From Epiperipatus broadwayi (lineage: Eukaryota; Animalia; Onychophora): a stretch of 64,000 bases of DNA. Positions 1 through 64,000 of the stretch are shown here, in pieces; within the stretch, counting starts at the first letter, position 1; every line of letters starts with the position of its first letter. The DNA lies in assembly GCA_028023455.1 (NCBI GenBank), contig JAQFVV010000008.1, forward strand, positions 14,322,001-14,386,000, in the 5' to 3' direction. Under the pieces are notes generated by a model. The model made no database searches. It worked only from the letters and a program-made list of their open reading frames with translations, and had not been told where the DNA came from. The translations under genes and the position numbers were made by a program.

Positions 1-299
1 TTACCACAGAAATAAAATGCAAAAATACTTTTGATCTGCACTAATGATTCTAATTTCTTTCTTTGTAGTCAAATAAAGTCTGGAGTGTTAAGTAATGATA
101 AAGGTGATGAAATTTGCCATTGATAGTTTGATTAAAAGAAACTGATTTCTATAATAATCTGCCAGTTAGAACACATAAAAAAATTTCTGGCAAAGCTATA
201 GAAATTGGCAGGATTTTCCAGTTAATTTATTGCTATATATTTGATTTTCTAAGTGAAACAGATCCATTGATGCTGAAGAAGTTCTGAACAATTGTTTAT

Positions 300-1720
300 T
301 TCCAAGAATGAATTACAATACCCCTCATTTTTATTACTACATTATCATATGCCAAAAATAGACATATATAATTGCATGAAAAGCTTCAGGTAATGATGGA
401 GTTATTATAAATATTTAAAAGAAGCAGGCAAATATACAGAAAAATTGTTGGCAAAGCTATATGCTAAATGTATCAGATGATTGGAACAATATAATAATGA
501 TAATTAAAGATGTTTAAAAAGGAAGATATTAGAAATTATTGACTGGTTAGATTTCTGTATTAAAAAGTAATTATACATCACATGCAAATGTTAAAAGAAG
601 TTATAGAAGGATGAATGAGTATGAATGTCATTTTAGACAGCTATCCTTGACATCTGATTGGCTGGCAGTTATGTGTTGTAACGAGCGTTAGAGATTTGGC
701 AGTATCTCGATTTATTTCATTACACTTTAGATTTTGGATATGAGTAAAGTTTTAAAATATTAAATCTAAACTTACGATATGAAATTCTGAAGAATATTTA
801 TCCAGAGCATTGATTAGATTTTTTGATTACAGCAAGATTAACATTGAATAAGGGTGTTTAGCAGTTATTTCATCTCTCCAAACTTTTTTGGTAATATTGT
901 TGTAGTTTAAATGAGAAGTTAAGAGAATAAAAAGTAGAGATTACTTAAATCATTTAAATTTTTTTCAAATGATGTTTTTATAAATAATAATTTAGAGTTT
1001 CAAGCAATATTACAATAATTGCCGATTAAAACAAGAAAATAGGACTAAAAATAAATGCTAAAAAAAATAATAGGCATTGGTTTGTTTGTTTTTTAAAGTG
1101 GGAAAATATAAATAAATAATTAATGAATTATAAGTTAACACTTATGTTTTCCTGGTCAGATTATCAATGCAGATTAAAATATAATGAATGTAATTAATCA
1201 TAGACTGAAATTTGAATGGAATGTATTTGATAGAAATAATTTAATATTAAAAAGACTGGTTTATAAAAGGATTTCTTTTATATGTATGTTTTAGCATTGC
1301 TTTCTTATGGATCTGACAGTTGGATACTTAATAGAAGAAGAATCCAGAAATTTCAAAATAGCAGAGCATGGTTTGATATATATGGAAAGTAATAAGCCAA
1401 GGATCAAAACAAAATACATGAAACCATTGAAAGAATTAAGAAGCTGAAATGAATTCGGATTAGACATGCTATTAGAAATGACAATAGATTATTAACTGAA
1501 GTCGAAAATTTGATCTTAAAACATTGTAAATATCTAGAAAAAGATCATATATGAGATAAAGAAATTTTTTGGAGTGATGTGGAGAAGAGAAACTATAAAT
1601 CAGAGAAATTGTATTAAATTTGGGGAGTTCATCATGCAGTAAATTGGTAATAATTGAAAATGATGATCTAAAAATATGATGAAACTTCAAGCAATAGACT
1701 TGCATATAAAGTGTCAGTGA
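300..1720 (+). mobile_element. Heavily decayed RTE-type LINE reverse transcriptase remnant (boundaries approximate)
   Basis: Stop-ridden translations in the expected order resemble FKKGD..NYRP (~515-545), KGVRQG..ISPKLF (~850-890), LxYGSETW (~1300-1325) and KLKW..GH..R..D.R (~1440-1500). Confidence 0.65.
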
Positions 1721-1799
1721 TAGGATGTCAGAAGAAATTTTAAGGAAGTTTTTTTTGAGAATTCAGAGTAAATTTTGATGTAGTTAAGTAAAAAGCATA

Positions 1800-2380
1800 A
1801 TTTGGTTAAGCAAATATTTTTTTGATCTAGAGCGAGGAATTTTCAAATTGTCATTATCCAAAGTGCTTTTGAAATCTATTTGGATAGCATGCCTGATGGT
1901 CTCATGAAGATCTAAAATTAAATGCTACACATGACACTTATACTTTGAAGATCGACAACGTTCTAAAGCATGTTTCTATGTAAAATCTTGGCTTGAATGT
2001 TCTTTATTGCTATTAGTTGGAGAGTCTGCCAGTGTTTGAACTTGAATGGTATTTTTTTGTAACTTCATCAAATTATGCATGAAGATGTGTGATGTTTGTA
2101 AAGACTAAAAATATTGCACAGTTAAGTCTTTGGATTTGCAATTGAACTTTAATCAAAACAATTAGGAAAGATGTAGGTTATCCCAGATTATGAAGATAAA
2201 TTTCAAATAGTATCATCTGAGTGAATAAATTGTGTCCGAAGAAGTGTAGGATTGGTGCTTTCACTTGATTGGTATTATTCACACATATGTTCAATCCTTG
2301 ACTGTGACTAAAATGATTGGGTGGTATAATTGATTGTAATTCCATCTAATTATTCAAAGATAGAATTATATTCTTCATTT
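1800..2380 (-). mobile_element. Possible Penelope-like GIY-YIG endonuclease remnant
   Basis: Minus strand ~2060-2000 reads, with frameshifts, KKY..QTGR...IKEH, resembling the YIGQTGR.L..RIKEH motif; very degenerate. Confidence 0.25.
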
Positions 2381-4178
2381 TTTGGACATTATCTTTTCAC
2401 AATATATTAAAGAGCTGATCATATTTGTTCAATAATTAGTCTATTTATAGAATTAATTGATGTATAATTTGATTGTTATATATATTTTTTATTATACTGA
2501 GTCAAGTCAAATTAAAATAAGAGCTTTATAAAATTATTTTTGCTGCAGACTTGCTTGCAATACAGATCAATTGAATCAAGATGCAAGAAATTATTATTTA
2601 TATAATGTGGCATGTCAAGGGTGATTTTTTTTCCCTCTCATTTTTATATTAAATATTAATTACAAACGTAATGCTAATTTCAGTACATGACACCAATCTA
2701 TGATCAGAACAGTATATAGGAATTGTTATTGTATTGAGTATCTACAAAATGATATAAATTAAGATAGATGAAATATTTTTCACAAAATTACATCTATCAG
2801 TTGGAAAAATCAATAATGCAGGTTGCAGAAGTTAATTTATCATGTGGGAAAATTTACCCATGAAGAATTGAAGTTGCTGTTATAATACATGCATAATTTT
2901 GATTCAACAATTTGGTGATATTTTAAATGATCTAGGATGGTGATTGTTGTTTGACATGTGTGCAATTTAATGTGATATTGAAAGCAGAAAATGAGAATCT
3001 GTAAGCTGTTTCTTGGAAAATACAAATAAGCAAATGAGAAGTTGTCTAAGGATTAGACACATTTATAATATTCAAACTTGATATTTTGCTTCTTATAGAT
3101 TATGGATGTTTAAGGTAAATTTTTTTTGCATATTATGAACTTTTTCTCAAAAATTTAACATTTAAAATTATTGATAATATTGTTAGATATTTTCTAACTC
3201 TTTAGTCTTTTTTTTTTTTTTTATCGATTCTGATTAGTCTTATTGTCATCAGGAGTACACTCTGAGTCAGATTCTTATTTTGTAAAAAAAATGACTGTAT
3301 TGATGAGATTTTTTTATGACCACATGTCTATCATTCTTTTGAATAAACTGATTCTCAAATGATGTAGATTGACCAATAAAATACAAGCACTCTAGATCTT
3401 CAACAAACATTCTTTGATTTCTCAATTTTTAAAATAGATTAATTTTATGGCACATCATTGTCAAAATTTTATGAATCATTACAATTAATGTCTATATCAT
3501 GAATGTTTAGAATTTAAATTTTCATTTTGCTTTATGATACTGTGTATAACAATATTAGTACAAGAGTTATTTGACCTGATATAAAGCACTCTCTATTACT
3601 AACAAGAAATTCATGTTAATCGATTCCTATTTTTATAACAGCTTTATATATATAAATATGAAAGTATGTGTTTACATAAACAAATACACATGATTATTTT
3701 CAAATGAACTTGTAGAATTCATTAATGAGATTTTATTGTGGTTTGTTTTTACATTTGTCAATTTATTTGTTGTAAATTCAATTGCTTAGGTCAAATAATG
3801 GATGCGAAAGGCAATTTACAGTTAACTAAATATTTCAAGAATTGAATAATCTTCCATTTAATAAAGTTATTGTGAATGCATTATTTTGTTAGAAAAATCT
3901 GGTCATTTAAAATTAAAGATAATTTTTAGAAATGCACAAATATGACACAATATTGGTTTTAAACATATAAGAAATTAATAACAATTACTAGCAAATAATT
4001 TTTTTGGCTAACATTATATAAGTTTATATATAAATATTATATGTAGCATTGTTTATTCTAGCATAAATTAATTTTCAACATATTTCAGTTATTGGGTCAA
4101 ATGCATATTGGGGCTTTTCTGTTTGTAAAAACAAACAGGAAACCATTGACACAGAAAAATCACTAGATGAATGCTTCT

Positions 4179-4505
4179 AATTGCTACAGTAATCCATGCA
4201 AGATGTTCCAAATTTGTTCGCTTATATTTCAATAACAAATTATTTTTTTTAGAGTAATAATGAGTGGACCCCAATGAAGAGATTTAACTGTAATTTTTAT
4301 AGTGTAGAATTCTTGGAATTCAGTCATTACTACCCTGAATTGCTTCTGTAATCCATGCAAGGTGTTTCAAATTTGGTTGCTTATATTTCAATAACAAATT
4401 ATTTTCTTTAGGGTAATAATAATGAGTTGACTTTACAAATATATTTAAATATAATTTTTATAGTGTAGAATTCTTCTTGAAATTCAGTTATTATGGCCTT
4501 GAATT
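4179..4505. repeat. Diverged two-copy tandem duplication, period ~159 bp
   Basis: aatccatgcaag at 4191 and 4350; cttatatttcaataacaaattatttt and taatttttatagtgtagaattctt are each repeated. Confidence 0.9.
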
Positions 4506-4765
4506 AAAAAATAATGTTGAAGCTAGAATAGTAATTAGGTCCTTCTGTCAATTAATCTCTCTCTGAATAAATAGTCTCTTATTTAATCTTACAGACACAC
4601 ATTCCTATTGTTGATTCGTGAAAATATATTTTCTTTACTTTTATTAGAAAAATTTTTTTTTTCTACAATGCTCTTATAAATTATTTATGTATTTTTAGAT
4701 AATTTTTTAATTTTTGAAATGCTTTTTTTAATCTTCATAACTATTATTATTATTTATCTTTTAAG

Positions 4766-4821
4766 CATACAAGACTGTTTCAGGTGTTAATGGACCTTTA
4801 GTGATATTGGATGATGTCAAA
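4766..4821 (+). CDS. ATP6V1B: V-type proton ATPase subunit B, internal coding exon (56 nt)
   Basis: ttttaag|CA TAC AAG ACT...GTC AAA|gtaaga encodes (T)YKTVSGVNGPLVILDDVK, the conserved V1-B N-terminal motif; phase 1 to 0. Confidence 0.97.
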
Positions 4822-7800
4822 GTAAGATTTTTGTATGTTAAAATATGTAAATTTTCCCTTATGGTGCATATATTTGTATGCATAATTGCAATTATTTGTG
4901 AAAATAAAGTATTAATTTAAAAAAAAAAAAAGAATTCTTATTTAAGGAATTATTTTAAAAACAAATTTATTTAGATATTAATTTTACAACATTTACAAAC
5001 ATTTTCAATAAATATAGAATTAATAAACAAATGTATAAGAAAATATATATGAAATAATAATAAATAAAATTTTGAGTATTACTGGAAAAATATTAAATAT
5101 CTCACATCCTGATAAAAAATTATGAATTAGTTAACTGATTCCAGAAATTTTTGATTATAGTCAGAAGTATAAATTCAGAGACTATATATGTCAACAATAA
5201 TTATGATTTTATCTTTTAAATAAAAAATAAATGGCCTTTTAATGCAGTCTTAAGACATATTATGATGATTAATGGCAGATCAATGAATCATCATTGCAAA
5301 TAGATATTAAACAGTCTAAGATCTTCATACAAAAAGATAAAAATAATTATTTTAAATTTAGAGGCTATGTATCAATGATTTTTTTTTTTGTAGGTATAAA
5401 ACAGTCCAAGGTTTATTTAAAAAAATTTTATTTCTAGAATTTGAGTAAATATTGATGAACTTATTATTATTTAAGATGTTTGTTATTTATAAATATTTTT
5501 TTTTTAATTTAGTAATTGAAGAACATATTTTATGTTTAAAAGATAATATATTATATTATGCAGCCTCGAGTTTCTATTTTCAACTACAAAACAAAATTTT
5601 TGAAATCATTTTAGTTAAACATCTCTTAATTTTTTACTAGGATGTGTGATGTTTTCTTTATAAATATTTTTGATATTTAAAATATTAATTAATTATAAAT
5701 TATTTAATGCAATATTTATTAGATTAATATCTTCAATTAGTCTATATTTTTTAAGAACTGTAGGCAATTTTGAATAATTTTTTTTTTTTGAGAGTGATAT
5801 GAACATTAAAAATGTTATGATTTTTTAAAATAAATTCTAAGTTGCATTGAAATGTGTTTATGTAAGGTGTATATGATATTTTATTTAAAATACAAATACT
5901 TTCATCTTTATAGCTTTATCATTAGTGGAATTATTTTTTTCTTTTTCCAAAGAGTTAAATTGAAATGTATTACCCTTAATATTATCATTTATCAATGTTT
6001 ATCATTAAAATAAATGTATTTATGGAGAAACAAATATTTTCTCATTAAGTTTTAGTGTAAATAATTTTTTTTAAGGATTGTTTTTCTATTTACTGATCCA
6101 GTTTCAAATGAAGAATATTTTATATTTCAAATATAATTAATACATATGGTTTTGTAGTTATTTTTAGGACTTAAAATAATAATATGAAATTTATTTGTTA
6201 TAAATGTAAACAGCCAAAAATTTTAAAACAATCTTTTGAACTGAGAATAGGATGTCTGACTATATTTATTTGTTGATTTATGGTAACACATGTAATTTGC
6301 ATCAAAGATCTTGATCTTTTTCTGAAAAAAATGAGAAAAGATATATTCTACAAAATTAATAAAATAGATTCTTGAATATAATGCAGATAAAATACAATTA
6401 ATAATGCCATGTTTTATTTAGTGAATTTAATCACCTTACATGATCAGGAATGTGATGACAGCATTTATTTGGGAGTTTATTGAAATTAAATGGTAATTGT
6501 TTTTATTAATTATCTTATGCTCTAGATGATATTGTTAATGATTGGCTAAAATAATGATGATGATGATAATAATAAGTATTTATATAACTTGTTGGTAATA
6601 ATGTTTTACAAATAAGAAATATGTGAAAATAAAATAATGAAAAAAGTATTTATAATACTGAAAATTAATATATATATTTTAAGTCCAATGCTTTATGCTA
6701 TTGCTGAATATTTTTTTTATAAAATTGTTTGAAAAATACAAATGCTTGAATTTTTTATTTAAACACTCTAGTAATTTCTTTGAATATTTATTAATTTAAC
6801 ACAGGAAATCCTACAAATAGTATTTCTAAATATAATACAAACATTAATTTTACATTTATCTTACAAGATTATTTAATATTTCTTCTTTTCTATAAAAAAT
6901 TATGAAAGATATCTGCATAATAATTTTTTGATAAGTAAGTTGAAATCATTATTTTTCTATATATAAAATTAATCTTATTGATTGAGCATTCTCACATTTT
7001 ATTAAAAACCAATTTTTGATTGAAATTGTTAACAGCAGATTTATTGTAAAGTGAGTTTTTAAAACAAATAAGGACAGAAATAGAGAAAGATGATAATTTT
7101 GAAGCAATTATTGTAAACTTAAAAATTTATTTGATTTGCACCAAACACCAGATAAAATTATCAAGTTTTTTTTTTTGTTAATCAATTAAAAAAAAAAAGT
7201 TTTATTAATTGAATTGTAGTTATTATGAACAAAATAAATTTTATCATTCATATAATAATTCAGACCCTTTTCTCACACCCTAAAAAATTATATTGCAGAA
7301 TTATAAAAAACAAACTATAGCCATCTTGATTTAAATTTTGACTACTCTCGGACCTTGGGTCTTTGGGTAGGATGTTGGAGATAACGCGATGAAGTACATG
7401 ACCTATGATTGCACCTACTTTTAATAGACCAGCTCAATATTCATCAGTTAAACTCAAATGCAATTTGGGTCAGTTCATCTCCATACCCTAAACCCTCTTT
7501 TGGTTCCGTTATTCCTGGAATTCAAACCCAGGGAGAATTTGAATTTGACTCTGTTAACAGAGATGCACCCATGTCATCTGATGACTACCATATAGATTAC
7601 AATTAGTATAATGTATCTAGTAATCAACCAACAAAATTTCGATTCTATTTTATATTATATCATATATATGTGTGTATATTTGAGGCTATAGATTAATGAG
7701 TGAATACAAAATCGAATTAATAAATTAGAAACCGAATCGAAATTAATAAATTCACTAACATTTATTATGGAACAAACATAAAAATTATAAGTTCGAAATA

Positions 7801-7891
7801 TTTCAACAATATATATATACACAAAAGAAAAAAAAAATATTGGAGTCAGTAATGAACTTCTATCGTACCCATAATCCTTAGATAAAAATCC

Positions 7892-7951
7892 ATGTTGATG
7901 ATACCAATTATCTACAATATTATGTTGATGATACCAATTATCTACAATATT
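7892..7951. repeat. Perfect 30-bp tandem duplication
   Basis: atgttgatgataccaattatctacaatatt x2. Confidence 0.95.
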
Positions 7952-8014
7952 AAGTCTAAATAACCAATTTATATTTTTACATTGTCATATCTATTTTTAT
8001 CTTAGTTTATATAC

Positions 8015-8054
8015 TTTGGTCAGTGTTTGACTTCCTCATGATCCCTTCCAAAAT
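8015..8054 (-). CDS. Candidate antisense exon (40 nt)
   Basis: acatag|ATT TTG GAA...CAA A|gtatat encodes ILEGIMRKSNTDQ; phase 0 matches the upstream 8228 candidate; weak donor. Confidence 0.2.
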
Positions 8055-8227
8055 CTATGTACAATTTATCATATGATAGTAAAAGTTATTCAGCAAAGGG
8101 GTTAATCATTGATACAGAAGAACAGATGTAACGATTTGTTAATATATACTGTATATAACAAACAAGATAAATTATGTCTTAATAAAGTGTATGTATTCAA
8201 TGTAGTTTAATAATAATAAAGTCTTAC

Positions 8228-8314
8228 CTTGTTATCATATGATAAATAGTCAAATGTCAGTGCTATGATTGGAGAAAGGCTAATATAGATTTTATTTACA
8301 AAAGAACCTTTTAA
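8228..8314 (-). CDS. Candidate antisense exon (87 nt, or 52 nt with the acceptor at 8279)
   Basis: ttttag|TTA AAA GGT...AAC AAG|gtaaga gives the open frame LKGSFVNKIYISLSPIIALTFDYLSYDNK; strong donor. Confidence 0.3.
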
Positions 8315-10099
8315 CTAAAATTAACCATCTTCTTTTTTTCAACTTCTATTTGAAATGAACTTTCCCAAAGAAACATTTTTAAATCATAGAAAGTTCACAA
8401 TTCCAAGTATAAAAAAAAAATGAAACAAAATATATATATATTTACAAGAGTAAAAAATTCAAATTACATAATCAAGATTTTACAATCTCTTTAAATCGAT
8501 TTAATTAAAATTTGTGAGTTAAGAAAAGTCCTTCATATGTATAGTTCATGCATTACAGATGATTATTCTTAAACGAGGTGTAGGCTATCTTCTGGCATCT
8601 GTTCATTGTGTATTTGAAACAGTTATGTTTTGGTCCTCACTTGTTCTTTCCGTAGATTCATCATTAAGCATTCCATATGAGGCAAAAGATGTTTCTTCGG
8701 CATTTCAAGAATGGATTAAGAAAAATATCATGCTTCCATGGCAGGGAAAACAGCGATCCACCTATCACATCATCAATTTAGTTAGAAAACATTTTATAGT
8801 GACTAATTATATATTCTATTTTTAAATCAATCGCAATTGACATTGTATAGATCTTATAAACGATTGATGATTAATTAAAATTCTACTTTGAATATTAGAG
8901 ATCTTTAATGTTCTTTAATTTATGTTCGACTAGAATAGTTATAATTATTTGACAAAATATACATATAAAATGAGTTTCTGACTTTATTCACTCAGATGAA
9001 ATTCTTTACTCTATTTCACTTCAAAAACTTCTTGTACTTATTGCAGTGTCATATGATATTTATATGTTTGAAAATAGCAATTTTCTGAAATAACAAACTC
9101 ATTTTCTCTCGTATTCTAAAAATGTTTTTTACTCTTTTTTATTTTATCTTTTTGTAGTGCATAAGTAATTCGCGAAGATCATGCAAATAAAAATGATGTT
9201 ATATTTATATATTCGCGTAATTCCTGTTGTTTAACATATCCAAATTTTCATTTGCTTTTTGTTGCCGTAATTGTTTATTGTTGTGGATATTATATCACTA
9301 TAATTGATTTAAAAGTCATGTAATAAAGTATCATTTTATTGTCATACTTGTTTGTATAAAAACTGCTTCGACATTTATTTGTTTCATTACTTAACAATTG
9401 TCAGTTCTTATCATTTCATTATTTGGTTTAGTGATGCATAAGACGATAAAGACAAGTACATTATTAACATATATTTATATTATCTGCATATTAATTATAA
9501 TTTATTATTTTAAGCTATATGAGTAGTTATGAATTGGTTTGGTCAGGCTTGATTATAATAAGTTAAATTTAAGTGCCTTTCTTCATATTTGTTAATGACT
9601 GTATGGTAAGAATTTAAAAGGGAATGGTTTTATTTTTTGCTTTGCATAAATTACAATATATAGTTTTGAATGTTTTAATAATCAAAGCTGTATACAATTT
9701 TTTTTTGCTAAAAGTAAGTTAAAGAAGCAAGGCTCAGGCTATTATGACCAGCATAATATTCTGTTCTACATTGATGATTGTCTTTGCTTCTGTAGCAATG
9801 TATTTAATATTTTGATAGTATTATAAACTTTAATGAAACCTTCACATTATATAGCTAAAGTTAATTGCTTCTAAAACACTTATAATTTCATGAATGATTA
9901 ATGTTTATATTTTATGTTTATAAATTTAGAAAAGGCTTTTGGTACTGGTTTAATTAATAATCTTAAACATATGAACTAGTGATGCCATGGAAAATATGTA
10001 ATAGCAATAAAATAAAAAACAGAGAAATCCAAAATATATTTAAAATAATATTTTTCTCAAATAGTAAGACCTATTTTATATTACTTTTTAATCACAATT

Positions 10100-10660
10100 G
10101 GATTTTAAAAGCTGTAGGTAATTATTGCTAAAAGTGTCATCAAGATTTGCAATAAATATAAGTGACAATTTCAGATGAAAAATTAAGCAATATATATGTC
10201 AAAGTAGGAAAAAAAGATTAGTGCAAAGTGTGCTTCCTTATGGAGTGAAAACATATGTATGGAGATGGTGATATTGTAAAATATGATTGCAGAGGATCAC
10301 TAATAATGAAATAAAATGTAAGCTAAACTCTAGTAAATAATGTGACCAAAAAAGAGGGAAAGCTTGAAATGATTTCTATGTATAAAGTTGATAGGGAGAT
10401 GTTACATTGTCAATGATAACAAAGAAAAAAAAAAATTATTAGCAGAATATTAAGACTTTAGATATAAAATAGACAGAACACATAATTTCTGAAAGAGTGA
10501 AGATGTTTAGAAAAGAAAATACGAGAGATGGCCAAGAGAGATATGAAAAATTTTCTTATATATATGTGGTATTGTATGAGGTAAAGATAAAAGAGCAGAG
10601 CAAAGGCTTATCTAACAATCCCTCATGAACAGTAAAGAAGGAGGCATTATTTAATAGGCT
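10100..10660 (+). mobile_element. Decayed LINE (RTE-like) 3' fragment (boundaries approximate)
   Basis: cttccttatggagtgaaaacatat reads LPYGVKTY, similar to LLYG.ETW; purine-rich coding-strand bias. Confidence 0.4.
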
Positions 10661-11292
10661 TGCCGACTTTTAAACTACAAGTGTTTGAGAAGTTTTCCAT
10701 CTTGTTTTATTCTCTATCTAAGAAAAGCCGTATATCCATTTGCCAACCAATATTGTATAAATTTCTTGATTGGTTCAGACTAAGACTGATTAGAATCTGT
10801 AAAAATTTTCGAATTTACCTGGGTTGGATTAATAAATTTAGATCTATAGATAATAGAAACAAATATAACTATCATTATGACATGAAAATAAAGAGACCAG
10901 TACATTATTGTTAATTATCTGTAAGATGATATGCCCACTTTTACTTTATTTAAAGCACATTGATAATCTATTTCTGTTAGTTATAATATTGAAATATTTA
11001 TGTGATGAAATCAATGAAAAAATTTTCCACTAACCTATTGAAATTATGAATGCTATATCTATTCATTTCAATTAGATCTGCAATTTCATATATATCAATG
11101 AAGAACTATCAGGGAATATGTTAATATGTATGATGAATTTACCATCTAGATTTATATCCTTGAATAAATTCATAGAAAATGATCTATATATACTGTATAT
11201 ACATAGATTAACAATATGTGGATTCATATTATATAACAAAATATTAGGCTATTCTTTTCTTACTATACATATATTTCTAATAAACAGCTTTA

Positions 11293-12033
11293 CAGTGCCA
11301 GTCTTATCACAGGGCACTTGCCCTGAGCCCTATACTTAATTGTGCATTTTGTCAAAATTCAATAAAATTTAATATAATAATCAACATTTTAAACATATTT
11401 TTAAAACCTATATTATTGTTGTAGGAAATTTATAATAGAGATTGAATTAACAGAATTGTGGTATATTGTAAAAGTGTAGTTTTCTGATAAGTAAAGATTT
11501 TGATAATTACTGCAATGTTCATGATTATACAATGCTATTTTGTTTATTTATTGATCCAAATTTTCATGTTTTGACATGGTTTCATACTGTACTAAATTTA
11601 CCATCAAATTTTATAATAAAAGACAAATATAAAATACACCTATTACATATCACATATATGAAAGAAATTATTTTGTATGTTTTTCTAAGTTAAAATTAAC
11701 AAATAAAATACCTAAGAACTTCTATAACTCAAGAAAAATCACCTAATTTGACATTATTATCAAATCAAAGTGATATAGTTAATGATTTGGCAGAATTAAA
11801 AGTTAGAAAAGTACATTTTATGAAATAATTATTTCACTTTAAATAGATAGAAATCTATTTTATTAATATCTAGTCATCATCTCATCATTGTTACCATTAA
11901 AAAATGTTACTTTATAAGTTTATTAGAATAGATTTGTACCAAGTGTGAAATAGATAAGTAAGATTCTCTGTTCTCATTAAATGGTTTCAATATTGTCTTT
12001 GCCCTGGGTCCTCAAAGTTTAAGACCATCTCTG
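11293..12033. mobile_element. Non-autonomous hAT element (741 bp)
   Basis: Imperfect TIRs cagtgccagtctta / taagaccatctctg (10 of 14 complementary); 8-bp flanking duplication cagcttta / cagcctta (7 of 8); ttgccctg motif near both ends. Confidence 0.75.
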
Positions 12034-13963
12034 CAGCCTTATCAGGTCTGCAAAAGGTTTGAAAAATCTATTAACTATGTTATAATACCAGCCTGAGTTT
12101 TTTATATGTAAGTATTTTAAGAAAGTGAGCTATTTATTTTTAAGATATGAATGTATAAAGGCTGGGGAAATGATCTTAAAACTTTTATATACAATAGAGC
12201 ATGTTTAATAGTGGTATGTGATATTTTATCAATTTATATAAGGACAATGAGATCGTAATTGTTTGTGCCTTATGATGTGTTTTATATTTCTAATTTGAAT
12301 TCAATATATACATGTGAGTGTGTATTAGTGTGCGTACATTTCTAAATTTAGATTGTTTTAAGATATATATAAAGCTTAGGCTGTTGTTATAGAGTAGTTG
12401 GAGATAGTCAAACATCTGCAATGTATGAGGTTTATTATTTTATATTGGATAGTGGTCAGTGATATAAAGCTTGTATATATGCAATAGAGTATGCTATGAT
12501 TGGCATATTATTTATTTATATATGTTGTAGTTACTAAAACTTATATTAAGTATGAGATGTTTTGAAATGATAAGACTGTTTTTAATAGATGTATCATTCA
12601 TAATTTTATTTAAGAACTTACATTATACTATTTGCAGATTTTTTTTTATCATTTGTAAGAGATAGATCATCAAAGAGTTCTAAATGGAATATAATTGAAT
12701 ATATGATTAGGGTTTCCAATATCAATTCTACCTATCCCGGGATCCCAGTATTATTAAAGAAAATTCAATACCATACCAAGAAAAACGATATTTTAATATT
12801 GATTATAATTTGAATCAGGTGTAATTTTAAGAATTTTATAAGATTCAAAATATTTTAAAAAGCTCTACTAGAGTAATTTAGTTTTGTAAATAGTATTATT
12901 ATTTTATTTTATTGCTTTAAAATATAACAAAAAATTTAAGCTAAAAAATATGTATTTAAAAAATTTATCATGGTTTCATATATGGTAATTTTCTATTGCC
13001 ATTTTTAGTCAAAATCTGAAATAAAATTACTGTGAAATATGGTAATTATTGTATACTTTTTAACTTTTATCAGATTCAATTGTATGACATTTTTCCAATG
13101 TTGAATTAAAATTCCATGTAAAGAATAAGATAGATATTTTGGCTCCATTATGTTGATCAACAAATGTTTCATATTCAAAATCACATAACTTGGGCAGCAC
13201 AGAATATCTATATTTTCACTAAATAGAGCTTCGGGCGAACTCAAACATTATTTTTATGAAAAAATCCAGTTTTCTTCCTCAGGAATTCTGTGAATTTTTC
13301 TTTATTCTATCACTCCCCAAAATGTAGTCAGTTGCCCTTTTTAAAATATCTGCTAATGGCATTTTTTGATTAGAATATTATCAAAAATTTGGTCCATGCT
13401 TTTCAGATGACAGCATCAATAATTTATGCTTTTTAAAAGTCTATTTTTTAAAACAAAAGTAACATTTGAATAGTTTTTATTATACTGTTTATTTTCTTTT
13501 ATTTTTTGTTTTGTTAATTTCTTTTAATTTATGCTTTGTCAATTTTTTGAAAAATGAATTTAAGAATGTTTTATTTTTACTTATGTTTTTCTTATTTTGT
13601 TATGGCTTTAAACTTTGTTAAATTGAATAAAATAAGACTTCTTTTGAATACCAAAAATACTGGGATTTTCATTTTTGGTATTGATATCAGTACCAAAATA
13701 CCGGTTTTAGAGAAACTCTTCTGTACTGGAAACTCTCCATATGACTTATCGATAAATAGCAATAAATTTATAAAAGTGTGAATGTTTTGATCCACTTTTA
13801 TCACGTTTACATATAAAATAAAATACTATGTGCTGAAAGTTGTGGTATTCTTTTATTGATAAACAGAGTAAAACTCTCCATACAGTATTGCCACCTGTGC
13901 TAAACAGAGTAATCAATGGTTGCCAGAAGGCTTGTGCATAAAATCCCTATCTAATGCCTATTC

Positions 13964-14022
13964 ATCCAATATCCCCAGACTAGTTTCTGGCTTGTGGCCT
14001 TCGTCAGTGAGGAGCTTTGGAT
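13964..14022 (-). ncRNA. Type I hammerhead ribozyme motif, copy A1 (consensus form)
   Basis: Minus strand ATCCAA-AGC-TCCTCA CTGACGA A GGC cacaa GCC A GAAA CTAG TC| TGGGGA-TA-TTGGAT; stem I 6+6 bp; predicted cut between 13978 and 13977. Confidence 0.8.
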
Positions 14023-14419
14023 CTGAGAGCACTGCATCTAGATCTTAGGATCTAATGCAACCCTCTAGCAACCACCTTTTATCTCTACTTAACTACAAAA
14101 CTATGAGAATGAAATTGAAAACACAAAAAATATTTTCAATCTAAGCTCAATAGCTTATATAGTCATATGGGTCTGAACTCAGTTCAGCACCCGTACATTT
14201 TGGTGTCTTTGGCTCTTTTACAACCATAGCCACCACTATCGTATTAGGCAGGATTGGTGTTAAACCATTAAGCATCATAAGATCACATTTCCTATACTAG
14301 CACATTAATTGTTGATAAACAGAGCAAAACTCTCCATACAGTATTGCCACCTGTGCTAAACAGAGTAATCAATGGATGTCAGAAGGCTTGTGCATAAAAT
14401 TCCTATCTAATGCCTACTC

Positions 14420-14478
14420 ATCCAATATCCCCAGACTAGTTTCTGGCTTGTGGCCTTCGTCAGTGAGGAGCTTTGGAT
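14420..14478 (-). ncRNA. Type I hammerhead ribozyme motif, copy A2 (consensus form)
   Basis: Identical to A1 over 59 nt. Confidence 0.8.
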
Positions 14479-14875
14479 CTGAGAGCACTGCATCTAGATC
14501 TTAGGATCTAATGCAACCCTCTAGCAACCACCTTTTATCTCTACTTAACTACAAAACTATGAGAATGAAATTTAAAACACAAAAAATATTTTCAATCTAA
14601 GCTCAATAGCTTATATAGTCATATGGATCTGAACTCAGTTCAGCACTCATACATTTTGGTGTCTTTGGCTCTTTTACAACCATAGCCACCACTATCCTAT
14701 TAGGCAGGATTGGTGTTAAACCATTAAGCATCACATGATCACATTTCCTATACTAGCACATTAATTGTTGATAAACAGAGTAAAACTCTCCATACAGTAT
14801 TGCCACCTGTGCTAAACAGAGTAATCAATGGATGCCAGAAGGTTTGTGCATAAAATCCCTATCTAATGCCTACTC

Positions 14876-14934
14876 ATCCAATATCCCCAGACTAGTTTCT
14901 GGCTTGTGGCCTTCGTCAGTGAGGAGCTTTGGAT
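14876..14934 (-). ncRNA. Type I hammerhead ribozyme motif, copy A3 (consensus form)
   Basis: Identical to A1 over 59 nt. Confidence 0.8.
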
Positions 14935-15149
14935 CTGAGAGCACTGCATCTAGATCTTAGGATCTAATGCAACCCTCTAGCAACCACCTTTATCTCTACT
15001 TAACTACAAAACTATGAGCTATTGAGCTTAGATTGAAAATATTTTTTGTGTTTTCAATTTCATTCTCATAGTTTTGTAGTTAAGTAGAGATAAAAGGTGG
15101 TTGCTAGAGGGTTGCATTAGATCCTAAGATCTAGATGCAGTGCTCTCAG

Positions 15150-15208
15150 ATCCAAAGCTCCTCATTAACAAAGGCCACAAGCCAGAAACTAGTCTGGGAA
15201 TATTGGAT
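15150..15208 (+). ncRNA. Hammerhead motif copy B1, catalytic core destroyed
   Basis: CTGACGA changed to TTAACAA (15165, 15167, 15170), plus stem I G>A at 15199. Confidence 0.75.
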
Positions 15209-15586
15209 GAGTAGGCATTAGATAGGGATTTTATGCACAAGCCTTCTGGCACCCATTGATTACTCTGTTTAGCACAGGTGGCAATACTGTATGGAGAGTT
15301 TTGCTCTGTTTATCAACAATTAATGTGCTAGTATAGGAAATGTGATCATGTGATGCTTAATGGTTTAACACCAATCCTGCCTAATAGGATAGTGGCTATG
15401 GTTGTAAAAGAGCCAAAGACACCAAAATGTATGGGTGCTGAACTGAGTTCAGACGCTATTGAGCTTAGATTGAAAATATTTTTTGTGTTTTCAATTTCAT
15501 TCTCATAGTTTTGTAGTTAAGTAGAGATAAAAGGTGGTTGCTAGAGGGTTGCATTAGATCCTAAGATCTAGATGCAGTGCTCTCAG

Positions 15587-15645
15587 ATCCAAAGCTCCTC
15601 ACTGACGAAGGTCACAAGCCAGAAACTAGCCTGGGGATATTGGAT
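15587..15645 (+). ncRNA. Hammerhead motif copy B2, cleavage triplet mutated
   Basis: GTC changed to GCC (T>C at 15630), which also breaks the ACTAGT palindrome; stem II GGC>GGT at 15612. Confidence 0.75.
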
Positions 15646-16042
15646 GAGTAGGCATTAGATAGGGATTTTATGCACAAGTCTTCTGGCATCCATTGATTAC
15701 TCTGTTTAGCACAGGTGGCAATACTGTATGGAGAGTTTTGCTCTGTTTATCAACAATTAATGTGCTAGTATAGGAAATGTGATCATGTGATGCTTAATGG
15801 TTTAACACCAATCCTGCCTAATAGGATAGTGGTGGCTATGGTTGTAAAAGAGCCAAAGACACCAAAATGTATGGGTGCTGAACTGTATTCAGATCCATAT
15901 GACTATATAAGCTATTGAGCTTAGATTGAAAATATTTTTTTTGTTTTCAATTTCATTCTCATAGTTTTGTAGTTAAGTAGAGATAAAAGGTGGTTGCTAG
16001 AGGGTTGCATTAGATCCTAAGATCTAGATGCAGTGCTCTCAG

Positions 16043-16101
16043 ATCCAAAGCTCCTCACTGACGAAGGTCACAAGCTAGAAACTAGTCTGGGGATATTGGA
16101 T
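16043..16101 (+). ncRNA. Hammerhead motif copy B3, stem II weakened
   Basis: Stem II is GGT/GCT instead of GGC/GCC, leaving two G-U wobbles in a 3-bp stem; core and GTC intact. Confidence 0.75.
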
Positions 16102-16784
16102 GAGTAGGCATTAGATAGGGATTTTATGCACAAGCCTTCTGGCATCCATTGATTACTCTGTTTAGCACAGGTGGCAATACTGTATGGAGAGTTTTGCTCT
16201 GTTTATCAACAATTAATGTGCTAGTATAGGAAATGTGATCATGTGATTCTTTTATTATTCACCGGAAAAAGTTATCTATGATGAAATATCATATATCTTG
16301 ACTTTTAATAATTTTTTTTCTAAATACTAATGGTTCAAACATCTGATTTTTATTTATTAAGACACATCATCACATATCTTAATAACAATCAAAGTAGAAC
16401 AAAATTCCTCTATGATATTTGTAATCTTACCCAATAAACTGAAATTATTAATTTGTGTTAGTGAATATAGTATTTAATGTCATTTGTAGATATTTTTTTT
16501 TTGTTGTTTATGTGGTAAATTATGGTATAGTTTTAAAAAAACTAAATAAATATAGAAACTTGTGGGAAAAAATTAAAACATTGATAATGCATAATTTTTA
16601 TTTATTTTTGTAGCTTTTGTTTGTATTTCCTTTTATTATAATCTCACTAAAAATGTTAATACTGAAATATTGTAAATAATTTCACTTTGACTGTTGAAAT
16701 TAGTAAATGTTTGATAAGTTTTTTATGTAATTTTATTTTTTAAAATAATATTAAATTTGAATTTGTTTTTATTTACTTATTTAG

Positions 16785-16883
16785 TTTCCTAAATATGCTG
16801 AAATTGTCCATTTAACTTTAGCTGATGGCACTATTCGGAGTGGTCAAGTTTTGGAAGTTAGTGGGAACAAAGCTGTGGTCCAG
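16785..16883 (+). CDS. ATP6V1B: V-ATPase subunit B exon (99 nt)
   Basis: atttag|TTT CCT...GTC CAG|gtacat encodes [33 protein letters not shown]; phase 0 to 0. Confidence 0.98.
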
Positions 16884-18028
16884 GTACATTAAATCATAAT
16901 TATGATTTTTAAAAGAATTGTTTTTTTGTTTTTTTATTATATGTTTTATGTTAATAATAACATGCTTATGTATATTTATAAAAGTATAAATATTTGGCAA
17001 AGAGAGGATTGATAATGGGTGTGTATAAGGCATTATTTTATCTAAACTTTCATAGGCATTCAGTAAAATTTTAGGGAAACTCGACTAAACAGAAAAAAGT
17101 TATAGGTGGACAGAGTTTTTATTCATCTATAAGATAAATTTATAGAATCATTTTTTTCTGCATTCACATATAATTTAAAATATTTTATTAGTTTGGTTGT
17201 GTTATATATTTTAATTTAAGTTTCTAAATCTTTTTTAGATAGAAGTTGAGGATTTGTAGACTTAAAATTAAAGAATTGCTTTTGTTTTGAAATAAGTCAA
17301 CTGCAATTTGGAAATATATTCTAAATAATTTTGCAGTGGAAAATTTTGTAAAAAAGTTGCAAATATTTCAGCCATCATTTTCGAGCAATAATTGGCAAGA
17401 TAAGAAAAATTCTAATTAAATCAAATTGACCAAAGTGAAAAGTAACTATGAATGCCATTATATTATAAAGCAAGTAGAAGCCATATTCTATTTGAATAAT
17501 ATAGATAAAACTCAAAAACTTTCTACTTAAAAGTTTAGAAAAGACAAAAAAAAAGTTGCCACATTCAACAAATAAAATGAATTCCGATATCAAAACAGTC
17601 TGAAAAATTAATAAAAACTATATTATATAATTTGATGATTCCAAAAAAAGTAAAAAAAAAAAAGCCTTATCATGATAGCATTGGTGTAAAAAATATTTCT
17701 GAAGTTGATGATGTGGAAAAAGCTAAAACATGCTTTTAAAATTTAGTGAGTTTTGTTTAGCAAGACCATTGTTGGAAAAACTGGTGAACCTGTATTGTTC
17801 ACCACTTATAACTTGTTTCAAATTGATTTAGTGTTGCTTCTTCCAAATAAATGCTCCCTCATATTTGAGGTCAGAAAATAGTATAGAATAGTTGTAATAT
17901 GTGATGTGATGCACTGTGATTTCTTATACGGAGTTGGGAATCTCTCAGCGACTATAGCCCAGAGAAACCTGTTAGCCACTTTAACTTCCCTTTCCATTCC
18001 CTGCCCTAAGTTTGTTCCATATTCATCT

Positions 18029-21000
18029 CTATCCTGCTCTATCCCATCTCCACAACACAATCTTTATCAACTCTATGGTCTTTATATTTAAATCTCCCTT
18101 ATCTTTTCCCAAATCCAGCATAAAAAACAATAACCCACTTTCTGTATAATCACTTTCTTTATGTTTATTCTTCCACAACTTCATTATTTGTACCCTTTCT
18201 GCTTTCAGGCATTTACATTCAATTAACAGATGCCTAATATTTTCTATGCCTTCCTTACACAACTTGCAGACTAAATCACCCACATTTTTCCATTTATGTG
18301 TATATTCCTTTGTTGCTAAAGATCCCGTTCGAGCCTTAAACAGTAAACTACTTTCCTTGCTATTATCATAAATTAACTCGCACCCAATATTCTGTTTACT
18401 TCTATATATATTTAAACTCTTTTTACTCTCCATACTAGTTCTCCATCTCTCCAACTCCCTATTCTTTATTAATGCATCTATTCTTCTATCCCATTCCTTA
18501 ACACTCAACAATTCTCCTAACACAATCATCCCACCTTTTGTATAAGTATACTGACATAAATTCTTTATCCAAATCTTCTGCATATCGCATTACCTTTCTC
18601 ACCCATCTTGTTGCCTGCCCTTTATTCATAACCCAATTAAATACTATTTTGGCTATTCTTTTATTATCCATAAACTGCAATCTACCGAACATTTTCATTT
18701 TGCTTTTTGCATCTCTCATATAAAAACTTGACCATCCCATTTCTCCTTGAATTGCCTCCTTTGCCATCCACACATCTGCATCTAATTCATGTCTTCCTAC
18801 TTCTCTTTGTACTTTTTCTAAGTAATCTAATACCCCTTTACTAACACATAACGCATCATTACCATATGTTAACCCTGCTACTGCCACTCCCTTCCATACA
18901 ATTCTAGCTACATCATATTTATTATATGAAAACACTGTTAATTTCTTTATCAATCCCTTTCTTTTCTTTGCTTCATTTATCAATTTTTTCTCCCATTCAT
19001 CCAAGCAATTTCTCTGATTACTTAAGATGATTCCCAAATAGTTATATCTATTCACCACACTTAACTTTATATCCCCCAATAAAAATTCTTTGTCTTCTCT
19101 TTCCCCAGTATTAATCATCATTACTTTTGATTTTTCTTCACTAAATTTAATCCCCATCTCTTCACCCACCCTTGTGCATGTCCTCAACATAACTTCAATA
19201 TCTTCTCTTCTTTCTGCACACAAAAAGACATCATCCGCAAAAAAAGACCCGACAAAGTATATACTCCCTTGCCACCTATTAATGGTATCTCTATCCCTCT
19301 TCCTAGTCTTTCTATTGCTCTCTCCATTTCTCTCAAATACAACAAAAACAAAATAGGTGACATAGGGCATCCTTGCCTTAGTCCCACCTCATTTTTAACT
19401 TTAACTGATTCTATATTCCCTAATTGATATGTATAGTAATTATTTTCATATAATTTCTTAATAATATCCACTAAAGCTCCATCCATTCCCAAATTTACTA
19501 AACTTACCCATAATCTATTTCTATTTACTCTATCATATGCCTTCTCTATATCTATAAAAACCATATATAACTGTCTACCTGTATTCCTACTCATATCCAT
19601 AAGTTGTGTAACTACAAATAAACTATCTCCTATATACCTATCTGATCGAAAACCTCCTTGCATTTCTCCCACTATATTATTTTCTTCCATCCATTTTGCA
19701 ACCCTTCCAGCCACCATATATGAGAAAACTTTATATAGTACTGATGTTACCACTATCAGTCTATAATTGTTTAACTTTCTATGATCCTTACCCTTTCCTT
19801 TAAATAGTAGCCTTACTCTTGTATTACTCCAACTACCTGAAAAATTTCTCTTCTGTGCCATCTTATTAAAACATGATAATAATTTTAATTTTGCCCTATG
19901 CCCTAAATTCATTACCATCTCTGCTGCCCATCCATCCAAACCTCTTGCCTTTCCACTTTTCAATTTCTTACCTGCCTCATTCAGTTCATTTTCTGTAAAC
20001 CTAATATTCCCATTACTATATGCTTTCATGTTTGCTATCACTCTGTCCTTCACATCTAACATCTTTTCTATATCCATTACATACTTATTTAAGATTATCT
20101 CTAATTCTTCTCTAGAGCTACACTCTATTCCCTCATCATCTAGTAATACTATTTCTCTCTCCCCTACATTTCTTCTTTTAATGTATTTCCAAAATTTTTT
20201 ACTCCCATCTCTTCCACTTTTATTAATATCCTCCAACAATTTACTATTCAATTTTATTCTCTCTATATAATTATCTATTTTAGCCAACTTTTTTTTCTAA
20301 GTACTTTTCCCATTTAACATTAACATCTTTTTCACTTTCTTTGTTCTTAATAGCACACTTATATTCTCTGCATGCTTTTTCCCTCTCTTTTACTAACTCT
20401 CACTTTCCTATTACTTTTATTCTTCTGAATATTCTCACCTAAAACCCTATTTGCCACTTTTTCTATTTCACCACACCAGTCCTTATACTCATCCCCAACC
20501 AACTCTTCCATGGTTTCTTCAACTTTTATTTTATACTCTTCTAACTTATTCTTATCATTCACTCTCCATCCACATCTTTCACTATCCTTTCTACTTTTAT
20601 TACTATTTTCCATCACATTACTAACCATTTCTATTATAAAGAAGTTATGATCACTATTACATACTCTCTCTTCATTATCAAACACCTTAATTTTCTGTAC
20701 TTTATTCATTCCCTCTTTCTCTACTAATACATAATCTATTGTGTGGAATATATTATTTCTAGACCATGTGTATTGTCCCTCATAAATATTTGATAAATTT
20801 CCAATGCTCAAATTCACTCTCTGACAAAAATTCTTCAAAAGCTGTCCATTCTTATTACCTACATCATCAATTTCTTCAATATGCCCATTCATATCCCCTA
20901 TAACCATTATTCTCTTCCCCTTTTCTTTGAAACTCTGTATATCCTTAACTAGGCATTCATATATGCTACTGTTCCACTCCATTATAGTTTGACTATCTCC

Positions 21001-21474
21001 AGTGGCTATATACACTATAGCCACCATCCATTCTTGTCTTCCTAACCTTATCTCAAACCACAAATGTTCTTGACATTTAACAGTATTTAAATATTTTTTT
21101 TGTCATAACTCCTATACCACCACCCTTTTTTTCTTTTTTTTTCTATTTATACTCTGCCATACCAAATCTTCCAGAATAGGTTCTTTTTCTTCTCTTAGAT
21201 GTGTTTCCACTACTGCTAATACCTCAAGCTCTTCATTTTTAATTGCTTTGTTTAATTCCAGCCACTTTTCTGGTCTCCTACCACCTTGCATATTCAAATA
21301 CCCAATTTTAACAATTTCTTCTTTCCTAACTACTCTTTTATAAATTCTTTTGACTCTTTCTTCTCCATTATATTTATAAATAACTTGCTTACCATTAATT
21401 TTACAAATCCATTCCCTCTCCACATCTACATTTATATCTAAATCAGCTACTCTTTGATTATTTCTTACATCCAA
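18029..21474 (-). pseudogene. LINE ORF2: AP endonuclease + reverse transcriptase + C-terminal CCHC finger, frameshifted
   Basis: GYLNMQG..VVETH, VIGDMNGH, TIDYVLV, SDHN (APE); NNYRLI, QGGFR, FIDIEKAYDRV, GLRQGCPMSP, FADD, YNYLG (RT); C-x2-C-x8-H-x4-C CKLCKEGIENIRHLLIEC. Confidence 0.93.
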
Positions 21475-21539
21475 TCCATTCTTCTTCTTTCTGATAACAC
21501 TGCCATTTAAAACTCCACCTCCCCTTTATAAGTTTCCCG

Positions 21540-22510
21540 AACTATATTCTTTATAAATCAAACTCCCTAAAACTTCACTTCCTTGTTTTTCTAAGTGCAA
21601 TCCATCTTTACTATATAACTCCCTCTTTCCAATAAAAAAATCCCACACATCCACAAACATGACATCATTTCTCTCACAATTTTTTCAATCTCTCATTGAT
21701 AGAACATGCCTTATCTAACATATACCTCTTGTCAAATCTTGGTAATAATCCAATTATTCCTACTCTTCCTTTAATCTTACTCAAATTTCTAATCAATTCT
21801 ATGTACTCATAATTTTTTCTTTTTAAGGTTTTGACAAATTTTTTGTCCCTACCATAACATACACATCTCTACTCATTTTATCTGTAACATCCCTAATTCT
21901 AGCTCCAGGCAAACATACTCTTACATACCTGTTTCTATTTTCCCTTGCAATTATATTTCCACGTTCTCTAATTAGTGAATCTCCTATCAATACTGTCTCA
22001 TAGTCTACTTTCTCTGCTTCATCCGTAACATTCTCTATCACCTTCTGAACTTACTTATCTATTTCTTCTTTATCATTAGTATTCAATAATTTCTTCATCT
22101 GCTCACACTTCGTCTCTAATGATTTTAATTTTGCTTCTATATCCTTTACCTCTTCCTCTATTTTACTTATTCTTTTGCTAACCATCTCCATTTCACTACT
22201 AATTTTTCCACTTATATCTCCCATCACTCCACTAAAACCATACTCTATCCTATCTTCCTCAATTATATTTTGCTTCCTTTCTCCTGACTTTGTCTTTAAA
22301 CTATCTACACTTAGAAACCACTTTTTGATCTTTTATCACATTTACACACTGTCTACATAACCATAAAGCTCTTAAATTTTTACTAGTCGTATTTAAACAT
22401 TTCGAGTGATAAACCTCATCACATACAATATACTTTACTGCAGCCCACCTAATTTCTTTCTGATCATTATATATGCATTGTGGAATACAAATGCAATCCT
22501 TATATATGTT
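21540..22510 (-). pseudogene. LINE ORF1: PHD finger + coiled coil + SGNH/GDSL esterase, with stops and frameshifts
   Basis: CIC...CDEVYHSKCL...WLCRQC (PHD); heptads SKRISKIEEEVKDIEAKLKSLETK; VLIGDSLIR, CLPGARI, VGTKN and YSKDGLHL (DGLH at 21595-21606). Confidence 0.85.
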
Positions 22511-22789
22511 AAATGCGGTGGGGCGCCACGATAGAGAAGCTAAGTAAAGTAACATTACAATGGCTAAGCGCTTTGAGGTCTTATTATGTCTTCATATTCA
22601 TAGCAGAATCAGAATAGAAAAAAGATGGAATATTTATATAGGCCGATGAAATTTAAATTTATGTAAATTAGAGTTCAAAATGTCCACAGAGGGGGAAGCA
22701 TGATTCTTTGCAATTTATAGCATAGGTGTTGTTAGCTATGTACCATGCTTTTTTAATTTTTTGTTTTGTATCATTTCAATATATTCTAT

Positions 22790-23330
22790 AGCAGCAGATG
22801 TGGGTTTAAATATATGTGGTATTCCAGGAAAATAGAGCTATAATTCAAGTTTGTCAGATGCTCTTTTATATATGTATTGGTGTTGTGAAAGGCATGTGGA
22901 TGGAGATGTCCTGCATTCGCCATAGTATGTTGCTTTGCATCCAGTTTAAGGAGCATTTAATTTTTTGTACAGTCAGTTCAGGCTTGAGTCTATCCTTGGA
23001 ATTATTAGTCTATTGATTGAGGGAGGGGGGCCAAAACTCAACTGAAATTTTGGGGAAAGGGTTTTATTAAACATTTTTGTTAGTGCTGAAATGTATGGCA
23101 GGAGTGGCTAAGATCTATCATTATTGGTGGGGGTTCGAGTTTACTTTGCGATAGAATTGTTTGGCTCTCTTGTTAGGTGGTTGTATTTGAATCCAATGGA
23201 CGTTAAGTGTTTTAGGTATTTGCTTTGCAAGAGAAGTCAGGTTTTCATAATAAGTGATTGCTGTTTAGGAGAAAGGATAGACCATCTACTGGTGGAATAT
23301 GTAAATATTATTAGGGGACTTTGAAGTGAT
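22790..23330 (-). mobile_element. Decayed Penelope-like element remnant (linker + GIY-YIG)
   Basis: Minus strand LPYISALTKMF (~23101-23070), then LYK....TGCKATYYGECR...LSQH..I...IA..SWNTTYI (~22970-22810), resembling the PLE LPY motif and YKI.C..C...YIGET.R.L..R..EH. Confidence 0.5.
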
Positions 23331-24739
23331 GAGTTTATGAATGCTTAGGCTAAAGCTTAAGCCCAAAATTAAGATTGACATGTATACAACCTTATTTTTA
23401 TTTTATTAATGTGATGATAAGCAAGCTAAACATATGTCACAAATATGACAAGGATGGCCACATCATTAACTTAAACGAGTGCCTAATTTGTAATAGACCC
23501 TGATAAATTGATAATAAGTGCATTTTCAAAATTCAAGTTATACTATACAAAATGCACATCATGTTTATTAATCTGCCAAAAATACAGTGATGTACAGCTG
23601 TAACTTAATGGCAAATTACATATATGGATGAAAATTATTGATGTTTATAAACTCTTGCAAGAATCACAATTCTCTAAAGTCGTAGCAAATAAATTATATA
23701 AAACATCTTCAAATGTTACCGGAAAATTTTTTTGAACTAGTAAATGAAGTTAAATTTTTTATGTGTGATTTTTTATAAATTGGAGGGAAGATATGATAAG
23801 TGAAAGTCATGATTGTGTTGAAGTATATGTGCAACATAATAGAAATAAAGAATTCTAACATAAAAGATGAATTTCTTCAAAATATTACTTATAAAAAAGT
23901 TAAGTCAATGCAAAAACTTGATAAACTTTAATAGTTGAAACAAAATCAAATAGAATATGATTTATTTATTATCCATTTCTAAACAATTACCATTATTTTA
24001 TATATATATTTTTTAAAAAGTTAATTTTAAACTTATATCAAAATCCGTGGTTAATTGTCATAATTTTATTTGACAAATAATGAAAAACTAAATTGTAAAA
24101 AAATAAGTTATTGCTATTTGCCAACTTTTTACATGGAGAAAGTGCATGAAGAAGAAAAAAATCCTCCAAAATTGTACATCTGTGTAAATTATAAATATCA
24201 AATTTATAAATAACTCTTTATATAAGTAAAAGACATTTAAATTTACCTAATTATTATTGTTTAACTATTTTTTATTTCATATTATCTTCAATTATAAGAG
24301 AGATAATCTCATCATGACATAATCTTGCTATAGATTTATGTTGATTATTAAAATGAAGTTTTTTATTCTTCATTATGCTTTTTTTTAAAAATTGATAGTT
24401 GTTTAATATTCACTTGACATATTTACTGATATTTAAAAAAAAAAGGTTTTCCTCTTTCCAATTGATAGATTAGGATAATTAACTTGTTCTTGATTTCAGA
24501 AATTAAATTTCTGAGTGCTTATATATTAATATATGTGTGTGTATGCATATATGTATATATATCATAAATATAGTAAAAATACTATTACCAAATTATTTAT
24601 GCTGTCATTAAAGATTGAAAATAATTTTGGATTATTTATCCAATAAAGAATAGAGATTTATTGCCTACAAATCTGAATATTGTAAATTTCTAAAGATCAT
24701 CATTATCATTCTCAATTATTATTGATTCACTGCAGGATG

Positions 24740-26900
24740 AGTCGCTAAGTTTAAGTCGCTTTCTTCGACCTCTAGCTTTTTCTATTCCTGATTTTATCTG
24801 TTCATCTCATATGTATCTTTCTAGGTCTTTTACAATCTTTTGGGATGCAATTTCAAACTTCAACTGTTCATCTGGTATCATTCCTTCTAGCAATATGTCA
24901 GTGATACCTGTTTCTTCTCTCACCCATGTATTTCATTTTCAGTCTCTGAATTGTGATCCTTACATAATAACTGGTAAAATATCTCTATTAAAAATCTTTT
25001 AAGTATATATGCCTATTTTTTTTAATATTAAATTATTTTTACCAAAAACACTTCATCCGAGTTTAATTCTATGACTAATTTCATCCATTATGTTTCCATC
25101 TTTATTAATAATCTGACCAAAGTATTTGCAGTTGTTAACTTCTAATTTATGATCACCAGTTTTTATTTTTTTCTGCTGAGAAAATCCATTGAACATTACT
25201 TTAGTCTTTTTAACATTTATCTATATTCCTATTTTCTTACTTTTATCTGATAATTCTAGTGACATTTTCTGAAACTCTGAAACATTATTTGCAAAAATAA
25301 ATGTCATCTGTAAAATCTAAATGGCTGAAATAATTTACTTTTACTTCTTTAACTTGCCATTTTGATTCAAAAAATACTCTTTGTAAAATTGCTGTAAAAA
25401 GTTTTTGAGATATGGAATCATCTTGTCATACAGCCATCTTGATGTTAATTAGTATCATATAATATAATCATTTGCTGCTACATTTTGATAAATATTCTTC
25501 AGAATATGACAATATCCTGGGTCTATATTTTTATGATCCAATGCTTTAATCAGTGTAGAAATGCTTATAGAATCAAATGCCTCTTTATAATCTATAATTC
25601 TAAAGCATAATGACAACTTATATTCATTGGTTCTTTCTGTAATTTGTCTCATTATTTGGAAATAATTCATTATTGCTGAAAACACTTAAATTCAGCCTTT
25701 TCTTTAAATTGATTAAAATCTAAAGTTCTATTTAAATGATATTGTAATTATATTGGTAAAGATTTTTATATAGAATTTATAAAAGACTGATAGATCTGTA
25801 ATTTCTAATATCTTCTTTATCACTATTCTTAAATATCAATATTACTCTTATATCTGATACATCTTTATCATTTAGATATTTGGTATATAACTCTGACAAC
25901 AATTTTTTATTTCCTCATCTGTTTCTTTTAAGGTAACGATTATTATTCCTTCATTTCCTGAAACTTTTTTCTTTAGTGATTTAATGTCATGTCTCACATT
26001 TTCATAGAAAATGCTAGGCAGTTGAGAATACTTTATTTTCTTAATCTTTATTACCATGTAATTATTTATAAAAAATTTTCACATATTTCAAGATGGTGTC
26101 TTTTTTTTTTTAGTAATTGTTCTATCTTTTCTTATTACAGAAATCATTTTCCTACCATACCAAAATGTATTTTACACTTTCAAGACTTATATTCTTTTCT
26201 TGCCAATTCACAATTATATTTTCTTATATCATTTTTAATGTTTTTTTACAATTCTTCTTAATGAATTATTTTTAAATATTTTCATATTCCTTCTTTTTAA
26301 TATACATTGTCTTGTCTCGTTAAAAATTTACTGGTAAATTGTTACTATTTTTTTTTTCCTATCAGCTATATTGCAATTTTTAATAGTGTATCATTTATTT
26401 TTTTATTAATTTCATTCAAGTCTGAACCATCTTTGAAATATATTCACATTTTAAAATGGTTTGCAAGTTCTAATTTAAAATCATTGAAGTATTTCTGAAG
26501 GTTAGAAATATCAATTGTTAATATTGTTTTTTTTAATAATTTTTGTCTTTCTAGTTTTGTATTATCACATAATTTATATGTCATTAATCAACAATCATTT
26601 TCTTTGTTGAATCTATTAAGAACATTGAAATCTTGAAATATATATTTTTTTCTCAATTAAAATGTAATCTAATTAAACTATACCTTCATTTGGTTGCTTC
26701 CATGTCCATTTCCATTTATCATTTTTCTCAAAAAAATACAAAAAAACTCAGAATATAGTTTTTTTTTCCTATAAATTCCACAAGACTGTATTCTCTCATT
26801 TCTATCACCATAACCAAATTTATCCAAAGCACTTTCATTTTTCAGTTGTCTATCAATTCTAGCATTAGTTTCTCATGACAATTTTAAAATGTTATTTGGT
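24740..26900 (-). mobile_element. Decayed RTE-clade LINE (boundaries approximate)
   Basis: IIDYKEAFDSI (ORF 25455-25685), QDDSISQKLFTAIL (~GDPISPKLFT), FTDDI, NTWVREETGI. Confidence 0.85.
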
Positions 26901-27410
26901 CTGATCAAAAGCATTTTATACATCAATATAAAAATCCTATTTGCTAATCCGAATGAGAACTTGTTGCGGCATAGACCTGAGTTGTCTGCATTTAATATTT
27001 TCATTTAAGTTGAATAACTAATTTTGCCACTCTGATATACTAATGTTGCTTCCACTTTTTATCTTTTAAAATAAGCATAGTTAAAAAAAATTTTCCTCAA
27101 AGAAAATTAGCTATAAAAATAAAATGCATCTTTGCATTCAAAAAGTTAAAATTGAGGTTTAAATCCAAAAGGAATTTTGTTTTTGTATTTAAGTGTTAAG
27201 AATCTTTTAAAGCCAAAAAATTGAAATTGATAAAATCATAATTTTTTTTTTTTAGCAATAATGTAGATTGATTTTCTATCCTAAAAAATATTTTTTTTTT
27301 TTATGAAATTACTTTTTAAACAATTTATAGTTATAGATAAATACTAAGTGAATAGTAAGTTAAAGAATTATTCAGTTTAAAAAAAAAGTTGAACTTTGAA
27401 TTTCTTTCAC

Positions 27411-27444
27411 TAACACTATGGCAATTCTAATGCTGCAGACATCT
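27411..27444 (-). CDS. Candidate antisense micro-exon (34 nt, or 30 nt if the donor gttagt at 27414 is used)
   Basis: tttatttag|A GAT GTC TGC AGC ATT AGA ATT GCC ATA GTG TTA|gtgaaa encodes DVCSIRIAIVL; phase 2 matches exon 28321-28417. Confidence 0.3.
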
Positions 27445-28320
27445 CTAAATAAATTCAAATTGTTAGTATCATAATGATAATTTTCTGATTACATTTTTAT
27501 TGTAAATCATGCTATAAAGTATTTCAAATATTTTAGCAGAAAAAATTATGTGATTCATGAAAGCAGTATGATAATCTCAGTTGCTCTATGTATAGTTCAG
27601 ATGCAGTGGTAGAGTACTGGATTAGAGCTCAAGGTCCATGAATCATGGCTTCAACTGGCACTTCTTATGTTTAAATTTTTTATGAACTTTTTGAATAATA
27701 AACTATTCTATTATTTTTATAATCTCATTTCTCTTATCTACCATTGGAATGAATTAAAATGAGAATTATCAGAGAAAATCTTAAACTGTTTAACTTGAGT
27801 AAATTTAGGGCCTAAGCTTTAATTAAAATCAAATTAATCTGCAAATAATATGCCATTATGGTTCCAGTATGTTGAACTGATAATCTGGTTATAAAGTTAA
27901 TCTATTGGTTCTCCAAGTTTCAAAAATAGAGAGAATTAACTTTATTGTTTACTTAAAATTTGTCATTTTGCCAAGAATAATTTTTATATTTATTGGAAGA
28001 AGTCAATTTTCATGATTTTACAAATTATTAACTGGTTGATTCGCCAGGTGCCATATTGGATTTAAAAAAAAAAACTGACCTGAAACACAATTTTCACAAT
28101 AACTTCAGTTTTAATTTTGTTAGAGCAAAAAAATTTACATTAATAGAAACTAGAAAAACTAAGGAAAACAATAAGTCTAAGACAAATAGTGATAATCATT
28201 TAAAAAATAAAGAAAAAAAGAAATTTCAACATCCGACATAATTATTACTTTATTGTTTGTTCATAATTTCGTTGTATTCCTCACAAAATTATTTTTCAAA
28301 CCATATATGATACTTCTTAC

Positions 28321-28417
28321 CTGAGATAATCTATAGCTTCAGAATCTCCAAAAGTATTCGCATAAGAATTCTTCATTTTTATCTTGTACCCCAAAAGTTG
28401 ACAAATCTCAAAGGCAT
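28321..28417 (-). CDS. Candidate exon of a nested antisense gene (97 nt)
   Basis: Strong sites ctttttcttatag|AT GCC...CTC AG|gtaaga; only one frame is open: AFEICQLLGYKIKMKNSYANTFGDSEAIDYL; phase 1 to 2. Confidence 0.45.
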
Positions 28418-29329
28418 CTATAAGAAAAAGATTTATCCTAATAAAAGATACAAAACAAATCATTTCCAGAAGGTGGATATGCATTTGTCATCATAGCAAT
28501 TAGCTTCTTGTCTACCTAAAACTAGAAATTGTCTGTATCACTCATAAAATGAGTTTCATCTCTTCATTTTATGTTTTTTATGTACATCAGTAATGTTTAT
28601 ATTCTTTATGCACACCAGTGATGCTATCTTGTTATATTTATTGTCCCACAGAGATATAATTTATTTGCATATAGCTCATTTGCTAGCTATAGACTTTAAA
28701 ATAATGTGATGCAAGATGTGGCAAAACTACTGACTCCACAGCATGAGTATCAAGGCATAGGCAAAAATCAGAATTTGATTCTTTGCCTGCATAGAATTTC
28801 ATGTGGTATATGCATAACCATTGTGGCTATCATTATACATATACCATTTGAAATCTCTCTTTATTGGTTTTAAGTGATTATATTTTCACATAGTACTATG
28901 CCCAGTAAATTTTGTGATTGTTTTATCAACTGCAACCTTTCTGTTCATTAGATTATCAGTTTTTAAAATTTGCATTGCACTGCTCTATATATGTAAATCA
29001 TTATTTATTATATAAACACGATGCAAGAACAAACACAAACACACTAATACAAATATAAACATATACCTTTTGAGAATCATTATGTCTATATCCAAAATTA
29101 CACTACAAAAACAACTTTTGTTATATTTGAATTTATATACTGTATATTTACAAGTAAGCTCTAGGTATGTGAAGAGTGCCTGTATTTCAAATATTTGTAT
29201 AATAAAGAACATAAATAATTTAATATTATATAATTTATATAGTACACACACACACACCAATACAAATGTAAACAAATTAATATACCATTTATCCAATAAT
29301 TTTAAAAAATTTAAAATATTAAAAATTAA

Positions 29330-29720
29330 GTTAATAACTTACGATATTCCGCGATTTCGTTTATGTCACATTGAAGGCTTTCATATCAGAATTATCAGTG
29401 TATTTTTAATCCATTATATTAGGGTTATAAGGCCGATAAAAATTTTCTGTCTTTATCACCTCGTGTAAACTAGTAAATTGACCAGAAAATAAAAAAAATA
29501 AATTCATCTAATTTTAAAAATAATTGTAACAAATTCAAATTTTATCCAATATCAATATAAAATATATCATTCGAAAGGTAATAGAAAGGAGCATCGAATG
29601 CTGGGACTTCTGTTGACGTTATGCTTATAATTTTTGCGTAATTTAAAAAAAAAAAATTTCAACCAATCAGCTGTAGCGAACGGTTGACCTGCTCCAATGA
29701 CTCAAGCAGTATTGGAAAAT
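29330..29720. promoter_or_regulatory. Local CpG-retaining segment with promoter-like motifs
   Basis: Cluster of CG dinucleotides in otherwise CpG-poor intron; CCAAT directly followed by E-box CAGCTG (ccaatcagctg), TGACTCA (AP-1-like) and TGACGT. Confidence 0.3.
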
Positions 29721-32050
29721 TTATTTTTCTCAATTCATAATTAACATACACAATTTTCTTAATAGAAATAGTCTTTTAGTAGTCATGATTAATAAATATT
29801 TTATCATGAAGACTTAGTAATTGTTATTGTATTAAAATTCTGTTATAATTTTTTTTTTTTAACAACTTACACCCTATGAGGATATTTCACAATTTCTGCT
29901 TTACATTCATATTGACTTAATATTATGTGAAAATTCTGTTAATTTAATTGCCTAGATTTATTTTTATTTTAAATATGTCTTTGTGAAATTTCATCTTTTT
30001 ACATATTTAAAGAAACTGATGATTTTAATCATATTTACATTGAATAATATTTAAATAAATGTTTTCCAAGATTAAAAAAAACAAAAACATTCATTTAGCA
30101 ATATTTAAAATACTGCTTATATTAAATTAAAATATATTATTTCACAATAGCAAGTTATACTATATATAATATATCTAAAATATTAAGATGTTTCTAATGT
30201 AAGTGATAATGGGTGGGCAAATGACACCTTTCTGCATTCCACACAAGAAGTATGTATCTGCAAATGAGTCTAATTGTCTCCATATCGAAAATAGACTTCA
30301 TCTAATGATGAATTCAGATGAAATTAGACAATAAATCCATAAATGTTAACATTTGAATTACTGCAATGATTAACTGTCCCAGATTTCTTAGATGAGAATT
30401 CTAGCTAAAATGTGATTTCATGATATTGGCAGTTGTGGAATATTTCCAAGTTTTAGATATAGTTTTTTAAAATATCCTATTTTTAATTGGGCATTGAAGA
30501 TATATCAAATTTAAAGAGTAAACATGTATATTCTTCTACAAAACAATAGAGTCATCAACTAGATAGATAATTATTTCTATAAAATAATATTTATAAATAG
30601 TGTCATTCCCTCCTTGCAATCTTTCTATTTCTTTTATATTCATTGGTATTCTCAATTCCCATAATAACTTTATGGGTATGAAATAAACATAACATATTCT
30701 CCCCTTGAGAAAGACTTTGTTTCGTTTATAGTTTATGAATAACATATGTGAAACAAAACAAGAAGAAACATTCCATTCTGGAAAATGAGTTACAGAAATG
30801 ATTTTGATTTATGTCTTGTTTCGATAAAGCATGAGTCATCATTGTCTGCTAATCCAATAAAAAATTTTTCCACATAATTCTATCTAAAGTTCTTAGTAGT
30901 AGATATTGATCCTTATTTTCTTTTATTTATCAGACAGTATGTCTTTTTGCTTTTAATATTGCATTTTATTGTTCAAAATATCTGCTTTTCATATTTAATT
31001 TTTGTAATATATATGACTGAGAATTTCAAAGAAGCGATAAAAGTTTTTTCTTTGTATTAAAAAAAAAAGAGGAAACAGTTCTTCAAAGAAGATTGCTAGT
31101 CAGTTAAAACATCAGACTATTAATTTATAAAATTTTATACATTGGAAAAATTAAATGTGAAAAACAATTATTGAGCTTTATTTATTATGTATATTTATAT
31201 TAAATATTTTTATGGATTATATTATGACGTAAACAAAGTAAAGGGTGGGATTATTTTCATATAATAACTAGAGATATGTTTAGCAAGTAATGTTAGAAAA
31301 CTATTGTTTTTACCAAATCTAAGACTAAACTACTTTGCTCTAGTACCCAATAATAACTTTTTTGTTTTGAGTTTAATTAGAAACCAAAGGAGATATATAT
31401 ATGATATATATTATTTTCATTGAGATTTTTTTTCTATATATACAAGAAAATAAATTTAATAATTAGGTATTATTACAATTAAATTTAAGGGTATCACTGA
31501 ATCTAGATTTGTCTTCTTTACTTTTTAATAAATGATTCAATATTATATATCATTTTAATGTACTCATATAAAAAAAATTAATAAATACATCATATTTTTA
31601 GTACAAATCAAAAAAAAAAAAAAAACTAATTGTAAAAATATTTTGTAAAAAAAGTATTTCCAGTTGTTGAATATTTTGTGAACTTTTATTTCTGATATGA
31701 CCAAAGAGATCTCAACAATTTGTTGGATGTTTCTGAAGTATATGTCATATTGATATCTATATAATACCATTTTCACCTTCATTAAATGTTTTACTAACAG
31801 TCTATAAAATAAAATGTATTCCTTTATATTTGCTTATGGTTTCAACTACCTAGCAGTCACCAGAGCTATAGTATTCAAATATATATGCCCATACAATTAG
31901 TATCATATTCCATAATTTATGATTTGGTATACTACCACTCTGAGAAAACATATAATATGATACATTTATGAAGTGGAATTTTTTTGAAAAAAATTTAAAG
32001 TAATAATTACTGTAAAAGAGAGAGAAATGCAAGTGTGCTACTGCACTTTT

Positions 32051-32072
32051 TGTGTGTGTGTGTGTGTGTGTG
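32051..32072. repeat. (TG)11 microsatellite
   Basis: Direct reading. Confidence 0.95.
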
Positions 32073-33120
32073 TTTCGGCTGCATTGAAGTGAAAAACAAA
32101 AACATTATAAAATAATATTTTTGTAAATTTAAATAGAATTTTAAAAATAAACAAAAATTATAGACTTTTCTAATTAGAAATGCAAAAATTGATTTAAAAC
32201 TTCAAATATATAGAAATCAAGTAAACTATTTTAACAAAATATATTTGTTTTTGTAAAATGAATAAATAAATTATAGATATTGTATGTCGACACTCTCTAC
32301 AAGAATGTCATTTCATATTACTTTTAGAGTATTATTATCACTTTTATATTATCTTGCATAAAAGTAATCAAATAATATATATATATATTGTAAGGAGATT
32401 CTTTCAGTAGAATGAGAAAATTTAAAAAAATTAAGCAATTTATGTCAGTCTACCTATATTAATATTCATAAGAGATATATAGATTTATAATTATATATAA
32501 TTTAAAATAAATATAGTTTATTGTATTTATTAACAGAATGTCACATGATATTTTCTGTTTATATTCAACATATTCTTTTTAGAGCAGTTTTTTTCAATCT
32601 ACTTGAAGCGCCATTTATTTTTAGCCTGAATAATTAATGAATACCTTTGAAAGCATATATATATGTACAAATATATTACTTTAGTATGAAAATCGTGTAT
32701 CATTTGAAGTTTTTGATTGGATACAACTATTTGCACATGCATAGTATTATTAGTATACATCATGTCTAAAGTGTTGAATTCAGTAAAAATGTTTGTGTAA
32801 ATGTGCTACAAGATTTGAAATATATTAAATATCATAAATTATCAGCATTAAGTAGAAATAGTAAATAATATCAAAACATTTATTTTATTATTATTTGTAT
32901 TATATAACTGACAGAAAGGAATCATATTTATTTTTGTTGTCTTAAGAAATTTTATTTGGCATTATGTGTAGAAATAAATATTTAATTTTCATTAATCAAT
33001 TTTGAGCAAACCATATGTGGTTAAACAATATATTTGTCTATTGTAGCTGACCATTAATCTGTTATTTATAATTTAAGAGTTGATTTAATGTATTTATATA
33101 TGTGTATATGAATTTTACAG

Positions 33121-33214
33121 GTTTTTGAAGGCACATCAGGCATTGATGCAAAACATACTGTTTGTGAATTTACAGGAGATATTTTACGAACTCCTGTATC
33201 TGAGGACATGTTAG
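33121..33214 (+). CDS. ATP6V1B: V-ATPase subunit B exon (94 nt)
   Basis: tttacag|GTT TTT GAA...ATG TTA G|gtaaga encodes [31 protein letters not shown](G). Confidence 0.98.
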
Positions 33215-35960
33215 GTAAGAAAAAATATTGTCAGATTTTACTTCTTTTTTATTCATCTTAGTTTTTTATACCGATTTGTTTATTGAAAAAAAAAGATTGT
33301 CAGTTTAGAATTTGTAAATATTTGGTTATCAATTTAATTTTTAGACATGAACAAATAAAAAAAAATCATAAATTATTATCAGAAAAATTACACTCTTTTT
33401 TTTTTTTGAAATTATATATTCATAATTGTCATCTGCTGGCATCAAATAATAAAATAAAAAAAGATATGTAGGGGCATATTTTTTTCATATTTAGAATAGT
33501 TTTGGTTTTTCTTCAGTATATATCAATGGATATCTGAAGATAAATATTATATTACAAATTTTTCTCTTTTAATAAAACAGTTTTATCAAGGTGAAATTAC
33601 TGTGATTGAGATTTGTCTCTGCAAACTTTTGTTCATATGTGTAAGTGCATATAAGCAATAATATTTTAGTTAATTATGTTTAGCACATATCAGTTTTTAG
33701 GTAATACTAATATCGCTAAAAAATTTCAATTAAGATTTCCTTAATTATAAATTAGAGCAATCTATAAATAACTTATGAAATAGGTCATAAGATATTACAA
33801 TTAAGAAAGAAAATAATTGTTTCAGCATACATTTAAAGAAATGCTAAAAGTCAAAATAATTTTATCAGTATTCCTTGTCTAATTACACATTTCATTAACT
33901 TAAAAAATTGTAGAATTATATCAAACATTCATCATTCTGATTATCATGTAAAAAAAAATTTCCAAGTCATTGGGTTAAAATTTGCACAACTAGTACAATT
34001 ACTATGAAGGACAAGAAAAAAAAAAGTGGAAAGTCAATTTTATTCCAATATTACAAAAACTGCAGAAATAATATTAACTTGGAAGTCTAATGATATTCTT
34101 GAAAACTACAAAATGTTTGTTAAGAAAATTTTTCTGCTTTATATTTATTATTAATCAGTAATATTAAAGTCCTTATTTATAACAAACAGGTATTTTAAGA
34201 TGACAAATAATGAAGTTATAAAAAAAAATTTCAAGTTTCTTTTGATTGTGAATATTTATGTTGTTTCATAGTCATTTATTTATTAGTGCAGAGTACTGTT
34301 CAAGTATTGGTCAATGGTTATGTTTGATTCTTATATGACTCGAAGATGTCTGCTTGTTTTTTCAATGGTATTATCTAAAAAAAATAAAGAAAAGGAAATG
34401 GTTGATCAATTAGTATATATTTTTGTTTTAACTCTTTTTTAAAGAGCACATTAAACTGCAATGTCAGGTTTTGTGTATTAATTTTTTTAAAACTTATGTC
34501 TAATTTCTTATTTTGTTTTTGATCAATTATTGCTAATTGTTTAGGATAGCATTTAAATATTGTTATTCTGGTTGCTAATATGATATTTAATAGATATACA
34601 TTTGAGGTAATAAAGATTAAAAACACAATCTCCTCCCTCCCTCCATGTGATTTTTTTTTTTTAAACTAAATATTGGGGAAAAATTGTTTTTGTTATTTTA
34701 TATAATCAGACAAGGAATCCTCATGAAATTTTGTTATAATTTTTTTAAAATTTATTATTTAACTATTAAAATGTTTATGAAACACATAATACTTACTAAT
34801 GTTATATTAACATTGTTGTTAATGTATTTCTACTAATCTATCATATTTGAATATTATCATTAGATATGAAAAAAAAAAAAAAACACACCACGGGTTCATT
34901 ATTAATGTTAAGTCAACTAAATTATTGAATGGTATCTTAGATGTTAATAAATCATTTAACAAATCTATATATTGTAAATATTGACCCTGAGTTAAGTTTT
35001 TTTTTTTTTTTTAGTCATAACAGACATCTTAGTTTGTTAGTCTTCCACATTGATTTTTTTATTTGTGGAAATTCCATTGCTTTTGAAATATTCAACTTGC
35101 TTATTCTTGATATGAAGTATGCAAGAAAATTTATTTAATGTCATTATACAAACAAACTATTGTGTTACCTGTTGCTAATTTTAATTAGAATGTTTTGGGT
35201 GTTCCTAATACCATTTAGTACAATAATATATTTTGGTTTCGGTATGATTTTATTATTATTATTATTATTTTTTTTGCATTTTGTTCATATGTGTATTTTT
35301 GGCCCTAAAGCTTTATAATAAGGGTTGTTGTGCACTTTGTCCAATGTCGCTGCTCGATGGCATTGTTGCTTGCAAAAATAATGAAATGTAATGTTACTGG
35401 CCGATAATTTTTTGCTTTATGTTCTCTGACAATTTTTAAAAATATTTTTAAAAAATTTACGAACCAACATTATTTTATAAATTACATTTTTTATTAAAAA
35501 TTAGTTCACATCAAATGTGAAAATTTGAGAAGTAGAAATTTTATCATAATTTTATGGAAAATTATTATAGAAAGAAATAATTTTAGATAAACATCACTTA
35601 TAACTTTAATGTTCATTAGCTTTCATACTGTGTTGACACTTGCACTTTAAAGAATAGGAAAACATTTTTGTGTGAGCTTTAGATCTATTATTATTACTTT
35701 TTTATATATAGTAAATGAAAATCAATAAAAATTACATGTTTGTTAAAAAATATTGTAATCTTAGTAATTTATTTATTATGGCTAATAAACTAAATTAAAT
35801 TGTTACCAATGATGATATCATTAATTATAGTAGAAAAATAACTTTAAATGTAACAGCTCTAACAAAGATATCACTGTAGAAATTTTATTATTTTTTTACA
35901 TTTAACATTACTATTATCGAATTGTAATTTGTAGTAATTTTTCTTGTTTTAAAAATATAG

Positions 35961-36038
35961 GAAGAGTTTTCAATGGATCAGGTAAACCAATTGATAAGGG
36001 ACCTCCTGTTCTAGCAGAAGACTTCTTAGATATCCAAG
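35961..36038 (+). CDS. ATP6V1B: V-ATPase subunit B exon (78 nt)
   Basis: atatag|GA AGA GTT...ATC CAA G|gtaata encodes (G)[25 protein letters not shown](G). Confidence 0.98.
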
Positions 36039-36323
36039 GTAATATTTTGTATTTTATTATTAATCTTTTTTATCATTAAGTAGATATTTAATGTATAATA
36101 TGTAACATCCAAATAGCTATTTCATGAAAAATAAAGGAGTTTAGGAATAACTTTTATATTACATAGTAGTAAGATATCCAAGTAATATTTTTTATTTTAT
36201 TATTAATCTTTTTTATTTTATCACAAAGTAGATATTTAATGTATGATATGTATTATTCAGATAGCTATTTTATGAAAAATAAAGAAATTTAGGCATAACT
36301 TTCATATTATATAATAGTAAGAT
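36028..36323. repeat. Two-copy ~144-bp tandem duplication that includes the exon 3' end and donor site
   Basis: agatatccaaggtaatatttt at 36028 versus agatatccaagtaatatttt at 36172; similarity continues to atagtaagat at ~36323. Confidence 0.88.
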
Positions 36324-36504
36324 TTGTTTAATCAGAAGTTAATAAATATCATAGTGTCTCTGGGATTTTACTTAGCATTTTCACTTTAATAAAAAATATT
36401 TATGTTAAGTCAGATTCTTCAGTTTTTATGGACATTATTACCATATTTTTTTAATCATTTCTAGACAAGAAGAAATTTATAGAATAAAAAAATCATATAA
36501 TGCT

Positions 36505-36551
36505 TTATTATTATTATTATTATCATCATCATCATCATCAACAACAACAAC
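36505..36551. repeat. Compound trinucleotide microsatellite (TTA)n(TCA)n(ACA)n
   Basis: ttattattattattattatcatcatcatcatcatcaacaacaacaac. Confidence 0.92.
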
Positions 36552-37759
36552 TATTGGGGCAGAAATAACAAATAAAGAATTTGAATATTATTAAATTTTC
36601 TCAAGTTTTCATTATTACTGCTATCTTCTTATTTAGTATTAAATTTGCTTTCTATTTTATTATTGTTTTTTCATATTTAACATATTAATTTTGTATACTG
36701 ATAATTCAATTTATTCATACTAATGTATTTTTCAGATATATATATATAAAGCTTAATTACAGAACATTATCAACAACAAAAAAGTAAAACAATAATAATA
36801 ATTTATCTAAAAGTATGCATAGATTTAAATGCATATATATATATATATATATAATTCGTACATTGTTTTACACTTTGTTTTATATTTAGTTAAAAGGCTT
36901 TTTAATGTCATTTTTTTATAAATAGTTTTAAGTATTAAGAAAAAATTTTAACAATTCTAAAATTCACAATGTACAATGGTATTTTATAATAGATTTAAAG
37001 AAATATGAGGAGACTTGTATATTGCTCCAATTTTTGCACTATAATAACTTATTTATTTGTATTGGTCTATATTGCTGTACTGTGAGATTGATTTTCAGAG
37101 TTCAAATAACACTACCACAGTTTAGGATGGGTAAAACTAATGTCATAAAAAGTTAATTATACGTTTCTTTATTAAAAAATTAAAAGTGTAATGCATTACT
37201 TGAAATGCTTTAGAATATAAATATTATAGAGTTAATTTAATATTTTTCTTAGACTAATTTGAGATATTCTAAAAATTAGAAGGATCCTTTTAATATTTTT
37301 AAAGCAGAATTTGATACATTTATCAGAGAGGAAAATTTATGTGTTCACATTTGAAATACAAATTTTAATTTTAAAATGTTTATTTTGTGAAATCACTCTC
37401 CCCAACGTTCAACAACAAAAATGTCTTGTTGTATTTCATTTTTTCAGTATTTGCAAAGTTCATGTATGATTTTTTTAGAATTTTTTCTTTTGTAAATGTA
37501 AATTTTTAACAAATCAAATTTATTATATTCTGATGTAGAATATCAATGAAATTCTAAAATCAAATATTGAATCAAAGTCTCACTCAATAATGAAATCAGT
37601 TGATACAGAAGAGTTGATGTACTGAGCTGTCATGAGCAGAACATTGACATTCAAGAGGAAAATGTTTAATTGTTTTAGAAGTGTGTGATTTTCATTTTAA
37701 AAACAGTTAAAAAAAAAAAATGTAATCACATTTTAATTCCTAACTTTTTTTTAATTATA

Positions 37760-37950
37760 CAGAAGGTAATCATCTCTCCCCACTAGCACTGTTAAACAGT
37801 AATGTTAAAACTGCAAGGATACTTTCGTTGTAGCCCCAAGATGTTTTTATTTTTTCAAAATCTTCATTTTGTGGCTGGGGTAAGAATATTCTTGCAGTTT
37901 TAACATCACTGTTTAACATGCTAATGATGGGGGATGATGATTACCTTCTA
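37760..37950. mobile_element. Foldback MITE, Tc1/mariner-type (TA target duplication)
   Basis: TA|cagaaggtaatcatc ... gatgattaccttcta|TA; imperfect inverted arms of ~70 bp, including tgttaaacagt and tgttaaaactgcaag. Confidence 0.8.
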
Positions 37951-38715
37951 TATAATTACAATCTAAGCACTGCGTTTGTAAGTGTATTGATTATTACTTT
38001 TTTTTTTTTAAATACATTTCTGCTAAATATCTTTTTTCAAATAATAATAATAAAAAAAGATTAACTTAAAAATTGTAAGAAAGCAAACTAAAAAAAAACA
38101 AAAGATAATTTTAAATGTTCAATATAATGTATATAATGCATTATAAAGATATATCCAATATATATTGAAATAGTTATTAAATAATATTTAGTTCAACATT
38201 TAAGTTCTGGAAGCCTATTATGCATTAAAGATACAAAAAATATTTTTAATGAGGGATAAAAATAATGTTGAATTTATAACTTGTTGCTTGATCTCTTTTA
38301 ATTCCACAAAATTCAAAAACAAAGGATTCCAGATTCTTCTCATTTAATTTGCATATATAACTTTATGGGTGTATGTCATTACATATTAATTTAATGTAAC
38401 TCAGACAAATATTATTTCTAAATCATGTTTTAGCTCTCTACTAGTTTTTATTGATTATTGTGTGGCTACATTGTAGTTCAAACTTTTATTTAAGTTATTA
38501 TACAGAAAAATTTATATTTTAATATTTACTAAATATTTATATTTTTTTAATAAGTGTATTTGTTGTCAAAATTAGATTGAAAAATTTAGGGAATAGATGA
38601 CTATTTTTGCTAGTTTGTATTGCTTACTGGGTAGTTATTTTAGTTTTCAATATAATTGCTAGATTATTATTATTCTTATTATTAGCAACATTATCAGTTT
38701 TGTAATAAATGTTAA

Positions 38716-38913
<198 letters not shown>

Positions 38914-39513
38914 TAAACAATTTTTTTCTCTATATATACTGTGAATTTTTTTCCACCATTTTTCAATGGATGAGGGATAGTAAATGATAGAACATAAAAT
39001 AAGAAACAATTTAATGATTATTTACTGAAATATAGTACATTTAAAGTATAACTTAAACATAAGTTTTAAGTAATTTAAACATTCCATACTTATTCTTTAT
39101 AAAATGTTGTTAAGTTTTCATATATAAAGCAAAGTATACATGACTTTAATACAATAATTAAATATATTTACAAAATTGGAGTTAATATTAATTATGTATA
39201 GTCATTAGATTTTTTTTAATAAATAATAATAAACTGACATTTATTTACTTATGACTAATTTTATTGTTTTAATTATCCAATGAAAATGTTAAAAATTTTA
39301 ATAGAAAATTGCAGACCTCTTTATTTAAACTGATAAGATTTTTGAAAGAAATTAGAAAACAAACAAAAATATCTCTTATTTAAAATTGTAGCAAAATATA
39401 AAAAGATGGGGGGGGGGGGATAAATATTTTCTAAAATAGCCCAAAAATAAACAATTACTATAACATTGATTATTAAAAATGAAAGAGAGATAGAAATAAG
39501 ATTTGATTGTTAG

Positions 39514-42500
39514 CAGTGGTGGTGTTAGGCTGGTTGTCAATTGTCACCCACCTGCAAATTCTAACTTATCCTCCATCCCCTTCCACAACAAATTAACTTA
39601 GCTTAATTTTTTTTGTCATAATCATGTGGAAAGAATTTACAAGAAAAATCTGAGTAAAGGCATTTGCATGGTTTACAAGTTTTTTTTTTTTTTTGTGTTG
39701 TGAATTTTGAAGTGTATGTTCATTACAGCATATGGAGAAGCTGTCACAACAAACATAGAATCCAATTAAATATGGCTTATCTGAACCTTTATCACCCAGA
39801 ATAATCAAACAGTTTTCTCATTTGTCCAAATAGGTTCACTGATTTGCTGAATTATAAGCGTTTTAGTGCAAACAGATATCAAGACAGATGATCAAAATAT
39901 TTTATATAGTCCACAAAAGGTAAAAAAAAAAAATCAAATTACACTTTTTTTTTTTTTGATATGATCAATTAATAAGATGATGTAAAGGTTGTAGAAATAA
40001 AATTAAATTACAGATATATATTTATTCTATAGGTGTGTTTATTAGAATTTTCTGGATTTTATATTTACAAAAGTATTAATATTTTCAGTATTTTTTGTGA
40101 ACAAATAAACTGTTTAATCTTGATTGTAACATATTTGTTCGCAACTATGATTTATTTCATTAATTTAAATTTTGAGAATGACCATTCACCAATTGCTAAG
40201 CTCACTGGCATGCTTAATAGTGTACTTCAATTTGGTATTGTCAAATTATTCGTTTTAATAAAATTTAAAATATCTAGAGAATTTTCTATTTTTTTCCAAA
40301 TAAATATTTGCTCTGTATTTCATCGAATAGTTTTGACAGTATTGATATCTTTTTTTTTTTTTGGCCATCTTTTAAAAGAAGTTCTGATTCTTCACATTTT
40401 TTTTTTAATACTCATTATTTATATCAGATAGTTTATATTAAAAAAACTAAAATTATTAATACGTAGTTTAAATTGTCAACATTCATTTAATGATGTCCAG
40501 GCTATGTCCAGAAGTGTATAAAACACGTTTACTCTGATTTTATCTTTTGGTGTTTGTGGCATCTCTTCATAGTATTCATATTGAAACTAACATCTTTTGT
40601 TATCGTGTCGAACATATACAGAAAATTTAAATTTTGTTTCTCTGTCTACATCATCACTTACTTGTTTTATTGTACAAGGACTTCTTCATAATTCAAATGT
40701 GATTGATATATAAATGTTTTTAAATTTTCAACTGCTTCTAAAACTAGTGTTATATTCATATTTTTATCTTGGAGGGCTTTACTCACTAGATTTATTCAAT
40801 TAACTAAAATGCAAATTATTAGAGAATAAATGAGTTTATAATTTTTTTTTTTACAAAATGTGAGCTTCATGTTGAATTTCTTTATTGAATTTGTCACTAT
40901 TTAAAGTTTCAAAAAGTGCATTATATTTTTTCTAGTTGAAATCATAGTGGACAAATTGCTTTAATTTTGCTTTTCCATCATTTTTCTAATGGTTATTTTA
41001 GTGTTAAATTTGAAATGATTTGTAATAGAATCCTCCAACATTGCATTGAAGATGAAAAGAAATTATATAATGCTTGAATTGTTACAAAGAAGCTAACTGT
41101 ATCTATATTAATTTTTGCTGCATCATTTATCATTAAATTAAGTGTATATGCAGCACAAGTTACAAAAAAAACATGAGAATTTTTTAGTTTCCCTCATGTT
41201 TGTTCCATTATTACATCTTTGACCCTGCATGTCATCAATAGAAATGTTCCATTCTTCCAGTTTTCTAGTTATAATTTCAAACAAACCATAGTCAGTTGAA
41301 TCATTAATTTTTATAAAACCTAAGAAGTATTTTTTAATATCGTCTGTTCCATTTATGCAAGAAACAATTCTTATAACAAAAGTCATCAGTTTCATTTTGC
41401 TTGCATTAGGAGTGCAGTCTAATATAGAATAATGTTTAGATTCTCTAAAATGATTTTAAAAGTTGATTTTTTATTGCATTGCCCAACATTTCTATTAATT
41501 TATTTTGACTATCTTCACTTAAATAATGGACACTTTGATTTCCATAAAACTTGTTCAACATGACTTTCCAAATTAGGATCAAATTTGGCTAGCAACTCTA
41601 CTATTTCATTATTCCTGTGATATAATCAATCTGATGATCCTCATTTTAATTAATCTTTCCAAAGCATTTTGATCAATATTTCTTTTCTATGTCATATATA
41701 ATTTGTATTGATGATCGATTGTATTCTTGTTCTGCAAATTTTTTTCTAACTTTTTCCATTTCAAAAAAATATTCATATGATCTAAACTAATTTCATGTCT
41801 ATGTAAAGTTTTAGATAAATTTCTCCAGTCTTTATAACTTTCTACCCAAGTACTAAATTCAGCATGTGCAAAAAACTTATAGCAAAAGCAGAAAACAATA
41901 AAGATTTTGAATAAATTAATCATGTTCTTGCTACATTTTCCTTTGGTAGTACACATTGCTAAATTTATGTCTGTTTTTTCTCTTTAGATAGAATAATTTT
42001 TTATTTTAAGGAGGACCCATTTGAATCAATGTTACCCATAATCTGGCATCAATTTTTGGCCATTTTCCAATATCTTCTATGTCATCTAAGTTCATCAAAA
42101 CTAGCAATGGGTTACTTTGATTAATTTGAGGCTCTTTTTCGTATAAATCTTGTGTTTGATGTATTTGTTCATTAGTTGTAATGTTCATAAACGAACAGGC
42201 AACATTCATATTGATTTCTGAAGAATGGCATTGAAGTACCCTGAAATGTTTTTTAACAAATGCTTCTTTTTCATTGTTATGTTTGCAATTTTGTGAACCG
42301 GATAATTTTTTTTAGTTTTTCCATGTTTTATAATTAAAACTAAAAATTATTTAATTTTTATTAAAATTTGTTATTTTGTATAATAAACATTTAACTGTGA
42401 AAACTTACAAATTAATGAATTTAATATATTAAATTCTATCTGTTACTGAAACAAATAGCATCAGTAGTTTATTTGTAACTAAAATTTAATTTCCAGTTTT

Positions 42501-42964
42501 ATGTAATGCATAATAATTTATAAGTTTTTTCCTATATTAATTAATTATTCTAAAATGTCAGCTTTTAAAATTTTATTCTTTTTAATAAATGCACAGATCT
42601 GCATACTAGAATATAATAAATTATTTGCCAGGACATACGAGTATGTGCCTGTACGACAAGCATAAAACTGTCGCCACTATAGTAAGACCTACTCGGTTTT
42701 TTTATTCATTTATTAATGCTATCTATACCGATATCTCTTTCTAAAACTCAACTGGTGCTGAATATAGTTATCCCTTTTACATCCAATTTTGTTTGCTCAT
42801 TGAGTAAAGTTTTTTGTAAAACCACAATCAATAATTTTTACACTTCCAGGGATTTATATAAATAAAGCCTAGTCATCAAGGAATGTTGATAATATTTGGA
42901 TATACTTGGCGACCTTTTTTTAACCACACTCATTTGTACTGCAGGTCTGCTTATGCCGGCCCTG
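39514..42964 (-). mobile_element. Decayed full-length hAT transposon (ZMYM1-like transposase)
   Basis: DIGKWP..LIQMGP, FCFCYKF..DWRNL..HE.S..H, FLGFI...L...I.DMQGQ..NGTNM, ALYNFFSSS..W.IL, and the dimerisation motif MPVSLAIGEWSFSKFKLMK (~40150-40230); right end CAGGGCCGG TIR; flanks attgttag / attgttat (7 of 8). The left TIR is degenerate. Confidence 0.78.
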
Positions 42965-43292
42965 ATTGTTATTACTTTTAATAAAATAAAATTATCATTC
43001 ACATTTAAAAAAAACTATCTATGCATAATATTGCATCAGAAACATGATTGTTAATGATAAGTATAAAAAAACAAAAAAACAACCATGTATGTATATTTAT
43101 GTAAGATGTATTTCTAAAGCTCTTAGTTTAGGACCAATAAAATGAAATGATAAGTAACATAAAAATAATAAAATATCTTTTGCTAGTGGAATGAGAATTC
43201 ACTATATATATATATACACGGACACAAATATAAGGGAATAGATTGCACATTTTTGTATTATTTTTGATTTGATACTATTTTATTTCTATTAG

Positions 43293-43397
43293 ATTGCTGC
43301 TCAGATTTGTCGACAAGGAGGATTAGTTAAACTTCCTGGCAAGAGTGTCATGGATGAGCATGAAGATAATTTTGCCATTGTATTCGCTGCTATGGGT
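43293..43397 (+). CDS. ATP6V1B: V-ATPase subunit B exon (105 nt)
   Basis: tattag|ATT GCT...ATG GGT|gtaagt encodes [35 protein letters not shown]. Confidence 0.98.
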
Positions 43398-45508
43398 GTA
43401 AGTTACATTTTCTCACAAAAATACATTCATACATGCATTATACATAAATATGTATATTTATATTCTTTTGAGAATAATTCATTAACCATTGAAATCTTTC
43501 TTCATGTAAAGGATTTTTTTAAGCAAATTTTATTGTTCATTTGCTTCTCACGCCTAATCTAATAATAGTATATATGCTCTTACAATTGTAGATTTAATAT
43601 TATTTCATTCATTTTGCATTTTTAGAACATTATAATGCATCATTAAATTAATTTATTCCATTGCCTTTACATTATGTTGATAGGGTTTTGTGCCTCACTT
43701 CCATACAATAAATTCAGAATATTAGTCTTTATATAATTAATTAATGAAGACAGAATTAGTATGAAAAAGCAGTTCAGCAAAATTATTCAACATGTCCTTG
43801 ATTGATAATTATCATGGGAGCAAAAAATATTTAAGAATAAACATAATTATACCAACAACATATATAATACTACATATATGCATAGCTCTAATGAATTTAC
43901 AATCAAGAAAAATACCACACATACCAAATTGCATACTACTATATCCCTTACATAATTGATATGCAGATATAACAAATAGTGTCTGTTTTATATATTTTTC
44001 ATTACTAAGCTCTTTATGGTGAATTTCCATATCATATCAAAAAAAAGAAATATAGACAGATATGCCCTGAGAATCTTTCAAAAGCAGAATAAGCGCATAG
44101 AAGTTAATACCCATATGTATCTGCATTATTTGGTAATAATATGCAAAGCACATAAAAGCTCTATGGAAAATGATTCAGATCATTCCCTATTCTAGAAATC
44201 ATTATCAGATCACACTCTGTTTCCAAAAAACAAAACTTGTTTATAAAAGTTTACAACAGAAAGTTATGAAAAAAAAGTATAGCTTATTTCCACATGTTAA
44301 TTAATCATTCAAACAAATATACAACAATGTGTAGCTCAATAGAGAAGAGCTTAAATCCACATACAATCTTCACCTTTACATAGGGTTGCAATCTTATTTA
44401 TACTCATCTTAGTACTCTGGCAATCATCTCTAATGCTTAAAAATATTCTAGGGGACAATCAATTTATCAAACTACTCTAATGCAAAGCAATCATTATATA
44501 AATATTTTTATGGCTTATATATCATCATCATTAGCAGCTACTGAAAAACAAATTAGGTTAAATACGAATTTTTTATAACTATTTTATAGTGCAAAAATTA
44601 TAACAATAGACCATTTGAATTCATTAGAGCCACTACTATTATTTTTAACATCTTCAAGAAGAAAAAATTATCTCAAATCCAGGCATTACTTTGATACAAA
44701 TATTTTTATTTTTAAATTCCTTTAGTTCTCCATTCTTGTAATGTTTTTACTGACATTAAATTTATAGTTATTTTTCCAAGTGTTCTAATTTTAATTAATG
44801 CTATTTCTTAAAAAAATATTTAGAACAAACACTATAATTCGTCAAAAAAAAATGTGTATTTTTTTTTCTTTAAAATTACAGAATAGTTATTAAAAACACA
44901 TGTAACAGAAACTGATTTAATCATTTTTTCTAATAACCTATCAAAATGATGTTTTTAATTTTAAAAAGAGAAAGTAAAACTAATACATTCTTTATTTTTA
45001 AATATGTAAATTGGTTTTACTATTTAGTCTGTCTTTTATTTTATTTATGCACTCTAAAATATATTTTATATATCTTTATTCATTTATGAAAATTTAATCA
45101 TATCTCATATAATAACTTTTTTTTTTTCACAATTTTATTAATGAACTTACATATTATATTCCTTGAAGATGGATAAAATTTTGATAAAACTAATATTAAA
45201 ATGAGTAATTTTTTAATAAAAAACAACAAATAGAAGCAAAAAAGATTTGTGATTATTTTATTTTATTATCACCGAATATAAAACAATATAAGACTGATGA
45301 AAAATAACAAACATAAACTAATTGAAAAGTAGAGATAATGCAGCTAATTCTTATAAAAAAGCTTAACAAGTTTTGAAAATTCAATTTCATAATATGAACA
45401 TTATTGAAGCTGTAAATCAATTTCATTAATTAACGAGTTTTAGTGTTTAAGCTTTTTAGATTAACAATTTTGCTTAAATTAAAAATAATTTAACAATATA
45501 CTTCTTAC

Positions 45509-45540
45509 CTCCTTTCCTTTTATATAAAATTTCCTTATCT
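45509..45540 (-). CDS. Candidate antisense micro-exon (32 nt)
   Basis: tactttag|A GAT AAG GAA ATT TTA TAT AAA AGG AAA GGA G|gtaaga encodes DKEILYKRKG; phase 2 to 1. Confidence 0.38.
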
Positions 45541-45949
45541 CTAAAGTATATAGGTGTAGCATGTGCTTGTTCTTGCTGCACCCTTTACCTAAAAAGTAAC
45601 TGGACTTGGTATAACTTATCTGCAAGTCTTGATTAATAACAACTTAATACCCCCATAAATATTCAACATTTGAATCTTTTCTAAAAGTAACTTTATGTTT
45701 TATGACTCATGTTTGCATTATATGTAATAAGTATAGAAGGCGCCATGATTAAATTAATTTCTTTACAAAATATACGTTCCTTTTTATGGAATAACCATTT
45801 TTTTATTCAACATGGCAACTCTGGGGAAAAAACGAACTTTAGAGTCATGCACTAAATTTCAGTCTTTAAATTTTGAACCTAAAAATATAACATGCTTTTT
45901 AGCTATAATCCAAATCACATAGAAGATTATTTACATTCTTTTATAACAA

Positions 45950-47800
45950 TAAATGCAGTTCATTAGATGTTTTGAAGAATCTGGTATTGGAAGTATAACA
46001 CTATGAGGACTAGTTCTCTTTGCTAATAGTTGAATAAGGTTTTTTTATACTTCTTCATTATTATTCAATTATTATCAATTACTGCAAATTGAAAGCCAGT
46101 TTCTCTGATCCATCAGTAAATTTCTCATCCATCTCATACATGGTCTCTTTCTAAGTTTTTTTTACTATTTCTTGGAATCTAATTTAAGTCTTCAACTGCC
46201 TATCTATTATTATTTCTTCTAGCAATATCCAGTCCATCTCCATTTCAATCTCTAGTATTTGTTTGTCTCTCACTTATGTATCTCACTTTTATTATCTTAT
46301 TATTTTCAACATATATTTCTCTCTACTTTGTTAAGTGATCTAAAGATTCTGGATTGCTCTTCTGGAAAATGTCCAAGTCTCATGTTCATAATATTATATA
46401 TTAAAAACCTTTCTTTTCAAACACATAGGCATATTTCCTATTAATATTATTTCTACCAAAAGCAGTTCATCCAAGTTTGATAAAGATTAATTTCATCCAT
46501 TGTGCTTCCATCTTGCATTAATAGTCTAATGCTTTTTACTTCATAATTATCAATCTTTATTTTCTTTTGAGAAAAGTCTATTAAACATAATTTTAATCTT
46601 TTTAGAATATATTTTTAGCCTATTTTTTTCCTTTCATTTCATAATTCTTGCAATATTTTTTGAAGTATTCCTTGCAAAAAACAATTACATCTTCAAAATC
46701 TAAATGACTTAAATAATCTTTATGTATTTTTATTCTCTTTAATCATTGCTGTTGCATTTTGATAAATATTCTTTAGAATATGACCATATTTTGGTCTATA
46801 TCTTGATAGTCCAAAGTTTTAATCATTGTGGAATTGCCTTTTCATAATCTACAAATCAGAAACATTATGGCAGTTCATAATTTACTAATCCTTTCTACAA
46901 TATTTCTTAATATTTAGATATAATTGATTGTATTAAAACCATTTGTAAATCTAGCTTATTCTTTTGGTTGGTTTGAATTCAAAGTTTGTTACTGCTGACT
47001 TATAATTATCTCAGTAAAGATTTTGTATAGAACTATAGTTTTTCTTAAATATCAATATTATAGCTAAATTTTTTTCAATCATCTGGTTTATCTTTATCAT
47101 TTAGACATTTGATATATAGTTTTGTCAATCTTCACCTGCTTCTTTTAAAATATCAATAATAATTCTATCAAATCCTGGAGCTTTTTCCTTCATCATTGAT
47201 TTAATTGCATGTCTCACTTCTTCATTTTTCTTTTCTTGCTCATTATTGCTTTATAATTCTTTGTAAAATTCTTCTATACATTTCATTGTAATGCCCCTCA
47301 TTTTTAAAATGTTTCATTTTTTTCTTTTTTTATTACTGAAATAATTTATCATCCAATACCAAGATGTTATTTTATACTTTTGAATCTTCTGTTCTTTTTT
47401 GAAGTTTTCCTTACCAATTCACAGTTATATTTTATATCATAATTAACTCATTTTTATACTGCTTTATAGAATTCCAGATATTCACTTGATTATAATGGAT
47501 CATTTAAAAATATTTTTACATTCCTTCTTTTTTTTTAAAATTGTCCAGTTGAATTTTACCAAAAATTATTGCTCTTTCTTACCAGCTGTGTTTGTTGCAA
47601 TTCTTAGTAAAATTTTAATTATTTTCTTATTGGTCTCAGTTTGAACCATCTTCAAAATCTGTCAGTATTTTAAAAATAAGTAGCAATTTCTAATTTAGAT
47701 TCATTGGAGTGTTTTTGAATGTTAAAAATATCAATTATTAATACTAATTTTTTTTAATAGTTTTTGTCTCTAGTTTTGCATTAACATATATTGAACCTAT
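45950..47800 (-). mobile_element. Decayed RTE-clade LINE (boundaries approximate)
   Basis: FVDYEKA (~46850), HLDFEDVIV (~HLRFADDIV, ~46700); layout parallels the 24740-26900 copy. Confidence 0.75.
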
Positions 47801-48875
47801 TAAGAACATTATAACCTTGAAATACATATTACAAAATATAATCCAATTATACAATAAATTTATTTAAATATTTCCATGTCCACTTCTGTTTAGCATTTCT
47901 CTCAAAGAAAGAATTTATAATACAATATACAATTTTTTCCTGCAATTTCCACAATTCTATGTCATCTCTCATTTTTGTCACTTTAACCAAATTCACCCAT
48001 TGCACTTTAAGACTGATTGGAAAATCTGATTTTATATTTGGATTCACTATCAAAAAGTTTAGTTAAAACGAGCATCAAAATCCTTGGGACAAAAACATAA
48101 TTTTTTCTCTCTCTTTTTTTTTTTTTTTTTGTATAGAATAAGTATTTCTCTTCCCACAAGCTTATTAACTAAATCTCTGACAAAAACTCATTCCACTACA
48201 TGTTGCAGAAAGATCTTTTTTTTTTTTTTAGATATTTCAATGCAATTTCATATATGGGTGATGTTAATAAAATGTAAATTTAATTTAGAATTAAAAATTA
48301 TTTGTGAATTCCCTCAATGTTATTTAGTATTCATTTAATGCAAAACATTTAAAATAGTAATTTAAATTTAATCATAATCTAGAATTTTAATTACCTTTAA
48401 ATTAAATATTTATATGAGAATAATTTAATTAATACATTTTTTATCAAATACAATGTTGATCTCAAAATTATGCTTAGATTATCATATTGCTTACTTTTAT
48501 TTACAAGCTTAGTTCTCAAAAAACAAAAAAAAAAAAAATTCTATGGAATACAATTCCAGAACTTAATCTTTCAAAACAAAAAAAATTGAAAATGTTAAAA
48601 TAGAAGATTAATTACAATTAAATAGTCAGAATTATCTGGTCAATTTGTAAACAAGCAGGATATTAATTAATTAATTCACTTTCATTTAGGGAGATTTATT
48701 AATATAAAAACCTAAGAAATAACTGTTTTTTCTTTGAAACAGTAATTGTAAGGAAATATGAAGAATCATTTATTAGCCTAGTTAAAGATATTTATTGTGC
48801 TTTTTAGTTTTACACTAATGAAGAAAAAAATTACCTTTCTTTGTTGCTAAATAATTATTAATTGTCGATACTAAC

Positions 48876-48903
48876 ACTGCCAGCTTTTTACTGGATGACA
48901 AAA
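48876..48903 (-). CDS. Candidate antisense micro-exon (28 nt)
   Basis: aattcttcag|TT TTG TCA TCC AGT AAA AAG CTG GCA GT|gttagt encodes (V)LSSSKKLA(V); phase 1 to 2. Confidence 0.33.
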
Positions 48904-50121
48904 CTGAAGAATTTACTTTGTTAATACAGTTTTTTCTATATAAAGATTTGGATGAATATCATAGGCAAAAGTTTTTTGAACTCATATCACTAACATCACA
49001 TGCTATTTTTATATTCACTCTCAAGGTCTGCATAATAATCTGGTATTGCATCTTGCTAAACTAAGAGCAAGATATTATTGGATAATTGGTCAACTTGGAT
49101 AATTAGTCAACTAATCAAGATTAATACTACAAAGCTAGTTTTTATTATCATGTTCAAATTATACTTAGTATAAAAATTAAAGTAAACAAAATAAATTTTA
49201 CAAAGCTGTAAAGAAACAAATAGCTGTTGTCAAATCTAAGATTTAAACATGTTATTAAAGGTCTTTATTCCTGATTATCAAATGATTTACTTTCATCATA
49301 TCTAGTTTTGGATTGCATTTAATTAGTTTCTGAAGATATATACAGATTTTTATGAATTATTGGATAAGTCTATTAATACAAACCTGTAATCGTGTGTGAT
49401 TTAATGCAGTGGTAGATTCAAAACAAAAGGTCCTGGATAGAGGACAATTTAGTTCCAACTGTGTATCCAATTTTTTCTCATACAGCTAAGAACTTATTAC
49501 ATTCACTGACTATGGATTTCTTGGAAATTGTCTGCTCCACATATGTACATTTAATTTGATTCCTCATCACATTTATGCAATTTTAATAGTTTTTATGTAA
49601 GCTGTTCTATATTTCTAAGCTCATATATTTATTTATTTATTTTGTTTATTTAATTAATCTAACATGATTATTAATTTAAATCTAATGTTGACTTCGAATC
49701 ATTTTTTTCTTTAAAAAAATATATATTTTAATTACTAAATTGTAGATATAAACTACATTGATAATTGATATCTTGGCAATTTATAGCTTGCCATAACATT
49801 TCTTTATTTAATTAAAGCATTGTTTTTTAAAACACATGACTAAAAATCATTTCCCCCTTTAATATAGAAGTTATCTTAAAATATTCACTAATGCTTGCTT
49901 TCTTTCTAAATTACTTAATATTTTGTATAATGATTGATATATCTAAACATATATTTCAATTAATAAATTTTTTTTGCTAACTAGATTTTGTATATAATTT
50001 GTATTCTTTATATAGAATTTATACATATGCATATCTATACATAAAATATAATTTTAAAAACATTTTTATTTGCAAGTAATAAATCAATTATTTTATAGTA
50101 ATGTAGATTCATATATATTGA

Positions 50122-50223
<102 letters not shown>

Positions 50224-52298
50224 TAAGTATTAGTCTAATTTATCAATTTTTTTTTTTTTTTAAATTATTAAGTTATTAGAAATAAAAATTGTGTATCCTA
50301 TAAGAATATAATTTACTAAAATAATTACGTTTAACACTTCCATAAAATATATACTTTATAGATATAATCTATTTGATATAAGTTTATGTTTTTTAATTAT
50401 TAAGCACTAATTAGTCATTATCATTTCAAAATCTATTTTAGACATTCTGCTTCATAATTTTTTTTCTTTATTTTGGTTTGTTTGTTTTTGTTTTTTTTTT
50501 AAATCTGAAGTTACATTTTTATCCAACTTTATTTAGCTTTTATTTATTATTGTTTTAGTAATAATATTCATTATTGATTTTAAAAGTACAAAACTGAATC
50601 ATACATTATAATGTAGATATTTCTCAATATCTTTGAATATGTTTATAATGTTTCCATGACATTTTTTTTTTTAAATGTGGTCATGTAGTTTTTTTTTTCA
50701 AGTTGAGCTTTTTGTAGGTTATTGTTTCTGCTATTTATCAACTACATATCATAATTTCACTGATATTTTTCTGCATTTTTTTTTTCTTTTGCATTCTATC
50801 TTCAAATTGATTTTTATCATTCATGCTTAAAGTGGTTTTATTTTAAGTAATAAATATTCCAATAAAGTCATTAGCAGGAATATTTGAAATATTGCTTTCA
50901 GTTTTTTTTAAACTTATTTTTTGAAATTCTAAAAAAAAAAATTAAGTAGGAAAAATTATAGCTAATTAAGGGATTATTTGATCATCGTATGTGAAGTAGT
51001 AGCATTTAATTTAGCCACTTATTTTTCTTACTCCAATTTTGCATCATGGTAATCCATAATAAATACATGTCCCATGCTATTCTATCCACATCCTCAGATT
51101 AGTTTTTTATATATAGCTTTAATAGTGAGGAGTTTTATAATGCCTTTTTTTTTTTTTTTAAGCTATCTTTTACTCTCTCTTTCTTTTTTTTTTTATTGCC
51201 AAGCTATCATATTGAAATTCAAAAACATCTTAATGTTTTGACTCCAAACCTACTTGCTTATATAATTATATAGATTTGTCACCAGTATATATATATATAT
51301 TGGTATTCTCGGTTTTTTAATAAGTTGGAACCTCTAAATTTCTTAAACAGGATTGTCACAAAATTAACAAAACATTACATGATCCCATTTCATACAATAC
51401 TTTTATATAACAAATATTGTTTCTCCTCTGTTTCTGTAATCTAATGTAAACTTGAGTGTTCAGTATATTGTGTCAATTGGAGTCATGTAGTGTTTTGTTG
51501 GTTTTATTATTTATGATTAAATAAATATTGTAAGGGATTTGTAGATTTGATGATCTACTAAGATCCCTTAATTCATTTTATATGAACTTTTTTTTTTTTC
51601 TAAGTTAAGTTTATATATGTGTGTGCTTATAATGCCACTAAATTTTAGAAGTTAGTAATATAAATATATTAGCTATTAGGAAGATATGATGTTGGGCAGA
51701 TTAAAGTTGTTATTGCGGTCATTGAGTGGAAATAGTGTTATACTTGCTTAATCAGAAGTGTCACTATGTTAGTCCAGTTGAAGAATTACAATAAATTGTG
51801 CATACCACTTCAATTTAGATCATATTATGTGGCAAAATTATTTATTTAAAATTTTAAAGTTCTTCACATTATTAAAATGAGTGAATACATACTGTATATA
51901 TTTTCTTTACAATCTATAATTTCTTAACAAATATTTATTCATGTAAACTAAGTACTGCCTACTTGGTTAAATTTAAGAAATGCAGTTATTTTTTAAAATT
52001 ATAAATATTTACTAACTGCAAACAACAAGAAATATTCTTAAGTGTATATATACAGCATAATCTCATCAATGAAAATACTATGTTAAATGAGTATAATAAT
52101 CAATATAAAATTTTATAATTTATTCAACTAATTGGGTTTTTTTTATTGCTAATATAACTATGAAGAAAAATTTAAATACATCAAGTAATTTTATTTATTT
52201 GTATTTTCTCGTTTGTTTTCATGAAATCAATTGCAAAAGAGCATGTGTTATTACATACTGTGCGTTTTGGCACAGTTGATTGTGTTCGACTTAGAATT

Positions 52299-52328
52299 GG
52301 GGAAGTGGGGGGTGGGGGTGTCCCAGGG
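52299..52328 (+). other. Potential G-quadruplex motif
   Basis: GGGG aagt GGGGGG t GGGGG tgtccca GGG: four G-tracts in an AT-rich intron. Confidence 0.45.
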
Positions 52329-53299
52329 TAGGTTCTGGTGCTTGAATTTCTTATGAATTCCCAAGCAAAAATGCTAAGTCTTTTTTTTTTTTTTAATATG
52401 TCATTATTGTTATTAAAAAACATGGTAATCTAAAAAAAAAACTCCCTAAATAAATTTTCATTCATAATACATAATTATTTTAACAATTTAAATCTTCAGT
52501 TTTTTAAAATTACCATTGGAAAAATGTGGAATAGAAATTTGCATAGTATTATTCTTAAAGATAGAGTTAAAAAGACAACATGCCACTAAAATCTTTTTTC
52601 TTATTTTATTTAATTTGCATCCAATTTGAATTATCTCGTGTGAAATAAAACTTGTTTTTTTTTTTTTTTTGTTCAAATTCTCTGTGCTTTTGCTATGTTG
52701 ATACTTTTAATTTATTTTATTGTGACATTGAGCACTTAAGGATACAAATAAGCTAAGATTTGTGTTTCTGAATATGTAGGAGCTGAATTGTATAACTTTT
52801 CTTAAAAAATTATATTTTCAATGTCATTCTGTAAATAGTTTGGAAAAGATAGGCAGCTTTTCAGTAAGATAAAAAGAATAAATTAAGAGATCTATATGAA
52901 AAGTATATTCAAAAATATAATACTGTAATAGATTTTCCTTTTTAATTGTTTTGACATTAGTGTTAATGGACATCATCATAGTTTCCTATTTAGTATTGGT
53001 TTTTTAATTGCATAGTATTTTCTGTTTTTGAGCATTTCATTCATGTATTTGTTAATCTGCTTCTTCTTGCCACATCTACTATTTCCCTTCCCCACAATAT
53101 TCTTATTTATTCTGAATGAACAAATCTTCCAAAATGTTTTCACTTTTTTTTCATTATACCATTAATCAAATTTTTTTATTTACGTTGACAGTCTATATTT
53201 TTAATCTTGCAAATTTTTTTTATATCTGTCTTTCTATATATATAAATTTCTGAAACATATAATGCTATTTTCCAGTTGTATTTGTAAATCTTTTTTCTA

Positions 53300-55050
53300 C
53301 ATCTACTGTGATATTTTTCAATGTTAACCTTTTTTTATTTCAATGGAATCATTTTTTTTTTATGTATTCCAAGATAGCAAAAGCTTTACTCTGCTCTATC
53401 CAGTTAATTGCTGACTATGGATATCATAAGTTTAGTTTTATTTAAGGTAATTTAATTATAAATTAGAATATTACATAAAGTTTCCATTTGCAAATGCTTT
53501 TTCTCAGAATGATATTTTAATAATTATTAAAATTTATTAAGACTGAAGGCAAGCATTGGCTGGCCATTATCAATGATTATAAAATATTTGATTATAGTTT
53601 TTTAATCCTCGTTATTTTATTTAGCCTTCAATCAGAGAATGTAACATTTTGCAAATCTTGTTTATTTTCACTCGTAATAGCATTATCATCTGCATATTAG
53701 ATCACATTGAATATTTTTTCCATTTTTAATTATTTTTTTTAGATATATCTTAATAAATTTTCAGAATACTTTATCATATATTTATATATGATATACATTG
53801 CTAGGTTTGACACAGTGGGCATTGTATTTATATGACCAGTACTTAGAAATTAGGAATTTATCTCTCGGATAATATTATATATTATTTGGTGCTGTTTAAT
53901 CTAACATGACATATATGATATTTTATTGTTTGTTTACAGTGTTCTTAAAAATTAATAGCAATTAATTCTATCTTTGTAAATTTGATTATAAATTGATTTA
54001 TATGAAGCTGTTTTGATATCTTTTTCCATTTGTATCTATCAGCTACCCTTTCATAACTTACAATTTCATTACTGCCAAATATATATCTTTTTCATTTATT
54101 TTCTTAATTACTTCTAAGTTTGCTAACTTTATTTTTTTAATTTATCCTTTTCATTTTTTAAATCTACCGTTCTAGAGTCTTGAATCTTTTATACTTTTTT
54201 ATAACTTGCTATTTCACATCTAATACTACATATATGAAAGTTTATTGTTTACAATGTTATTAAAAAGAATAGCAATTAATTTTGTCTTCGTAAATTTGGT
54301 TATAAATTGATTTAGATGGGGCTGTTTTGATATCTCAGCTTATTTAAATTTCATGCTTACTGATGTCTTAACATCTACTTAGGAAAATGAATTAAAATGA
54401 TTTTTTTATGTTCATTATGTTGATAGCTTTAACAATGAAGGGTATTGCATTAATTTGATCAGTACTTAGAAGTGTATATCTTAGGTAATGCATGCATACT
54501 GTACATATCAAAAATAAGTTAATGACCATAACTTATGAACATTTAACTTTTCTTCTGCTATATCTCATTAATAGTCCTGGTTTTTGTGGAGTTAATTATT
54601 ATTTTATATCTTGAGTATAATTTTCTTTTCTTTAATGCACTTAACATTGTAGTCCAATCTGTTATCAAATATCTTTTTATCATTAGTTATCTTTAAAATA
54701 GATGATTGTGAACATTAATGTAATAACTTTTTAAAGTGCTATTGTTCTTTTCTTTATTCTTTAAATACTCATGGCTAAACTTTTGTTTCATATCATCGGT
54801 GAGTTTATTTCTTTTCTTATCTCTCTTTCCATTTCTGTCTACATATTATTTTTTCGGTAACTTAAATAATATTACTACTGCCAAATATATATCTTTTTCA
54901 TTTATTTTCTTACTCACTTCTAAAATTGCTAACTTTATCTTTTTAACATATCCTTTTCACATTTCTAGAGTCTCCAATCTTTTATACTTTTTTATAACTT
55001 GCCATTCACAATTATATTTTTGTACGATATTGTTTTTCTTTGTCTCTCTT
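53300..55050 (-). mobile_element. Decayed LINE RT/3' remnants with internal duplications
   Basis: YADD (~53690), LNKTKLMI, FCYLGI, KRLETLEM; 53936-54021 resembles 54250-54335, and 54069-54221 resembles 54873-55010. Confidence 0.6.
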
Positions 55051-55606
55051 CATTTTATTAACTTCTATATATTCATTTCTAAATTGATTGTTTTTTTTTG
55101 TTTTAGTATATTTTTATTATCAACCTATCTACTTTTACTAAAATATCTTTATATTAATCTCATCCAAATTTGAATCCTCTTCAAAGTCTTAAATAATTTG
55201 TAAGTTTTAGCTTATATTTTTTGAAGTATTTTTCAAAGTTCTGGATATTAATAGTTATTACTATTCTTTATATTTTAAAAAAAGTAAATAGCTTGATGTA
55301 TTCATTTAATATATTTTGTTTTTGTAATTGAAGCCTTTCAATTAAGTTATATTTCTGCAACTTTATTTTCTTATCTTTTAATTTAGATTTATTTTGAAAA
55401 TCATTTATGAATAATTTTTATTCATATTAATCTTTATTATAATTTTTTTGTGATCTTTATTTAATTTTTCATATAATTATATGCAGTATTACTCTTCATT
55501 ATTATATTCTTATGTATAATTTATTATTAAAGTTTGTCTTCTTGAAGTTATTGCAATATTTAAATGAAAATGATAATAAGGAAATTATAAAGTGTGGAAG
55601 AATTAC

Positions 55607-55634
55607 CACGGATGTGTTGAATTTCATTGGCATT
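55607..55634 (-). CDS. Candidate antisense micro-exon (28 nt)
   Basis: aactttttatag|AAT GCC AAT GAA ATT CAA CAC ATC CGT G|gtaatt encodes NANEIQHIR; phase 0 to 1. Confidence 0.33.
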
Positions 55635-58600
55635 CTATAAAAAGTTAAATTTTTTAACTGCAATGTCCCCTATATTTTGTTCCAAGTCCCCCTCTTCCTC
55701 ATTATATCATACATCATATATAACTGCTCACATTTTCTTGATATGCTTTGATTACAGTAGAATGCATATTGTTTACAGATCTGCATATATAGAGAACATT
55801 TTAACATACACATATGTATAACAAAGATACTTTATATATATATAGCATGCATATATAAATTAAGCTTATAGTATAAACAAAATGAAAAAATAATAATAAT
55901 ATAGTTATTAATTATAAATTGAGATAGTGCGTTATTGTGCTTCGTTCATCCATATTCTCTTAAAAATAAAATAATAAATTTAATGTTCTACATTTTTGTT
56001 GAATAGCAAAATAATAGATTTTCACTACAATTATTTTTTTTCAACTTTTTTTTTTCTGTGGATATGTAATAGCATCTTATTATCAGAAGACTATAGTCTC
56101 TAGTTGTTTTTATGTTTTTCTTAGTTAAACTGTTCAAACTTTAAACTTTCTAAAGCAATAACAAGAATGTTTGACAGTTATTTTTCTGTTACTACTAAAT
56201 GGATAACTTTCATTTTATTTTTTAGGAAGCAAATTTTTTTTCACTTTTGTAAGTTTTAGCTTTTTGTGTTTAAAAAACATTTTATTACATGAAATATTGT
56301 AACCATATCAAATATAGAAAGAATAATAAAGCAAAGAATAAAATGTATATGCTTTTATTATAAGTTAAAGAAATGTTATTAATAGATGTGATAACATCAT
56401 AATGCTGTGAGACAGAAAAATGGCTGTTGCTATATTGTAAAATTTATTAAATTTATGAATTTTAATATTTTTAGTTTTTATTTACATTTTTTGGATAGCT
56501 TATAATTGAAGTAATGGATATTGATATAGCATATATCATGATTTTATTATATATATATGTCTATAAAATGTTTGACGTATTGTCTTTAGTCTATAATAAA
56601 GATATATATACAATACAACTTTATAATAAAGATATATATATTGTAACGTTATATTTTAATATTTGAATTAATAAGCATAACATGTGTGCACGAAAGTTTG
56701 TTAAAATGTAGCCAATTTAACAAACTAATCATAAAGTGATTATATGGATTTGGTATTAATATTGGATAAAAAGATTTTTAATTTAAAATTGAGAACTTTA
56801 ATATTTATTTATAAAATGAAAAATTGTATATTTATTTTTATTGTTAATGTATATAATAAGGTTATAATCTTGAAAATAACATTTAATTATTATTTTAAAA
56901 AATTTCTGTCTCAAAATTTGGCACTTTAAAATCTGTAAAACTTTCAATATTTGCCTGCTTTGTATTGTCTCCATAGCAACCAAATTAGAATTCTCCTGTA
57001 CAAATCAAAAAATGAAGTATTGTGGGTAATATTCTATATCACAATTCACATTGTAGCAACTTGTAAATACTATCACCTGCCAAAGTTTGTAGTTTTGTTT
57101 AAATAAATATGTCTGCAGAACTACATAAGTTTTAAACCTGGAATCAGTCATTTTATTAGCCTTTAATAAGATGGCCAAGTAGAGAATATTAGCTGGGCAT
57201 TTGCCTAATTGACAAATACTTCTTTTCATCATCTTAAATGAAATTAAGGAATATTAGCAATGAAAATCATTTAATACCACTTGTAAGGAAGAAAATTTGA
57301 TATTTTCATTCATTTGTGAAATTGCTTATGGAATACTATTACTTGAGATTGCATTGTAAAAATCATTTGTCTCTTTTCTAAAACTGAACTAGCTTACTGA
57401 GAGCGATTGACTACAACTCCATAAGGATTACATGGAGCATGATAAAGTTCACAGAAAATTTATGGATTAAAATAATATTAATTTTTGCATTAGTGGAAAA
57501 ATTACCCAAACCTGCAAACTAGTTTTATTAAATTAGTTCAAATTGTTGGATTAATTACTATAATTGGTCTCATAATAATTAAATGACCTGAACTGTAGCG
57601 GAATATTATCAACTCATTCGAACCTATGGAATATTAAATTTCTGCATCTTATATTGATGAAAGTTATGAAAATCCTTGAATATTCTTTTCATGCTGCTTT
57701 AACCAATGGATTAGTTTATGTATATTACTATAGTATAATGTATGCCTTAAGGAAAAATGATTAACATTCATTAGTATGATATTTTTATAATTGCATCAGA
57801 GTTGTTATGAATTACAAAAGTTATTTCCATAAATGGATTAATTAGTACGACAAGATACACTGAAATACTAATAAATAATTGTGATCTATTAAAAGTTTTG
57901 AAAAAATCAACCTCTAAAATTGATTGTATTCTCACATGAATTATGTGTTAACAACTTCTTGTGAAATTTATAATTATTAAAACTCCAAATAACCTTTAAC
58001 ATGATATGGAATATTTAAATGCATTTACATAAATTTTTACCAACATTATAAAGACCATGAACTATCAGCTCATGGATATTATATAATTATAATATTTGTT
58101 TAATTATTTTAGTGTTAAAATTATTATTAGTGTTGTGATTTCAAATAAAGTTCTTCAGGAAGCAATGATGTAAAGAACGGTATAGATAATATCTTATGGT
58201 TATCAGTAAAATTGGTACAAATGTATGTTTGTTATTATATTTGTATTGGAGATTTGTTGTATTAAGCTTTAAAATAAGCTATAATATGCTATAATTGAGT
58301 TAAATGGTTAATTTGATCTCTTTAAAATCAACCTCAGATTTTTCTACAACAAAGGAATCATAATTGAGAGTGGTGTAATCATAAAGGGTTAACTTTCCTA
58401 TTTAACCAAGAAATATTCATCTGCTTGCTAGGCAGTATATGAAAATACTCTTGTGATATTGATGATCATAAACATTAGTTAGTTAAGGCAGACTCCTAAC
58501 ATTATTTTAAACTTTTAAATATAATAAAATCTAAAAAGCATAGTAAGTCATGGTCATTAGATCTTATTCAGTTATATACTTGAATGATAACAATGCCATG

Positions 58601-58721
58601 AATTGGGTAAATATTTTATTCATTCTTTAAAGGGTGAGCAATATTTCCGATAGTGATAATGAGAAGTTGTTGCTACTTGAATTATTATTTGTTAAGGCAA
58701 CAAAACATTCCTATATCTTAC

Positions 58722-58743
58722 CTCTAATTAACGTTTGAGATTT
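58722..58743 (-). CDS. Candidate antisense micro-exon (22 nt)
   Basis: attctttcag|AAA TCT CAA ACG TTA ATT AGA G|gtaaga; strong sites, a single open frame KSQTLIR; linkage to the other candidates unresolved. Confidence 0.25.
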
Positions 58744-59372
58744 CTGAAAGAATATTATACAACCTTCTCCAATAGTGATTTGTTGTTCATATCTCTTCAT
58801 TTGATAACACACAGGTATTCAGCAACTCAGAAAATAGTTAGTAGATACAACTGCACAATAAAATCTGAAATTTTTAGTTACATTTATCGTTTTAATATTT
58901 TATCTTACAATTGTTTACAATTAATAAATTAATTAAATTTTACTATATAATTGTTTGTCATTTATTGAAAGTCATCATCATCATCTATATATTTTTACAT
59001 TTTATTTAAAATATAGTATTCTTTATTGGATTTATCTGAACTATTTTACATTTTGTTTCTCTTTGAGAATAATAAACTTATTGAGATATGATGGGATACA
59101 GTAAAATCCCTTTGCTATTTTTATCATATCATGGACATATCAGTCTTAAAATTATGAGTCATAATTTTGTTTAGAACAATTATTATTACGAATTTTATTA
59201 AGAATTCCTGAGATAAGTCACCAAGTTTAAATATATTTGTAATTTGGATAATGAAAATAAAGAAGTTTAATGAAATGCAAGACAAAGTTATGAAATATCA
59301 TATGAGAGTTTTCTGAATAATGTGAGTTGAGATGTAAAAATTGATAAATTAAGAGATAGAAATTTTTAGATT

Positions 59373-59429
59373 ATGGAAAATTTTTATTACATGAGTGGTG
59401 ATGGAAAATTTTTATTACATGAGTGGTGA
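59373..59429. repeat. Perfect 28-bp tandem duplication
   Basis: atggaaaatttttattacatgagtggtg x2. Confidence 0.95.
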
Positions 59430-60131
59430 ATATATATTATTACAAAAAAAAAAATCTGCAAATATGGAACCATCTGTATATTTGTTCAAAATATTCTGAA
59501 AACTGAAGAGAGATCAGAGGATCAAACTTAGTTTTGGCTCTTAATGTTTATGCAAATATGTGGATTTTTGGTAACAAATAAATAAACTTTGATTTATTAA
59601 ACTAGTAAACAACCATAATATAATATTCCAAATTAAGAGAACTAGAAAAAACATTTATGTAGTTCCTAAACATATTGATTCCCAAAACGTTTTGGAGCAA
59701 ATTCTTCCCAAATCTTAAATTATTAATAATTTAAAATGCTATTTTATAACATTTTATTTCAAAGTAGTCTTAAAAAAACTAGATATGATTACATTTGTTC
59801 TTCTTTTTAATCTTTATACAAATCAGTGTTACTTACAAACTCAGGACTATTCAAACTTTAAGTTTTTCTTTTTATCTAGTATCAGATTGTTTATTCAGTT
59901 TTTAAATTCTGACAGTAGCAAATAAGGAAAAAAAAAGCAAGCTATTTGATTAATTTTATTAATTGTAAATGATATTCAGATGTGATAATACTTACAGAGT
60001 ATTGAATATACTTATTAGTTTTGAATATTGAAGTTTTTTTAATATATATTTGTCTGTTTTTCATCTTATAATTATTTTAATAAATCATTTGTCAAAAAAT
60101 TAAATAGATATATATATATAACTTTTTATAA

Positions 60132-60326
<195 letters not shown>

Positions 60327-62479
60327 TAATTATTAAATATGATTAGTATACATATACATATATTTAACAAATATGTGTATTTTTTATCAATATTTATTTA
60401 ATCTTAGATATTCACCAAATTAATTAGGATAACATTGGAGATACTTACCTGGAGAAAAAAAAACATATATCATTTAACATACCTGTTACTAGATATAACT
60501 TAAATATCAGTGTTTTTTTAGTAATGAATATCGTAATGATAAATAAATAATATTTATTCTATTTAAACTTTTCCAAATACAAATAACTGTTAATAATAAC
60601 ACACAAAGACAACATAAGTTAGTAGATTATGTAATGTTTCAGAAGGTATTCTCCGCTTTTCTTCAGGCATTGCTGACCTGATCAACTTGGTTAGAAAATT
60701 GCTTAAATATTCAAGAGTGTAAAGATGTAAATTCGACTCCTATGCTAGCTTTGTCACTGGTCAGGCCAGAAACACCTGAAGAAGAGCAGAGAATAATACC
60801 ACTTGAAATGTTGTATAATTTACTAACCTGTGCTGTCAATATTTATTTTATTTTTGTTAATAGCAATCTTGTAAATTAAAATAAAATTTCAAAAGAAAAT
60901 AAAGAATGCCTTTTTTTAAATTTAATTACAGAGGGATCCTATTTTAAATGTAATTTGCTTTAGGTATTTACCATTTAGTATTTAAGATTTTCTATGAGCA
61001 TGCTATTTTTTAAACTGATGGAAATCTTTTGTAAATTTTTTATTGATGATGCTTCCATTTCATGAAGCAAAAATATTTTATCATGTTTTACAAGTGATCA
61101 ATGATAATTGTGCAGACATTTTTTTCTGTTAATTTACCAAATGATTATTAGGATTTATTTATAAATCGAGATTTTTAAAAATTAATTGGTGTAGATAAGA
61201 AAAAATTTACTATATTGCAAAAAAACAAAAACAAAGAAAATTTAAATGGAAAACTGCATGTCATCTTTTTTTATAGTGATGTATGTTTTTAAGAATATGT
61301 TGAAATATCCTGAATATAAAGTGCATATAAAATGCCACCTATTAAATGTCATTTTTTAATTGTTATCAGTCACATGGAAGTTGATAAATTAAAATGGAAT
61401 CTAATATTATAATGTAGGATTTATTATGTACACTTCTGACTGACAAATTCTCAGTATTCTTTGTTATAAATATAAATAAATGTCCTACTTCTGATATAAT
61501 ATGACAATTATAGTAAAGCAGAATGCAAAAATACAATCTGACAAGAAGATATGCAGATAGTTATCTTAAATTGCTAGAAATTTTTGTGTAATATTAAATC
61601 ACGATATACATTGAGAAATTGATTGTTGCAATATTTGAAGTAATATTGATTATAAGATAATAAGAAAATTGAAATGGATGTTAAGAAATAGAAGTTAATG
61701 TTAATTAAATATAATATTATTAAAAGTAATGAACTAAAATTAAATGATGGTGGAAAACCAGAATCAGTGCATTATATTAAGTTCTTAAAATATAGATTTA
61801 AATTTCACTGAGATCAGTACTATTAGAATTGTGAAAGTCAGAATAAGACTCATGTTTGCTATTAATGGAGCATATTCATATAAATAAAATAAAAGATTAA
61901 AATTGTAGAAAATAAAATTTCAATAATATAAAATATATTTTGATTATACTACATCACTGAAGTTATATCCATATAGTTTAGGATAAAAAAATTAGTTTTA
62001 TTATTTCTGCAACTATATTTTATATTACTGAGAAGTATGCCCATGTAAAGGAATTGGGTATGCAAAATAATGAAACAAACGATATGAAATTTTATAATAA
62101 AAGAATTAAATTTTCAATATATGCATGCATATATACCATACTATTTCAGGGAGTAAATAGTGAATTGATTAAATTTTAAATGATATTAATATGTTCAAAT
62201 ATTAATTTTCAATAATAATAAAACGTATAAGAAAGAAAAGGATAAATTAGTAATATTAAAAATTGATTCATTTTTTGTTCTTAGTTATTTTTCAAGATTT
62301 GAGATAATCTTTTTTGCGCATTTAACACTTTTCAGGAAAATAGTACACTGCTATTTTAGGATAATTTGTATCTTATTCATAGAGAAATTTTTTTTTAAAA
62401 AAAATCACAAATGCAAGAATAATTTATAAAAGAAAAATTCTAGCAATTATGAACATACAGGATTGAAGCCAGGACTGCT

Positions 62480-64000
62480 ATAAGAATTTGGGAATTCCTT
62501 TAAAATGATAGGTAAGTTTATAGAGCTAGAGAAATCGGTAAAAGCCTGAAATCTGGGCACAGCTGCTTGGGGCATTGTTTACGTGTCAAAACACATAAAA
62601 ATGCCGTTTCGGCGGCCATGGCCTTATAGGCTAACACAACATTTACGTATTGTATTAACCCATTGAGCTAGGCCGCTTTACATGACATCATACAATAAAA
62701 TTACGGCCTGTTTTGTGCTTCGAAGCTATTTAAGCATATTCGTTCTTTTCATAGCTGATTACCGTATCGCTTGAGGGTGTTTAAATTTCAAGGCAATACG
62801 ACTTTTTCAAATCTCCATAATAGAGAAATGTCATTTTGATTTTAAAAATGTGTTAATTATTAAGAATTGTCATATGGTCCCCACCCTTCCCGAAAAAAAG
62901 GTTAATATGTAAAAAAATCGGCAAAGTGTATGTTCGAACAGGCTTCGCCAAAGCTCACGCGCTAAGTCACGTTTCAGTGTGGTGGGGAAAATATTCGAGA
63001 CCACTAAAAGATCTGAGACGAATGTGCAATTTTGAAACTTTTCTTCAGTTAATTTGCCGAGTACAGAAAGTGTGTGAGATTGTGGGTTTTTTTTATTTTG
63101 TAAGGCACACATAATGTCCACTTTTTATTACAGCAATAAAATCGAATAAATAATTTTAAAAAGTCCAAAGTTTGTGTCCTTTTTTTTTTTTTTTTGTTTT
63201 TTATTTCATTAGAAATTGACAAGTATTTGGATTCAATTTTTTGCAGCGGGTTTAAAATAAATGACGACTTTGGTTGACTTTTTGTTAAGAATAACAAATT
63301 ACGAAATACACCCCACCCCCAAAAGCAGTTTATTGTAGAAGGCTAAAAAAAAAAAAAAAAAGGTAATTCGAACGAAATAGAAATCAAAGTAAAAAGTGAG
63401 AAAAAGTTGTTTCAAAAAAAGAAAAAAAAAGTTAAATTCTTGACTTTTTGATTACAATTCTTTTTCCGAGTGTGGGTGGGGGTGGGTGTTTGAAAACAAT
63501 TTTTGAATCGGCAAAAACACAAAAGTAAATTTGGATTTAATATTAAGAAAAACAATTACGGCAACCAAAAAGAAATCAAAATTTGAAACAAGTCCCAAAG
63601 TTGATTCTTCTCTTTTTTCAGCGCTGTTAAAATAATTGACTATTTTTGTTGCCTTTTTGTTAATAATAAACAGTATGAATTCCCCTCCCCCACTCAAAAA
63701 GCTGTTTCTTGTAGTAGCCAAAAAAAAAAGGCTAATTCAAACATAATCTAAATCCAAGTGATAACAATTTGTGTTTTAAAAAAAAAGTAAAATTAATAAT
63801 AAGAAAAACCATTTAGTCAAGACAAAAAAAAAAAAGAAAGGTAGAATTAAGTTCTAAACAAGTCGCAAATAATTGTATTCTATTTTTTTGGCGGTGGGAT
63901 TCAAACAAATTTTTTTGACGTCGTGAAACGGTCCCAAGTTTTCAAATGATAAAAAGGAAAAAAATACAATTAGCAAAATTTGTTGAAAAAATATCAGGTT
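62480..64000. other. CpG-rich segment: unmethylated regulatory region or young DNA-transposon insertion
   Basis: Dozens of CG dinucleotides (e.g. gccgtttcggcggcc, cacgcgc, acgtcgtg) against a CpG-starved background; no long ORF; degenerate repeat at 63281-63373 and 63656-63742. Confidence 0.45.

Follow-up and report, generated by a model that had tools for sequence, protein, structure and literature searches.

Metazoan non-LTR retrozymes are built of non-coding tandem units of 150–450 bp, each carrying a type I hammerhead; they are low in GC, reach high copy numbers, are bordered by TSDs of more than 4 bp, co-exist with Penelope-like elements (PLEs) and have a highly self-paired monomer (Cervera & de la Pena 2020, PMC7229834; Li, Clavereau & Pollet 2026 preprint, 10.64898/2026.07.22.740005). 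PLEs, whose pLTR hammerheads are also of type I with a tiny palindromic helix III, insert into AT-rich targets as partial tandems with an inverted 5′-truncated copy and a tail at a single end, and reverse transcription starts about 100 nt downstream of the hammerhead cut (PMC8557442, PMC4209133, PMC11167929). The partial tandems, the inverted copy and the tail, which measures 30–40 bp, are regarded as hallmarks of these elements (PMC8557442). A purified PLE has been found to cut both DNA strands at AT-rich sites and to extend them, and its reverse transcription begins at two internal sites, about 85–92 nt beyond the hammerhead cut, that bracket the tail (PMC11167929). Among the amphibian hammerheads (newt satellite 2; HHR_Amex1 and HHR_Amex2 of the axolotl), HHR_Amex1 has a single-base-pair helix III with a palindromic tetraloop and is expected to be poorly active as a monomer and to cleave as a dimer, and HHR_Amex2 has a mismatch (U.U) at the base of helix II (PMC7229834). 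A dimeric helix III calls for a palindromic loop III (PMC4209133, PMC6765202). The LTR retrozymes of plants are likewise non-autonomous and hammerhead-bearing, and their movement as circular RNA has been proposed; their hammerheads are of type III and lie in LTRs, and they have a PBS, a PPT, 4-bp TSDs and Gypsy helpers (PMC4918200).

The window, that is, the whole stretch of 64,000 nt that was analysed, contains, inside an intron of a V-ATPase B-like gene, a 2.4-kb insertion in which a mobile, non-coding repeat unit of 456 bp (family A) is present 5.4 times. Family A shares all the traits of metazoan retrozymes listed above, its unit being at the top of their size range. Its arrays are short (2–8 units) and nearly always two-armed and inverted, a form which is not stressed in the published accounts (PMC7229834, 10.64898/2026.07.22.740005); also, none of the sequencing runs that contain family A is recorded as RNA, and its circles, unlike those of the published retrozymes, are predicted ones. 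With PLEs it has in common the anatomy of the insertion, the AT-rich target, the start of reverse transcription relative to the cut and the type of hammerhead, but it contains no RT/GIY-YIG ORF and shows no similarity to 25 sampled PLE loci. Its hammerhead is ‘canonical metazoan’, in which helix I has 6 bp and an internal loop and helix II has 3–4 bp, unlike the PLE ‘min-HHR’, which has a long helix II and a short helix I. The core and the three-way junction are those of Rfam Hammerhead_1 (RF00163). As in the amphibian hammerheads, helix III is a single base pair with a palindromic tetraloop and the base of helix II is mismatched, with poor activity expected for the monomer and cleavage for the dimer; however, family A combines both weakening features in one motif, the mismatch is A.A, and the unit sequences are unrelated. 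None of the features peculiar to the plant elements is found here. The insertion is a young, clear example of the known animal retrozymes and no new kind of element: since animal retrozymes and their link with PLEs are already published, the locus adds a member and not a category.

The coordinates of the features are presented in Table 1. The sequence-only reading had placed six direct, ORF-free units of 456 bp in an intron. The 456-bp repeat at about 13856–16247 was recovered both by TRF and by repeat finding; in place of six direct units, there are two head-to-head arms, which are 97–98% complementary. The units of the minus-strand arm lie at 13856–14311, 14312–14767 and 14768–15018; its outward, left-hand end is the 3′ one and coincides with the ‘no-tail’ site (...TTTATCAA), and the 5′ end is cut short at unit position 205. 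The plus-strand arm consists of a partial unit (15013–15316), a middle unit with a 19-nt deletion (15317–15753) and a complete one (15754–16209), the arm periods being 437 and 456; it ends outward (right) with a 38-nt ‘tail’ into the next unit (16210–16247). The asymmetry of the inner ends, at unit positions 205 vs 153, argues for two separate cDNAs and not for one snap-back hairpin. The whole insertion is bracketed by a TSD of 10–11 bp, with the exact 10-mer TTCTTTTATT at 13848–13857 and 16247–16256 and an A before each. Both remaining points of that reading are borne out: the longest open frame of the unit has 61 aa, with no ORF in 30 loci of the 456-bp family, and plus-strand exons of an ATP-synt_ab family gene flank the insertion, the nearer one about 530 bp on its 3′ side. 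The 22-aa piece of the upstream exon matched no family in a Pfam search; we take this exon to be V-ATPase B by its conserved motif. The plus-strand arm is in sense orientation relative to the host gene. LINE-type reverse transcriptase fragments (RVT_1) are also present near the insertion, at 18501–19388.

Table 1. Features of the insertion and of its host gene in the window (R1, covariance model described in the text; strand ‘.’, none assigned).
Feature	Position	Strand	Evidence and remarks
Upstream host-gene exon	4768..4830	+	Six-frame scan; peptide ...YKTVSGVNGPLVILDDVK; boundaries approximate
Left TSD copy	13847..13857	.	ATTCTTTTATT; last 2 nt possibly element-derived
Minus-strand arm, 2.55 units	13856..15018	-	TRF period 456, 2.6 copies, 97% matches; unit blastn
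Hammerhead motif 1	13964..14022	-	R1 40.5 bits, E ~1e-8; 0/59 differences from family majority
Hairpin CUGAAC-UGA-GUUCAG, then CCCAUAUGA	14173..14187	-	Alignment of units A and B
Hammerhead motif 2	14420..14478	-	R1 40.5 bits at 14428-14469; 0/59 differences from family majority
Hammerhead motif 3	14876..14934	-	R1 40.5 bits at 14884-14925; 0/59 differences from family majority
Head-to-head junction	15013..15018	.	blastn coordinates and sequence; ~6 nt imperfect microhomology
Plus-strand arm, 2.8 units and tail	15013..16247	+	TRF period 437, 2.8 copies; blastn; boundary from sequence
Hammerhead motif 4, inactivated	15150..15208	+	R1 17.3 bits; 4/59 differences
Hammerhead motif 5	15587..15645	+	R1 29.9 bits; 2/59 differences
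Hammerhead motif 6	16043..16101	+	R1 35.9 bits; 2/59 differences
Right TSD copy	16246..16256	.	Sequence
Next host-gene exon	16785..16889	+	Pfam ATP-synt_ab_N, 22.3 bits, above cut-off

Concerning the hammerheads, each full unit contains, by its sequence, the type I-like motif first described, with CUGANGA, GAAA, GUC and a two-part stem I; the core is CUGACGA...GAAA...GUC, and stem I measures 6 bp and is separated by an internal loop from a distal stem, also of 6 bp. The motif quoted for all units is exact in the three minus-strand copies only, and the plus-strand copies carry 4, 2 and 2 substitutions. The conserved core (C3-U4-G5-A6-N7-G8-A9 ... G12-A13-A14 ... A15.1-U16.1, H17) is in register in the three minus-strand copies and is broken in copies 4 and 5. 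In motif 4 (plus copy 1), CTGACGA has become TTAACAA and TGGGGA has become TGGGAA, which alters C3, G5 and G8 of the core and one position of stem I. Motif 5 (plus copy 2) has GGT for GGC (a G.U pair in stem II) and GCC for GTC (U16.1 to C). Motif 6 (plus copy 3) keeps an unbroken core, but GGC to GGT and GCC to GCT reduce stem II to two G.U pairs and one G-C. Across the family, the hammerhead is identical to the majority in 63 of 105 copies. The predicted cleavage site proposed at 13978|13977 on the minus strand agrees with the position of motif 1, where the cut would follow the C at 13978 (GUC|U). The monomer cut at GUC| has a predicted fold of -139.9 kcal/mol (z = -4.0), with stem I joining both ends; the 71-nt motif alone folds no better than its shuffles (z = -0.76).

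The 10.1/11.1 pair that closes helix II of hammerheads is usually a conserved G-C. An A.A pair at this place had been reported for all copies, with a caveat on activity; it is present in 6/6 copies of the window and the caveat stands. The same A.A is found throughout the family (108/108 copies at 10.1 and 111/111 at 11.1), and in the sequencing runs of four other organisms no variant at 10.1/11.1 is among those listed. A search with the Rfam models, which the sequence-only reading had proposed as a check, was negative: Rfam 15 gave no match to a hammerhead model at gathering score or at E<=10, even with 101 nt alone. The A.A pair and the 5-nt loop II are likely the cause of the miss by RF00163. 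A covariance model (R1) was built only from families B, D and E of the same genome, with family A left out. R1 finds all six copies, and only one other match, a weak one (13.9 bits), over the 64-kb window. Stem I and the architecture are common to families A and B, and family B passes RF00163 (best 40.2 bits); the few non-hammerhead stretches common to these two retrozyme families include the hairpin of Table 1. Families D and E have the same hammerhead design with different helices. Within family A itself the variation is too scant for covariation, and the figures apply across its sister families B, D and E: 96% of cells pair, vs 27–48% with the partner slid, and 6/11 pairs of the stems change on both sides, which was reached by 0/500 shuffles. 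The hammerhead of family A differs from theirs by compensatory changes. All families have a palindromic loop III (CUAG, CCGG, CCGCGG, UCAUGA and CCAAUUGG). A pair other than Watson–Crick at 10.1/11.1 is found also in families D (C.A) and E (U.U); such pairs thus recur in three of five families, and U.U at the base of helix II is published for HHR_Amex2 (PMC7229834). The comparison suggests that the recurrent pair may be a tolerated, or even a selected, weakening of the ribozyme, and it probably leads curated models to overlook large families.

Based on a first look at the 5.6-Gb genome, family A comprises at least 2,923 dispersed candidates with 97–99% identity. Mean divergence from the family majority is 1.3%; that of the hammerhead is 1.1%, against 1.3% elsewhere in the unit, and as the hammerhead is barely more conserved, the copies decay neutrally once inserted. 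Thirty-four variants are fixed across all units of an insertion, 31 of them span both arms and about 14 are absent from every other sampled locus; only 16 variants are shared by part of an insertion's units. That all units of both arms carry the variants of their lineage points to a single monomer as the copied template, in agreement with the circular-RNA model; it also lends indirect support to the 456-nt linear or circular RNA predicted by the sequence-only reading.

The ends of the insertions are also fixed. In 20/20 two-armed insertions of family A, one arm ends at unit position 447–456 and the other at 31–52 of the next unit, an outcome with p ~1e-6 if the ends were chosen at random. TSDs of about 6–13 bp (mostly 8–11), read by eye without a scoring rule, flank 19/20 of them. 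The inner junction lies at a different unit position in each locus, and arm lengths vary. The one-tail pattern is seen in 9/11 two-armed insertions of family B having both ends in the locus; its arms end at +99..126 and +174..188 from its cleavage site, and the tail is about 55–60 nt. The combination of partial tandem, inverted 5′-truncated copy and single-end tail is thus present in the window and in 20/20 two-armed family A loci. The genome is rich in PLEs (at least 10,242 GIY-YIG candidates, with open frames of 800–901 aa); none of the 25 PLE loci compared is an autonomous element with the 3′ region or the hammerhead of family A. The sole hammerhead adjacent to a PLE is part of yet another short repeat (locus L073).

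The proposal of a non-autonomous retrozyme is supported by young dispersed copies, TSDs, the non-coding unit, hammerhead homology and the PLE-type anatomy of the insertions. The insertion very probably arose in a single retrotransposition, by PLE machinery, of an animal non-LTR retrozyme that is young, non-coding and present in many copies. The PLE endonuclease would make nicks about 10 bp apart in the two strands of an AT-rich target, and each 3′-OH would prime reverse transcription inside the retrozyme RNA, on one strand about 112 nt and on the other about 150–165 nt downstream of the hammerhead cleavage site. Both cDNAs would pass several unit lengths and halt at arbitrary points, and microhomology would join them in the middle; the product would be two head-to-head tandem arms with 3′ ends outward, a tail of 38–50 nt on one of them and a TSD around the whole. 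The template is most likely unit-length RNA: multimers may be cut by the type I hammerhead, whose helix III consists of one A-U pair on the palindromic loop CUAG, so that it would presumably act as a dimer; the monomer may then be circularised and copied round and round. Self-cleavage, the RNA circle and the identity of the helper are parts of this scheme that we only infer. Tentatively, and with somewhat more doubt than belief, we consider that each insertion may come from one unit-length (circular) RNA copied by a dimeric PLE enzyme, the two strands being primed at two fixed template sites 40–60 nt apart and never at the same one. This would explain the single tail in 20/20 (family A) and 9/11 (family B) insertions, the clonal arms and the independent inner ends.

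The alternative that survives best, though we hold it unlikely, is that PLEs mobilise an element whose hammerhead is a passenger or a crippled relic, with the A.A pair blocking useful cleavage and an unprocessed multimeric transcript as template. The negative Rfam result and the A.A pair fit it, as does the within-family decay near the background rate; PLE insertion in vitro does not depend on cleavage by the hammerhead, in Anolis no read ends fall at the site of the cut (PMC11167929), and the in vitro cleavage of PLE hammerheads is poor for dimers as well (PMC4209133). However, the motif, with compensatory changes and a palindromic loop III, is kept in at least four otherwise dissimilar families. 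In the contigs from the runs of four other organisms, the hammerhead region has the deepest coverage of the unit, making it the best-shared part in several organisms, and the variants listed there concentrate at the free N7, the only other being one internal-loop base. Also, non-canonical 10.1/11.1 pairs recur (C.A and U.U, the latter also in HHR_Amex2; PMC7229834), which suggests tolerance, and variants fixed in every unit of both arms require a monomer stage. Far less probable is a SINE-like repeat moved by a LINE reverse transcriptase, with the head-to-head form arising by twin priming: TSDs of about 10 bp and 5′ truncation occur with LINEs too, and RVT_1 fragments are close by (18501–19388), but the 3′ end lacks a poly(A) or simple-repeat tail, the hammerhead follows the PLE/retrozyme design, and multi-unit tandem arms with two fixed internal 3′ ends 40–50 nt apart and exactly one tail per insertion are published features of PLEs, not of LINEs (PMC8557442, PMC11167929). 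An origin without an RNA intermediate, as a fold-back DNA transposon or by local amplification of a satellite palindrome, would account for long inverted arms and tandem structure, but is hardly credible given inner junctions that differ between loci, unequal arms, outer ends fixed in RNA-sense orientation, TSDs of variable length (8–13 bp) and thousands of dispersed copies with private flanks.

For the host, every two-armed insertion of the retrozyme puts a hairpin of more than 1 kb into any transcript which crosses it, and here the hairpin sits in the pre-mRNA of an essential proton-pump subunit. With its low divergence (about 1.3%), its abundance and its sharp ends, this very young family is clean material, from which the results of PLE-type integration can be read to the single nucleotide. 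The recorded rules are that both strands are primed, that the start sites are two and fixed, each insertion having one tail, and that the units of both arms are clonal; they are testable predictions for the poorly understood integration mechanism of PLEs and for the circular-RNA template model. If the two sites are indeed used by a dimeric PLE enzyme, a loose feature of PLEs (a tail ‘often at one end’) would become a strict rule with a structural cause, and the insertions would supply the first evidence from a genome that retrozyme circles are copied in rolling-circle fashion.

Insertion anatomy, two fixed ends and hammerhead homology support the interpretation of the family A insertion as a Penelope-derived type of retrozyme. 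The sequence-only observation holds in part. It had described six direct units of 456 bp; TRF and a repeat finder show instead two arrays in opposite orientation, with inverted arms of up to 769 nt that are 97-98% complementary (repeat finder). The features are collected in the table below. Read along the strand that carries the hammerhead, both arms meet centrally by their 5' ends and have their 3' ends facing outward. The sequence ATTCTTTTATT is found on either side of the whole insertion (13847-13857 and 16246-16256). Since the two arms have outward 3' ends and the whole lies between these repeats, it is the product of one insertion event. The intronic location proposed earlier was correct: the insertion lies within an intron of ~12 kb in a plus-strand ATP-synt_ab family gene, whose peptides we take to be those of V-ATPase subunit B. 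The G+C content is 25% for the window and up to 45-49% for the repeat.

Features of the window: family A insertion, hammerhead elements, host gene and other repeats
Feature	Position	Strand	Detail
Left array	13856-15018		456-bp unit, 2.6 copies (TRF)
Right array	15017-16251		2.8 copies of the unit (TRF)
Minus-arm unit 1	13856-14311	-	unit mapped back onto window
Minus-arm unit 2	14312-14767	-	unit mapped back onto window
Minus-arm partial unit	14768-15018	-	unit mapped back onto window
Plus-arm partial unit	15013-15316	+	unit mapped back onto window
Plus-arm unit with 19-nt deletion	15317-15753	+	unit mapped back onto window
Plus-arm full unit	15754-16209	+	unit mapped back onto window
Plus-arm extra stretch, ~38 nt	16210-16247	+	unit mapped back onto window
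Distal stem I, minus-strand copies		-	AUCCAA/UUGGAU
Internal loop, minus-strand copies		-	AGC/UA
Proximal stem I, minus-strand copies		-	UCCUCA/UGGGGA
Core, minus-strand copies		-	CUGACGA, then GAAA
Helix II, minus-strand copies		-	GGC/GCC, A.A closing, loop CACAA
Helix III, minus-strand copies		-	A-U pair closing CUAG
Predicted cleavage site, minus-strand copies		-	directly after GUC
Host-gene exons	~4768-4830, 16785-16889, further ones at 38.7 and 43.3 kb	+
Degraded retroelement sequence cluster, next intron	17800-23400
296-aa open frame inside this cluster	18501-19388	-	RVT_1 match just under cut-off
148-bp tandem repeat	36028-36323		two copies, 86% matches

A host-intron transcript through 13856-16247 would fold as a hairpin with arms of more than 1.1 kb, 97-98% paired, and could thus give rise to double-stranded RNA or siRNA. 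The only matches in the Rfam scans are to plant miRNA precursor models at the palindrome centre (14957-15127); all are far under the gathering score and arise artefactually from the long inverted repeat. A tRNA-derived SINE head was ruled out, as ARAGORN finds no tRNA-like gene in the array.

Concerning the hammerhead itself, the motif quoted earlier for all units is exact in the three minus-strand copies, but all three on the plus strand depart from it: C3, G5 and G8 are lost in copy 4, U16.1 is replaced by C in copy 5, and the changes in copy 6 are helix II wobbles only. Rfam 15 gave no hammerhead match at the gathering score or at E<=10 for the window, the array or one motif alone, supplied as 101 nt. 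For family A this negative is explained rather than damning, because Rfam Hammerhead_1 recovers the sister family B genome-wide. The hammerhead fold of the isolated motif is predicted at -14.2 kcal/mol and its minimum-energy fold at -16.6 kcal/mol, with stems I and II common to both.

The genome holds at least four hammerhead repeat families besides A, all of one design. Family B (428-bp unit, loci L051-L070, up to 40.2 bits with Hammerhead_1 in the genome-wide run) is identical to family A in layout and stem I (UCCUCA/UGGGGA); in helix II it has GACC/GGUC and the canonical G10.1-C11.1 pair, and its loop III is CCGG. Families D (locus L013:457-518; stem I ACCUCA/UGAGGU, loop III CCGCGG) and E (locus L066:1165-1228; stem I CUUUCA/UGAAAG, loop III UCAUGA) were chance finds within fetched loci, and family C (locus L073:6662-6727, minus strand; loop III CCAAUUGG) is a degenerate fifth family. 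The 10.1/11.1 pair is non-Watson-Crick in three of the five families (A.A in A, C.A in D, U.U in E), and a mismatched helix II base has been published for axolotl HHR_Amex2 (PMC7229834).

When families B, D and E are aligned, the stems covary: 96% of cells pair in the named structure, compared with 27-48% when the partner is slid, and six of the 11 pairs are changed on both sides, which was reached by none of 500 shuffles. A covariance model built from these three families, with family A left out, detects all six window copies (three at 40.5 bits, the others at 35.9, 29.9 and 17.3) and has only one further weak match elsewhere in the 64 kb. This match is a decayed hammerhead-like sequence at 51091-51131 on the minus strand (CTCCTCA ... 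AATC, followed past the cut position by TGAGGA; 13.9 bits), probably an old retrozyme remnant. Loop III is palindromic in all five families, so an intermolecular helix III of 6-10 bp could form between two motifs (predicted energy -4.8 to -14.1 kcal/mol). Published metazoan type I and Penelope-like element (PLE) hammerheads whose cleavage is dimeric have this design (PMC4209133, PMC6765202). Outside the hammerhead, families A and B are ~50% alike apart from a hairpin kept in both, CUGAAC-NNA-GUUCAG followed by CCCAUAUGA (14173-14196, minus strand), possibly serving in recognition or as a promoter element.

The anatomy of the window insertion is repeated at nearly every family A locus. Target-site duplications (TSDs) of ~6-13 bp, mostly 8-11, are readable by eye at 19 of 20 two-armed insertions. 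In all 20, one arm stops at unit position 447-456 and the other at 31-52 of the next unit, so that one arm outruns the other by a single tail; these ends lie ~112 nt and ~150-165 nt downstream of the predicted hammerhead cut, and two randomly chosen ends would give the one-tail pattern with p ~1e-6. Family B insertions are likewise two-armed, one-tail and TSD-flanked: of the 11 two-armed ones that have both ends in the locus, 9 end at +99..126 on one side and at +174..188 on the other. The inner ends are found at unrelated unit positions (205 and 153 in the window), which argues that the arms are two independent cDNAs joined by microhomology. A snap-back origin of the palindrome from a single hairpin cDNA is rejected, since the inner arm ends differ in unit position at nearly every locus. 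A difference in mutation load between tail and no-tail arms was also rejected (hammerhead 1.00% vs 0.85%, elsewhere 1.13% vs 1.13%).

The family A anatomy is that described for PLEs: the tandems are partial, an inverted copy truncated at its 5' end lies next to them, and one end carries a tail of 30-40 bp (PMC8557442). The anatomy also matches the biochemistry of a purified PLE, which cleaves AT-rich DNA on both strands, extends both, and initiates reverse transcription internally at two sites that lie ~85-92 nt beyond the cut of its own hammerhead, with the tail between them (PMC11167929). The genome is rich in PLEs (at least 10,242 GIY-YIG candidates), with tandem 3.1-kb units and open frames of up to 901 aa. 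Among 25 PLE loci (20 GIY-YIG loci and five longer ones with ORFs of 724-901 aa), no autonomous PLE sharing the family A hammerhead or 3' region was found. There are two exceptions to the lack of similarity: a separate small insertion of a family A-related element in loci L075/L036, and, in L073, a degenerate hammerhead that precedes the PLE open frame by ~490 nt and is part of a third short repeat family with at least 1,549 candidates. The 433-bp spacer at locus L071 (G000:C12394:20941000-20950999) contains no canonical hammerhead. Next to two PLEs in head-to-head orientation, L075:5650-6150 (G000:C132) contains a short insertion with two arms and ~75% similarity to the 3' part of family A; a G+C-rich stretch of tRNA- or SINE-like look (...GGTTCGCGTCCCGG...) separates the arms. 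The diverged 3' module of this insertion recurs in the runs of other organisms, where it is the most frequent 'loose end'.

Family A is a high-copy family, with at least 2,923 first-look candidates in the 5.6-Gb genome, the scored ones 97-99% identical. Variation was counted against a majority-rule reference in 105 complete hammerheads from 28 independent loci. Divergence from the majority is 1.1% of positions in the hammerheads and 1.3% in the remainder of the unit, so copies decay almost neutrally after insertion. The most variable hammerhead site is N7 (C 93, U 9, A 5), and A10.1 and A11.1 are invariant. Selection on the hammerhead is visible between families and between species. A run search with the repeat gave 14 matching runs from 5 studies and 8 coded organisms, all of them contigs and none recorded as RNA. 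The four runs compared, from other coded organisms, contain thousands of contigs at 85-99% identity, deepest on 13904-14063; among the variants listed, the 59-nt hammerhead has only C7 to U and one internal-loop base, compared with roughly one variant every 7 nt in its flanks.

Variants relative to the family A majority were also classed within each insertion. A total of 416 are private to a single unit, 34 occur in every unit covering the site (31 of these span both arms) and only 16 are partly shared. About 14 of the 34 fully shared variants are found in no other sampled locus; one example is present in 8/8 units of locus L017. A new mutation fixed in all units of both arms means that the lineage passed through a single unit, and strong post-insertion homogenisation is unlikely because 416 variants are private. 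Single-unit passage is predicted by the model of PMC7229834, in which the hammerhead cuts the RNA down to a monomer and a circle is then copied round and round. The monomer cut at the hammerhead site, as proposed from sequence alone, is predicted to be compact and mostly paired (-139.9 kcal/mol, z = -4.0, none of 100 shuffles as stable), with stem I joining its two ends. We infer transcription, self-cleavage and circles for the family A unit. That the hammerhead is instead a relic ribozyme seems unlikely; we retain this reading because a PLE is able to insert uncleaved RNA in vitro (PMC11167929).

Based on orientation relative to the host gene, the plus arm (hammerheads at 15150-16101) is sense and the minus arm (hammerheads at 13964-14934) antisense. 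The sense arm has 8 hammerhead changes in 177 nt, two of them a shared variant, and 8 substitutions in its remaining 1,062 nt; the corresponding figures for the antisense arm are 0 in 177 nt and 14 in 986. The sense arm is the extreme of the 50 arms examined (next highest 5/118 and 5/177), with ~2 hammerhead changes expected (Poisson p ~0.001, or ~0.05 after allowing for 50 arms). This excess is suggestive, not established, and selection against intron-cutting ribozymes is a possible but unproven cause.

The window insertion belongs to an already known kind of element, the hammerhead retrozyme. Three points are of lasting value: the one-tail rule, clonal units, and a non-canonical 10.1/11.1 pair that recurs among families.
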